A DNA stretch of 64,000 nucleotides from Atractiella rhizophila. Taxonomy: Eukaryota. This document shows, piece by piece, positions 1-64,000 of the stretch. The DNA is taken from contig MU271254.1 of assembly GCA_021432655.1 (NCBI GenBank), positions 1 through 64,000 on the forward strand, in the 5' to 3' direction. The notes under the pieces were generated by a model, which saw nothing but the letters and a program-made list of their open reading frames with translations, had not been told where the DNA came from and ran no database searches. Within the stretch, counting starts at the first letter, position 1. Every line of letters starts with the position of its first letter. The position numbers and the translations under genes are program-made.

Positions 1-144
1 GTATGACGTGCACTCTGCTACGTGAACAAGTCTTGGATCACAGTTCTGGGATCGTCCTTTCCAGTATTACTCCGAAATATAAAGACTGATGAGGGCTCAT
101 CAGCACAATAACCTATCTTGTTGTCAGCGATTCGTTTCTCCATT

Positions 145-1621
145 ATGACCATGTCTAAAGAGGCTGTCACGCTGTTCCCACCGGAGGTCTGGCTGTTCAT
201 CATATCTGGTCTTCCCCTCAGTTCACTCTCAGCGTTTAACCTCGCCTGTCGAGCCTTTCACGCGCTGTCCACTTCCTGCCTCTACCGCATCATCCCCAAA
301 TCGCTGGGAGTTGACAAATCCAGGTTAGCTGTGACAACTCTGTCGACAATGCCAGAGCTAGCGAGGCATGTGAGGCATTTGACTCTGCATGGTGCGCGGA
401 AGGATGAGGATGCGAGTGTGCACCAAGACGCTGTCAGATTATTGGGGATGGAGGGGTTACAGGATGGATTGGAGAGTTTCGAATTTGTGTACACTGATGA
501 ACGCCACGGAGGTATTATCGTCTTCTCAAGCCCCGGTAGAATATCGCTTATGAAAGAGCAAGGGTGGTGGCATTCGGAAGATCTTTTGAAAGACAATATC
601 ATCTGGGAAACTCTCAAGAAGGGAACCTTTTCGAACTTCGAGCAACTCTCCGTCCACGAACTCCCTTATGGATCTGAAGACCATCAGAATTCGGTGCGAT
701 TCTTTTATTCAATCTTGTGCAGGTCTAATCGCATGTTGCAATAGCTATATCATCTTACTCACTGGAAACGATTGTCGGTCAAAACACACGATTATATGTT
801 TCCAGAGTGTAAGTTTCTACGGTATAATATCTCACACATTTATTCCCAATATTTGTTTAGGGTATTCAATCCCAGACAAGGTTCCTCACACAGTGGATTT
901 ATTCAATTGGCTCATTGCCAATAAAGCACTCACACTCTTGGACCTCTCACTGCGATTCGATGACGGTGTCGCAAGCCCTTGTTCAGCTTCCATCACGTTT
1001 CTTCTTAACCGAGCGGAATGGCCCAATCTTATTGGTCTCTCCATTGCAGGAGCACATTGTCACGACACAGGAATCGACGAATACCGCGAGGACTACGGTC
1101 CCACCCCTTCCGTACACAAGTTCTTTCTCAGTCACATTCAACTCCGACGCCTTTCAATTGACATTTCGCCACAATGTGACGTCGAAATGCCCCAAACCGT
1201 TCCTCTCTCCGAGCTCCCCGCTGAGGCTCTTTCTTATCTCCAGTATTTCTCAGGAACCAGAGATCACGTAGAAGACCTCGCAAAGACAAGGGCCAGAGAG
1301 CAAGTACGGCACATAGTCCTTCTGGATGATCTTTCAGGAATGGGAGGACCGTCGGATTGGCGTCCTCTTCCGGGCGAGAGGTTCGCAAACGCTTTACAGC
1401 AATTTCCCGCCCTCGAAAGCCTTGAAGCAGAGCTTTCATATGAGGTCGATTACGACGAAGAGGGGGATGTCGCTCGGGAGGAAGAGGAGGACATATTACG
1501 AATGATTGCGGACGCTGTGCCCAATCTGAAACGGCTGGTTTTGAGACGGACGGGTATGACAATGGACATGGTGGAAAAGATATTTAGTCAGAAAAAACTC
1601 GACAAAGTCGAGCTTCACTGA
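145..1621 (+). CDS. F-box-like domain protein with probable LRR/RNI-like C-terminal region (spliced)
   Basis: N-terminal F-box-like motif LFPPEVWLFIISGLPLSSLSAFNLACRAFHALSTSCLYR. ORFs 118..744 and 668..1621 join through GT-AG introns at ~693-743 and ~808-860. LxxLxL repeats downstream (LTLLDL, LRRLSI, LESLE, LKRLVL). Confidence 0.7.
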
Positions 1622-2229
1622 TCGTGCTCTATCATTAATGTATTCCTGACTGTCTTGATTTCATGGTCACACGGCAACCAGCATGAGCAAAATTGCCATC
1701 TCCTCTGTTCTCCACCCAGCAATGTGAGTCCCAGTGCTCCTAGCAGCACCTTTCAAGTGTTAAGGCATGGTCGACATTATATATTTCGAAATCATGGCAT
1801 TGACACCTGGCCTGTAAAGTGGTCTAGATTACACTCGTATGTAGTAGGGTCTACCGGGATGCATATCCAAGCTCAAGCGCGAAGCTCTTGAAGCGTAGCG
1901 TTTTTGTCCTTCCCCTTCCGTCCCTCACAATGTCGTCCCAAAGAAAGCACGTACAACTACTCTCGTAACACGCTCAAATCATGTTTTGCCCTTAATTAGA
2001 AATTCGTGGGCCTTTTCTCAGATGGTTTCTTCTGCAACATATTTAATGTAAGCGCCTCCTGCTAGATAATGTTGTGATGTTGGATGTTGTGGTGTTGTGG
2101 TCGTTTTCTGCGCAACAGCAACCATGATCACGAGGTAAGAGATACGACAATCCTGCTCTCTCAGCCAATCTCCCTCTATCCTTCAGGTCGAATCAAACAA
2201 TCCATTTTGTACATTTACATTTATCACAG

Positions 2230-4229
2230 TGGGTCGGTTATTCCTTCTACCGTTCTCTGTCCCTTTCGCTCTTTCTTCAATTCTTGGGTGCGATTACACA
2301 CGTCAGATGTTTTGGAATCCTGTTCAGGCATCAAAACCTGCCTTAGGTGTAAGAGAGAGAAGTCTTGCGCACCTGCCACTCACATCACCTTTCCCTCTTC
2401 CTTGCGTGTTGGTTCTACCTCCAGCTCGCGAGTTTCCTCTGGTGTGCACTTCAATTTCAGCTCTAGCTTTTGCCTTTCCTTCTGCACATCGTGCCCAACC
2501 AGCAGCAGCAATCATAGGGCCTGTCCCAAGTGCCCTAGCTCCATTGTCTCAAGGACTGCAATTGAAGGGAAGACGCATGCTCACGATTTAACTTTCCAAG
2601 GGAGCTCTCCATCGTCTTGAAATGGGTCACGACTGTCCACTTCAGCATCTTGCCCATATGGAAGAAATCGTTTGTCTAGTTCATGTGGAGGCATTGGGAC
2701 AACTGGGATTGAGCTTCTGTGTGCCGTGTGAGGAATATCACAAAGAAAAATTAAGCAGAATGCGCACAAGGAGGCTGGAAGCCCGTCCCTCATTTTCAAA
2801 AGCTTCTTGCAAGTTAAAAGGTAGAATTCCGTCTCCTTTAAAAGATCTGACCTCGTTTTCGGCTTGATTCTGCCACTCAAATCGCCAAAGAGTTCTTTAG
2901 TGTTGAAGTCCATAGGATAGCCTCTAGAATCCACATAGCCATATATTTTGCTTCGCTCTAGGATTTCCTTCCTGAGTTTTTCGAGTAGCTGAAGTGACAT
3001 GTCGTAATGACGCTGCAAGCGAACGGGAGTCCACAGGAGGGTCGTTCTCGAGATGTCACGCGTGCCATTGAGCTCCAAGAAGTCAATGATATCGCGGAAC
3101 TCTTTAGAGTATGTAAACCGAGGTGAACGCCTGGGAAGCGATGGTGGGTCTACGAGCATTTTGGTTGGAGTTTCTTCTCGGGCTCTGGATGGGAGAGGAG
3201 CGATCTGCCGGTCTGTTTTTGCCTTGGAGGAGATATTGGTCCTCTCGCGGCCCTTAATCATTTTCGTGCACGGCTCTGGGCCATTAGACGATTGTGCCGT
3301 TCCACTGGAGCAAGATGGACGGTGAGTGGTCCGAAGAAATTCATTAGATAACAGTACTCGCCTGTTTGTTCGCAAAACTCCAATTTCAGTGGACTGTCTG
3401 TGTTCATGACCTGTTTTGATGGATGTTGCTGATGCTACAAAGTCAGAACTATTTGAAAGTACCATTTTTTGGACACTAACCTCCTCCCCCATTTTTATTC
3501 AACATGTCGTCTCGCTTTCTCTTGAGCGCGGCACAAGAAAGTAGCGCTGCATTCTGGGCACTTCCTCTCTCGTGGTTGTCCGGAACTGTCGAGGACCCTT
3601 ACAGACATTTTTGAGAGAGGAAAATGCGTACCTTCACATCTCATTGCGGTCGCATGAGTTCTATCGATTGTGTCTGCAGAAGTGTTCCATGATTTTCCAT
3701 TCGCTACTCTCTTCTCAGTGACTTCAACCACTCCTTCAGTATCATCGAACAAACAACCTGAGGCCACCTACCCATCTTTCTCCTCAATCCAGACCATTGT
3801 TGGACAGCCGCAAGCGCCTCCATAACGTCTGGCTTTAAACCTGAAACTTTTCCTCTACGACCTATGGTCATAATATGCGATACGAGAGCTTTGCCGATGA
3901 TATGCTCAGCGAATTTTAGACTTGCCCAGTGGTATGGTGGTTCCTGTGGTCGTCTTCTCAGAAAATGTAACAAGGGAGCGAGTCTGCTTCCGCTTCCGGG
4001 TTTTTGTTTTTTGTTGCCGCACTTTGTTTATTTCTCCTAATGATCTATCCTCCTCAATCTTTGGCTCTGTTTTCATACTATTCTGCGATATTTTAAAAAG
4101 CGGGGCCGCAGTACAGGAATCTACCTCCATTTCTTTCGTCCCTACGAACCAGCATCCGCTAAGCTCATATCTCCCGATCGGATTGCTCGCGATGAAATCC
4201 TTTGACAGTGTCGCGATGCGCTTAGGCAC
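2230..4229 (-). pseudogene. Probable decayed or frameshifted gene of unknown family
   Basis: Chain of same-strand abutting ORFs (3906..4229, 3704..3973, 3495..3767, 2581..3492) offset by frame changes, two of them at A-runs. Contains a CxxC...H remnant (CPECSATFLCRAQEKARRH). In-frame stops in the 2230-2560 tail. Confidence 0.35.
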
Positions 4230-4496
4230 ACAGCTCTAAGAAATGTGCTCCTCTCCCTCACTGTCTCATTCTCGTCCTCCTAATTGTTTACAGCACTCCT
4301 TTCACCGTCAACTAACCACGATCAGCGTTCGATTCCCTACAGTTTCTACTTCTTGTCATTATTTTATCATTTCCTGTTATTCTGATACCTGTAAAGGTTC
4401 CTTTGACACTGCGCAGTTAAAGAATTCATTTATTGCAATCTTTCGCACCCGAAAAGGGAGCTTCACGACCTTGAAGCCGACCAGGGGCCTGATATG

Positions 4497-6753
4497 TTAC
4501 TGATTTAAAACACCATCTATTGCTTTCATTATTCCTATCAATTTCTCCTCTTGCAATCTTGGGCAAATGATTTGAACGGTGAAAGGTCCACCCGCAAATT
4601 TCTTAGGATCATCTATCCGTATCCAAAATTATGCTGCTGGTGCACGGAATAGTAGAAGAATCTCACAAAGTTCCAAATTCTTCTTGTCTAACTCATTCAG
4701 CGGATTGCGAGATGCCAAAAATTCTGCACGGTTCCAGCCCTTTGAATAGGTTTGATCTACCAAACCAGGAGTTGGTAAAACCGCAGAGGGCCAGTCAAAG
4801 ACATTAAAGACACTCGTGTAGCCTAGATATGTAAAGTTATTGTGAGGAGGTGCCGTATGAGCTAGACATGAAGCGGTTAGCCGGATTCCAAGGCTCAAGC
4901 CACAATGAACTTGTGAAGGGACATACCTGCAGCGGGAGTGATGAGGGCATCTATGGGTCTCCCGTCACTTGTTAATCGCTTTGTAGCTTGCCAATGTGCA
5001 AGGTGCATGTTTGTCAGCTTGTTTCGTTCTGCGTGAAGGTCCCAAAGCTCCGAAACTGAGAGCTCAGTGTGTATATCACCTAATATAGCTCCATGACCTG
5101 AAGGCGATCAGTCGCGACGCACATCTTACGTTGGATCTCACCTAACAATATCGGTCCCAATGGCTTCTCTTGACCTTGCTCCAATGCGGCTCGATATTTG
5201 ACGCATCCATCGGCGACGAAAGCCTTCGCCTTCCCACAGCACAAAGTTTTACCTTCGGAACAGTCTCTGGTCAAATTCAAAACCTACGGCAACAGCCTGG
5301 ACAGGTTCGTAGTCGAATTTCGGCCACTCGATTACTTCATGGCCTGCGGCTCTCAACTTCACGACCGTCTGGTGTATCGCATCAATTACCGGCGGATGAG
5401 GTATAACAATGCCATCATCGCGCATGACGGCGAAAGTGAGCTTTGAACGGATTGACGTTTCGTGAACAAGCTCGGCATTCCATGGAAGAGGGATGATCTG
5501 AGCTTCGCTCAGTGACTATCGGAATATTGAAGATTGAAGATTTGCATGCCTTGGAGTCAACTAGCCATGGCTGGCCGTCGGAAATCGCTTGACAGAGGAT
5601 CTCGATACCTTCGACGGAGCTTGACATGGGCCCATAACATGGCTAAACAGACATCTTGGAGCATCTTGGTACAAGACAGCGAAAGCTTACTGCAATCGAT
5701 TCTTGGCCTGTTTGCGAAGGCCGGACATGAAGATAATGAATTCTAGAATCGAGACAAAAACAAACCTGGAACGGTTGTGCCTGAGCCCCAAGTTGAGAAG
5801 AGTCTCTGAGTGCTCGGTTTCAGCGCATAAATTCCTGTGCATGCAGCTGGCATCCTGTTCTTTCCGTTGAGGAAGTAAAGGTGAATACGAATGTGATGTA
5901 CCTGACGCTGCCAGCAATATCAGTGCCGAGCCCCATCAGGCTTCCCTTCATCGTCAAGAGAGCAGCTTCCCCTCCAGAGCTCCCGCCAGGTGTCAGGGTC
6001 CGATTGTGGGGGTTCAAGACTGGTCCGAAGACATTATTGTGCGATTCTCCAGTCATCATGGTCTGTGGGACGTTCGTCTTGCAATATATCACCTGTAAGT
6101 ACAATATCAAAGACGGTTAGTGCAGAATACAGTGACTTACGGCACCTTGTTCCAACAGGATGTCCACTAGCAAAGAGTTGAATTTTGCAGCGTTACCAAT
6201 CCATCCGACATATCCCAAAGTAGTCTCAACACCTTTGATATTGCAAGTTTCCTGAATTCGCTCTGATCAACGTGAGGCTTTCGGATAGTGCAAAACTACT
6301 ACCTTTACGCTGACTGGCAATCCATGCAATGATCCAACAGGCTTTCCTGTTGTCCTCAGGAGATCGTCTAGCTCTTTAGCTCTTTGTCTAGCTTCATCAA
6401 ACAAAATCTCGGTGAGGCAATTGACCTGCCCACATTGCATGTAGTATCAGCACAGCATTGCTATCAGAGCGAGAACAGCAAACAGTTTGTTGTGCAATGC
6501 TACTGCTGGCAATAAAGGCTTCCACGACCTCCAGGCTTGTAATTCTACCCGTTCTAAGGCTTTCTAGCAGTACGGATGGCTTTGAAGAAACTATATCCCG
6601 CTGCTTCTGGTCCAGATGTGGGCCGATGAGATCAATAAGGCTGTCAGATTGAGGCAGCTGTAAGAGTAAATCATCAGGAAGCAAGTGCTTGGAAGGCAAC
6701 TTCGATTTTCTAATGAATCGCTTTTCTTCAACTGCCTCTATTAAGGAACGCAT
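4497..6753 (-). CDS. Amidase-signature family enzyme (acetamidase/FAAH-like), multi-exon
   Basis: KTNVPQTMM...GGSSGGE...GTDIAGSVR signature, plus PVSVK and YTSVFNVFDWP. C-terminus VQIICPRLQEEKLIGIMKAIDGVLNQ* ends at 4497. Confidence 0.92.
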
Positions 6754-6859
6754 CGGCTCAAAAGGGATCAGTATTCAAAGGCGCTGACAAGCGTCGGATA
6801 TTTAACGCGAAGCTCGCTGAACAATTTCAGCCAAGTTGCACGACACGCCTCTGTTCACC

Positions 6860-7764
6860 ATGCCCAGTTCTGGTATGAAAACCTATGGCCAGCGTGCGGA
6901 AATACATTCCACGTCTGTAGGGAAAGAACTCTTGAAGCTTATGGAACGCAAATCGTCAAATCTCTGTGTCTCAGTCGACGTTACACTTTCGTCAGAGTTT
7001 TTGCGAATTGTAGAAGAAGTAGGCCCATATTGTTGTATGATAAAGGCACGTGTTTCCTCGACATAAAACATATTTTAAAGTGGGATGGTTATAAAGACCC
7101 ATATCGACATCATTGAAGATTTCACGCCTGATCTCATCCAGCATCTTTTGGAGCAGAAGAAGAAGCACGACTTTCTCATTTTTGAAGACAGGAAGTTTGC
7201 AGATATAGGTATGTTCCATTGCGTTGTTTTACTTATGAGTCTTTATTGACTTCCAGCACGTTTGAAGGGAACACAGTCAAACTACAATATTCTTCCGGAA
7301 TCTATAAAATCGCCTCGTGGGCAGATATCACCAACGCTCATGGTGTCCCAGGCGAAGGGATAGTCAAAGGCCTCGCCTCCATTGGCATACCTCTGAATCG
7401 TGGCCTCCTCCTCCTCGCAGAAATGAGTTCTGCGGGAACTCTTGCCAAGGGCGACTATTCAGCAGAGGTCGTCGAGATGGCTCGACGCAATAAGGATTTC
7501 GTGATGGGATTTATCGCGATGGGGAAGACGGAGGGCTTAGAGCCAAGTGGAGAGGATTGGATTGTGATGACCCCTGGCGTTGGACTGGACCAGAAAGGGG
7601 ACGGCATGGGTCAACAGTATCGATCTCCTCAAGAAGTTATGGAAGGCGGAAGCGATGTTGCGATTGTCGGAAGAGGAATATATTCTTCACCCTCCAGGAT
7701 TGCACATGAGGCTAAAAGGTATCGAGATGCATGCTGGAACGCTTACAAGGAACGTATGAAATAG
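6860..7764 (+). CDS. URA3: Orotidine-5'-phosphate decarboxylase
   Basis: NLCVSVD, K|THIDI (across a GC-AG intron at 7046-7096), [39 protein letters not shown] motifs. Confidence 0.97.
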
Positions 7765-8136
7765 GTGCTTTGTTCGTATTCGATCACTGTATCATCATTA
7801 TACACGGTATTGGACATGAGAGTTCGGATGTCAAGGAAAAGGAGGAGCAGAGTTGGGTCGAGGCTCGAAGAAGTCGAAACAGCAAAATCCAACAGCAAAT
7901 GAAATCATTCAAGGGATCTCTCTCGGGTAGAGTACAGAGGCGGCAAAGCAACACAATTGTCTTCCAACATTCCGCCATCATATCATTGGTGGGACGACAC
8001 AGGCATATGTAGTAAGAAAGGGGAATAAAGATCGGATCGAATCCATGCACAAATGAGGCGAAGTCGAAGCATTCTAACAATTCACAACTCGAAAGACGAA
8101 TAAACAAGAATTTGACTTGAATGAAATGAATAAATA

Positions 8137-11100
8137 TCATCGCGATGGAGTAGCATAACCGTTCCCTCTCTGATCGATCAACCGCGGGCTGCTTGGTCCA
8201 TTAGGATCTCTTCTTCCATCTCCACCTTGCGATGGATGGTGGCTGTGATTATTCTGCTGCATCACATGCATCGATTGCTGAGGTTGCATTCGGGGGGTGT
8301 TAGCGTTCCAGCTCAGTGGTCTCTCGTGCATAGGGGGAGACATAGGAGGGGACCGTGGAAGTTCCCCGTGCATACCTGTAGCGCTAATGCCATGATGGAT
8401 CTCTGGACGATGGGGCTGAGAATCGTATGAACCATGTTGCTTCTGACGTGGCCCAGTAAAGTGTGCTCGAGGGGCGCGATCCCGCGTTCGATAATGGTTT
8501 TCGCATCGTCTGAGAATATCCTTCGTTGCCAACTCCGAAGGATTGGAGAGGAGATCAGGATCCTTTAAAATTGGTTCAAATTCTTCGGGGACCTACATTT
8601 TATGTGTCACACTTAATATTCAGTGAACTGATCGAGACTACATACCAGCCAGAATTCGTCTTGGAATTCTAACAGCTCATGAGTCGCCCTAATAGCCAAG
8701 AAGCTTTCGTCCTTTGACGGATCTTTGTTGCCCGAGTAGAGAATATTGGGGCAAACAACTGTTGCCAGGTTTTGCAGGTCCATTTTACTTCCCGTTTCTT
8801 CGTCGACGTGGGAGAAAGAAGCAACCCATTTTAAGAAAACAAAGACGACTTCCATGGTATCACGGTTGACTTTTGGCATTAGACAGCAGGTTAGATGAAG
8901 CAATCGTCGCCTTTCCATCTCGTCGGGCACGCCTGATCAATCCAAGATGAGGAACTACCTAACAGGAACAAGCGACTCACGTTGAGTAGCAATAAACAAG
9001 TGGTAGAGTTTGAAGGGTATTAACGGATCTGGCATCTCGCGAAGGAATTTCTTCAGCAAAGCAGCGAGTTGAACCGGATTATCCTCTGATAGAGAGACGT
9101 TCAGGTCCTTATCCAACGCTTCTGAGAGCTCCCTTAGACGTTTTATGTTTCCATTTTTCCTGAAGATGCCCTCGACTGACATGTCTGTAACAAGATGATC
9201 AGCGAACTCAAAGTAACGAAAGCTTACGCACCCATCTGTTTCATGGCAGATATGCAATCGTCTACGAAACTCGGAACCCGTACTGGGGCTGGACCAGCAC
9301 CATGCATCGAGTCCACTCCGTTGCGTTCGACCAATGCTTCCAGAGGAACGCCGAAAACACCTGACCGGGGGTTAGCCATCCGGGGATTGGACAGTAAACT
9401 GGTCGGTGTACCTTTCTTCTTATTGGCCGCGCCACGTTTTTCGTTCCCGCCTTTGAAAAGCTTGTTCCAAAAATTATTCTTCCTCGCCTCGATGACATCC
9501 AGCAGCTCATCCAAGTTCGTCTCATCCCGTAACACTTGTTCTTGAGACAAAGCGAGCGCCGCGATGTGTTTGACGATGAAATATTCGAGAGCGGGCAACT
9601 CAGATAATAGAATGAAACCTCCCTGAGGACGTGCGCTTCTCCGTTGAGCTCGAGCCTGTTCAGCCTGCATCACCTCTGTCAAGTCGGCCAGAGTGATGGC
9701 AGCTTCAGCTGCATGACCTGGTTCAGGGATAGCAGGCTCGCGAGGTGGTTGTTGGACTTGGATCGGAGGCTGATCCAATCCTTGATCATCGATGACCCGA
9801 ACAGCTGTAGTACTCCGAGAAAAGGTGGGACGAGGTTGACCTTGGTTGTCAGGTACAAGGTGCGCATTTCTAGGTTGATTTGAAAGCTGTCGATCGGATG
9901 GAGTCGGTCGAAGTGCTGCTGGAGGGTCACCTCCTGGTGTAGGATATTGACGAGACTCGGGAGCAGCCGTGCCAGGAGCGTTAGTTTGTGCTGTACGACC
10001 CGAAGGGCTCTCGACCACTGTCGAACGTTTTGGTAGTTTGGCAGTCGCGGAAATCTTCCGATCCAAATGAACAGACTTCATCCGCTTGATATCGGTCGAA
10101 TCGCGATACGAGTCGTACAGCGAAACTTCTTCCGGAGGATGTTGCGAAGGTTCAAAGTTGGGGGATGCTGCTCACCCGATCAGCTAAGAAATTACAACAA
10201 TGGGATACCCACTTGGCGAGGCAGGAACAACACCCTTTTGTTTGAGCAATGCGTAGAGTTTGTTCAAAGCGACACAAAGCAGGAAGGCGAACTGTTCCAA
10301 ACGAGTGACGGCCTCAAATCCACTTCGCAAGCCTTCCATCGCACAATTGGAGCAGAATGTCCGCCCAGGTTTCGGTTTCGGTGGACCTTTTTGCGGAGGT
10401 CGACCCTCCTTTGGTTCGGGCGTCACAAACTCGATGAAGAAAGTGCGGACATAGACAAATGGGGCTTGACCTTCAGAAGGGGAAGGCGGTTCTTTGTCCT
10501 TATGAGCGACTTTCCCACAAGTTGCACACCGCAAACAGGAGAAATGCCAGCGCAAGCTCGTTCCAAACCTCGCACATTCTTCCTCAACTGTAATCTTGCA
10601 CCTTTCACAAAGATCCGTCGTCGCTTCTCCCTGCCCAACCAGCGTCCCCACAGCCCGACTTAAGCTCTTGTAGCCGTAGGGCCGAACCTGCTTTCCGTTT
10701 TCAGCGACCGCTCGTTGACCGTTTGGCTGTCCGATCGAAGTTTTCAGGACGTCGGGGTCGCGCACCAATCGTTCAAGCTTCCCGAGGAATTGAACCATGG
10801 CATTCTTGTTCCCATAGTCCCTGTCGAGCTTGAGAGCCGATGTCAAGCCTATACGGATCAGAATTTTGAGATAGTGGGCGAGACCGGTAACGAGGGACAA
10901 CAGTTCTTGGGTGATGGCCATCTTCCGCGCACCAGTCTCTTGGGTGTGAGAGAGGAGGGAGAAGAAGTTGACGATCTTCTTGCAGAGCATTCGCGCCTCG
11001 CGGACGTGGGAAATTTCTATCCCTACGTGAGTTTTCACTGAAAGGATGTGCAAACAACGACTTGCCTTTGGCGTTCACAGCTCTAAACTGCACACCAATA

Positions 11101-12849
11101 TCGTCGAGTGTCGAGAAGAGAGTCTCAACATGCAAAACGAACTTCTCCGCCATTCCCACCCCGTCCAAATAATGACCGTTGCTGACCCGCCTTAACATCT
11201 CTGAGATGCAGGCCGCGCTGGATTCTTCAAACGTAGATAGAACAGTCCAGATTCGGTAAACTTGCTCCTCCATCTGCTTCTGTTTCTCCCTCAACGACTG
11301 CGGTGTCTCCCGTTCTTCCTGAAGGATGTATCCCGGCACTTCAGGGCCGATCGACTGTGACGTCTCCGCCGTAACCAGGCTGGCCAAACTACCATCCATG
11401 GTGCTCTCCGAGACGCTCCCTTCATCCTTAGTCTCTCCCCTCTCTTTGATCGCAGGTGTTGAAGGTGTGGAGGGTGAAGGGGGATGGAGTTTGATATTCC
11501 AAAACTGCATGGGGATGAGTCAGCCTCATGCCACGGAAAGCGGAGGCGGAAAACGACAAAGGACGGACCTTGTGGATCATGTAACATTCTGGGTGCCAAT
11601 GCTCATCCACGCTGTTGCGGTTGATCTCCACGAACTGTTTGAGGATGGCAGTCTTGCAGCCCGTGCATTGTACGGCGAATCTGGTGGAGTAGTGGAAGTG
11701 ACAGTAGACGGCACCGTCGTGTTCGTAATAAGAGTCCTGAGGTCCAAAGACGGTGGGACAGATGGAGCAAGTAAAGTGTTCGACATGGAACTTCATATCT
11801 GCTCGACGTACACCAGTCAGTTGCGCCACTCTTCAGCTGTGCAATGGACGTACCCAAAGCAGTGATATAACTTCCTCGAAGAGCTCCGCCGCACTTTGCG
11901 CATAGAAGATTGAGTCTCCGAAAGTAGTCGGTCTCGCAGAGCGGGTATTGCTTTCCTTCTGGGCCATCGATCGGAAAAAACTTGGCAGCGACGACTTTGT
12001 TGCAATCCTACCCCAAGTACATTGTCGTTCGTTCACCAATCTTCTGTGTACCGAGGAAGAGAGATGACGCACCTGACACCTGAAGCAATCAAGGTGATAC
12101 ACTGTCCCCAGAGCCCTCACAAATTGTCCTTGCATCGGCTGTTCACACTTTGCACATATCTGGGTGGGCTGAGTAGATGTCGAAGTCGAAGGAGGGCCCA
12201 TAGATCCAGATGGGGTAGGTCCTGTGTCGGAAGGAGGAGGGGATCGAGTTGTGGAGATTTGGGAGGGAGCAACAGAGGATCCGGATCCCTGACGGTGTGG
12301 CATCGGACTAAGCGGTTTCGAGGAAACCAGAGATGGCGCTGTTTGGATGGATCCGGTGTCTAGCTGAGGGAGTACTGAGCCCTTTCGAGTTGGGGAGGGC
12401 ACGGTAATCGTCCTCCCACCCGAATACCCAGCAACCACCTTTCGCTCACCGTCATCAGTCGATCCACCCCAATCTGACCCTAATTGCATATCGTGGAATG
12501 ACTGACTTCCGTTCGAGTTCGCTCTCGGGATAGGACTCTGAAAGTTACTTGGCAGCCTAGGGGAGGTCCTACCAGATCCCCCGAAATGATCGTGACCGTC
12601 ATTACTTCCTCCGCCAAGATGATTCGAGTTTGCCCTGTCCCTCTTGATTCCGTCTGGTAAACTGAGTTCGTTAGGGTCTTGCTGGAGATCTGCTCTCCTG
12701 AGATCGTTGGAAGGGGGGAATATGGGCGAGGGCGGAATGGGGGAGGGCGAGAGTGGCGGCGGTGTCGACATGGCGGGTGAGCGGGGTGGATTGGAGGGTA
12801 TCAGCGGTTGGTGTGACGCCTCAGAGGGCTGCTGTGTCTCCTGTCGCAA
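8137..12849 (-). CDS. LIM-domain Rho GTPase-activating protein (Lrg1/Rga1-like); start uncertain
   Basis: LIM motifs (CAKC...HLDCFRC, HVEHFTCSIC, CERC...HFSCLRCATC). RhoGAP motifs VFGVPL, EGIFRKNGNI, LKKFLREMPDPLIP, KMDLQNLATVVCPNIL. Confidence 0.92.
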
Positions 12850-13174
12850 GGTGAGTTGAGTGCTGATCCCTGGACAGTTGGCCGTTCTTTGCGACTGAGT
12901 CGTTTCTGGTCACGAGTTTCATACTCAGTTGACAAATCCACGACACCTTCCGCTTTGACCTTGAACCTTGCTTTTGTGTCGTCACTCTAATCGTCATGCT
13001 GAAGAGCATTATTCTCATATACTCACGCACATTCGAACAGGGAGAGCTTTCGCTCAGAGCAATGTTGGTGATCACATTTACACTACCGTACACTCTACAC
13101 AGCACTTCTACGGAGAATAGAACTGATTTAAAGCATCCACAAAGAAGTGTTAAACGCAACTGAGTAGATGATAA

Positions 13175-15381
13175 TTAGAAGACAAGGTAGCTGTTACTGT
13201 GATCAGCCACGCTTCGGAGAATATGAACGATCACGTACCAAACGGCAAGGAGAGGGAATCCGCTAAGCAGGCCGAACCAGAACGTGATCTGAAACATCCA
13301 GGCATCAATTCAAACCCACAACGTAAGGAGTGCAGGAAAGGGGCTCACATTCCCCAAAGCCGGATTCTCCCTCATGAGCTTTATCCTACCCATAGCAATG
13401 AGGGGTAACTGGGCCATCTGCATGAAGAAGAGGTACATCCTAATCTTCTTCGTGACGACGGCCATGACGAGTTCGTGGAAACAAGCGGATAAGAAAAAGG
13501 TGACGAAAGCCGCCGAACCTCGAGAGATGCCGTACGTAGAACGAGTGGAGGCGTAGACGTGCTTCATGAGGAAGGAGTGCACCGGTTTGTTCCATCGACG
13601 CGCGAATTGGTCCCACGTCACTGAGTTCCACCAGTCTTGATAGAACTCTCGGTCCGCAAACATCGTCAACTTTATCCATCCATCAGTCTCGAATGCTGAA
13701 AGTGAGGGGAACTTGACAAACCTCAGCAAAAGCGTTGCAGATGCACTCGAAAATGATGTAGAAAATGAGAAGGTATTGTACCATAAAAGGAATGGCTAGA
13801 TCGAGAGCGACATCTATAAAAGATTTGTATTCTCCAGGAGATGGAGCGATGGGATAAATGTAAAATTCAGTGATCATGATAATGAGCGAAAAGGTTCCGA
13901 ACGTCGCAAGGACCTTTTCAAAAACATAAACAGGTCGAATTCTATCTCCCCATCAGGTTTGATTAACAGATGTCTAAGGGGAGACGACGAACCGGTTTGT
14001 CCTGGGATACTCTAGTTCGTAAACTAAGGTTGGGACGAGCAGGTAGTCGACAAAATTGAGCATTGTAATGTTCGCGGGCCATCGAACCTTCTTCACTCCA
14101 TCACTAGTGAGAGCTTCTTCCAAATCAATTGCTTCATTCGCCAGCTTGGAAAGGCTCTCGTCAGGATGCCAAGAAAGGAGCTCGAGAGAAGCGGTCGGAA
14201 GATCAGGCTCAAGTTTATGTCCCGCGGTAAGAGGAGAACGAAGAGAAGAGGACGTGGTTCGCCGACGTTGGTGCATGGTGGCATCAATGCTGACTGGTCC
14301 TGGAGCACTCTTCGACTTGGTTGGCACGGCGGGGACCTCCGCGGAGGATTCTCGTCGTCGTTCCTCCTCGTCCCGATCAGTATTCGTGGGTTTGGACTCC
14401 GTCGCAGCTTGCAGTCGCTTCATCATCTCCTCCTCCCTCAAATATTTTTCCACCTCAACTCTCGCTGTTCGCCCGACGACAGCCGTGCCACCGAGTTCTT
14501 CGACCACTTGCTCCAACTTGGCGCGCTTTTTGTCCAACGATATCTTCTTCGAAGACATCAGACCGTTGACGGCAAGGTAAGAGTGGATCTTCATCAACAT
14601 TGCGATGGTGTGAAGAGTCAGGAATCCCGATTGGACCCAGTACCAGTTCCTGGCTTACATCAGCTGACGTGCAAATTCCAAGTTGTTGGCACACCTCTTG
14701 AAGGTCCACAGAATGGCAACTCCTACAAAAGCGGCCTGCCAAAAATGTTGTATGATGTTTCCTGTCCAGTAATAACGCAGCCAGCCTTTCTCTATCATCT
14801 GCTCACCCAATACGTAACCGTGGTGAACAGCAGAAGCAGAAGCTCACCTTCATGAATGGCACACATAACAGCGTGCTACCAACCATAAGACCATCACTGA
14901 TAGCCAAATGCAAGGCGTCTGCGCTGATCAAAGACCAAAACTTCCACCCCTCCAGACTGAGGGGTTCACCGTTCCTGAACGTTCGTAGACCTTGAATGAG
15001 AAGGAAAATCCAAAAGAGAGTATAGAAGCCTCTGAAAGGGTCGACTTGAGAGTTAGGATTGAACCTATCGAAAGCGGAGAATCTCGGTTGGAAAGTGATG
15101 ACATGCTTGACCTTGACTTTTTGGCCCCTAGCAGATGCTTTAGAAGGTATCTTTGCGTCCAGTGGACGAATATAGAGCGACCCGTCCTCCTGTACTTCAT
15201 GGGTCACCCTGGAAGCTCCCAGATGAGTTATCTTTGTTGTTCCCTGCTGGTAGGGAGTGTCGGAGTCGTCCATGTTGTCAGAAGAGACGATTTCTGTTGT
15301 TCCAACTGGCAAACCAGGGGTCGAAATGCCAGAGGAAGAAGAGGATGTGTTCCCTCGAGGGAGTGCGAGCGGGGTGGTCAT
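13175..15381 (-). CDS. Sterol O-acyltransferase (MBOAT, ARE1/ARE2-like)
   Basis: LMKIHSY, PTLVYELEYPR, FADREFYQDWWNS, RRWNKPVHSFL, SACFHE motifs. Confidence 0.93.
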
Positions 15382-16782
15382 TTTGAAGAGGGAGAGAGTG
15401 CAGCCCGGGCTGTTTATTGAAAAGCGAGCTTCGAGGACGTCCAACGAAAACACCAACCAATCCCAGTAGTGTAACACGAGGAACTAACGATCTCGCACCT
15501 TGTTCCCGTTGATATGCTTCTGCTATGTGCTTATTGCCTGCTCGCTACAGACCTGAGGCTGTTAGTGGCCTATCGTTGTGGATGTCGTGAGTTTCTGGTG
15601 GCGATTTTGTAGCTCTATAATTGCCGGAAAGCCGTGGAGCTGATCCCTGTTACGTCACCAGGCAACATCAAACCTGTGAATCATGTTATGTTCTTGTTCT
15701 CCTTCTCGCGAGCCAAAACAACGAAGTTATCGGAAATCCCAAAGGAAGTTTTGACGATTTCAGGGCAATGTACCAAGACATTGTAGCGCATCAACTGAGG
15801 CAGGAGAAAGAGAAGATGTGTTTTGTTTCCGGATAGGTAGTTTACACCTTTCGTCTTTCAAGTTCTCGCTTTCACTTTAACCGCTTGGACTGTTTTCTTC
15901 CACCCGTGACGGTTGGACCATGAAGTCCTGAAAACTTGATGGTGACTGTGGAAAGTTGAACATTGATCATGAAAGGTCATGTCCTTAGTTTTGATGTGCG
16001 CGATTTTGAAGTGGCAACTTGGCACTTAAAATCCATACAACGCGGCATATTTATCAACCCTACAAGCATAGTGGAATGTTCTGCTTCGCCTAGGTGAGGT
16101 ACATGTTTTTCCGAACACCAGAAAGCAAGTCGTTCACAAAGTTTATTGCTTTGGAGTATCATTGGGAGGGCATTTGCCAAATTTCCTGAAGGTTTTAACT
16201 TCTTCTTCTTGAGAGGATCTCTTCAAAGCAAAGTATGGAACGGGCATGCTTTTTTGCAGCATGTCTCGAGACTGGAAGTAGGACCGGTCCAAATCCACGC
16301 TCACCGCCTGCTGCCACACTTCACCTTTTCTGATTGCACACAACAAGGATCCTTTCTGATATTTGAGCCTATCGAGCCTTAGGTGCTTGGATGTACGTCA
16401 TGTTGTCTGACCAGGACAAATATGGTGATGCAGAGGAAGGAGGACTCTGTCGCTACCTACATATATCCTCGTCACCCGCTTGATCACATCCGAAAAGGAT
16501 TGACGATATCTAGCAAAGGGGAGGTTCATATCTCGCTAGCCTAAATCATACAGTCCACCCTGTTCACTGTGCTTAAACGAGCATGTAGATATGAACATGT
16601 GTGGCTGCCTTGTTGGAAAATCGTGCTCAGTTCTCCTTCTTTAATTTGTATCAGGAGTGTTGTCAAAGGGGAGGAACAAGATATTGTCAACATGACATCC
16701 CGTCTGTGGTTGGGGAGATATCTAACCTGATCGATTTGTAAAGGGAACTTCCTCGAACGGCCCCGCCATGACCCCTCCATTT

Positions 16783-16791
16783 CTTATAAAG
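16783..16791 (+). promoter_or_regulatory. Candidate TATA box
   Basis: CTTATAAAG about 75 nt upstream of the ATG at 16865. Confidence 0.4.
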
Positions 16792-16864
16792 CCAGCAGGA
16801 TTTTCTGCATGAGGCAACAAGTAGTTTAATCTCTTTCCTTCATCTCTAAGTCGCTGACGGGAAA

Positions 16865-17395
16865 ATGCTCGCTAAATCTGTCATCATCTCTGCCCTCGCC
16901 CTTCTGGCTTCCGCATCCGACTTTGAGAAAGTCAAACGTGGAAACTGCCCCGACACTCTTGTCTGGGATACCGCGAACGGAAACGTTATCCCTCATGAAG
17001 ACGGCTGCTGGGCTTTAGCGACTCAGGGGATCCGCTTCCCAGTTGGAAAGACCAAGGCGACATACACAGTTGTGGTTCGTCATCCTCTTGTGTGCATTCA
17101 CGCTCTGAACCTCCATCAGGACGCCGCTACTTGTGCTGAAGTCGCTCTTCCGAACGGGATTGGGATTCGGCGAGGTTTCTGCTATGGCGACTGGTGCAAT
17201 TGTGGAGCCGTCAGTCCCACCTGTCCTATCACTGTCGGGGCTAGCGGTACTGGAGCTGTTTCCATTACTGCTCCCAGCGAGTACCAGAGCGACAGCTTAT
17301 GGAGTTCCATCTCTATGAGTACGACGACGACTACGGCCGAATTCAGTTGTGACAACATAAAAAATCTTTACCTCCCTAAACTTGTTTTCGAATGA
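16865..17395 (+). CDS. Small secreted cysteine-rich protein of unknown family
   Basis: Hydrophobic signal peptide MLAKSVIISALALLASA, KR dibasic site at residues 24-25, and 8 Cys after removing a likely in-frame 45-nt intron (17075-17119, GTTCGT...CTGAAC...CAG). Confidence 0.75.
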   Translation: MLAKSVIISALALLASASDFEKVKRGNCPDTLVWDTANGNVIPHEDGCWALATQGIRFPVGKTKATYTVVVRHPLVCIHALNLHQDAATCAEVALPNGIGIRRGFCYGDWCNCGAVSPTCPITVGASGTGAVSITAPSEYQSDSLWSSISMSTTTTTAEFSCDNIKNLYLPKLVFE

Positions 17396-17585
17396 GTGAG
17401 CTTTTCACCCAGCAAGCTTCCTTACTTTACTCACATTAGCGTAAAAGGACATGCTATTACGCAGCCATCCCTCGTTTTGAGCAGAATAACCTGCTGTCAC
17501 TGGCTCTCTGTTTAGCGCAAGGATCTCTATATTATTGCATTTCTACGTTCAATTACCCAATTGTAAACCCTATCGAACTCTGGAA

Positions 17586-19310
17586 TCACATGATGAACAA
17601 CAAATCTGTGTCGATTGGATGACAAGCCGAAAGCTGAGGCTTCTGACTATACTTCTCCTTGAGCTCCTCCCTGATCGTCTTGAGCAATTGCAAGTAGCTC
17701 TGCTGGGGATACTTGGTCAAACTGGCAATGAATGCGTAGCTGTTCCCCTTGTTGAGCTCCGTGAGAAAGAACGAGCTGTGGAACACGAACCTCATAGCTC
17801 CAGTAGCCTCTCCTTGAACCTGGGTATCCGCGCTCGTCTGATCGTCCCTGCAGCCGCTAAACATGATTACCTTTCACACCTGTCAATCACGGCTTTCGTT
17901 TAAGGGGGGGGGGGGAAATACGTCAGCAGGAGAAGTATTGTTTTTGATCGTTGCCTCGTGCGCCTTATCTGCCTTCTCTGCCATCATGGTGATCTGTTTC
18001 ATAGTCTCTAAAGCTCCTCTGGCGTCGCCAGCAAGATAGCTCTTCAGAGCCTCCATGGCCCCGCCTCCTGTTTGATCAAGGACATGACCGTAGGGTTCTT
18101 TGATCTTGCCCTCAGTAGAATACATGTACGGCAGGTCGAGGGCAGAACCAGAGTGACAGCAGTCGAAGAGCCTGCCAGAAACTTAAGAAGATTGCCCAGT
18201 GAACGTACTTAGGACGATGCGTACGCAGTAAGACGACAACCAGCAGGAAGTGGTCTAACGAGCAGGTCGTGAATCATGTCGTCGACGATTTGCCCCTCTT
18301 CGATGTAGTCAACAGGACAAATGGTCTCATCAGCACCTGAGACCAGAATTGTGAGGCTACGGTCTATCACGTTGGAATGAGACGAACCATCATGCTCATC
18401 ACCGTCCCCTGCGCCACCACGCTCGTCGGGAACTTGACCTCCATGCCCAGAATAATGAAATACCAGACTGTCGTTCGGCTGAGCATCTTGTACCAACCAC
18501 CTAGAGGCACGTTAGCCGAACACTTCGGGTGTCCACAACGTACTTCATAGCTAGGATAATATTCTTTCCAGTAGGTCGGAAATTTTCTTCCGTCCCTGGT
18601 TTATCCAGGAGTACCAAAATGTCATCGTCTTTAAAATCGTAGCCTTCTATCAAAAATCTAATCCCCCAGAGTTAGACATCGTCTGATGCCCCGAATTGAC
18701 CAACCTTTTCACGTTTTCGGCATCATTCCAACATCCGCGCAACTCAGCCTTCGTTCCCACATAGTTAATGCCAACGCAAACTGCCTTCTTCTTGCCACTA
18801 GATAAAGGGGCATTAAATCTTCTCCTCGAGCAGGGAGTGCGGCGAGCCTACCTGCAGTCGGAGTATGTCCACCAATCGTCCGCCCCTTTCTCCGGAGAAA
18901 GATGGAGCGCGCCGACGTCGGGAGGTTCCAATGCACCTGGCGGTTTTGGGTCGAGCGGCCCGCCATAGTGGTGCGGGTGAGGAGGAGCGGGAGGAGGCGT
19001 GAAGGTGTCCGCGGGGTACGGGTGCTCATGTTCTGCTTCTTGTTAGAGTGGAGGGCGTTGCAGATCATTACTGACCCTCAACCTCCTCGCTGTCTGACTT
19101 CTTCTCAGATTCATCCTCCTCCTTTTCTTCCTCCTCTTCTGCCTTCGCGGACTTCTCCTCTTCCTCCTCTTCATTGTCATTCTCGTTATTTTCTGCATCC
19201 TCTTCTTCGTTTTCCTCCTCGTCGACAGAGTTTTCGTCTTCGTTTTCATCCTCTTCTTCGTGGTGGACGTTCTCCTCCTCTGACTCAGGATCGGAATGGT
19301 GACGAGGCAT
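17586..19310 (-). CDS. Type I metacaspase with acidic N-terminal extension
   Basis: [17 protein letters not shown]...LRGCWND; catalytic HYSGHG and [28 protein letters not shown]-terminal exon is ~80 aa and D/E-rich. Confidence 0.92.
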
Positions 19311-19647
19311 TTTGATTGATTTGCGCTGAAACAACACAATCACTACTCCAACGAATGATGTTGAGAATGGAAGTTGGTATACCTTTTGAATTTCAAGCCT
19401 TTCTTGTCACCGAGAAGAAATTCTACGGTGTATGAAACGATGTTGTGAGCTTTTAAAGAGCTGAGGGCTGCGACTTGGACTTGGAGTGTTGCACATTGAA
19501 CGTTCAGAGGGACGTCACTCGACAGAAGCAAGTTGGCTGTAGAATGATTGCTTTGCACATACATACTATACATGCCCACAACAGCCTGTTCTTCCGTAAG
19601 CAAACTTCGGTAACCCCGGAGACGACTTACAAGTCGGTGTCTCACCA

Positions 19648-21151
19648 CTACTCATAGAACGCGCCCCACAGCTCAGTCTGCTGCTGCCTACTTTCCAACC
19701 TGATTTCTGTTCCTGCTTTCACGAAGATGCTGTGGCCTATTCCTAACTCCATCCTCTCTCCTGTGTCCATCTTGTTTTCAATCACAGCCGAACCTTTGAG
19801 CACGAGGAGGACGAGCGGGCCGCCGAACTGGAGCAGCTCAGATTCACATCCTGAGAGGGAGGTATGCAGAAGATTGAATTCAGGTATCGGAGGTGAGTAG
19901 ATAGTCGTGAATGAGGTCCCGGGGCGGGAGGAGCGGTTTAGGCGGAGAGAAGAGGCTGGGACGTGGCGATAAGAGAGCTGGTAAAGAGGTCAGGTCAGAC
20001 GGATTGAGACACAGAAGATCAAAACCATGTCAACGAATGTCTGCACTCCGCCTGCCTCTTGGCCCAAACCATGGCATACCATGTTATCGCTGTTTGCCAT
20101 GCATTCTACACAATCTCCTTCAACGTAAGCTGATGCCCAGCAGGTCAGTCCACTTCTACCTCCTGAAGGAACTTGTTACCGTGTATATCATCTGCCAGGA
20201 TCCACATTCCTTCTCCTTCCTTCACGTTTACCAAATTCATCATAAACGTTGTCACTAGTAAGCCCACGTCTTTCCCGTAAACGTCCCTACACTTGTTCCA
20301 GATACTCATGGAGCCTTGAGGCAAAGATTTCTCTCCTTCCTTCTCGATAGCTTCGATGGACTCTGCAATATCATCCGCAGTAAGGGTGATAAGACGTTGG
20401 AAGATTGCTCTGATCCCCGCCTTCTGCTCCTGGTCGCTTGAACTTGGATTGTGCTGGGATCTGAGGAGCGGCAAATCAGGAAGGAGTCGTTTCATTGTAT
20501 TCGAACGGTCGAGATTTGCGTAGATCTCTTCAAGTGGACAAAATCCAACGAAGGCCGTGAAGTCCGCCAATGCTACAAAACATTCTGGCTTTGCGTTGGC
20601 GTCTACTTCCAGTCAGATATATGTGATGTAACTGAGAGGCGTAGTTCGCACCAACAAACTCTCCTCCACCACCAGTGACGCGTTTTGCAATGTCAGACAG
20701 CCACAGTTTTGTACCAAGACTCTTGTCAGGGTGAGCTTGGAGAGGCAACGCTTTGTCGAAAGAGAGCACTTTGAAAAGGAAAGGGAGCCAAAGACCCCCC
20801 GCGTATGGTTGAAGAGCCGCCGCTTTCTCCCCCAAGAATTCGACTGGATTGGAGCTGATAATTTCGTGCAACGTTTTGGATGAAGAATAGAGTGTGGAGG
20901 ATCCATTGGGATGTGTGGACCCGATCCAAATTTCACCGTATGCTTCAATGGCCATGCTCGTCAACATAATGCGTGGTAAGAACACGAAACTGCGTACGTT
21001 GCTTAGGATCAATGGACACCTCTTCACCCAAAGCTGATTTGGCAAGCTGTGCGGCAAGCGACTTTTCACCTTCCTTCCCGTATGGAAACGGTTGAAGCAC
21101 TGGCTTCAAGAGAAAGATTGTGGGAGAGGAGTTCACCGTGGTGCTGGTCAT
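19648..21151 (-). CDS. Mannose-6-phosphate isomerase type I (divergent)
   Basis: YGEIWIGSTHPNG, LPFLFKVLSFDKALPLQAHPDK, KPE, DVG, ADDIHAY, ECMANSDN motifs. Confidence 0.88.
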
Positions 21152-21929
21152 AATGCGCACAGATGCTCTGAAGCTGCCTTGAATCTGCTCTGACCTGCTC
21201 GTGGTTGAATATTGAATTCTGGGATCAATCAGATCCTGGGATTCGTTATCAAAAATTATAACCGGTCAAGGTGGTCAACGGCGAGACGACATTTCACGTC
21301 ATCGTTCGAGATGCTTCCTAAACGAGTGACTTTATGGGTTGGGCTGTCAGCAAGTTTGACCATATTGTCACAGACGGCCAGGCTCAAAGTTCGAGTGATT
21401 CTAGTTGAAACAGTCAGACTCAACTGGCTGAGCTCTAAAAGAGACAGTAAAAAGAACACAGCGCGGTGATATCGACAGACTTGAGCGTTGCCGTATGATA
21501 GTAGGCTCACCTTTCTTTTGCCCATCTTCACCATAATTTGCCGCATCAAATTTTCAAATCAGCAAAAATGTTGCTAACAAACTCGTCGAAGATACTACCT
21601 CTCTTCACAAAATCAGCTCAGTACACAACATCATGGTTGCAATTCTTGTTGAAGTTAGCAAATCGGGACAAGTTGGAATAGAGAGATTCGAAAACGGCGC
21701 TTTTATTTCATTTCGAAAGGATTCACTGGTGTTCTATATCTGATGATTGGATATTATTTGAGGAATGTAGGTTATAATGAGGACTTGCAATGTTTTGATC
21801 TCCTTCCTTTCGGCCGAGCTTCTTTTTGTCTCCAGCTCCGGTCGAGCACATAAAAAACGCCGGGGCGCCTTGATCACTTTTTGTCCTTGTCCTTTTCTGA
21901 AGGGCGCGCACGGATGTTGAGTTGTTGAG

Positions 21930-23598
21930 ATGACGGATTATTGGGTCTCAAAGGGCAATTACTGGTGCAAGGCGCGTCACTGTCACTTTCTTACGTGATC
22001 TTGGAGAAATTACCCTGAAAAATCCCACTAGTTCTGCGAACAGTTCATCAGGGACGATGCTCCGTCGAGGCAGCAGCACGAGAGTGGTCTCAAGCATAAA
22101 GAGAGGCAAAGGACTTTCGTGAACAGACAGTATAAGGAGGCTGAACATAGGGAGCGGGAGAAAGCTAATGAGGCGAGAGCTATTGCATCCATTAATCAGG
22201 TACGCTTTCCTGGCATTTTGGGGGGCGAAGGGGTAACGAGGCGTGTTTCCGCAAGGCTGCGGGAGACGCTCCACCACCACCTGCAGCAGGAACTTCGAAA
22301 GCAAAACCTGCCGCTTCAAGAGACCCGTATGCGAACTACTCGACCGCCGCTTCGCTAGGATACCACGATGACGGAGAACGCTTCACGTCGGGTGGCCAAG
22401 AGGGTGTCATTGGCCAATGGCAGACCGTTCTCCCATCAGCTGCTCCTCCGAAGCCTTCAGAAGAGCCTGTTCAACCTCAGTCCACGAAGGTATCCTTGCC
22501 GTCAATTTCAGCATGGTTTGGAAGCCATCCTAGCGGTCAGGACATGCACATGCCTATGAACTCTTCGATGTTTACGGAACGTGGACACCCAGAAGGAGAA
22601 ATATACGATCCTGGTCAAATTCGGACAAGAGACGCCGCTCGCCTCGGTGGTCGCCCGTCCCCGTTTCCTGCTTCTCATCATGCCCCGAACAACATTGTCT
22701 GGACCAATCCCATGACGCACGTCGTCGACCCACATCGAGCTCTTCCGCCCATTAACACACCACCTCTCACTCAAAGAGACTTCGCTCATCCACCTCAAGA
22801 CTATCCAGGACGACAACCAGTCTATCAGAACCAGCTTCATCAGCAGTACGCAAACGATTCTCAGTTCGCAGACGAGGTTGGTCCGCCGGAAGGTCACTCT
22901 TGGACGGTTTCGACGAGCGAAGGAGAGCCAAAGATCAAGCGACCGAGGAATGCATGGATCATCTATAGGAGCGAGAAGCTGAAGGAGTTGAAACCTCAAG
23001 CTCCACAAGCCGAGTTGAGCAAAGCTTTGGGAGAAATGTGGAGGAACGAGCCACCGGAAGTCAAAAAGGAATATGAGCGTAAGGCGGAGGTGGAGAAGGC
23101 TCAACACAACAAGGCTTTCCCAAGTATGTCTCAAGCTTGACTCTGTCAACAACTCATTGACAGATTTTGACAACAGATTATCGTTTCCAACCGAAACCGA
23201 AGCGTATTCGAAAGACAGCGAAGAAAGCGGCCGACTCCTCCACATTCGACGCTGCTTCTGCCTCCACTCCTGCGAGCGTCTCCACCTCCTTCCGTGACAA
23301 TTCGGCAGGCGAGTCCAACGATTATGATATGGACGATCCAGACTTGGATGCCGCCGGTTCTCCCACCTCTGACTCTGGGTACCCTTCGGTGCCTGAAAGC
23401 AGCTCGTCTCCAAGCGTATCTCGCTCTGCACTCCCCAAGACTGAACTCCCAAATGAAGCTGGCCCTAGCGCATCTCACCAACCTGAACGTGAGGCAGAGG
23501 AAGAGAAACCTGCTAGTCGGGCGGACGACGAAGGAGGCGGTGGACCAATGTTTAAGAAGAGGAAGACGAACCGTTCGACGCGCACCAAAGGCACTTGA
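21930..23598 (+). CDS. U1-type (matrin) zinc-finger protein, FBP21/WBP4-like, with in-frame internal HMG box (predicted 499 aa)
   Basis: Exons 21930-21971, 22032-22199, 22256-23123 and 23177-23598 splice in frame. Motifs in order: MTDYWVSKGNYWCKFC...HESGLKH, PYANYSTAASLGY, KIKRPRNAWIIYRS...FPNYRFQP, C-terminal MFKKRK. Confidence 0.8.
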
Positions 23599-24669
23599 AC
23601 GGCACTCTACAGTTCGAGCGTACTCTACAACTTCGGCTTCCTGAGCGCCTTCTGTTTAACGTAAATAAGATTTGTGATTCGTTTGGATCCGTCAGTCCCA
23701 GAAGAAGTGGCACTTCATTCGAACAACAATCAGACTTTCTCCATTACACTTCCATCTTCGTGTTTTTTTTTCGCAACATATTCGACCACGACCAATAACT
23801 TGTCCAGAGCAACGATCGGTGCCGTTTGTCGATTTTATCCGTGTCGCTTTTCCTCATCGTACTTTGACCACACCAACCTCCTAATCATAATCAAGCTGAC
23901 ACCGTCTTCTGCTTGCGTTGCGTTCTGCTGCCTAATTCTTAGCCAGGTGTTACTCATCTTCCCTTGTTTGAATATGCGATCTTTCTTCGCTTTTCAATGC
24001 AGAAAGTTGATCAAAGATATATTTCTTATGCACCGTATTTGGTGCCTCCCATTTTGATTCTGTGTTCTTTTTCTTTAGCATTTTTGAACTGCTTTGCGAT
24101 TAGCGATCCCGTATCTACAATAGTGTATGCTACTACCGTAATCTTTCAGACCTTGTCGTCTACTTAAACCTTAAGAAACGCATGAAATATATGTAATTCA
24201 TCCTCTTCATTTGCTTCTGAGTTCTTTGTCTTGTTTGCCTTGACGATTTGTCTCCTTACCTTCATGATAACATATACGGACCTCTCCTTGCTCCCAAGGA
24301 GCAAATTATTTCAGGGAGGTCGTCGAGTTAAGATAGTGAGCAGAAACAAGCGGCCCGACCCGTGACGTACAAGATAAGGTAACGGCTAAGAATCTATGGC
24401 TAGATTGCATCATGGATGATGGGACGACACTGACAATAAGCAAACGTTTTGGCATTCGTGTAAAGAGACCATCATATCACCCATGAAGAAAATTCGAAAC
24501 GAGAAGATAGGAGACTAAATGAGGCAGAGATACAAGTACAAGCAGATGGACAGAAAAAACCGAAGACCCAGATAAAAACACCGTCCTAAAAACCAACCCC
24601 ACAACCTCGTCAGAACCCCATTCGATGATAGATAAGAATAAAGATAAGAGGACGCACCTATCAACTTGG

Positions 24670-25140
24670 TTACCCCTGACAATCTTCAGGAGGACACTCG
24701 AATCTCGTCTTGTGCCTCTTCCTAGGAATCATGACCTCGACCCTCTTGACACCGGGAATACTCTCCAACCACTTCTTGCAATCCAGAGTCTCCTCATCCG
24801 GAGGGTTCTTCGTTGGCTTCGGGAGACAATAGAGATGTTCGTTGTCAAGTTGCCCAACGAGTCCGACGTATGTGAGAATCTCCGACGGCGCAGACGAACT
24901 CGAGGACGTAGAGGAATGTGTCGAGCGGGTGAGGTCCCTGCTCAGGGTCTTGGGAGAATCGGTGACGCTCGAGTCATCAGGGATGTCTGCAGATGGATGA
25001 TCTTGGTGCGGGTCTTCGTGGTCGTGAGGCTCCGGGGAATCAGCAATGACGGAGAATGCTCTGGGGTGGTAGTTTCGATTGGAGGATACATGGAGATATG
25101 TATTCTCGTTGTACTTGAGAGCGATTGGTGGGTTGGACAT
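24670..25140 (-). CDS. Small hypothetical protein, possibly kexin/S8 prodomain-like
   Basis: Intronless 156-aa ORF with good start context (caccaccATG). Motif YVGLVGQLDNEHLYCLPK...LESIPGVKRVEVMIPRKRHK. Confidence 0.55.
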   Translation of the reverse strand: MSNPPIALKYNENTYLHVSSNRNYHPRAFSVIADSPEPHDHEDPHQDHPSADIPDDSSVTDSPKTLSRDLTRSTHSSTSSSSSAPSEILTYVGLVGQLDNEHLYCLPKPTKNPPDEETLDCKKWLESIPGVKRVEVMIPRKRHKTRFECPPEDCQG

Positions 25141-25469
25141 GGTGGTGCGCTTTTGAGAGTTCAGCTGAGCTGAGAAGACCCTGATGGTTCTTTTGTGGCT
25201 GAAAAGTCGGGGACCCTTGACCTTTTATTGTTCCTGTTTATCTGGCTTTACGGCTTTTGCCGTCACCCTGACGCTGTGTTTCATTCACTCGCGGCTTTCC
25301 GTCGGAGTTATCTCGGCAATGGCCGCCGCATTCTCGCACTTTCTCTTCTTCCACAACCGGCCATTGCCGCCCGAGGCATCGGCATCAGTAACACAACAGC
25401 AGCAAAGGTCGCACAGTCACGCAGAGTGGTTTACAGAGCAAGTTGTTGATACAAATCGTGAGAGGGATG

Positions 25470-26453
25470 TTAAACGTCGTCATCATTACCGAAAGAAAGC
25501 AATCCGCCCTTCTTCGGTTTCTTCTTTGTCGTTTTCGCTTTCCCTTTTTCACTGCCAGTCGGAGTCTTGTTCTTCGCTGGAGCCGCCTTCTCTTCCTTCT
25601 TCTCCAGTGGCAAAGGTAAAGATTCTTCCGGTTTGCTGGGGCCTGACGTGGTGGATTCCGGTGCTGTTTTTGGCCGTCGATTTCAATGACGAGCCGACCT
25701 CCATCCGTTTCCGCTTCGTGTAATCCTTCCAGTCTTCCTCCTCCTCTTCCTCCTCTTCATCTCCTTGAAGAGCAATTGCCTTTCGCTTCTTTTGCAGCAT
25801 CGACAGCGGTTCCGAGGTTTCGACATGCTTCTTCGAAGAAGAGGAAAAGTTAAGCGATCCTTTGGACTTGGTTTTCTTAGTAGCCTCTGCATCATCATCA
25901 AACGGTTGTTTGTGCTTGTCTAAACGTAAGTGTAAAACGTACCTTGAGCACCCTGAGATTTCTCAGCCATGACCTCCTCCTTCGTCAAATGCTTCCCCTC
26001 CTTCAACACCACGATCTGCGGCATCTCATCCTCATCCTCCTCGTCACTGCCTGCTTTCCGCTTCCCCCGTGGACGACGGTCCTCTTCATCCTCATCTCGA
26101 TACGGGTCGTCATCCGGTCGTGTCGGTATCGCGGGACGTGAGGGATCGAGCACTTCGCTGCGTTTCATTTCAGAGGGTGGTCAGGTCAGAATGAGATCAG
26201 GCAGTGAGAAAAGATGCACAATTCGGGACGTTCCTCTCTCTCCCGTCCGCTTTGGTCGTCTTCATCGTAATACTCCTCTTCGTCGTCGTAATCTCTCCTG
26301 CTTCCACGTAATGCTGCGACGGCGTTCTGAAGGAATTTAGGCTTCTGGTCAACGTAGACCATGCCTGTGATATGTGATGGTCAGCTTCCAGTTGCGCGTC
26401 AACTCAAGCGACAAACCTTTATATTGTGATGGCTTCACAGTGTCCCTACCCAT
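25470..26453 (-). CDS. DUF4604-like charged, disordered protein
   Basis: Spliced start MGRDTVKPSQYKG|MVYVDQKPKFLQ, central DEMPQIVVLKEGKHLT, C-terminal KKGGLLSFGNDDDV*. One internal splice is uncertain. Confidence 0.7.
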
Positions 26454-26651
26454 CTTTAAGCCTATGCCTTTGGTGCTGCTGAAATTTGGTGAGTAGCAGG
26501 TTGTTGACGTTGAATGTGGCTATAATGACTCATAAGAAGCCTTGCTTCTTTCTACTCCGATTTCGGCGATATCTTCCATGGGCTGCTTCCAGCATATTCG
26601 CACATATTTCCCAGCGCAGGCACACTTAGTTCACTTCATCCCACTTTACAG

Positions 26652-29004
26652 ATGTCCAACTCCCATCTCTTCCCCTCGTCCCCGCCATCTCCCACTGCCC
26701 CAACCCGCCCTACTTCCTCAGCCGCCAATAGATACTATGCCTCTAATTCTGCAAAGCCATTCTCCAAGAGCGCAGCTAAGCGAAGCTCTGTAATGGCACT
26801 GGGGTCTATCGCTGTATGTATCTTTCTTATGATTTCATGGGAAAGCGTTGAAGCTGACTGATCGATGCTGCAGCACTTGCAACACGTTTGTGCTCCTTGA
26901 TACCATCATTGCGTCCGATTGATGATCGAACGTTAGTTCTATGTAAAAAATGGACTCGCAAACCCAGAACGGTTCGTTCATCTTCTCGTTTCAGCAATGG
27001 AAGCAATCGGTAATAAAGGAATAGAGTGGCGGGCAAGAAGTTCTCCCGCTCTCCCCTTGTCCTGGCTCTCCCAGGAGCCCAACCTTCCTCTTACCTCTCC
27101 CCGTTGGACGACTTTGACGATCTCCCACCGTCTCCGGCTGTGCCCGATCCGAAGCCAGTCGTGCCGTTCATCGAGCTGAAGGAGCCAGTGAGACGGGACG
27201 CGAGAGAAGCAAGGATAGAAGTTCTGGGTAGTCTAGAGGAGGTTTGTCGAATGTGCGTGCTTTTAGCTTGTCTTCAATGTAGGTCGGAGGAGTGATAGGA
27301 TGGGGGTGAGAGAAGATGGGGACTCGTCGAGCACGTCAAACTAGCGCGGCGTCCATCCACAGATTCGATGCGAGTCCGTTCTCCCTCGCCCACGCCTCAC
27401 TCCCCCACTCGCGCATCACTAAACCTTCCCTCGACACCTTCTCAAGAACCATTCATCCTCACCCTCCTCCACACCACCACGTCCGCCATCCGTGCTGTCC
27501 AGAAATACGTCCTCTCTCTCCCTTCCGAATCCCTTCAAGCGATCCAGGACTCTCCCTCCGTACGCGATTCGCTCCTCGAAGTCGAACGAGCGAGGAATGA
27601 GCGATTTTCGAGCTCGATGGGAATATCCACTTCTGCCCGGTCCAGGAGCATGATGATACAGCCGAGTGGAGGGAGACTCTCCCTTGGACTTGCCAGTCCG
27701 AGTTCAGCGAATGTAGGGAGGAGGAGCTTCACTCCTGGTCAATTGGGTTCGGTGAAAGAAGGCGAAAAGGAAGAAAAGAAGGAAGACGCGCTCACGACGC
27801 TGAGGAGGAGCAGTCTTGATGTTTTGGGATCTTTGAAGGATATGGAGATGCGTTATCGGTTGCCGGGGCAGGAGGACGAAGGATTACTCAAAGAGGAGGA
27901 TGAGGAGGAGGTGGAAGAAGCGCGATCTAGCGGAAGCGGATCGGGCAGTGGTGAGGGGAAGGGAAAGGGATATATGTATCGGACGGATGTGGCGTTGGAG
28001 GATTTGCAGAAGGAAGCGGAGGTAGTGAGACGATATGTGGAGTTGGTGGATCACGTCTTGTTCCGAGATGCGGAGGGAAAGAAGAAGCGAAAGTCGGTCT
28101 TGCCACCTTCTCCTTCCAGCGGTTCGACGAAGAAGGGACGTCGTCAAGGGAGCCTGTTGGCGTCGTTTGGCCTGAGCGAGACTGGCATTACGGAGGAACC
28201 TGAGGATGAAGAGGGAGAGGGACCCGGCCCACAAATTGAGGTCACAAAGGCGCCGGAGCAAGAGGAAGAGGGAAGTAGTGAGGAGATTGAAGTCCCCGAT
28301 TGGGCAGCGGCGAACTATACGAATGATCCTCTCCGTTAGTACCGCTTTCATGCTAATAATCGCGATTCGTGATTCCTTTTGGATGAAATTGGGACAGGTC
28401 GAGCACACACCGTCCTTGCTGCATATCTGTCAGCAAGGGTGATATTTCACTTGTCGCCTCCATTTGGTGACGGTTCTCGTGATTCTTTTCTCGATTCATT
28501 GCACGATGGCACCTTACTTTGTTTGGCCTACAATTCGGCACTGAGGAAGAGCCAGAGACCGTGGGGCTTCATCCAGCCCCATTCGATTCATGACCTTTTC
28601 TCTGCTCAAGAACCATCGATTGGTGGGGGGCATTCGAAGGAGGGCAGCGAGAAGGAGGGCAGCGAGAAGGACAGGGAGCGAACGAAGGTGGGGATGACAT
28701 TCAGAAAAATCGAAAATCTGCGGGTTTGGGCTGCGTACGCGTTCCCATCCTCTACATTCTTAGGACGATGTCTGATTGTCTTTTCGATAACAGTGCTTTG
28801 AAACTGCGTTACCTCGTCAATCTTACCCCTCCGCCAGCTCCGAAGGAGAAGGATAAAGATGCCCCTATCGTCGCACCTCCGCCAGCTTTTGAACCGAAGG
28901 TGGTCGCGAGGAAAGAGCAAGGGTGGGAGGATATGCTGGAACACGCTGTTTTGAGGTGGGTGCATGCGTTGGTGGAGGAGACGAGGGCAGAGGGTCTAGC
29001 TTGA
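26652..29004 (+). CDS. Conserved fungal hypothetical protein with C-terminal calponin-homology-like region
   Basis: N-terminal AKRSSVMALGSIA|HLQH; long exon 27368..28334; C-terminal LHDGTLLCLAYN...RPWGFI...ENLRVWAA|ALKLRY. Confidence 0.65.
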
Positions 29005-30292
29005 GACTACTTTGGCAGCCTTTGCAGCGTTCCATTTGCCTTGAGCTCAACTTCGTTTCGTTCTATCATTAGTCCAATTCATGAGCTGTTGGCTGAGGGG
29101 GAGGGCAACACTTCCACTGATGGGTATTGTAACCATGTATCGAGCATTTTAGTTGCAGGCGTAACGTGATTTGGGCAGCTGGTATTTCAGTCGATTACAA
29201 GAGCCTCCTGTCCTCGGTGCAACAGAGAAAAACGAAAAACAAACCAATCCGTACGCGGCATGTACGAGGCGTACGCCGAACCAAGCGATGATGAAGCGTT
29301 GATTTGAAGACGTACTATGTTCAAGGTCTGGGACATCTAGGAGCGCTCCAAAGTGTGATCGGGAGGAGGGATATAGAAGGAAACGTTAGACTGTTCTTGG
29401 ACAATGCAAGAGGAAAGGAGAAGTGCTTCGGTTGGGATGTACTGGAAGAGTGCGTCTTCTTTCGATTCCGATAGTTGTAAAAGGTATTTTTAAATGGCTT
29501 GTATTTACTATCAAGAAATGTGTAAACTTGAATTTAGCGCAACGTTCAAGCCTGCGCTTATAATTGGTGGTTTTTTTCATTGTTCCTGCTGCTGTCGCAA
29601 TGCATGTAAGTCAGCTCCTATGTGGGCCTGTGCAGAAGAGGTAGTAAGAGTGTAAAGGTTGATAGGTAGTCCGCCTGTTAAACAGTTTGATAAAAGCAGG
29701 ACTGATAAGGGAGCTCTGGGCGTGACAGTGTATATCTGCCGCGAATGGATATTGGACATTCATACTGCAAAGAGCAGTTTATGTATAAATTTACACGCTT
29801 CCGATTGTGTATTCCGACGCTGACGCTTGACGCTTGCAACCGAAGTCACCAACTTGTGGCTTTCTTCTCGGCGTTTATGACGGACCATGAGCAAGTCAGG
29901 AGTGGGAACTTCCTGATGTAGAGTGGCTTTGCGCAAATTCCGACAGGTTATAAAAGGGAGACCTTCTATCTTTGGTTTCCCATGTTACTGCCTGGACATA
30001 GGCGCAACGAGGGCTCAAGAATCCTCGGTGTCGAGTGTGGGGTTCTCCTCAACTCGGAATCTTCATAATTTTTTGATCTGGCTGAGGAGGTCTCCTCCTG
30101 GCCTTCAACTTTTTTTATCCACCACAGCAATTTGTGAAAGGCATGTTGTCAGATATTGCGCTGAAAAGCTCCACTAAATGGTCTGTGTTGAATACGATAT
30201 ATTAAACCTACATTTACCAAATCATCCGTAAATTAGTAGATTTCTATTTAAATGGACGCATTATTTAAGTACATATCATCAAAGGAACTGAC

Positions 30293-30395
30293 AATAGGAT
30301 AAACTTTGTTTGAGATGTTATAAGTAATAGGATAAACTTTGTTTGAGATGTTATAAGTAATAGGATATACTTTGTTTGAGATGTTATAAGTAATA
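30293..30395. repeat. 33-bp tandem repeat, ~3.1 copies
   Basis: AATAGGATAAACTTTGTTTGAGATGTTATAAGT at 30293, 30326 and 30359 (one mismatch in the third copy); no spacers. Confidence 0.95.
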
Positions 30396-30721
30396 AAAAA
30401 TCGACCTTATGAATGGGAATTACACGTGATTTTTGTATAAATCCAATTAATGTGACGGCCGATGGAGCTATTCCTTTCTTTCGTGTTTGGGAGGGCAACA
30501 TTGATTTTGACCAAATATCTGGAACAGCGTCTGGTCTCTTCGGAGTGTGATATGGCACAGATGCAACTTCCTGTTTCAGATGAGAGTAACCTCACTCGGG
30601 GTAAGTTACTGAGCGAGCATTGCCTTTAATTCGTTTAATCTTGCATTGTCTCGAATAATGAGGGTATACACCAAAGAAATTGCACGTCTCCATCGACAGT
30701 AAACACAAAAGTGAGGACAAA

Positions 30722-32930
30722 CTACATCTCCTCGTCCATATCTCCTGGCTCCCCACCAGCCCCAAAGAACTCTGAAAAGTTGTAAGGTTGATTAGACTGC
30801 TCTCCAGCCATCTCTGCATCCCCATCACCAGCCGCATTCGAGATATTTCCCCCAGCCACCCTACGCTTTTCCTTTTCCTTCTTCTTTTTGTCCTTCTTCG
30901 CAGCCTTCTTGATAGCTTTGTTAGCCTGCACAGGTGCTTCCTCACCTTCAAACATTCTATCCTTCTGTGTGGTTCCTTTCTTCACATCCCCTGCGAAGGA
31001 CACCCGTTTCTTAGGTGGCTGAACGGACACGAAGGCTCCTCCCTCAACTTCGTCATCCTCTCCCTCTGCTTTTCGTTTATGCGAAATCGCAGGCTCATCC
31101 TCTACTTCCATCTCTGCGTCCTCTTGCTCCCCTCCCACCCAGCTCACACGGGCATCCGAAGGTTCGGCCATTGCATCCTCGCTGACTATCTTGACGAGCG
31201 ACTTTCCCATCTCCTTGCTCCCCTTTAGATCCCTCAGGGCATCCTTGTCCGCCTCTCCATATAATCCTCCGAGATCAAACTCAGGTGCCAACTCAGTAAC
31301 GATGGTTGCGCTTCCAACGTCGGAGGAGTCCATGGTGGCGAGAGGAGCGTCAGGTTGCTTCGCTTCTGGAACGGTGGGGGGATTGGTGTAGTATGGTATG
31401 CGGCCGGATTGCCAATCGCGTAACACCATCCGTGCTGCACCTGTGAGGTCAGGAAGACCGCCTTTTCGTATGCGACCGCGAGAGCGCGCAACTTGGACGA
31501 GGAAGTCTTGAACTGTTTGGAAGACGGGGATGTTGTAGAGCATCATGAGATGTTCGGACTTGCAAATATTTAGGATAAACTCCACTGTCCGTCTATCAGA
31601 CTCGTAAAAACAAGAGGAGGGAGAAGGACACGTACCCGGTCCAATGGGATCCTGAACATCTTCCACTTTTACTGCGTTGCGGAGAACAATTCGAGGATCT
31701 TCCTTCCCGACTCCTTCTCCACTTTCAAGCACAACACCCGGACAGTCCAGTACTTTCAGACCTTTATCTATGACTATCTCCTGTACTTGTTTTGTATACC
31801 CAGGCACTGGGGCAACTCCGCAAGCTTTAGAGCGCTTGAGGGTGTTGATAAGGCTGGACTTGCCCACGTTGGGATATCCGATGATTCCTACGGTGAGTGA
31901 CTTTGGTTTCGCGTTGGAGGTGGAGGTGGAAGGAGCGGAGAGGTCGGAGCGAGAGAAGTTTTTGAGAAGAGAAATGAGGGGTTGGGTGGATGTGGAGGTC
32001 GCGACAGTGGTGTCTGCTGTGAAATTGGCACGGGAGGAGAGATTGGAGCGCTGGGATTGCGTGGAAGACTTGAATGGAAGGGTGGGATGGATTCGACGGA
32101 GGTAGACGAGCCAAGCAAGGACGTTTTCTCGCGGCACAAGATCTGCATGACAATGATCATGTTAGCGCACCATTTCCGTGAAAGCATAGAAATGCAGATA
32201 TGGCCAACGCACCGATCTTGTTTAATACCAACACGAGTTTCTTCCTTTGCACCCCTCCGGATCTTAATACCTCCTTCTCAACCAGCATACTCCTCGTTCC
32301 TATCGGATCTCGCGCATCCAACACTTCCACAATCACATCCGAAAGCTCAATCACCTTTTTCAAGCTCTTCGCATGCGTGCGCAAATTCGCAGATTCAGGA
32401 ACTACATCTTGCGTCTCGTCTTCTTCGATGTCGAGAGACATATTTTCGGACGTTGCGCCGGAGAGTGCAGCTAGCGCAGAAGCATCGGTAGCAAGTGAGG
32501 ATGGAGCGAGAGCACGAGCTTGACGATCAGCCGCTTTCTGTGGTCAGCATAAAGGTCAACGATTGTTTCTGCCGGAAGAAACAAAGCACTCACCTTCTCT
32601 TTAGCTTCCTTCATCTCCTTCAGCAACCTCTCTTTGTACGGAAAAGCAGCGGGAATGCCAGGATCTTTCTTGACCCCTTTTCACGATGAGACAACGTCGT
32701 CAACAACCCATTGTTCCAGAGATAGCACAAAGAACGAAAGAAACGCACTAGATTTCCAAGTGACCTCATTCTTAGCTTCCTTCTTTGCCTTTTTGTGAGA
32801 AGCAGATATCCGCTTCTTGACCATCTCCCTCTGTCTCGTCGTTTGACGGTTAGACGTCTCTGCCAATAGAAGGAGAGGTAAGACAGAGCCATCAGACGTA
32901 GAAATGCGTACTCTTGCGTATTTTGACCAT
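30722..32930 (-). CDS. NUG1: Nucleolar circularly permuted GTPase (Nug1/GNL3-like)
   Basis: Basic N-terminus MVKIRKKTSNR, KKDPGIP, EVLDARDP, LNKID, GYPNVGKSSLIN, DCPG, DWQSGRIPYY. Confidence 0.93.
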
Positions 32931-33192
32931 GTTTAATATCTATCCCCAAGTGCTCTAGCCGTGAACGTCGCCAGTCACTCCCAAAATTTTATCGCCGAAC
33001 TCGGAGTAGGAAGCTGTAGTTTGGGATCACAAACACCGGTTACTACCGGTTATTTCCCTTTCAACATCGTCAACTGGCAAGCATATCAACCAGCAACCAG
33101 CATTCCTTTGGCCTAATAAACTCTCTGGCTCACTTGCCTTCAGCATACCTCAGCACGTATTACACTCAGTAGCATCCATCATTTCTAGCAAA

Positions 33193-34750
33193 ATGGGAGA
33201 CTCTCTGGTTCATGCAGCGGCAGGCTCATTGGGGGGTGAGTTGCCTCAGCCCTCCTCCTCCAACGGGCGTTTTGCTAACAGCTTCTATGCATTCCAGGCA
33301 TCGTAGCAATGTACCTGTCATTTCACGCGTCTTCATGCTTCATACTCATGAGCGAACAAATGCAGGGCTGTCACCTGTATGCATATTTGTCAAAATAGCT
33401 CAATATTCCTCAATTGACGTTACACCTAGATCCTCTCATCAACATCTCCACGAGAGCCCAGGTTGAGACAAAGAAGCACCCTAATCAGGTGGATACTTGC
33501 CTTTCCGACCCGAGAAGCTTCTAACTGGAGGAATAGGGAACCAGAGCGGCGATTCTCAAGGTGTTGAACCAGGAAGGCATCTGGGGCCTATACGATGGAC
33601 TGTCCAGCTCTCTCCTAGGAATAGCAGTCACGAATGGGTGCGTATATATTTCTCACTGTCTACAGTTTGCTCTAATCATGCTTTTGACGCCGCAGAATCT
33701 ACTACCTCTTGTGAGTCACTCTTGTCCTTTGAGAAATGATGCAATAACACCATGCATTCTGCAGCTTTGAAGAGTCGAGGTCCGCCCTCCTGCGTCTCAA
33801 GAACACCAAATCTCCATCTCTCACTACGCTTGAATCCATGCTGGCTGGCGCCATAGCTGGTTCGTCCCGTCTCCTCCCTTAGGTTGAAAAGGTTGAAACG
33901 ACCCGGCATGTGAAAAGGGAGTGCGACGAGCATAATTTCCAACCCCATCTGGGTCGTGTACGTCTTCCTTACTTTCTCTTTCCGCGCGTGCATCCACGGT
34001 CGAAACCGTGTTGACGTGATGATGTAACAGGAACACCCGCCAGACTGTCAGGACGACGTTGCAGGGTAATGCTGCTGAGGGCGAGAAGAGAGTCGTCACC
34101 AAGAAATTGTCCTTTGCTCAGACCGTCCTTCACATCCTGAACACCGATGGTTTGCCCTTCCGCCGTCGAAAAGGTGGCACCTAATAGATTGATTGACCTA
34201 GGATGGAAAGCTTTCTTCCATGGTTTGGGGCCGGCCTTGGTGTTGGTCATAAACCCCATCATTCAGGTATGCCCTCCCCTCTATTTTAGTTCAGTTCCAA
34301 AGACATATTGACTAAAGTATGGAATTTTAGTACACCCTGTTTGAACAGCTCAAGAATGTTCTCTTGTCTCGTAAACCCAAGTTGACAGACATTGACTACT
34401 TCTACCTTGGTGCTCTGTCTAAACTGATCGCCACTGGGTTGACCTACCCCGTCCGTCTCTGCCACTCTCTTCAATCTACTGATTTGCTCACCAATTCATG
34501 CTTATTGAAATAGTATCTAACGATCAAGAGCCGTCAACAAGCCAACATCCCGAATTCGAAACAACACCGTTCCTCCCTGCATGCCCTTCGTGCAATCGTC
34601 GATGAAGAAGGTGTCGAGGGTCTGTATCGCGGTATCGGGCCTAAGCTCTTTCAGTCCGTTCTGACCGCCGCATTCTTGTTTATGAGCAAGGAGAGGATTT
34701 ATGCTATTACCAAGGATGTTTTGGAGAAGAGGAAGAGGGTAGTGGCTTGA
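33193..34750 (+). CDS. Mitochondrial-carrier-family peroxisomal transporter (PMP47/SLC25A17-like)
   Basis: MGDSLVHAAAGSLGG; carrier motifs YPLINISTR, NPIWV, YP.LTIKSR; GPALVLVINPIIQY; LYRGIGPKLFQSVLTAAFLF. Many short exons. Confidence 0.88.
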
Positions 34751-34935
34751 TCTGTTGAGCCTTTTTACATGTATGAGGGGAAGTCATAAAGGCTAGGATC
34801 GGCTTGTGTATAGTGCTGACTTTGAGGAGAGTACAGAATAATAATAACATCAACTTTTTGCGTGATACATAAACTGGTGATAAAACAATACAGCGTCCGT
34901 CTAGAGGAAGGAACTCAACAGAATGCAAAAATACA

Positions 34936-37900
34936 TCAATCTGAATCACTATCCATTCTTGCAGCATCAGAGTCGTACTTTGTCTGTGTCCAAATCTCCC
35001 AAATTCTCTTCGACAATGCACCTTTCACCTGCCCGCTGTCTGCTTCCACTTTCACATTATCCATAACGAAGCTCTCGCCCTTATTCAATTTGCGCCTTTT
35101 CTTCCCTCTCCCCTCTTTTTCCTCATTGTCGTTCTCCAACTCCTCAAGTTGTCCCTTGATCGCGCACCAAAATGCTTGTGGTGTCTCGTACTTTTCGACG
35201 ATGGGAACACACTTTTGGTCTGAGAGACCATTCACCCGCAACAGCATCTTTGCCCATGCCATGGAGAGAGGGGCATACGACTTGATGTTCAGAGCAGTGA
35301 AGTTAGCAAAGGTGGTGTGCAATGGACGTTCGAAGGGGGAGACAGAGGAGTATAGAGAGCAAAGAAGAGGAAGATAAGTTGAGCGGTCGACGTGTTCCTC
35401 TGGAATCACGTAAAATGATTCTTGTGCCTGTCCGTGAGCTTGGATCAGTGCGGAGTGAGAAAAAGAGCAATTATCAGACCATAAACTCCTCCATAATGAC
35501 TTCTGTGCGTAAAGCCAAACACTCAATCGTGTCGCTCAAGCTCCTAGTCCATTCAATATGGAAACCATCCGACACTTGGGATTGGCTCTTGATTGTCCAA
35601 ATAGCTTGCTCCCATGAACTTTCCATACGCCCTCGCAGTCCAAACTCTTCAATCAGATAGATCTTGTTCGTTATTCCGCTTCGCGTCATTCGTCCCTACA
35701 ATCCTATCAGTAACAACGACAAAAGTAGTAGGGAAGTGGGGAACCTTTTGTTCGGAGTACCGACCACCAGTCACACTTTGAATCAGGTCGTCGAGCCGTT
35801 TCCGCTCCAAAACGTAATTCAAGACAATCTCATCGTAATTGTCTCTTTGCTGAGAGATCCTCTGCGCGATCCAAATAACATCCCCGACCTCAAGTGGCCG
35901 CATTTCAACGCAGACGCCTCGTTTACGAAGACCATTTGCAGTATCCCCCGTGTCCCCTAACGCATAGATTTGACTTTATGCCACCTATGCCGACTGACAA
36001 GACTCACCTCCCTCTCTCGTGTCTAAGATCAGTTTGACCACATAATCCTTTGGATCCAGAGCTCGAGGGCGAACACCGCTGAAGTCTAGTGCTCCAGAAT
36101 TAATGCTACGAGAAGAAGCAAGGGTCATGAGATTAGGAGGGTCCATTCGCATCGCTGAAGGTTTGTCAATGGATCCCATTGATGCAGATCCTCGACTGAA
36201 TCCAGCATTTGAGGAGGAGAGAGGGAGCTCCTCCCAAGCTCGCTTTTTCGGATTCGCGTCTTTGGAACGATGGTTCTCTGCCTTTGAATCATATCCTTTC
36301 TGGGAGGACACTTCCACCCCAAGGTCCATTCCCACTTCAAGATCATTTTCGTCGTCGCTCAGTGTGATGGGCATGCTGGGAGAAGCGGGTCGACCGAAGG
36401 TGACATTTACAGGAGGCTGGTAGATCGCGTCTTCGTCCTTCTTCGTCTCTGGCAGTTTGCTTCCCATCAGATCGTTGACAGCCTTCTTGCGGTCGAACTT
36501 GGGTTTTCCCCCAGAATCTTGGTTCGAAGCAGTGCTGGTAACAGATACCCTAGTCTGCTGAGAAAACATATTCATTCTCCCTACATCTTTAGATGAATTG
36601 GGTGCTTTGGGTGCAGGAACATCTTGATCCCAGGGCTTGCATCGCTGGAACGACAGTTGTCCTTTAAGCCAGCCAATACACGTTCCAGCTCTCACAGGCT
36701 CGATCAATCCAAATCCTTCATGGCCCGATTGCAAAAGGACTGCCTTCTTCCTAAATGGATGCTCCAAACGAGATGCTTCAAACTCCACTTTGTAAATACT
36801 CATCATGTCGCTGTCCATAAACAAATCTGCGTCTGATTTGTTTATTACGCGATTATTGCCTTCGTCAAGGTACCAGAAGTAGAATGGCATACTGTCCGCC
36901 TCGTTTACATTCGTGTGTGAGTTCGTTGAGGGTCCAGCAGAAGGCAGTTGCGAAGACGATGGTTGTCTCTCGATCCTAGCAGAAGATACCACAATGTCAT
37001 CATCGTCATCGATAACCGCTCGTACAGCAGGCTGGGCTACCGATGTCTGTGCAGCATTCTTCTTCTCTGCATCTGCTTTCATCTTCGCTTCCACTTGGGC
37101 TAGCAGGACTGATCGTCCTGCGACGTTATGTTGCCTGTTTGGCGGTGGAGCTCGAGCAGGAGAGGAACTGAGAACTGAAGCTGCAGAGGCTTTCGACGGC
37201 GCAGGCGGCCGTGCATGATTAGGCGACGAAGGCGGAGATGATGTGGGAGGGGCGATAGGCTGTGACCTTTGAGGTTGGAGGACATCCTTTGGCGGCGGCT
37301 GTGAAGGAGCAGGAGGGCTTTCAGGAACAAATTTACCTTGTTTTCGAAGGATCTCTGCTCGAAAACCGGAAACGGCAGGTGGGCTAACGTTCCGTCCCCT
37401 CGAATTGGGCCTCCCACGGACGCTTTTTTCCTCGCTCGAATCAGCATCTTCTTCATTCTCGGAGAAAGTTGCAAGCACCCCAGCCGATTGCTTCTTCTTC
37501 GGTGCTGCTTTCTTCTTCGCCTTTGGTTCTCTCGCCGTATCTCTAACTCATCCTGAGTATCAATTGCTCCGTCGTCCCAATCTTTTACAAGGGGTCCCAA
37601 CACTGGCACCCGCAGCCCGTTCTCGAGCTTCCTGCCATCTCCAATAATCTTCTTCTCCAGATTCTTGATGAGTTTCCTTGCGAGAAGGTATCCTTTGCTG
37701 GACAACCTCCAACCTTTGGGTTCACCCCTCCTTCCTTCCTTGATTACGAGTTCTACATCCCTGTCAGGATCTGAATTTTGAGGGCAGGACCCCACCTTTC
37801 TCAGTTAAAGTCTTCATGCCATTGAATCCAGTAAAGTATTTTCCTTTCTCGCCACTCTTCTTATTCCCTTCCGTGAAGGAAGTTGAAGTCCAGGGTTGAC

Positions 37901-38814
37901 CTTCCTTAATGATTTCAGACTGAGACCGGCAGACATCCCTACCATAGAAGTGAACAGTTAGCATTAGCATCAGAAATAATAGCTTACAGCCCGTCACGAT
38001 CGTCTTTCCCCAGGATGAAGAGCGCTATCATGATAGCCCACGTAGCCGACTTTTCGGTTGGCGTGTATGCTCTAGGCTTTTTCTCCTTGGTGTTTGAGCT
38101 CCCATTTTTCGTCTTCTCGCTACTCGGCTTTTTCTGAGATGAATCTTCCTCCTCCTCATCGGACGAACCCGCAGCGTATTTCGCGCCTTGCTGACTTTAG
38201 GTAGGAGCAACTCATAGGAAGACTATCTCACGCCGTTGTTTGGCCGTCAATCCATCGTCTGGGACGAACCGCTTCTTCTTTGTCTTCCTCTCAGGAGCAT
38301 CGCCGTCTGAACCCTGCCTTACTCGTTTGCGGGAATCGGAGCCACCTGTTGCCTGTTTAGTTGTCTCTGAAGAAAGCAAGTGGTGACGAACCAATTAACA
38401 TGTTATCCCCGCCTCCTGTTCCAATGTTTGAGTCTTCCCCACCGTTTCTCTCCTTCTTCATCTTCTTCTCCAGAAAGGCAGCAATGTGCTTCCCTGTTGA
38501 ATTGTTAGACAGAGGAACACTTCAGAATGTACGTGCCTATGCCCTTGATATTCAGGGCCTCTTGAGTCGTCTGGATTTTCATGGGACACTGTCTCAGCGA
38601 GGCTGCAGCCTGGCACATCATACTGAATATCCCACGCGCTACCCACTCAATAGGAGAACTAGGGGAAACGAACCCTATGAAAGGCATTGTAGGACTGATG
38701 CCCTTTCTCTTCCAGCGCTTCTGCCTCCTCCTGCAACCACTGAATCCACTTTGCATTTGGCCCTGTCGCCGCGTTTTGCGTGTAAGCGCCGCCGCCAACT
38801 CCAAGCCTGCTCAT
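34936..38814 (-). CDS. MUS81: Crossover junction endonuclease Mus81
   Basis: N-terminal HhH (ASLRQCP...IKGIG), winged-helix-like segment, ERCC4 domain LILDTRE...LEVGDVIWIA...LERKRLDDL...RYSEQK, C-terminal HhH. Confidence 0.9.
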
Positions 38815-38955
38815 TGCTGTTTGACTGCGACACAATCGACAATCGACAACTACGCGGGATGCAAGGGGCGAAGTAGGGTCAGGGTCTCAAAATAATGCCT
38901 TTACGTCATTGGCAAAGAGAGCAGAAGTAACGACAGAGTGGAGAATCTACGACAG

Positions 38956-41161
38956 ATGTCTGAATCTGAGGTAAAATCAGCAGGGATGGGGCTTCAAGAT
39001 CTTCGTAAGTACTATCACGCTTGAAGTTTGGGTTTTGAGCTGTTACGATGGTTAGCGAGCGATGTCCTTTTTGACAACGTTCTCCCCCATCTCTCAGCTC
39101 AACAAACACTGCGATTAGCCCAAACAAACAAATTTTTCCATACGCTTATCAATGGACCCTCCGCTCAGGCGCTATGGGCGCGTATGCTGAAAGCACACTT
39201 CAATTTTCCGATTCACAACTCTGCACGTTCCTACGGCTGGAAGGAGATCTACAAACGTCTATCAAACCCGGCTGTCTTCGTCTGGGGCGCTCGGGACAAA
39301 GGACGCCTCACCATCCGACCTTCTGATCCGCGAGAGCGCTACGTGGAAGATGGGGGCGTACGTGCGCCAATGAGACTCTGGTTCAAAACGCGAATCGTGG
39401 ATATGGTTTCTGGTGGATGGAGTTTCCATGCTCTCGATTCAGATGGCCGCGTTTACTACTGGGGGACTATGAACGCAGATCATTACGCCGGTTACAATGG
39501 GACGATTGCCAACCCTGGCATGACGGTGGCGAAGCCGACGCTGATTCAACCTCACCTTCTCCCCAATCGCATTACGAGCCTAGACTGTGGGCGATCACAC
39601 GCGTTGGCTTTGGATGACTTAGGCAACGTCTGGCAGTGGTCGAGTTGGGGAAGGATTCTCAATATTAGAGACAAGGAGCATGAGTGGGGTTGGAAGGAGG
39701 GCAAAAGCGCCGTGAAGCTCATCAGCGCGGGCTGGCATTTGTCCACCGTCCTCACCAACGCCGGGGACGCCTACATCTGGTGGGATCTTGAGAAGTCGAA
39801 GATCGAGGACAAGGCTTCTGAGCAGCAATCGGCCCGCCGTGCAGATGGAGGCGAATCAGCCGACGTTGACGCGGTGTCATTCCGTTATGAGATCGCCACC
39901 ATCAGGCTACCTGCACTTCCTGCTGTTGACGGAGAAGTAAATGAAGAAAAGATCACTCAACTCGCTGCCGGTGACAAGTTTGTTATTGCGCTTTCGAGCA
40001 GTGCAAGGGTCTACAAGCTAGACGTCTCTCCTCCTCCACTCCCGAACGCTGCTAATCAGGAAGAGGAGGAGGAGCAAGACACAGATGAAATCTCAGGGCT
40101 TTCGATCAAGGAGCGAGAACGATTATCTCGGGCTCTCATCTCTGGCAAGCGAACTTGGAAATATCTACCGTTCTTTTCTTCGATTACTCACATCCACCAA
40201 CTTCCCGCGTTTTCGCCAATCCCATCTGATTCTGAAGATGCGACAGGGAAGCTCGAGCCTCTCCCACGTCCGAGTGACAGCACAAGAATCAACCACATCA
40301 GTGCTCACTACAAACACTTCGTTGCTTACAGTGGGACAAAGGAAGGTATCGACCTAACTGGAGAACAAGTCGAATTCGATCATGATTCCATAGTCCTTCT
40401 TGGCAAGGGGGAGTTTGATGGTAAAGATGAAGAGCAGAAACCAGAGGTTATTCGCGAGCTACAGGGACTCGGCGTTATCAAGTTCGTCGTTCCTTTTCTC
40501 TCAATTCTCACTCATGCTCTCGTATAGGGTCACCATGGGTGACTATCACTTCGGAGCATTGACTTCGAGCGGTAAGCTTTATGTATGGGGCACCAATAAC
40601 TCAGGATGCTTGGGACTTGGGAAACCACACAGTCCTCTCGATTCTCAGTCCGCTGGCGGTCCCCAGCCTCCAACACCACATCCCGACTTTACAGGAAACT
40701 TGATTCCACTTCCTGGTTTCCGCGTTCCAGGTCGGCGTGGGCCAGTGCTCCCTCATCTCCACGCCAACACGCCGCGTCAACAACCACATCTTTCCTTCAA
40801 CCCTACTAATGTGGATATCCCGCGAACGGTTCACTTCCCTCCTCCCTCTCACACGGCCCTGCAAGAAGGCGATCATCTGTTGACGGATCCAGAGGATGGT
40901 ATTGTCTTCTCGGTCGCTTTTGCAGGGCACCATTCTAGCGCTTTGGTTATCTATCCGCACGACGGGAGTGATGAGAAGCAGCGACTGCCTGAAGGGGAGA
41001 GGTGGTGTGATGAAGATTGGGGAGAAGATGAGAATTTATTCCGGCCCGGTGGACATGCAGCTCCTTTATTATTGAGGAGGGGTGGCCTGCCTGTCAGGTT
41101 GGGGTTTCCAGCAAGAGGGATGGTGCGTGGTCACGGAGAGGGAAGAGGTGGACCTATTTGA
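38956..41161 (+). CDS. F-box plus RCC1-repeat protein (Saf1/Pof9-like)
   Basis: Spliced F-box LQDLP|SDVLFDNVLPHL...LAQTNKFF; RCC1 repeats (VSGGWSFHALDSDG, DCGRSHALALD, GDYHFGALTSSGKLYVWG). Confidence 0.85.
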
Positions 41162-41574
41162 GGAATGTGTGGGGCTCTCTGTCAGAAAGAGGAAGATATG
41201 TATTGCTCAGAAATGTCATAACGATAGAGATCAGCCGAAACACTAAGTGTAACGTAAATGTACAATTCCGAGTCTCTTATCTTTCCACCAGTTTCCACTA
41301 CTTGTTTGCATTGAGCATGAGTATTCTAGGCGTCTTGTCAGGTCTCGTGACAACGGTAACTTCCAACGTTCCAACGGCTCCGCTAAGAATGAATCGGAAC
41401 TACGTGCTTTGTCGCGTGTTGTCGTGAGCTAACAGTTCCCCTCAACCCAAGGACCAAACATAAAACAGACACTCTCTTATCCAAGTTCCAGCTGCCTCCC
41501 TTAGTTTTTGTGAGCCTTTTTGGCGGGGAGCATCGCACGATAACATAAACGCGGAACGTTGACACTGTAAGAAG

Positions 41575-44500
41575 ATGGCTCTTCTGCGATGGGCATCTCG
41601 AGGACTCGCGCTCACTGGAATAGCGAGTGCCCAGTACCTGCTTGGAGTAGGCGAGTGCTTGTCTCATCTCCTGTCCCTTACTCAACTACTCGTTCTTGGC
41701 CAGGCATTGGAGATGGTGACCCCTTTCCCTTTCAATGACACATGTTCGATCTTACTCTTTCCTGATCAGTGACTGGCCCTGTTGTTGAAACGTGAGTTTC
41801 TCCTCCTGTGATTCAACCGAATAGAGGTGACAGGCATAACCAGGAACATGATGGGATACGCTGACTTATCGTAAGCACCAAAGTGTTTGTTAGAGCTGGG
41901 AATTCACCACTTGGAACTTGTATAGCCAAACCGACACTGGACTTCACATGAGGTGAGCTTTCTTATCCGCCTGAATGTAAGTATGAAACGTTGGCATAGG
42001 CAAAGAAGTCGTGCCTTCATTGTCGCGGAGGAAAGTAACCCTGCCAATCGCATTGTTCTCATCAATTCCGACATCGCTATGGGAGATAATGGAGTGCGAA
42101 GGGAGATCATAGCTAAGCTGGAGCAACTATATCCTGGCGTCTACAGCGATCAGAACGTGGGACTGACAGGAACACATGCCCATAGTACGAAAGTTTATCC
42201 CACTTGGCAAATAATGTTTGATATTTATTCTACTAGGTGGCGTTGGCGGCTATTTGGAGAATCTCTTGCCCCAACTCACGTCCCTAGGATTCGTCAAAGA
42301 AACATTTGACGCCGTTGTCCAAGGGACTGTTGCAGCAGTCGTACGAGGTCTGCTTCAATATTGAGTTTTGTGAGACATATGGAACTAAGCACAGCTTGTA
42401 GCTCACGAGGACCTCCAACCTGGAAGCTTGAGCTTTGGAACGACTCAGGTTAACTTCCTCCCTCAAGAGAGTCAATTCATTTACGGGCTCATTAGATCCC
42501 CAATGGAAATATTAACCGTTCCCCTTACGCTTATCTGGCAAACCCAGTGGCTGAGCGTAATCGTTATCAATACGATCAAGGTTTGCCATCAGCCTTTCCA
42601 GTTGACGTTTTCTGAAACGACTGCAGATAAGGATATGCAGCTAATCAAGTTCGTCGCTGCGGATGGAACTGAAAAAGGCTTTGTCTCTTTCTATGCGGTA
42701 ATTTTTTCATCGCCCCCTAGTTATATCTGACATCTCACCGACTTTATAGGTTCATGGTAAGGAAAATCATTGCGCCTACTTCCTGAATTCATTGCTCCCC
42801 AGGAACGAGTTTGTATCAGAACAATACCCTCGTATCTGGCGACAACAAGGGCTATGCAGCCTACCTGTGAGTCTGACTCTCGTGAATGACGAGTGGACTT
42901 ATTAAGTGGTTGACGCACATAAAGTTACGAGAGTATGCCAAGGTTGCTGCTTGGTCGGAAATGGTTCTAACCGTCGCCGTGTAGGCTTTGTTGAGCCCAA
43001 TAGTGCCCCTGGCAATACGTCCTTCGTGGCAGGATTCTTGCAAGCCAACGTGGGAGACACCAGGTGAGCTCTGGTTGAATTGTTATCACCCTACTTAACT
43101 ATTTCAAGTCCCAACACCGGTGGCGCGTTCTGCTTCGCCCCTGGAAAGAGTTACGATGGACAACCCTGCACTTTTGAGTAGGTCATATTTTAAAGTCCCG
43201 TTCGAGGTTAACTTGCTTGCAAGGTACTCGCTTTGCGGAAACAAAAGCCAGGTTTGTCGCCCCTACGAACGATTTCTGTCTAACGACGGCGAGAAAGGAG
43301 TGCCACGGTATTGGACCCGCATTTCCCAAATCTGACTTCGACAGCAACACTTTGATAGGTCAATATCAGGTACGAAACCACATTTTCGCAAGCAGAGGGG
43401 AGATTGACCAGAAATATGCAGTTCGAAGGAGCCCAAAGAATTATGCAAAGTGGCGTTTTGACGACCGTAACTGGTTCCGTTCGTTCCGTGCACAGCTTCA
43501 TTTCCATGGACAACTACACTTTCACCTTGGCAAATGGAACGACAGCGAGGACATGCAAACCTGCCATGGGCTACTCCTTCGCTGGTGGAACGACAGATGG
43601 CCCTGGCTTCGCTGATTTCTACCAAGGAGAGACCAGCACAAATCCATTCTGGGAACTTGTGAAAGGAGCTGTCAGCCCATTACCTAGCGCTGATCAGAAG
43701 GCTTGTCATGCGCCGAAGGCAAGTCGCATTGAATGAATTTGTTGATGAGCTGACGGGAATATAGCCTATTCTTCTCAACACCGGAGTGTGTGATTCAACT
43801 ACTCTGCGCCGATCATTCTGCTGAACAACAGAGCAGGAGGCTACTACCCCATACGACTGGAGTCCTCATACAGTCAACGTCCAGATGTTCAGAATTGGCC
43901 AAATTATCATCCTCTTGGTACCAGGAGAGTTCACAACCATGGCTGGAAGGAGGATTCGGTCTGTAACACGCTTCGCTTACAGCATCAGACTAAATTCTGC
44001 GAGTAGAGAAGCGATACAGGCGAAGGCTGTGTCTGCTGGGATTATTGACGAAGATGCTATCGTTTTATTGTGGGCTACTAAATTTCCTGCAAGCAAGACA
44101 TGCTGACGAACTGGCTTGGAAAGGACCGGCCCTGCTAACACTTGTATGCAACCACCCACTTTAGCTATGACCTGACCATGAGGTGGAACGCAGATGGGCA
44201 CTATGTTACCACTAGGGAAGAGTACGGTATACAACGCTATGAAGGGGGTTCTACAATCTTCGGACCTGCCACTCTGGAAGTGAGTGGTTTTACAAGGTAG
44301 AACCAAATACTCACCAAAATGCAGGCCTACACTGTCATCTACGGTGACCGACTCCAATATCTCGCCGATGATGTTACGGGTGTTCCTGATCCTGGAACCC
44401 CACCACCGAACCTTGAAAGTGAAGCACTGTCTCTGAGAGTACGCTATCCCACCTCCGCAATGAGTGGACTGACCACTGCTGTAGACGGGGGTCGTTCAAG

Positions 44501-44985
44501 ATAGTGCTCCAATCGGGAAGAATTTCGGGGATGTCTTGACAGCTCCTAACGCAACTTACACCAAAGGATCGAGGGTGACCGTAAAATTCCAAGCAGCCGT
44601 GCCACGAAACAATTTGAGGCTCGATCAAACCTTTTTGACTGTAGAGTTACGTGACGCTAGCAACAAGTTCAATGTGTACCGGACAGACTCTCATCCATCA
44701 ACTCGGTACAATTGGCTTAGGACAAACGGCGTATGTCATCAATCTCTCCCCATTGTGCTCGCTCTAATGATTTTTATAGCTTTTGGGTTACAGTGAGGTT
44801 TGTTAACTAACTCTGTTCTCCTGCGGCAGTGTTTGACCACTCTTTAGGTGACAATCACATGGGACATCGAATCCAATGCTCCGTCTGGCACCTACCGCAT
44901 CTCCTATTTTGGGGATTGGAAGAATGGATGGACTGGCGCAATTACGCCATTCTCCAGCACATCACCTACTTTCACTGTTTCATAA
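41575..44985 (+). CDS. Neutral/alkaline non-lysosomal ceramidase, secreted, very intron-rich
   Basis: Signal peptide; YLLGVGIGDVTGP, GLHMRQRSRAF, GTHAHSG, VHGTS, GDNKG, AGGTTDGPG, PGEFTTMAGRR, QRYEGGST motifs. Confidence 0.93.
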
Positions 44986-45107
44986 ACATGGGAAGGCTTT
45001 TTGATTTCACCATCGACGAAAGATATCATTTTGCAACCAGCAACACATTTTCCGGGTACCCAACAATGTTTGACGAATCAGAACAGTTACATGATGAATG
45101 GAATATT

Positions 45108-47088
45108 TTAAGAATGTTGCTCGCTCGCCTCCGCATACATAGTTCGTCTCAGCCTTTGCGCCTGTCCAACTCATGAGTTTTCGGAGAGTCAAACATGAGA
45201 GGGCAAACCTTTTCCACTTCGCCTTCTTTCTTCTTCCTGACACCTTTTTTACGCAAAGATTTGTTCCATATCTTTTCCTTCTTGTTTCCTCCGCTCCTTC
45301 TCGAAGTACTGCCTTCTCCTTCTACATCCACCCAATTTTTGCTACTTGGGAGCAGGTCTTGAAGATCTTCATCCAAAACAATGATCCCATTACAAAGGCC
45401 TATGAACTTCCGACGCACGGCTTGGTGGATGCACTCTAGGCCAATCTCGGTATACCAGCCGCTATGTTTCTGTACACCATTGAGCTTTGTCACCAAGAGC
45501 AGAGAATCAGCCTCACCTCGCATGTCTCGCCTTGATACTCTTCTGCATTAATCAAGGAGGTGATGAAAGGATCCAGTATATCCACGAATTGAAAGTTACC
45601 GACAGAACCGTGGAGCACTTTTCCGTCAAAAATATGCACATTCCTGTGAAGTCGATAGTTTGAATAACGTGTTTCCTGCTGTAGACACTTACTTGTTTTT
45701 CTGGGAGTCTCGCAGCTCTTTCCACTGAGCACGTCCTGCTTTGCCATTCATATGGTAGGTGTCGATATTTCGCAGTTGGATACGCTGGTAACTGGGAGTG
45801 GATTGGGCACATAGCCAGGAAAAAAAGATAGAGAACTTACATTCGCGCTTCAGGCTCGATTCGAGGGTCGTAGCCATAACGAACATGCAGATCGCGAAAC
45901 GGTCCATCGGAGAATGTATAGGCCATCACGGATCGCAGCTCCTTGTAGCTGATTTTGATAAGCAACTACTTCCGCAGCAGTGGTAACGGGACGCACTTCA
46001 GCAATATGCGATTCTCCTCTTCCGTCAAATGTGTCGTAAAGGCTTGATGAGTCCAAACAGGTCTTTCTCGCATAACCTAGCAAAGCCTTCAGATTGATCT
46101 ATGGATTCTGACGGGAAACTTACAGACTTCAGCCTGTCAATTAAGGCAGGTGTGATGGATCCGACTTTGCAAGCGGCTACATGCTCTTCTAATGGCTCCG
46201 TCGGCACCTGTACTCCAAAAATTGAGTATGCGTAAGCCCTGTCAGAAGAAAAACTCATCTGTTGCGTCAAATGGGATAGAATGAGGAATGTAGTTCCTGT
46301 GCTTGCTCTTTGCCTGAAGTCGTGTTACTTCCTCTCCTGACGGTCGAATCACAGTTTGAAGGTGTGAATGAGTGTTTTGCTTGAAACTATAAGGGGAAAA
46401 TCAGCCGGTTTAGTGGTGTGACGACGTTGCACACTTGTAAATGAACGGCACGGTGTTGCTCCCCGCAAAGGACGGCGGAGGGAAGATATTGATGTCTTTC
46501 CCGTAATCGTCAGTTTCTTCCACAGGTCTGATGGGGGTGTTTCTGATTCGCTCAACTAAAGGTACGGTTAACAGATTATGATAGCCCACGAAAAAGGACA
46601 AACCATCCATTTTTCGGATAGCATCAGCGAGGTCGAGAATTGGATCGTCCATGTTTGGAGAGAATTGAAAATCAGCCATTTCTACACAGAAACAATAAAA
46701 TAAACGTATCATCTCAATAAATAAAGAGCGTACTTCTAAACCTGATAATTTTGGTGGACAATCCGAGACATTCGACAGAAAAGACGCCTTCTTCCTCATT
46801 GTCCACTCCGACTTTCTTTTTCCGCCTCCTCCGTGTCAGCTTTAGCACTATATTGTCGGAGTCAACAATATCTCCAGGGATTGGATGCCTGAATATCTCG
46901 TCTTCGGATCCCAGCCTCAACTCCACCTGGTTCGAGGGGCTGGGAGAGTTGATAGCGCTGGAAAGTGCAGCGGCTCCTCCCAAACTCTCAATAGCTCTCT
47001 CCATAGACTCTGGCTGCTCGGTAACAACACCAGGATATTCTATGGATACGAAAGTTCGATTTGGGATCTGAAATTTTGGTGCAGGCAT
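45108..47088 (-). CDS. RNA polymerase III factor TFIIIC subunit tau95 (Tfc1/GTF3C5-like); start uncertain
   Basis: FVSIEYPGVV...AIESLGG, ELRL...FRHPIPG, IIRFR|.MADFQF, FPPPSF; DGPWRDLHVRYGYDPR in a later exon. Confidence 0.85.
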
Positions 47089-47374
47089 GTCGGATAAATA
47101 ATGCACCTCCCGCGAGCGACGAGCTGTAAATGAGCTTGTCAGATATGTCCAAGTGTTTGGATCAGAGCAAGACCTTCGCCTTTAGTATAGTCTGTCCTTC
47201 GCAGTGACAAAGCGAGCTCTTCTGACCTGCTCGACGAGTTGAGTTCGTTACATGCACGTTAAGGTAGTCGCGCTCACCCATAAATATACAGAGAGTTGGC
47301 GATCATCATCAACGGCCATCAACTGAGAGGCCACGAAGTTGGAAAAGTTAGCAGCAGTTGCGCCAGGGCAAGAA

Positions 47375-50300
47375 ATGGACGGTGGAGTGAGTGTTCTGCT
47401 GTGCATGTGTCTCAGGCTGAGAGAGCGTGGTCAAGGGTCAAGACCAAGGAGCACCCAAGACGAAGAGATCCGCTCGTGCGTACCACGTCGAGCAGCAGGC
47501 TCAGCCAGGACCATACCCTCCACAGGCGTATGCAGACTCGAACAGCTACCAGCAGTTCCAGCAGCAGCAACAGTATCAACAGCCCCAGCCATACCAGGAG
47601 CAGCAGTACCCACAGCACCCTCAGCAGTTTCATCAACAGCCGCAACAGTTCCACCAACAACCGCAACAATATCAGCAACCCCCCCAGCAATATCAACAGC
47701 AGCCTCCTCAGCAATTCGACCACCAGACCCCTCAGCCGGACCACCCTCATCCTTATCAGAATGCTCCTCCACCCACTCATGCTTATCCGACACAACCTCA
47801 TCCCGCCAATGGACACATGCAACAGCCACCCCATCAGATGGGATATCCTGCACCAGGTCTGCGCGCTCGAATGGACCCAGACCAAATCCCTTCCCCGGTC
47901 GCGGTCGCAGAACAAGACCAGGATCTGTTCCAGCATGAGCCGTACATGACGTGTGGTCGAGGAACTGTCCCTCTCTCCAACACGGAGTTCACCGCCGTCG
48001 ATCAAGGTGCGCAATCTCTTCTTTCTCGAAGGGAAGATGGAGCCAAATGTTGGGAAAGGGAACTGCAACCCACGGTTCATGCGTTCTACAACTTACTGCA
48101 TCCCTGCTACTGTCGAACTGGCTGCGCAAGCAAAGATGCCATTCGGTCTCATTATCCAACCGTTTGCGCAAACCCGACCACAGGAAGGTGAAGTTCCTGT
48201 GGTCGATTTCGGCGAAACTGGACCGCCACGATGCAGCCACTGCCGTGGTTATATCAATCCTTGGTGTGTCTTCATCGAAGGAGGGCAAAAGTTTGTATGC
48301 AACCTGTGCGGAGGAGCCACCGAAGGTATGCCACGCGAACAAAGCTTTAACGGACTGACGAGAAGCAGTGCATGGGGAATATTTCTGCCATCTCGATATG
48401 TCTGGTCGACGAGTGGATCTCGCCAGCAGACCCGAGCTCTATCGCGGATCATTGGACTTTCGTGTTCATAAAGAATACCATAGCCCTCCGACCGCTCTGA
48501 ACGAATCGCCACGGACTCCCCAACCTCTGAACTACATTTTCGCCATCGACGTCAGCTGGACTAGCGTCACTTCGAGAGTAGTCGATAAAGTCGCTGAAGG
48601 CATTAAAGAGATGCTACCGTTCATTCCACAAGGCGGAAAGGTCGCTATCATCACTTTCGATCGGACCGCTCACTTCTACAACATGGCTGTACGTTGGCTC
48701 TTTGAACAGTGAACCATTGCAAACGACCCGTTTTCATCTTTAGGGTGAACAAGCAACCATGCTCGTCGTTGCCGATTTAGAAGATATGTTTGTACCCCTG
48801 AGTGACGGATTCCTTTGCGACCCTGTCGAGAATCGGTCAGTGCCATTCTCCAGACTTATGCCATAGTTGATGTTTCTTCACATCAGATCGACGATAGAAG
48901 CCTTGTTAGACTCAATACCTGGCTATTTTGCACAAAACAAAACGGTAGAAGCCGCTCTTGTGGGAGCACCTTTGCAAGCCACTCTTTCCGCACTCGTAAA
49001 TCCCTTTACTATCAATTTCCATTAAAAGCTTACGTCTCACAGAAATCGAGCGGTGGAATCTTGAACATTTTCCAAACTACACTACCGACAATGGGACCAG
49101 GCTCACTCAAACACCGGGAGAACAATACCATATACAATACTGATAAGGAACGGACCCTCTTCGCACCTCAAGATCCACTGTACCGTCAGCTCGCGGAAGA
49201 ATGTGTGCTGTCAGGCATTGGGGTCAACGTCTTCTTGTTCCCAAGCCAATATATCGACGTGGCCACAGTTGGTGAGCCTTGTCATCTGACGTTGCTTCGT
49301 TGAGAACTAACGCTGTCCAGGCGTCCTGTCCGGCTTAACTGGTGGAGAGATATTTTTCTACCCTCGCTTCGATCCCGTTCGTGATGGAACAAAACTTCTT
49401 GCGGAGATCAAGCGGATCGCTGTTCGTGAGACTGGTTATAACGCAACAATGCGTATCCGTTGTTCAAACGGTTCGTCACCCAATTCACCCTTTGCTTGAT
49501 TCTTGGACTGAAAGCTCTGTACAGGCCTTCGTGTCTCGGATCACTTTGGAAATTTCTTTATGAGGAACAGCACCGATGTTGAGTTTGGAATCATCGATGC
49601 GGACAAGGCGATTGCGGCGATCGTGAAGCATGAAGGAAAACTGGACGAGAAACAAGAGGCTCATTTCCAATGTGCCGTTCTTTACACCACCGCGACCGGA
49701 GAGCGGCGAGTTCGAACACATAACCTCGCCATTCCCGTGTCGACCGTACTCGGAGACGTTTTTAGGTACGCTGACATGGATACTACTCTCGCTTGCGTCG
49801 CGAAGCAAGGTATGTTCTTAGATGCATTTCGGCCAAAATTGATTCTCTCTCCCCAATAGTCATGGCTCTTGCCCTCTCCAAGACGCTGCGTCAAGTTCGA
49901 GATCACCTGACAGAGGTCTGTGTCAAGGTGTTACTTGCCTATCGCAAACATTGTGCCTCCTCCACTTCCCCTGGACAGGTAATTTTACCATCGCGGTCTA
50001 GCCATCATGCTAATGTTGTACTAGCTCATCCTCCCAGAATCCTTTAAGCTCTTTCCGCTTTTCACCTTAGCCCTAAATAAGTCCAAAGCTTTGAAAGGTG
50101 GTTTGTTTCTTCTCACCGAGAGGGTTGGACTCAGACCATTTGGTGTAGGTGGAAATGTCGCGTCGGACGTTAGAACCTATCACATGCGCCTCATCAAGTC
50201 CATGAGCGTCTCAGCAATCATGTCCTTCGTGTACCCTAGGATGATTTCGTTACACGCCCTTGGAGATGAGGTCGGCAATCCGACCCCACAAGGTGGAGTT

Positions 50301-50819
50301 GTCTTGCCTCCCATGTTACGGACAAGTTACACACGCATGGAGACACAAGGAGCTTATCTCATAGGTATGCCATCTTATTGAAGCTCAAGTAATTATTTAT
50401 ATTTTACCGCAGAGAATGGCATTTTTGCGATAATGTGGCTGGGATCAGCTTTATCGCCAAAGATCGTAGAAGACCTCTATGGGACGGAAAACATCCAGGA
50501 GCTGGATCCACGAATGGTACGCTTCATTTTTTTTAGAGATGATGGCAACTGATCATCAAATCAAACTAAGACTTCACTACCGGAGCTTCCGACGAAGCTC
50601 TCCGGACAAGTTCGAGCAATTGTCTCACAATTCGAGAAGCAGCGGGGTGGTCGACATCTTCCAATCCTGATATCACGACAAGGGGTAGATGGGACTGAAG
50701 TCGAATTCAGCAACATGCTTATCGAAGATCAAAATAACGACACGATGTCGTATATGGACTTTTTGAAGAGTCTGCACATGGAGATTCAGAAGGAGCTTTC
50801 GGAAGGAAAGGCATCATGA
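47375..50819 (+). CDS. SEC24: COPII coat subunit Sec24 (SEC24C/D, Sfb3-like)
   Basis: DPDQIPSP, DQGNCNPRFMR, zinc finger PPRCSHCRGYINP...CNLC, vWA FAIDVS, GERRVRTHNL, QLILPESFKL; Q/P/Y-rich N-terminus. Confidence 0.93.
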
Positions 50820-51147
50820 TTGGGAAAGTTATGCTGACTAAGTTCTGGGATTTTGACTGTGTTTTGTGCATGCTTTTCTTGTTAGCTAAAATATCGGCAC
50901 CTTAGTACTTTGCAAATCAATAGAGATCCTCCAGTGAACTTGGGGTGTTTCCTGAAAATTTCAATGCTGGTCCCTTTCGTTGATGAGAGCACATCGCACT
51001 CTCTATAAATTTTTGAAGGTTTCCCAATGCTTTGCACTTTGAACATATGGACGATCAAGAAGCTCACCCGACTCTTCCTCACACAACCAATGGGTGAAAA
51101 AGCCACTAGCTCCATCTGTAAAGGTTCACGCAACGAAAGACACTCCC

Positions 51148-53542
51148 CTACCAGAAAGCCGCCTTCAAATTGGTTGTGCCCTCAGGAGCTCCAATGACAA
51201 CCGCTTCAGCATTGGCCTTCAGCTCGTTTTGCAAAGTGGCAGGGTCGTAGACTTCGTACTTGCTGATCTCAACTGCTAGAAGACCAGCAACTCCCGGAGC
51301 TGAAAACGATGTCCCATTACTCTACATCATCCGTATCATCAGCGGTCCCACCCCGAAGAGCAGCCTTTGGATACTTGCCACTGCCATTGCGTCGGGAGAA
51401 GTAATGTCAGCTGATTCGATTTCAACACCTCGATACCTTAGCACAAAAGTCATGCTTCTTCGTTGGCTGTATCTTATTGTTACTACGCACCAAACATCAA
51501 CGACGCTGCCCCAATCGGAAAAGTTCGCCTTGACATTTTGATCGTCTATCGCGCCAACAGTGATGGCCTCTTCCACTCTACAGGGGCTGTACGAGGAAGC
51601 GTCGACGTTGTTGTTCCCGGCCGCAATGGTGACGGATACATTCGCTGCGAGAGCTGCTCGGACTGCATCATCGATCGCTGGTGTAGGGCTTGATCCCCAA
51701 GATAAATTTATGACTGTCTAGACATTAATTCCACGAGACAGGGTAAATGATGAAAGCTCACTTGATGGACGTCCACTTGAGATCGCCGACTCAGTGGCCC
51801 AGTTGATGCCACTTATCCAGTCCGAAAAAAGGCCCTGAGAACGGTCATCGAACGTTCTCGAAGACAAAGGAGCCTGCACTCACCAGTCCAGAATCGCTAA
51901 AAACTTTAACTGCTATGATGGAAGCTGCGTGTGCAACGCCCGAACACGGTGCTTGTCCAGCAGCAACACCCATGGTAAAAGTGCCATGACCCAGGCCGTC
52001 TGCGACGAAGTTCAGTTCCGATTGCGCGAGTAATTCAAGTACCTCACCTTTCGTGGGGTCCGGGGTAGGGTAATACAAGAAACTAGCCTGGGGTGAGGAA
52101 AAATGGCACCGAAGGGACATTCAGACCTAGTGCCAAATCTAGCTCGACCTCCAAAGCAAGAGTGCTCCACGTAAACACCTGAGTCGACCGAGTAAATGTC
52201 CACGCCGTCTCCTATCCAAATAAACAGTTTGATTCATGGTTGGTGGTAGAATATGGAAAAAGATGACCGTTTTCTGTTGCGCGCAAATTGACGGCGTCAG
52301 CTCCCTCATTGATGGCTGGGTTGCTCATCGCGGGATTTCTGCTCCACTCCAGTTTAATAGTACCATCCTAGTTTATAAGTGAGCTTTAAGCTGTCATGTA
52401 GAGTAAAGGAAGCACCTCTTCCACAGACTCAACATTATCGTCTGCTAGTAGTTGTTCCAGTGTTTCAGCGCTCAGTTCGGCAGCGTAGGCATTTATAACT
52501 AATTATATGTTGTACCCCGTCGTTTGCAAAGATATGGTCAACCTACTCGACCAATCATAAATGACTTTCGAAGTCATGCTTCTCCGAGCATTTTGTGCCT
52601 TTCTCTGTTGTCAGAAACAATGTGAACAAGGAGGGAGGCTTACAGTTGACTGAATAAAAGTCTGCTTGTCAATTCCAGAACACGGTGCTTGTCCAGCAGC
52701 AACACCCATGGTAAAAGTGCCATGACCCAGGCCGTCTGCGACGAAGTTCAGTTCCGATTGCGCGAGTAATTCAAGTACCTCACCTTTCGTGGGGTCCGGG
52801 GTAGGGTAATACAAGAAACTAGCCTGGGGTGAGGAAAAATGGCACCGAAGGGACATTCAGACCTAATGCCAAATCTAGCTCGACCTCCAAAGCAAGAGTG
52901 CTCCACGTAAACACCTGAGTCGACCGAGTAAATGTCCACGCCGTCTCCTATCCAAATAAACTTTTTGATTCATGGTTGGCGGTAAAATATGGAAAAAGAT
53001 GACCGTTTGCTGTTGCGCGCACATTGACGGCGTCAGCTCCCTCATTGATGGCCAGGTTGCTCATCGCGGGATTTCTGCTCCACTCCAGTTTAATAGTACC
53101 ATCCTACTTTATAAGTGAGCTTTAAGCTGTCATGTAGAGTAAAGGAAGCACCTCTTCCACAGACTCAACATTGTCATCCGCTAGTAGTTGTTCCAGTGTT
53201 TCAGCCCTCAGTTCGGCAGCGTAGGCATTTATAACTAAATTATATGTTGTACCCCGTCGATAGCAAAGATATGGTAAACCTACTCGACCAATCATAAATG
53301 ACTTTCGACCTCCGAGCATTTTGTGCCTTTCTCTGTTGTCAGAAACAATGTGAACAAGGAGGGAGGCTTACAGTTGACTGAATAAAAGTCTGCTTGTCAA
53401 TTCCATACTTCAATCTGACGATATAACGGCCAGAGATTGGCAGCTCAGCTTTCTTGTATTTGTGCGTGTCGACGCTGATGGCTAGGGCAGAAGTGCCAAT
53501 CAACAAAGTAAGAAGGCGGTAAAAGCAGACTGATGACAGCAT
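51148..53542 (-). CDS. Secreted subtilisin (S8A) with I9 prodomain and in-frame internal duplication
   Basis: Signal peptide; I9 motifs RYIVRLK, KVIYDWS|IINAYAAEL, VESVEE; triad motifs VDSG, DGLGHGT, NGTSFSAP; AAGN; stop at 51148. Confidence 0.88.
51942..53405. repeat. Tandem duplication: 51942-52677 and 52678-53405
   Basis: Two head-to-tail copies of 736 and 728 bp with about 20 differences counted by eye. Confidence 0.95.
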
Positions 53543-53905
53543 TCTGTAAATACTCCTAGAATTAAACGGTAAAAGCAATAAACCGCTGGTATTCTTCTGC
53601 TTGGTAGCATTGTCATTTATATAGATGGTCACTGTGCCACGCGTGAGGACGGAATGCAGGAGGCTTAGTCGCGTGCCTCTCGTCCACTCAGGGATATATG
53701 CGTCGGATCGTGAACATCCTTATGAGACAGCCCATTAGATGTGGACACATCTGTCGCGTATGGGTAGGCTCTACACCAGCTCCACACTAGAGTCTCTTGA
53801 GTTCCTTCCATTCCACACACCAACACGATTCAAGCACCAAACGCGTCAGGTGACCTCAAACAACAAACAACAAGTGAAGCGTAAGAAGCAAGTGTGAACT
53901 TGGTT

Positions 53906-55310
53906 ATGGGGAGGATTGCCGCGATGTTGAAAGAGGACTTTTTCAAGTTTAGAAAGTTCCACGGAGTGATATTAGACTGGGTGCTAGCTTCAGTCGTGAG
54001 TGCGACTGCTCAGCAGCTCCCATCCATGATGTCATGCTCCTGCTCATTCTGTGTCAGGTCGTTCTTATCAGTCACTTTGTAGCGGAAAATGTGAAGCCTT
54101 ACGAGCGTGATCCTGGACTGTACATAGGAGACCCGAATGTCCACAAAGCGTACTTGGGTACTGAGCGGTGCGTCTTCCTTTCTTCACTTCAAACGGGACA
54201 GGGTAGTGATTGAAAGATCTGCTGTTGCCGCATAGCGTCACAGCTGAACAGAATCTCATTATATCCATATGGGTCCCAGCACTTTTGGCACGTAGTATCA
54301 TTCCTAAACATGAGCACAATGTCAATGTTCCTGCAGGCAGCTCTCATCGGTCTCTTTCGGCGGTCATTGTACGAGGCTCAAACTGCCCTTCTGACGACTT
54401 ACGTTGCTCAGTGAGTCGTTTGTTATCTTTACTACTTTACAATCACTATTTTTGTTCTGACGCAATGGTACAGAGCCGTCATGCGCATCATTGTGGACAT
54501 GATCAAGCTCATGGTTGGACGGCTTCGGTCAGTCTTCTTTCTTCTCTTTGCCTTCCTACTTATGCAAATCTTGTAGCCCCGACTTTTTCGGTCGTTGCCA
54601 GTGGGATTTCCTTGAGCAGGTGTGCACTGGTGACCCAGCCGTAGTGGCTGAAGGACGAAAGAGTTTCCCAAGCGGCGAGTTCTTCACAACCAGCCTTGAA
54701 TGGAGCTCATTATCCATCACAGGACATTCCTCTTCCACATTCACTGTACGTCAACTTCTTCTGAAAAAGGTGTACAGGAGAGACTGAAATTAGAATAGGG
54801 AGTGACGATCTTTGTTCTTTTTCTTGCTGGAAAGACGAAAGCTTTCGTCCCCTCCGTGAGCATTGAAGACCTACATGGCCCTTACTTGTGGCGTTCCGCG
54901 AGGCTGTTACGATTTGGAATCACGATTTCCCCGTTCATCCTTAGCTTTTATGTTGCTATGTCAAGGATCCAGGTGTGTCCTTCTCCTATGCCTATGGCTG
55001 GTGACGCTGACAGGTGTCAATAAGGACCATGTTCATCACCCTGAAGACGTATTGGTTGGATCCCTCATCGGCGTTTTCATTGCTGTACGTTGCTTCTGGA
55101 TATTGCTTGTACCCATCCAAGCAGGACTGACGATTTGCGTAACAGACTGTTACATATCACCTCTACTGGCCGTCTCCTTTCAATCCTAACGCAATTCAAG
55201 GAATGGCGAAACCACGGGACCTGCAAAACCCCATTTCTCTGCCTAGCACACGGCAGGAGGTGGAAGACGAGCACTTGCTCGCTGACGAGGGAGAACATGG
55301 CGTCGTTTGA
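53906..55310 (+). CDS. PAP2-family lipid phosphate phosphatase (DPP1/LPP1-like), copy 1
   Basis: Spliced motifs KLMVGRLRPDF (KxxxxxxRP), SFPSGHSS and SRIQ|DHVHHPED (SRxxxxxHxxD-like). Confidence 0.88.
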
Positions 55311-55526
55311 TCTTGAGATGTTAGTTAGGAAGAGATACCATAGGTGTAACGTGCAACGAAATGAACAGTAATATCATTAAATCACCATCGTGCCAATTAA
55401 TCTGATCCGAAAGTGGGATACTCAGTACTGAAGTGACAAATGATGGGTATAATGCTTGTGTAGGACAAAGTACGAAATTGTTAATATGTGAGGGTCAAAG
55501 TATGCCAAGAAATTGTCGTCAGATCG

Positions 55527-55709
55527 TTACAGGGTCGTGGGAAAGTCTTGTTTCTTGAATGAATTTGATCGCTGGAGACAGTAAATAATCTCTGACCAAA
55601 TCGCGAATCGATTGAATTGCCTGCAACCACATATTGTCTCTTAGCATCATCATCCGCACGGAGGACAGTTCGCACCTTCGTTGAAGATAGCGTTGAATCG
55701 ACTGCGAAA
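55527..55709 (-). pseudogene. Orphan duplicate of the last MVP1 exons
   Basis: Matches 57363-57545 and is cut inside the upstream intron at the duplication junction. Confidence 0.75.
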
Positions 55710-55741
55710 ATGAAGCGTAAGAAGCAAGTGTGAACTTGGTT

Positions 55742-57145
55742 ATGGGGAGGATTGCCGCGATGTTGAAAGAGGACTTTTTCAAGTTTAGAAAGTTCCACGG
55801 AGTGATATTAGACTGGGTGCTAGCTTCAGTCGTGAGTGCGACTGCTCAGCAGCTCCCATCCATGATGTCATGCTCCTGCTCATTCTGTGTCAGGTTGTTC
55901 TTATCAGTCACTTCGTAGCAGAAAATGTGAAGCCTTATGAGCGCGATCCTGGCCTGTACATAGGAGATCCGAATGTGCATAAAGCGTACCTGGGTACTGA
56001 GCGGTGCGTCTTCCTTTCTTCACTTCAAACGGGACAGGGTAGTGATTGAAAGATCTGCTGTTGCCGCATAGCGTCACAGCTGAACAGAATCTCATTATAT
56101 CCATATGGGTCCCAGCACTTTTGGCACGTAGTATCATTCCTAAACATGAGCACAATGTCAATGTTCCTGCAGGCAGCTCTCATCGGTCTCTTTCGGAGGT
56201 CATTGTACGAGGCCCAAACTGCCCTTCTGACGACTTACGTTGCTCAGTGAGTCGTTTGTTATCTTTACTACTTTACAATCACTATTTTGTTCTGACGCAA
56301 TGGTACAGAGCCGTCATGCGCATCATTGTGGACATGATCAAGCTCATGGTTGGACGGCTTCGGTCAGTCTTCTTTCTTCTCTTTGCCTTCCTACTTATGC
56401 AAATCTTGTAGCCCCGACTTTTTCGGTCGTTGCCAGTGGGATTTCCTTGAGCAGGTGTGCACTGGTGACCCAGCCGTAGTGGCTGAAGGACGAAAGAGTT
56501 TCCCAAGCGGTGAGTTCTTCACAACCAGCCTTGAATGGAGCTCATTATCCATCACAGGACATTCCTCTTCCACATTCACTGTACGTCAACTTCTTCTGAA
56601 AAAGGTGTACAGGAGAGACTGAAATTAGAATAGGGAGTGACGATCTTTGTTCTTTTTCTTGCTGGAAAGACGAAAGCTTTCGTCCCCTCCGTGAGCATTG
56701 AAGACCTACATGGCCCTTACTTGTGGCGCTCCGCGAGGCTGTTACGATTTGGAATCACGATTTCCCCGTTCATCCTTAGCTTTTATGTTGCCATGTCAAG
56801 GATCCAGGTGCGTGCTTCGCCTATGCCTATGGCTGGTGTCGCTGACAGGTGTCAATAAGGACCATGTTCATCACCCTGAAGACGTATTGGTTGGATCCCT
56901 CATCGGCGTTTTCATTGCTGTACGTTGCTTCTGGATATTGCTTGTACCCATCCAAGCAGGACTGACGATTTGCGTAACAGACTGTTACATATCACCTCTA
57001 CTGGCCGTCTCCTTTCAATCCTAACGCAATTCAAGGAATGGCGAAACCACGGGACCTGCAAAACCCCATTTCTCTGCCTAGCACACGGCAGGAGGTGGAA
57101 GATGAGCACTTGCTCGCTGACGAGGGAGAACATGGCGTCGTTTAA
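55742..57145 (+). CDS. PAP2-family lipid phosphate phosphatase, copy 2
   Basis: Same predicted protein as copy 1; splice sites intact; stop is TAA instead of TGA. Confidence 0.85.
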
Positions 57146-57362
57146 TCTTGAGATGTTAGTTAGGAAGAGATACCATAGGTATAACGAGCAACGAAATGAA
57201 CAGTAATATCATTAAATCACCATCGTGCCAATTAATCTGATCCGAAAGTGGGATACTCAGTACTGAAGTGACAAAATGATGGGTATAATGCTTGTGTAGG
57301 ACAAAGTACGAAATTGTTAATATGTGAGGGTCAAAGTATGCCAAGAAATTGTCGTCAGATCG

Positions 57363-59381
57363 TTACAGGGTCGTGGGAAAGTCTTGTTTCTTGAATGAAT
57401 TTGATCGCTGGAGACAGTAAATAATCTCTGACCAAATCGCGAATCGATTGAATTGCCTGCAACCACATATTGTCTCTTAGCATCATCATCCGCACGGAGG
57501 ACAGTTCGCACCTTCGTTGAAGATAGCGTTGAATCGACTGCGAAAGAGTGTCAATCACGTCTGAGGAAGTCATAAAGGAGCAACATACCGATTTGTCCTT
57601 ATGAATCTGTTGTGACACCTTCTCCACGTCCGCCTCAACGCCGGAGGTTTGTCTTAAACTCTCAAGTTTGCGTTGGTTCTTCTCCACCTGCTTGTTGAGC
57701 TTCTCAACTGGCTCTGACGCAAGAATGGCATCGTAGCGAGCGCTGCTAAGGAGGAAACAGTGAAATATTTCCCGATGGGACTTCAACTTTTCAAGAGCGA
57801 AAGAAGAGCGCTGATGTGCCTGTGTTTCATATTAAGAAGGCGCAGTAGAATAAAACGTGGGAGTGACGTACTGAATGTTCTAGCTCTTCAGCTTGCTTTG
57901 CAACATCATTCAAAAATGCTGTCATCTTATCAGTTGGATGCGGCGGTCCGATTACATACGCTTGTCCTTCTCCTTGGAGAAGAGCTTCCATGAGTAGTTT
58001 GACGCGCGAAAAGTCAGAGCTTTGAGCTTCAGTCCGCTACATCACATCACAAATGGACATCAGTAAGGCGGAAGACTTCCGTAGGCGACGTACCTTGGAA
58101 ATTCGTTCCACGGATGTGCAAATTCGGGTCCAATAATCAATGATAGTCGGCAGAGAGGATCGGAAGGTGAGTAACTTTTCGTCGAAGTCTGCCCAGGAAT
58201 CAGTCGCATCCAATGGTAGGAATGGAAACACACCAGATGGTATGGACATTTCCTCCTCCGACGTCAGGTGACGTGAATATCCCTCCTCCTCCAATGAGAT
58301 GGATCGATTGTTGTTGCTTTTCCATGCAGAAAGCTCAACCTTCTCATTGAAGAACGTGACCACAAGAGCGTCCTTGGATAGAACGGGATGATTCGCAATG
58401 TGCGTTAAAGCACGCTGGAGTGCTCGCCGCCTACGTTCCAGAAATTGATCTTGGTTGTCAGCAGTGAGATGCTATTTAGTCACAAAAATTAGGCAACAGC
58501 GTTAGGAGGAGAAATGAACGCCCCACATAACCAGAAACTGAAAATCGTTTGGGCGGGAGAGCAGGGATGATGCGGCATGGGTACCTCTTTGAAAGGCAAT
58601 CGAGCAACCAATCGAAGTCGCTAAATCGTCTGGTGACAGTCACTCCTTTCTTCGTAATGTGGTATACTTTGTGCGCAAACAACCATTGTCCCTCCTTAGT
58701 GGGGACGAGTTCGACAATAACTTCGGTCAAGGACGGTAATATCCAGCTCTCGTGCAAAGGGAGGCCATCTTGGGACTCCACCACCTCATCAGGCTCTGCC
58801 ACAGGCTCAAACCCAGTTGTCGGGCGGCCATTAGGCACATAAGTCTTCGCACTGTTCCACGGGTCGGAAGGCATTCGTGTCGGGACCATGCGCTCAGTCC
58901 TGCTCTGCCAGGTAGAGAAGTCAAAAGTCGGACTAGGTAGGTTATCCTTGTGTTTGCTAATGTTCTCGATCGAAACCTCTTCTCCATTTTGAGCGAAAGC
59001 GGTGAGTGCGCAGGAGACGAAGAACTCCAGCTTTCCGATTCGAGCTTTTGTCGTCTCGGCTACGAGATTAGATATCTTTTCGATCGTGGCAGGGGAGAGC
59101 GACGCGCAATGAGATAGAAAGCGATGGAGGGTTATGAGGGAGAGGTCTGGCGTGAATGGACCTTCTGAAACCGTTTCCCAAGCTCTATAGTAGATTGCAG
59201 GGACATCTCCGGCTGTGTCATAGTCTCGATGATCATTAACCCAGAGATGAAGGGGAAACGCACAAATAATTGGGTTGGATGCGGGAGCGCTCCAGGGGTC
59301 ATCCTCCTCGCTCCCATAAATGCTGTTGGAAGCAGAATGGGTGAGGCCTGCAAAAGAGTGGCGTAGAGGTGATTGAGCCAT
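57363..59381 (-). CDS. MVP1: Sorting nexin Mvp1 (SNX8-like, PX-BAR); exact C-terminus uncertain
   Basis: EH-like N-terminus; PX domain VTRRFSDFDWLLDCLSKRYPCRIIPALPPK, FLERRRRALQR; coiled-coil BAR region. Confidence 0.85.
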
Positions 59382-59482
59382 ATCACAAGCCTTTGCTCTG
59401 GCCAGTCAGTTTAAGAGATGGTCGTCTGAAGTGCTTGTTGATCTCCAGGCGGTCGGACAAGAGAGTATCATCCACATCCACA

Positions 59483-60477
59483 ATGGCTGTATCCCTTCTT
59501 GCTCTGGGTCGGAATGGTCGAAATGCCTACAGCGCGAAGAGACTCATCAGCACAGTATCAGCAAAGGAGATATCTCACTTCTCTCGCCTTTCCGAGCAGT
59601 GGTGGGACGAAAACGGCGAGTTCAAATACCTCCATCGCATGAACCCCAGCAGAATCGCATTCCTCAAACAGCGCCTGTTGCACACCGAGGAGTATGAAGT
59701 AAACAACTTTGAAGGGAACCAGTGGCTGAAAGGGCGGAAGGTTTTGGATGTAGGGTGCGGTGGTGGATTGTTTGCAGAAGTGAGGTTCCGTTCTGCCTTG
59801 ATACAAAATGGGATAATGGGAGGTTGTGGTTTCGCTTGACAAAGGCGCTCGCGAGAGTGGGAGGAAGAGTGACAGGTGTAGATGCCTCCGAGTCAAACAT
59901 AGACATTGCTCGTCTACACGCTTCTCAAGACCCTTTCCTCAGCGAGGCTGGTCCATCAAATGTCACTTACAGGGTCGCACGGGTTGAAGCTCTCGCCGAA
60001 AAGGAGGCAGAACAGTACGACGTGGTGACATCGATGGAGGTACTGGAACACGTATCGAATCCCAATTTCTTCCTGCGCTCCCTCCTCCGACTTTTAAAGG
60101 TACGTCACCTCGTTCACTCTTAGCTCATGACCCCACGATGCGATGGATTGCTTTTTGACCAGCCAAACGGTCACCTCATATTGTCCACCATCTCACGAAC
60201 ACCGCTTTCCCAGCTACTCACCATCTCCATTGCCGAGAATCGCTTCTTCGGTTCTGTTGCACCAGGAACACATACTTACAACCAGTTTGTGAAGCCGGAA
60301 GAGCTCCGACGATTCTTTGAAGAGGTGTATCCAGACCGGTCATTGACAAGAAGCTCCGACCTCGAGTTCAGAGGAGTGATTTACGATCCTTTTAACGGTC
60401 GATGGGTGCTGAAGAACTCTGCATCGGCTTATTTATTGTGTAATTATTATGTCGGTTTCAGGAAGCCAGGACAGTGA
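59483..60477 (+). CDS. COQ3: Ubiquinone biosynthesis O-methyltransferase
   Basis: EISHFSRLSEQWWDENGEFKYLHRMNP, VLDVGCGGGL, SMEVLEHV, LSTISRT, GTHTY; mitochondrial-type leader. Confidence 0.93.
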
Positions 60478-60949
60478 AAATCATCATCACTCACTAATAA
60501 TACTCTTTGGCTAGTAGCTGTGAATTGACTTACATTGAGAGATCAACAACCCCAAGAAAAAGCAATTTCCAAGGAAGCAAAAAAAACGATGCACATGAAA
60601 ATTGCTTAAAAACACATTTCATTCTGATTTCATTCATTCTTCTTTATGTTTCAATCAATGATGCAACACAAGCCCGTATTAGAAGAAAAAGAACTGTATC
60701 TGCTCAATCGAATCTCCAAACTATCGACACACTGGAAAGTTGCACAAGGGGAAGTGGAACGAACGAGAAATGGAACCTGAAAATGAATTGCTGGCTTGGA
60801 TTCCAGAGAGTTTTCGAGTGTTTGTAAATAAATGTTGGAGGAACGGGCAAGAGTGAGACGCATGAGCATACGACGTCAGGAAGGTTTGGGCATGGGAAAT
60901 CTTGGAGAAAATTTGTCCACAGTGGCACAACTATCTACCTTTAACACAA

Positions 60950-62814
60950 TCAGCTTCTTGCGAAGAGGAAAAGGTTGTTGGTGGCCGCAATCTGCGACAG
61001 CGGTCAGTACTTAGCCACTTCAGGTACGAGACGTACCGCAATCGTGTCTTCCCGAGGATGCCAGCTTGCGTGGAGTATCTTCTTGTTAAAATCCAAAGCG
61101 TCCATGTCGCCAATCTTTCCTCCGTTCTTGGGGGCAGCCTTTCCAGGGAATCCGACATTTGTGCTCTTCTTTCCAGCACCCATCTTTTTGGCCTTGAATG
61201 CTGACTTATCCGCTTGAAGGGGTACGTCCGTTTGACCCTCCACGTCGTAAATGTGGAAATAGTTGTTGTAAGAGCCGGATAGGATGTACCTAGAAAGAAG
61301 CATTAGTATTTCTTCGAAAAGGTCACATGGAAGACTGACTCTCCGGTGCCTGAGAAGGTGCATTCGAACTTGTCGAAGATGCAGTCATTCTCATACAGAT
61401 CGCAGAGCTTGCTGCGGAGGTTATCGTGGACGTTAATGGTCTTGACGGGCTTAGAGTCCATATTGATATCCCATATGCGCAGTGAAAGATAATCGCGAGA
61501 GAGGATGTAACGACCGTCACGCGAGAACTTGATGTCGGAGACAGAAGAGATGATTTCAGAAAAAAAGGATTTGTTCTGCGGATCTTCTTCCTCCTCGAAG
61601 CCTGTATCCATAAATGCATCAGAGATAGCTACCACAGATGATAAGCACTTACTCTTGGATTGACGATCGCACAGGGCGGAGCTCCGCATATCAGCTAGTT
61701 TCACTGTCCCCTTCGAGCTCGAATAGGCAAAGAGGTTGCACGAGAGTGGGTGAAATTCAGCAGCGGTAATGACTTCAGTTAGCTCCTCCATATTGACAGG
61801 CTTGATATCCAAGATGTCTACAAATATTGTCAATATTATCCATTCGAAATAGAAGGAACAGAATGAGCAAAGAGCACACGCACTGAAGCTCTGATCGCTG
61901 ATGCCTAGATTCCAAAGATTGATTCGAAGATCATCGGCGCTCATGTACGTCTCCCCATCGCTATTGATGGAGATCGAGTTGATATGATAAGCATGAGCAT
62001 TGGCGTAGATTTTCCGAGGGGTAGCAGCGATGATGCTATCATGGAGAGTAAGTTTAGGGATTCGGAGGTCTTTCGGCGGAGGTAAACCATTGAAAGAAGG
62101 CAGAGAGGAGGTGGAACCTGGAGCGGAAGGTGTGATGAGAGGCGGAGCTGATGGAGGATTTGCGCGGGCGCTCTGAGCAGCAAAGGAGTGATTGTTCTCG
62201 GAGACTATCTTCAGGGACTTCTCGAACACTTTCCACAACTTGATCGTTTTATCTACACACATGCCGGGTTTCTCTCATCCATGCTCCTTTATGTCAAGAG
62301 GTTCGACTCACCGTTCGTACTCAATAAGAAATGGGCTCCACCCGCCCTTTTACACCACTTGATCTTGTTGATCTTCTCCTCGATTTCCAAGCTCTTTAAG
62401 TAGTCAAACTCTGGCTCGTGCGATTGAAACTCTGTGTAGAACTTATATTCGCACGCCGCCTTTCTACGCGGAGCAGAGTCCGAGGAAGAAGAGGGTGCGG
62501 TGGCCCGTTCGAAAAGTACGACGCGACCTCCCTTGTCACCGGTTGCGAGATAATCTCCTGTGTGATCGAACTGGAAAAGGAATGAGCAGAGATCGCGATC
62601 TGAGTAGCAGACATCGAATACGAACCTCGACCGTGGAAATAATGTCGGCTTCTGTGATATCGTCGATGTCACCCTATGGGAGCTCATATCAACTCTTCTG
62701 TTCTACCATACCCCGCGAGAGTAACAAGCGAAGCGATCGCACCTTGTCCCCAAAGCATTGTGCGAACTTCCATCCCACAGTTTCCGCATCAACAACAGAA
62801 GGTGTAGCAGCCAT
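60950..62814 (-). CDS. CDC55: PP2A 55-kDa regulatory B subunit (Cdc55/Pab1)
   Basis: [71 protein letters not shown]. Confidence 0.96.
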
Positions 62815-63104
62815 CCTTTGTTCCCTTGCAATTCAAATCCTGCTTCTCCTATTCTTCTGACGATATTGGACTTCAAACTGCTGCACGATCGAAGCGTATC
62901 ACCTGTGTGATTCGCGTTTACGACTGTACAAGTGGTCGTTGTCTTGAGCAGCTGTGGTCATTATGCTCGGTCGGATTTCCCTCTTGATCTCGGGTGGCAG
63001 ATCCAAGATATCCATGCTCCAGGGTACAAGGCACGCTGCACACATTCTATTGGTTACAAGCACGAATTATAAAATTACATGTAAGTGGAAACGTCAAAGC
63101 GCCA

Positions 63105-64000
63105 TCAAGTCTGCTCCGAATTCCGCTGATTAGGAGGAGGGTCGTTGGATGGTCCAACAGGTAACCGGAATCGCCCTCGTTGGTTTGGCTTTTGGCTTGT
63201 GCCGGGGAACACCTCTTTCTGACAGATGGGACAGCGCCCAGAGACAGCAAGCCAAGGATCAAGACAGTCTTTATGGAATCTGCACCAAAGTCAGCTTGCA
63301 GATGGCCAGCAGCTGTAACTTACGTGTGCTTGCAATCTAAGAGACGGAGCGGTTCGTATTCCGTCGTTGCCTCGCTCACGGGCTCGTAATCAATTAGGCA
63401 TATCGAGCAGGTGGCCTAAACATGCATGAGAGAGAAGAATTTGATTTATAGCAAGTGACCAACATTATCCGTATGAATCTCGTGAAAAGGATACGGTGGA
63501 GATTCCACGCTTCCGTTTTCCAGATTTTTATCCGACGAAGGACGTCGCCGTTTTTTGCCCTGGAAAAACCGCATGAAGCGCATAGTCTTCTTATAGCTGG
63601 CCGTAGACGGCCCAACGGTGGAGTTGGAGGGGTGCAAGGAGTCTGTAGTGGGGGGATAAGCCAGCCTATCAGAGGAAGGTTGACCACCGTCCTCGAGTGT
63701 TTGCGAAGATGGGTCACGCATTGGTTTGTATAGGACGAGTGGAATCCTGGCCTAATGGGTCAGAATGGGACAGCGAACTGATTTCAAGGCTTACTTGTCG
63801 ATAAGGTCTTGTGTCAATGGCCCAACACTTGGCTTCTTCTCGTAAAGACCGAAGAAACGAATCCCGATCTGTAACAGTTGAGCTCGACAGCCAGAAGTGG
63901 ACAGAACGTACGATAATCAAAGGCAAGAAGAATATTACACCAAATGCGATCAAGGCGAGCTCTGCGATGTAGAGATAACCGAATAGCAAAGCAGTAAGGC
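63105..64000 (-). CDS. Membrane-anchored RING-H2 E3 ligase (5' part lies outside the window)
   Basis: TM segment LFGYLYIAELALIAFGVIFFLPLIIV; spliced RING-H2 TCSICLIDY...LRLLDCKH|.FHKDCLDPWLAVSGRCPIC; stop at 63105. Confidence 0.85.

Follow-up and report, generated by a model that had tools for sequence, protein, structure and literature searches.

An HMG box within the reading frame of a WBP4/FBP21-like gene of Atractiella rhizophila

The analyzed window, a stretch of 64,000 nucleotides of contig MU271254.1 from Atractiella rhizophila, carries on its plus strand a gene of four exons that codes for a U1-type zinc finger, a series of FBP21-like motifs and an HMG box (Table 1). Joining the exons by script yielded 1500 nt, i.e., 499 residues followed by a TGA, with no internal stop, and thus the single frame proposed in an earlier sequence-only reading was recovered from the coordinates. 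An in-frame stop lies right upstream of the ATG at 21930, where the frame 21771-21920 terminates. Exon 3 is a single open frame of 289 codons within the stop-to-stop frame 22196-23140 and contains, in this order, PYANYSTAASLGY, GVIGQW, GEIYDPGQI, a P/Q/H-rich stretch and the HMG box KIKRPRNAWIIYRSEK...KAFP; the passage from the FBP21-like segments into the HMG box is indeed free of stops, as had been claimed. Two details were corrected. The boundaries of intron 1 read GC..AG and not GT..AG, and this splice is the only one that restores the C-x2-C of the orthologs. Furthermore, the protein had been said to end at FKKRK, but ten residues come after this motif.

Table 1. Features of the fused gene; positions refer to the window.
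Feature	Position	Strand	Description
Exon 1	21930..21971	+	Start codon, zinc finger first half (MTDYWVSKGNYWCK); X1 contig covers 21795-21971
Intron 1	21972..22031	+	60 nt, GC..AG
Exon 2	22032..22199	+	zf-U1 remainder (FCEQFIRDDAPSRQQHESGLKH), then charged helix-like stretch; Pfam PF06220 and ortholog alignment
Intron 2	22200..22255	+	56 nt, GT..AG
Exon 3	22256..23123	+	868 nt; FBP21-like motifs, linker, most of HMG box
ANYSTAASLGY motif	22331..22363	+	Codons 96-106; ortholog alignment
GVIGQW motif	22403..22420	+	Codons 120-125; ortholog alignment
GEIYDPG motif	22595..22615	+	Codons 184-190; final FBP21-like block ahead of insert
P/Q/H-rich linker	22616..22933	+	Codons 191-296; predicted disordered, pLDDT 45-65
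HMG box, first part (IKRPRNAWIIYRSEK...KAFP)	22934..23123	+	Pfam PF00505; three helices
Intron 3	23124..23176	+	53 nt, GT..AG, within HMG box, phase 1, splits Asn codon
Exon 4	23177..23598	+	HMG box end (NYRFQPKPKR), Ser/Asp-rich tail, FKKRK, stop codon
FKKRK motif	23551..23565	+	Codons 485-489; counterpart of human FBP21 356-FKKRR-360

The Pfam searches returned both families that had been expected from the spliced exons. For exon 2 alone, zf-U1 (PF06220) was matched with E=2.4e-5 (24.5 bits at a cut-off of 22), and for exon 3, HMG_box (PF00505) with E=4.6e-16 (59.5 bits at a cut-off of 25.4). In the alignment, the zinc ligands C13, C16, H30 and H36 coincide with ligands that are invariant in the orthologs. 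With exon 3 as a query, nine proteins were found, namely five full-length agaricomycete proteins, three truncated relatives and one stand-alone HMG protein. The five full-length orthologs (P0003, P0004, P0006, P0007 and P0008; 334-388 aa) list PF06220 only. A profile made from these five matches human WBP4 (5o9z chain Q) with E=7.2e-14 over residues 1-81, where WBP4 outranks U1C (2.9e-6), and it aligns the FKKRR tail of human WBP4 in a weak second stretch. The assignment of the N-terminal part to the WBP4/FBP21 type is upheld by this match. WW domains were absent from exons 2, 3 and 4 at E<=1 in Pfam, and since the fungal orthologs list PF06220 only, we refer to the fungal group as WBP4-like and not as full WBP4.

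The five orthologs share with the spliced protein the order zinc finger, ANYSTAASLGY, GVxGxW, GLGEIYDPGxI and a C-terminal (L/M/V)F(K/R)KR(K/R), which in the orthologs sits about 10-12 residues before the C-terminus. In 17 sequences, Y, T, A, S, L and G of the ANYSTAASLGY motif never vary. The FKKRK motif at residues 485-489 of 499 aligns, by sequence, with the ortholog tails and with human residues 356-360. The statement of the sequence-only reading that fungal FBP21-like proteins run from the zinc finger through ANYSTAASLG and GxW to FKKRK with no HMG box is confirmed by the orthologs, which also carry GEIYDPG ahead of FKKRK. The basidiomycete zf-U1 proteins named 'Matrin-type domain-containing', among them those of Cyclocybe aegerita (P0003, 344 aa), Marasmius fiardii (P0008, 356 aa) and Rhodosporidiobolus poonsookiae (P0169, 357 aa), have the same order (ZnF, ANYSTAASLGY, GVxGxW, GEIYDPG, FKKRK) as the fused protein, whereas they comprise 304-388 aa with PF06220 only, compared with 499 aa and an HMG box here. 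Relative to the five full-length orthologs, the fused protein is approximately 110-165 residues longer (about 150 extra). If the full basidiomycete order of seven blocks is considered (ZnF/ANYSTAASLGY/GVxGxW/R-x-FKLRK/GLGEIYDPG/KW..W/FKKRK), five blocks are found in the fused protein, in order, while the R-x-FKLRK block is degenerate (SSMFTER) and the KW..W block is not recognizable. Judged by these two blocks, part of the ancestral function may have been lost. Human WBP4/FBP21 (376 aa in 5o9z chain Q) has in common with the fused protein the N-terminal U1-type zinc finger opening M-x-D/E-Y-W-x-S and a disordered C-terminal half that closes with F-K-K-R-R/K followed by a short basic tail. However, the human protein has two WW domains, from which the animal protein took its name, whereas the fused protein is devoid of WW domains and carries the HMG box inside its disordered half.

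In exon 3, a well-folded structure is confined to the HMG box, which was predicted as three helices (exon 3 residues 233-244, 251-264 and 267-287) at a pLDDT of 93-98, while the remainder of the exon was predicted to be disordered. All of the six top-ranked fold matches belong to SOX or SRY proteins, with SOX18, SOX9, SRY, SOX11 and SOX2 at the top (target TM 0.73-0.82, rmsd 1.0-2.2 A), at Foldseek E-values of only 5e-3 to 3e-2 for an HMG domain of 69 residues in a model of 289 residues. Among solved structures, the closest by sequence is a chimera with SRY and HMGB1 boxes in tandem, whose HMGB1-type box outscores the SRY box (22.8 vs 16.8 bits); SOX9 comes next, and HMGB1 and TFAM follow a few bits lower. 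The MAT alpha1 HMG-box (PF04769) stayed below threshold with 14.8 bits at a cut-off of 28.1. Sequence-specific HMG boxes occur as a single box with an Asn in R-P-x-N-A-(F/W), where HMGB-type boxes have a Ser, and with an end of the form YP-N-Y-(K/R)-(Y/F). The box in exon 3 carries RPRNAW and FPNYRFQP, which fit the sequence-specific class by these features, with the scores of HMGB1 and TFAM lying close. Sequence and fold thus lean toward the SOX-type assignment of the sequence-only reading, HMGB1 and TFAM trailing by just a few bits in the sequence comparison. Stand-alone basidiomycete HMG proteins (P0002 of Gautieria morchelliformis, 482 aa, as well as P0017, P0020 and P0021) have the RPxNAWI(I/L)YRS...YRFQP box in common with the fused protein, at identities of 50-53% for P0002 and 60-64% for the other three. 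In contrast to the fused protein, they have neither zinc finger nor FBP21-like motifs, and their flanks are not detectably similar to its linker. An ESM Atlas search returned HMG-box clusters only, which are leads with scores of 0.85 or below.

As the HMG box is flanked in frame by FBP21-like motifs at either side, the arrangement is an insertion and not an end-to-end fusion. The box lies in the variable disordered half, downstream of GEIYDPG and ahead of the C-terminal FKKRK. The orthologs in genomic metagenome loci contain a single intron, which follows approximately residue 74-79 and corresponds to intron 2 of the fused gene, and three of these loci (L004, L006 and L012) align to P0003 in a single piece from residue 78-79 to 335-342. 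The only intron of the fused gene between GEIYDPG and the tail is intron 3, inside the HMG box. Since the orthologs are intronless in this region, the insert would have come as DNA with its own intron. The stand-alone HMG models P0017 and P0020 read on past '..HPG' and '..NPG', respectively, to their ends, the pattern that would be expected if the models ran on into a phase-1 intron at the corresponding position. Taken together, the intron placement and the ends of these two models make it more likely that a genomic HMG fragment was captured together with its intron than that it was retroposed. The flanks of the insert hold only short two-copy repeat families of 14-16 nt, which we took as chance, the linker (exon 3 residues 126-222) had no significant match against 156 proteins (best E=0.10), and the GC3 of the four segments (0.50, 0.50, 0.58 and 0.54) does not set the insert apart. 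Without flanking repeats, linker similarity or GC3 contrast, the borders of the captured piece are unmarked beyond the HMG box.

Expression and integrity of the locus were followed in the Logan contigs of four public runs (X19, X1, X20 and X3), out of 20 rows with part of the stretch. These contigs drop rare variants and cannot show starts, ends or rare isoforms; their depths were not used to rank gene parts, and uncovered parts in single runs (X19 before 22055; X1 23262-23474) were not counted as absence. All three introns are removed in the spliced contigs of X19 and X1 combined. Intron 1 is skipped in an X1 contig with 28 letters on the short side, where the joint 21969->22030 can be shifted by 2 to GC..AG. 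An X19 contig with a depth of 130.8 lacks intron 2, its shorter side comprising 79 letters, and intron 3 is missing from two allelic X19 forms (depths 53.5 and 142.6) as well as from an X1 contig (depth 5.7). As introns 2 and 3 are skipped, X19 behaves as RNA or cDNA. In this run, one contig of 689 nt extends unbroken from 22406 to 23094; it starts in the GVIGQW block, crosses GEIYDPG and the linker and reaches into the HMG box, with 5 differences from the window, and hence the continuous exon 3 is expressed. In X1, exons 1 and 2 are joined in a 605-nt contig that continues to 22606; its 22030-22606 part retains intron 2, and such a retention would shorten the protein. The two contigs, X19 22406-23094 and X1 22030-22606, overlap by 201 nt and tile the region from zinc finger to HMG box; the tiles stem from two runs whose organism labels differ, and no individual record reaches from one domain to the other. 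The expected transcript joining the zinc finger and HMG exons is therefore backed by overlapping contigs from two runs and not by a single molecule. X20 tiles 22279-22992 in three contigs with differences of its own, and the soil metatranscriptome X3 covers 22440-22584 and 22599-22749 with zero differences.

The same contigs bear on the integrity of the assembly. The protein collections hold only P0011 (154 aa) and P0012 (61 aa) from the locus and no fused model, as would be seen if two genes had been wrongly joined by assembly or annotation. However, X19, X1 and X20 share the continuous sequence, each with its own differences, X19 covers 22406-23094 in one contig, and the X20 contigs 22529-752 and 22707-992 overlap. 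Strain differences on one and the same continuous sequence exclude a misassembly, which the sequence-only reading had named as grounds for rejection, and we regard an artifact at the locus as extremely improbable.

Selection on the fused frame was assessed with 40 listed differences between the runs and the window, with 12 further rows outside the listing; 32 of the 40 fall into the coding sequence, and 24 of these 32 were classified by script as synonymous. By exon, the listed differences are synonymous in 1/1 cases for exon 2, 13/14 for exon 3 and 10/17 for exon 4, the tail of which is less constrained. The single nonsynonymous listed difference in exon 3 exchanges Glu for Asp. Within exon 3, the synonymous share among listed differences is 4/5 in the FBP21-like part, 7/7 in the linker (codons 234-283) and 2/2 in the HMG box, while random single-base changes in this exon would be synonymous at a fraction of 0.23. 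With this expectation, the binomial P for the listed differences is 5.5e-8 for exon 3 and 3.4e-5 for the linker, and a generous expectation of 0.35 still gives 1.1e-5 and 6.4e-4, respectively. The linker, with 7/7 synonymous differences against 0.23 expected, is thus translated in the fused frame, and purifying selection acts in this frame across it. The antisense frames 22508-23464, 23146-23655 and 21948-22382 (-) contain no Pfam family, and antisense coding was rejected, as the strain differences fall on third positions of the plus frame, which would be first codon positions in antisense.

These data also weigh on whether the locus mainly yields separate products, that is, an FBP21-like protein with the HMG part spliced out, an HMG protein from an internal start, or both, and the fused protein only as a minor form. 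In-frame Met codons do occur in exon 3, at MHMPMNSS and NPMTHVV, and contigs are blind to starts, ends and rare isoforms. On the other hand, the contigs of all four runs have no joint inside exon 3 and none that removes or spans the HMG part, the 689-nt RNA contig crosses the boundary, the linker is open with its seven listed differences all synonymous in the fused frame, and FBP21-like motifs flank the HMG box in frame on both sides. We consider separate products as the main output of the gene quite improbable.

A further explanation concerns function rather than structure. The fused protein could by now be mainly an HMG-box transcription factor, with the FBP21-like parts decaying or reused and splicing proceeding independently. 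The degenerate FKLRK and KW..W blocks would agree with such a drift, as would the prediction of the HMG box as the sole well-folded part of exon 3, and the basic FKKRK could serve as a generic nuclear localization signal (NLS). PMC5570060 describes that 356-FKKRR-360 of human FBP21 and the residues beyond bind the C-terminal Sec63 unit of Brr2, and also that control basic peptides bind Brr2 about equally in vitro. Against this reading, the fused protein has preserved its zinc ligands and three of the motif blocks, and the listed differences are synonymous in 4/5 cases in the FBP21-like part of exon 3 and in 1/1 in exon 2. The fused gene may also be the sole copy, given that no other Atractiella-named FBP21-like protein was found in the protein searches, which is a weak argument. 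Overall, a change to a transcription factor that has left splicing is unlikely, and we favor the reading of one plus-strand gene that codes for the WBP4/FBP21-like splicing factor of this fungus with an inserted SOX/SRY/MATA-like HMG box as an added binding module, which we hold to be probable.

With regards to its distribution, the combination of an HMG box with FBP21-like parts was found in none of the nine proteins matched by exon 3. PF00505 is contained neither in the five full-length orthologs from the exon 3 query (0/5) nor in the 14 longer ones from a second search (0/14), all listing PF06220 only, and one of the 14 is a 750-aa model merged with an MFS transporter. The closest orthologs are 41-44% identical over the N-terminal 154 residues, the best being that of Marasmius, and one member of the Pucciniomycotina, Rhodosporidiobolus, is included. 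A HMMER search against 1.84 billion cluster representatives gave 842 matches at E<=1e-3, of which the best 150 were examined. Both parts together occurred in none of these best 150 of 842; a relative with both parts is expected at approximately 90 bits and would stand near the top of the list. The sole 100% matches among the best 150 of 842 were the fragments P0011, which runs from the zinc finger to EEPV with introns placed differently, and P0012, which covers the HMG part of exon 3. P0014, P0144 and P0154 (WD40, bacterial Ig-like) were rejected as spurious multi-stretch matches to exon 3 residues 21-97, and P0013, P0015 and P0016 are multi-HMG proteins.

A metagenome scan with exon 3 alone found no relative, while a scan with an alignment (A2) gave 20 loci with FBP21-like genes. 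In the DNA retrieved for each of these loci, none of the 20 had an HMG match at E<=1e-2, and 7/20 are collinear with P0003 to residue 335 or beyond, so that an insert could not be accommodated. A tblastn search of the 64-kb window detected no second HMG box or FBP21-like piece (other matches at E>=0.089). Searches of the protein collections, in which proteins of A. rhizophila are included, brought up neither a full model of the fused gene nor a second FBP21-like protein from this species, and literature searches aimed at the fusion gave, among the papers listed, none on a fungal FBP21 with an HMG box, and no paper on A. rhizophila with HMG. A widespread architecture, which the sequence-only reading had named as a refutation, was accordingly not encountered among the orthologs, the metagenome loci or the best 150 of 842 matches. 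The domain insertion is real, expressed and lineage-restricted; both domains and both families are well known, and their combination was encountered in no other sequence of the collections searched and is thus far limited to one lineage that has been little studied. As the searched protein collections have only the fragments P0011 and P0012 of the locus, the fused gene is probably mis-modeled or absent in the current annotation.

In the preferred reading, the fused protein would keep working as a B-complex splicing factor, with its U1-type finger in the spliceosome. The FKKRK tail, likened to the human one by its sequence, may bind the C-terminal Sec63 unit of Brr2 as human FBP21 does, where residues 357-375 wrap round this unit in a cryoEM structure described in PMC8894380. 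Zinc finger and FKKRK together would thereby retain the ancestral role of binding and restraining Brr2. The HMG box would add binding of minor-groove DNA, bent nucleic acid, a DNA motif or structured RNA, and this module might hold the splicing factor at the chromatin of chosen genes or on structured RNA. That one polypeptide reads DNA sequence or shape, or bent or four-way RNA (U4/U6), and controls spliceosome activation via Brr2 is a tentative proposal to which we give a rather low probability, and the link between promoter binding and splicing suggested by the sequence-only reading is speculation.

A covalent union of an HMG box with a splicing factor gains plausibility by analogy from animals, where SOX6, SRY and SOX9 are reported in pre-mRNA splicing as separate proteins, and where the HMG box of SOX6 or SRY restores splicing in depleted extracts, as stated in the review PMC8198692. 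The common trait would be a SOX-type HMG box alongside the splicing machinery. In animals, however, the HMG box and the splicing factors reside on different polypeptides, whereas in the fungus the HMG box appears as a covalent part of a core-associated splicing factor. Coupling of transcription and splicing is usually achieved by separate proteins and the polymerase tail. If the proposed role holds true, the fused protein would hard-wire gene-specific chromatin binding to splicing, a coupling for which animals use separate proteins, and it would provide a natural handle on the question of whether tethering a Brr2-binding factor to DNA or structured RNA changes splicing. Moreover, the gene is a clean example of a folded domain that was put, with its own intron, into the disordered region of a conserved factor and retained by selection.

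A. rhizophila is a root-associated basidiomycete of the Pucciniomycotina and belongs to a sparsely sampled class. Elsewhere in the window, a GTPase frame at 30722-32161 (-) is 96% identical to an A. rhizophila protein, and the next matches, from Mixia and rusts, reach 45-47%.

The first intron of the zf-U1/HMG gene, which has a GC..AG boundary and interrupts the C-x2-C of the zinc finger (Table), looks lineage-specific, because the agaricomycete-like metagenome loci carrying FBP21-like genes align without a break over its position. With regard to the second intron (22200-22255), the two public sequencing runs X1 and X19 were considered, both of which yielded spliced contigs matching the window. 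It was kept in an X1 contig covering 22030-22606, from which intron 1 had been spliced out, and it was spliced out in the X19 contigs. Retention as in the X1 contig would shift the frame and lead to a protein terminating at 22358.

Among the cluster representatives, the 154-aa protein model P0011 matches exon 3 residues 1-72 with 100% identity, its splice choices being different, with the zinc finger partly removed and intron 2 partly read through. The locus thus seems to be present in public protein sets solely as fragmentary or mis-spliced models.

At the 3' end, two versions of the gene's tail and 3' UTR (23399-23707) were found in X19. For instance, two contigs over 23399-23526 showed 0 and 9 differences from the window, respectively, and small indels were confined to the region 3' of the stop codon, which suggests two haplotypes or mixed strains. 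Directly past the gene, in the region 23678-23800 and beyond, a further X19 contig (776 nt, depth 634.5) begins at 23678 and is probably part of a strongly expressed neighbour. Its source gene is perhaps the minus-strand frame 24670-25224, for which the Pfam search returned no family.

The remaining neighbours are listed in the Table. The NUG1/nucleostemin-like GTPase shares 96% identity with an Atractiella rhizophila protein, and identity to the next taxa was at most about 47% at comparable coverage.

Table. Intron 1 and neighbouring features in the window.
Feature	Position	Strand	Basis or remark
Intron 1	21972-22031	+	GC..AG boundary; interrupts zinc-finger C-x2-C
Phosphomannose isomerase type I catalytic domain	frame 20530-21105 within 20145-21105	-	Pfam; opposite-strand upstream neighbour of the zf-U1/HMG gene
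Glu/Asp/Asn-rich, highly acidic open frame	19068-19406	-	112 codons
NUG1/nucleostemin-like GTPase	30722-32161	-	Pfam MMR_HSR1
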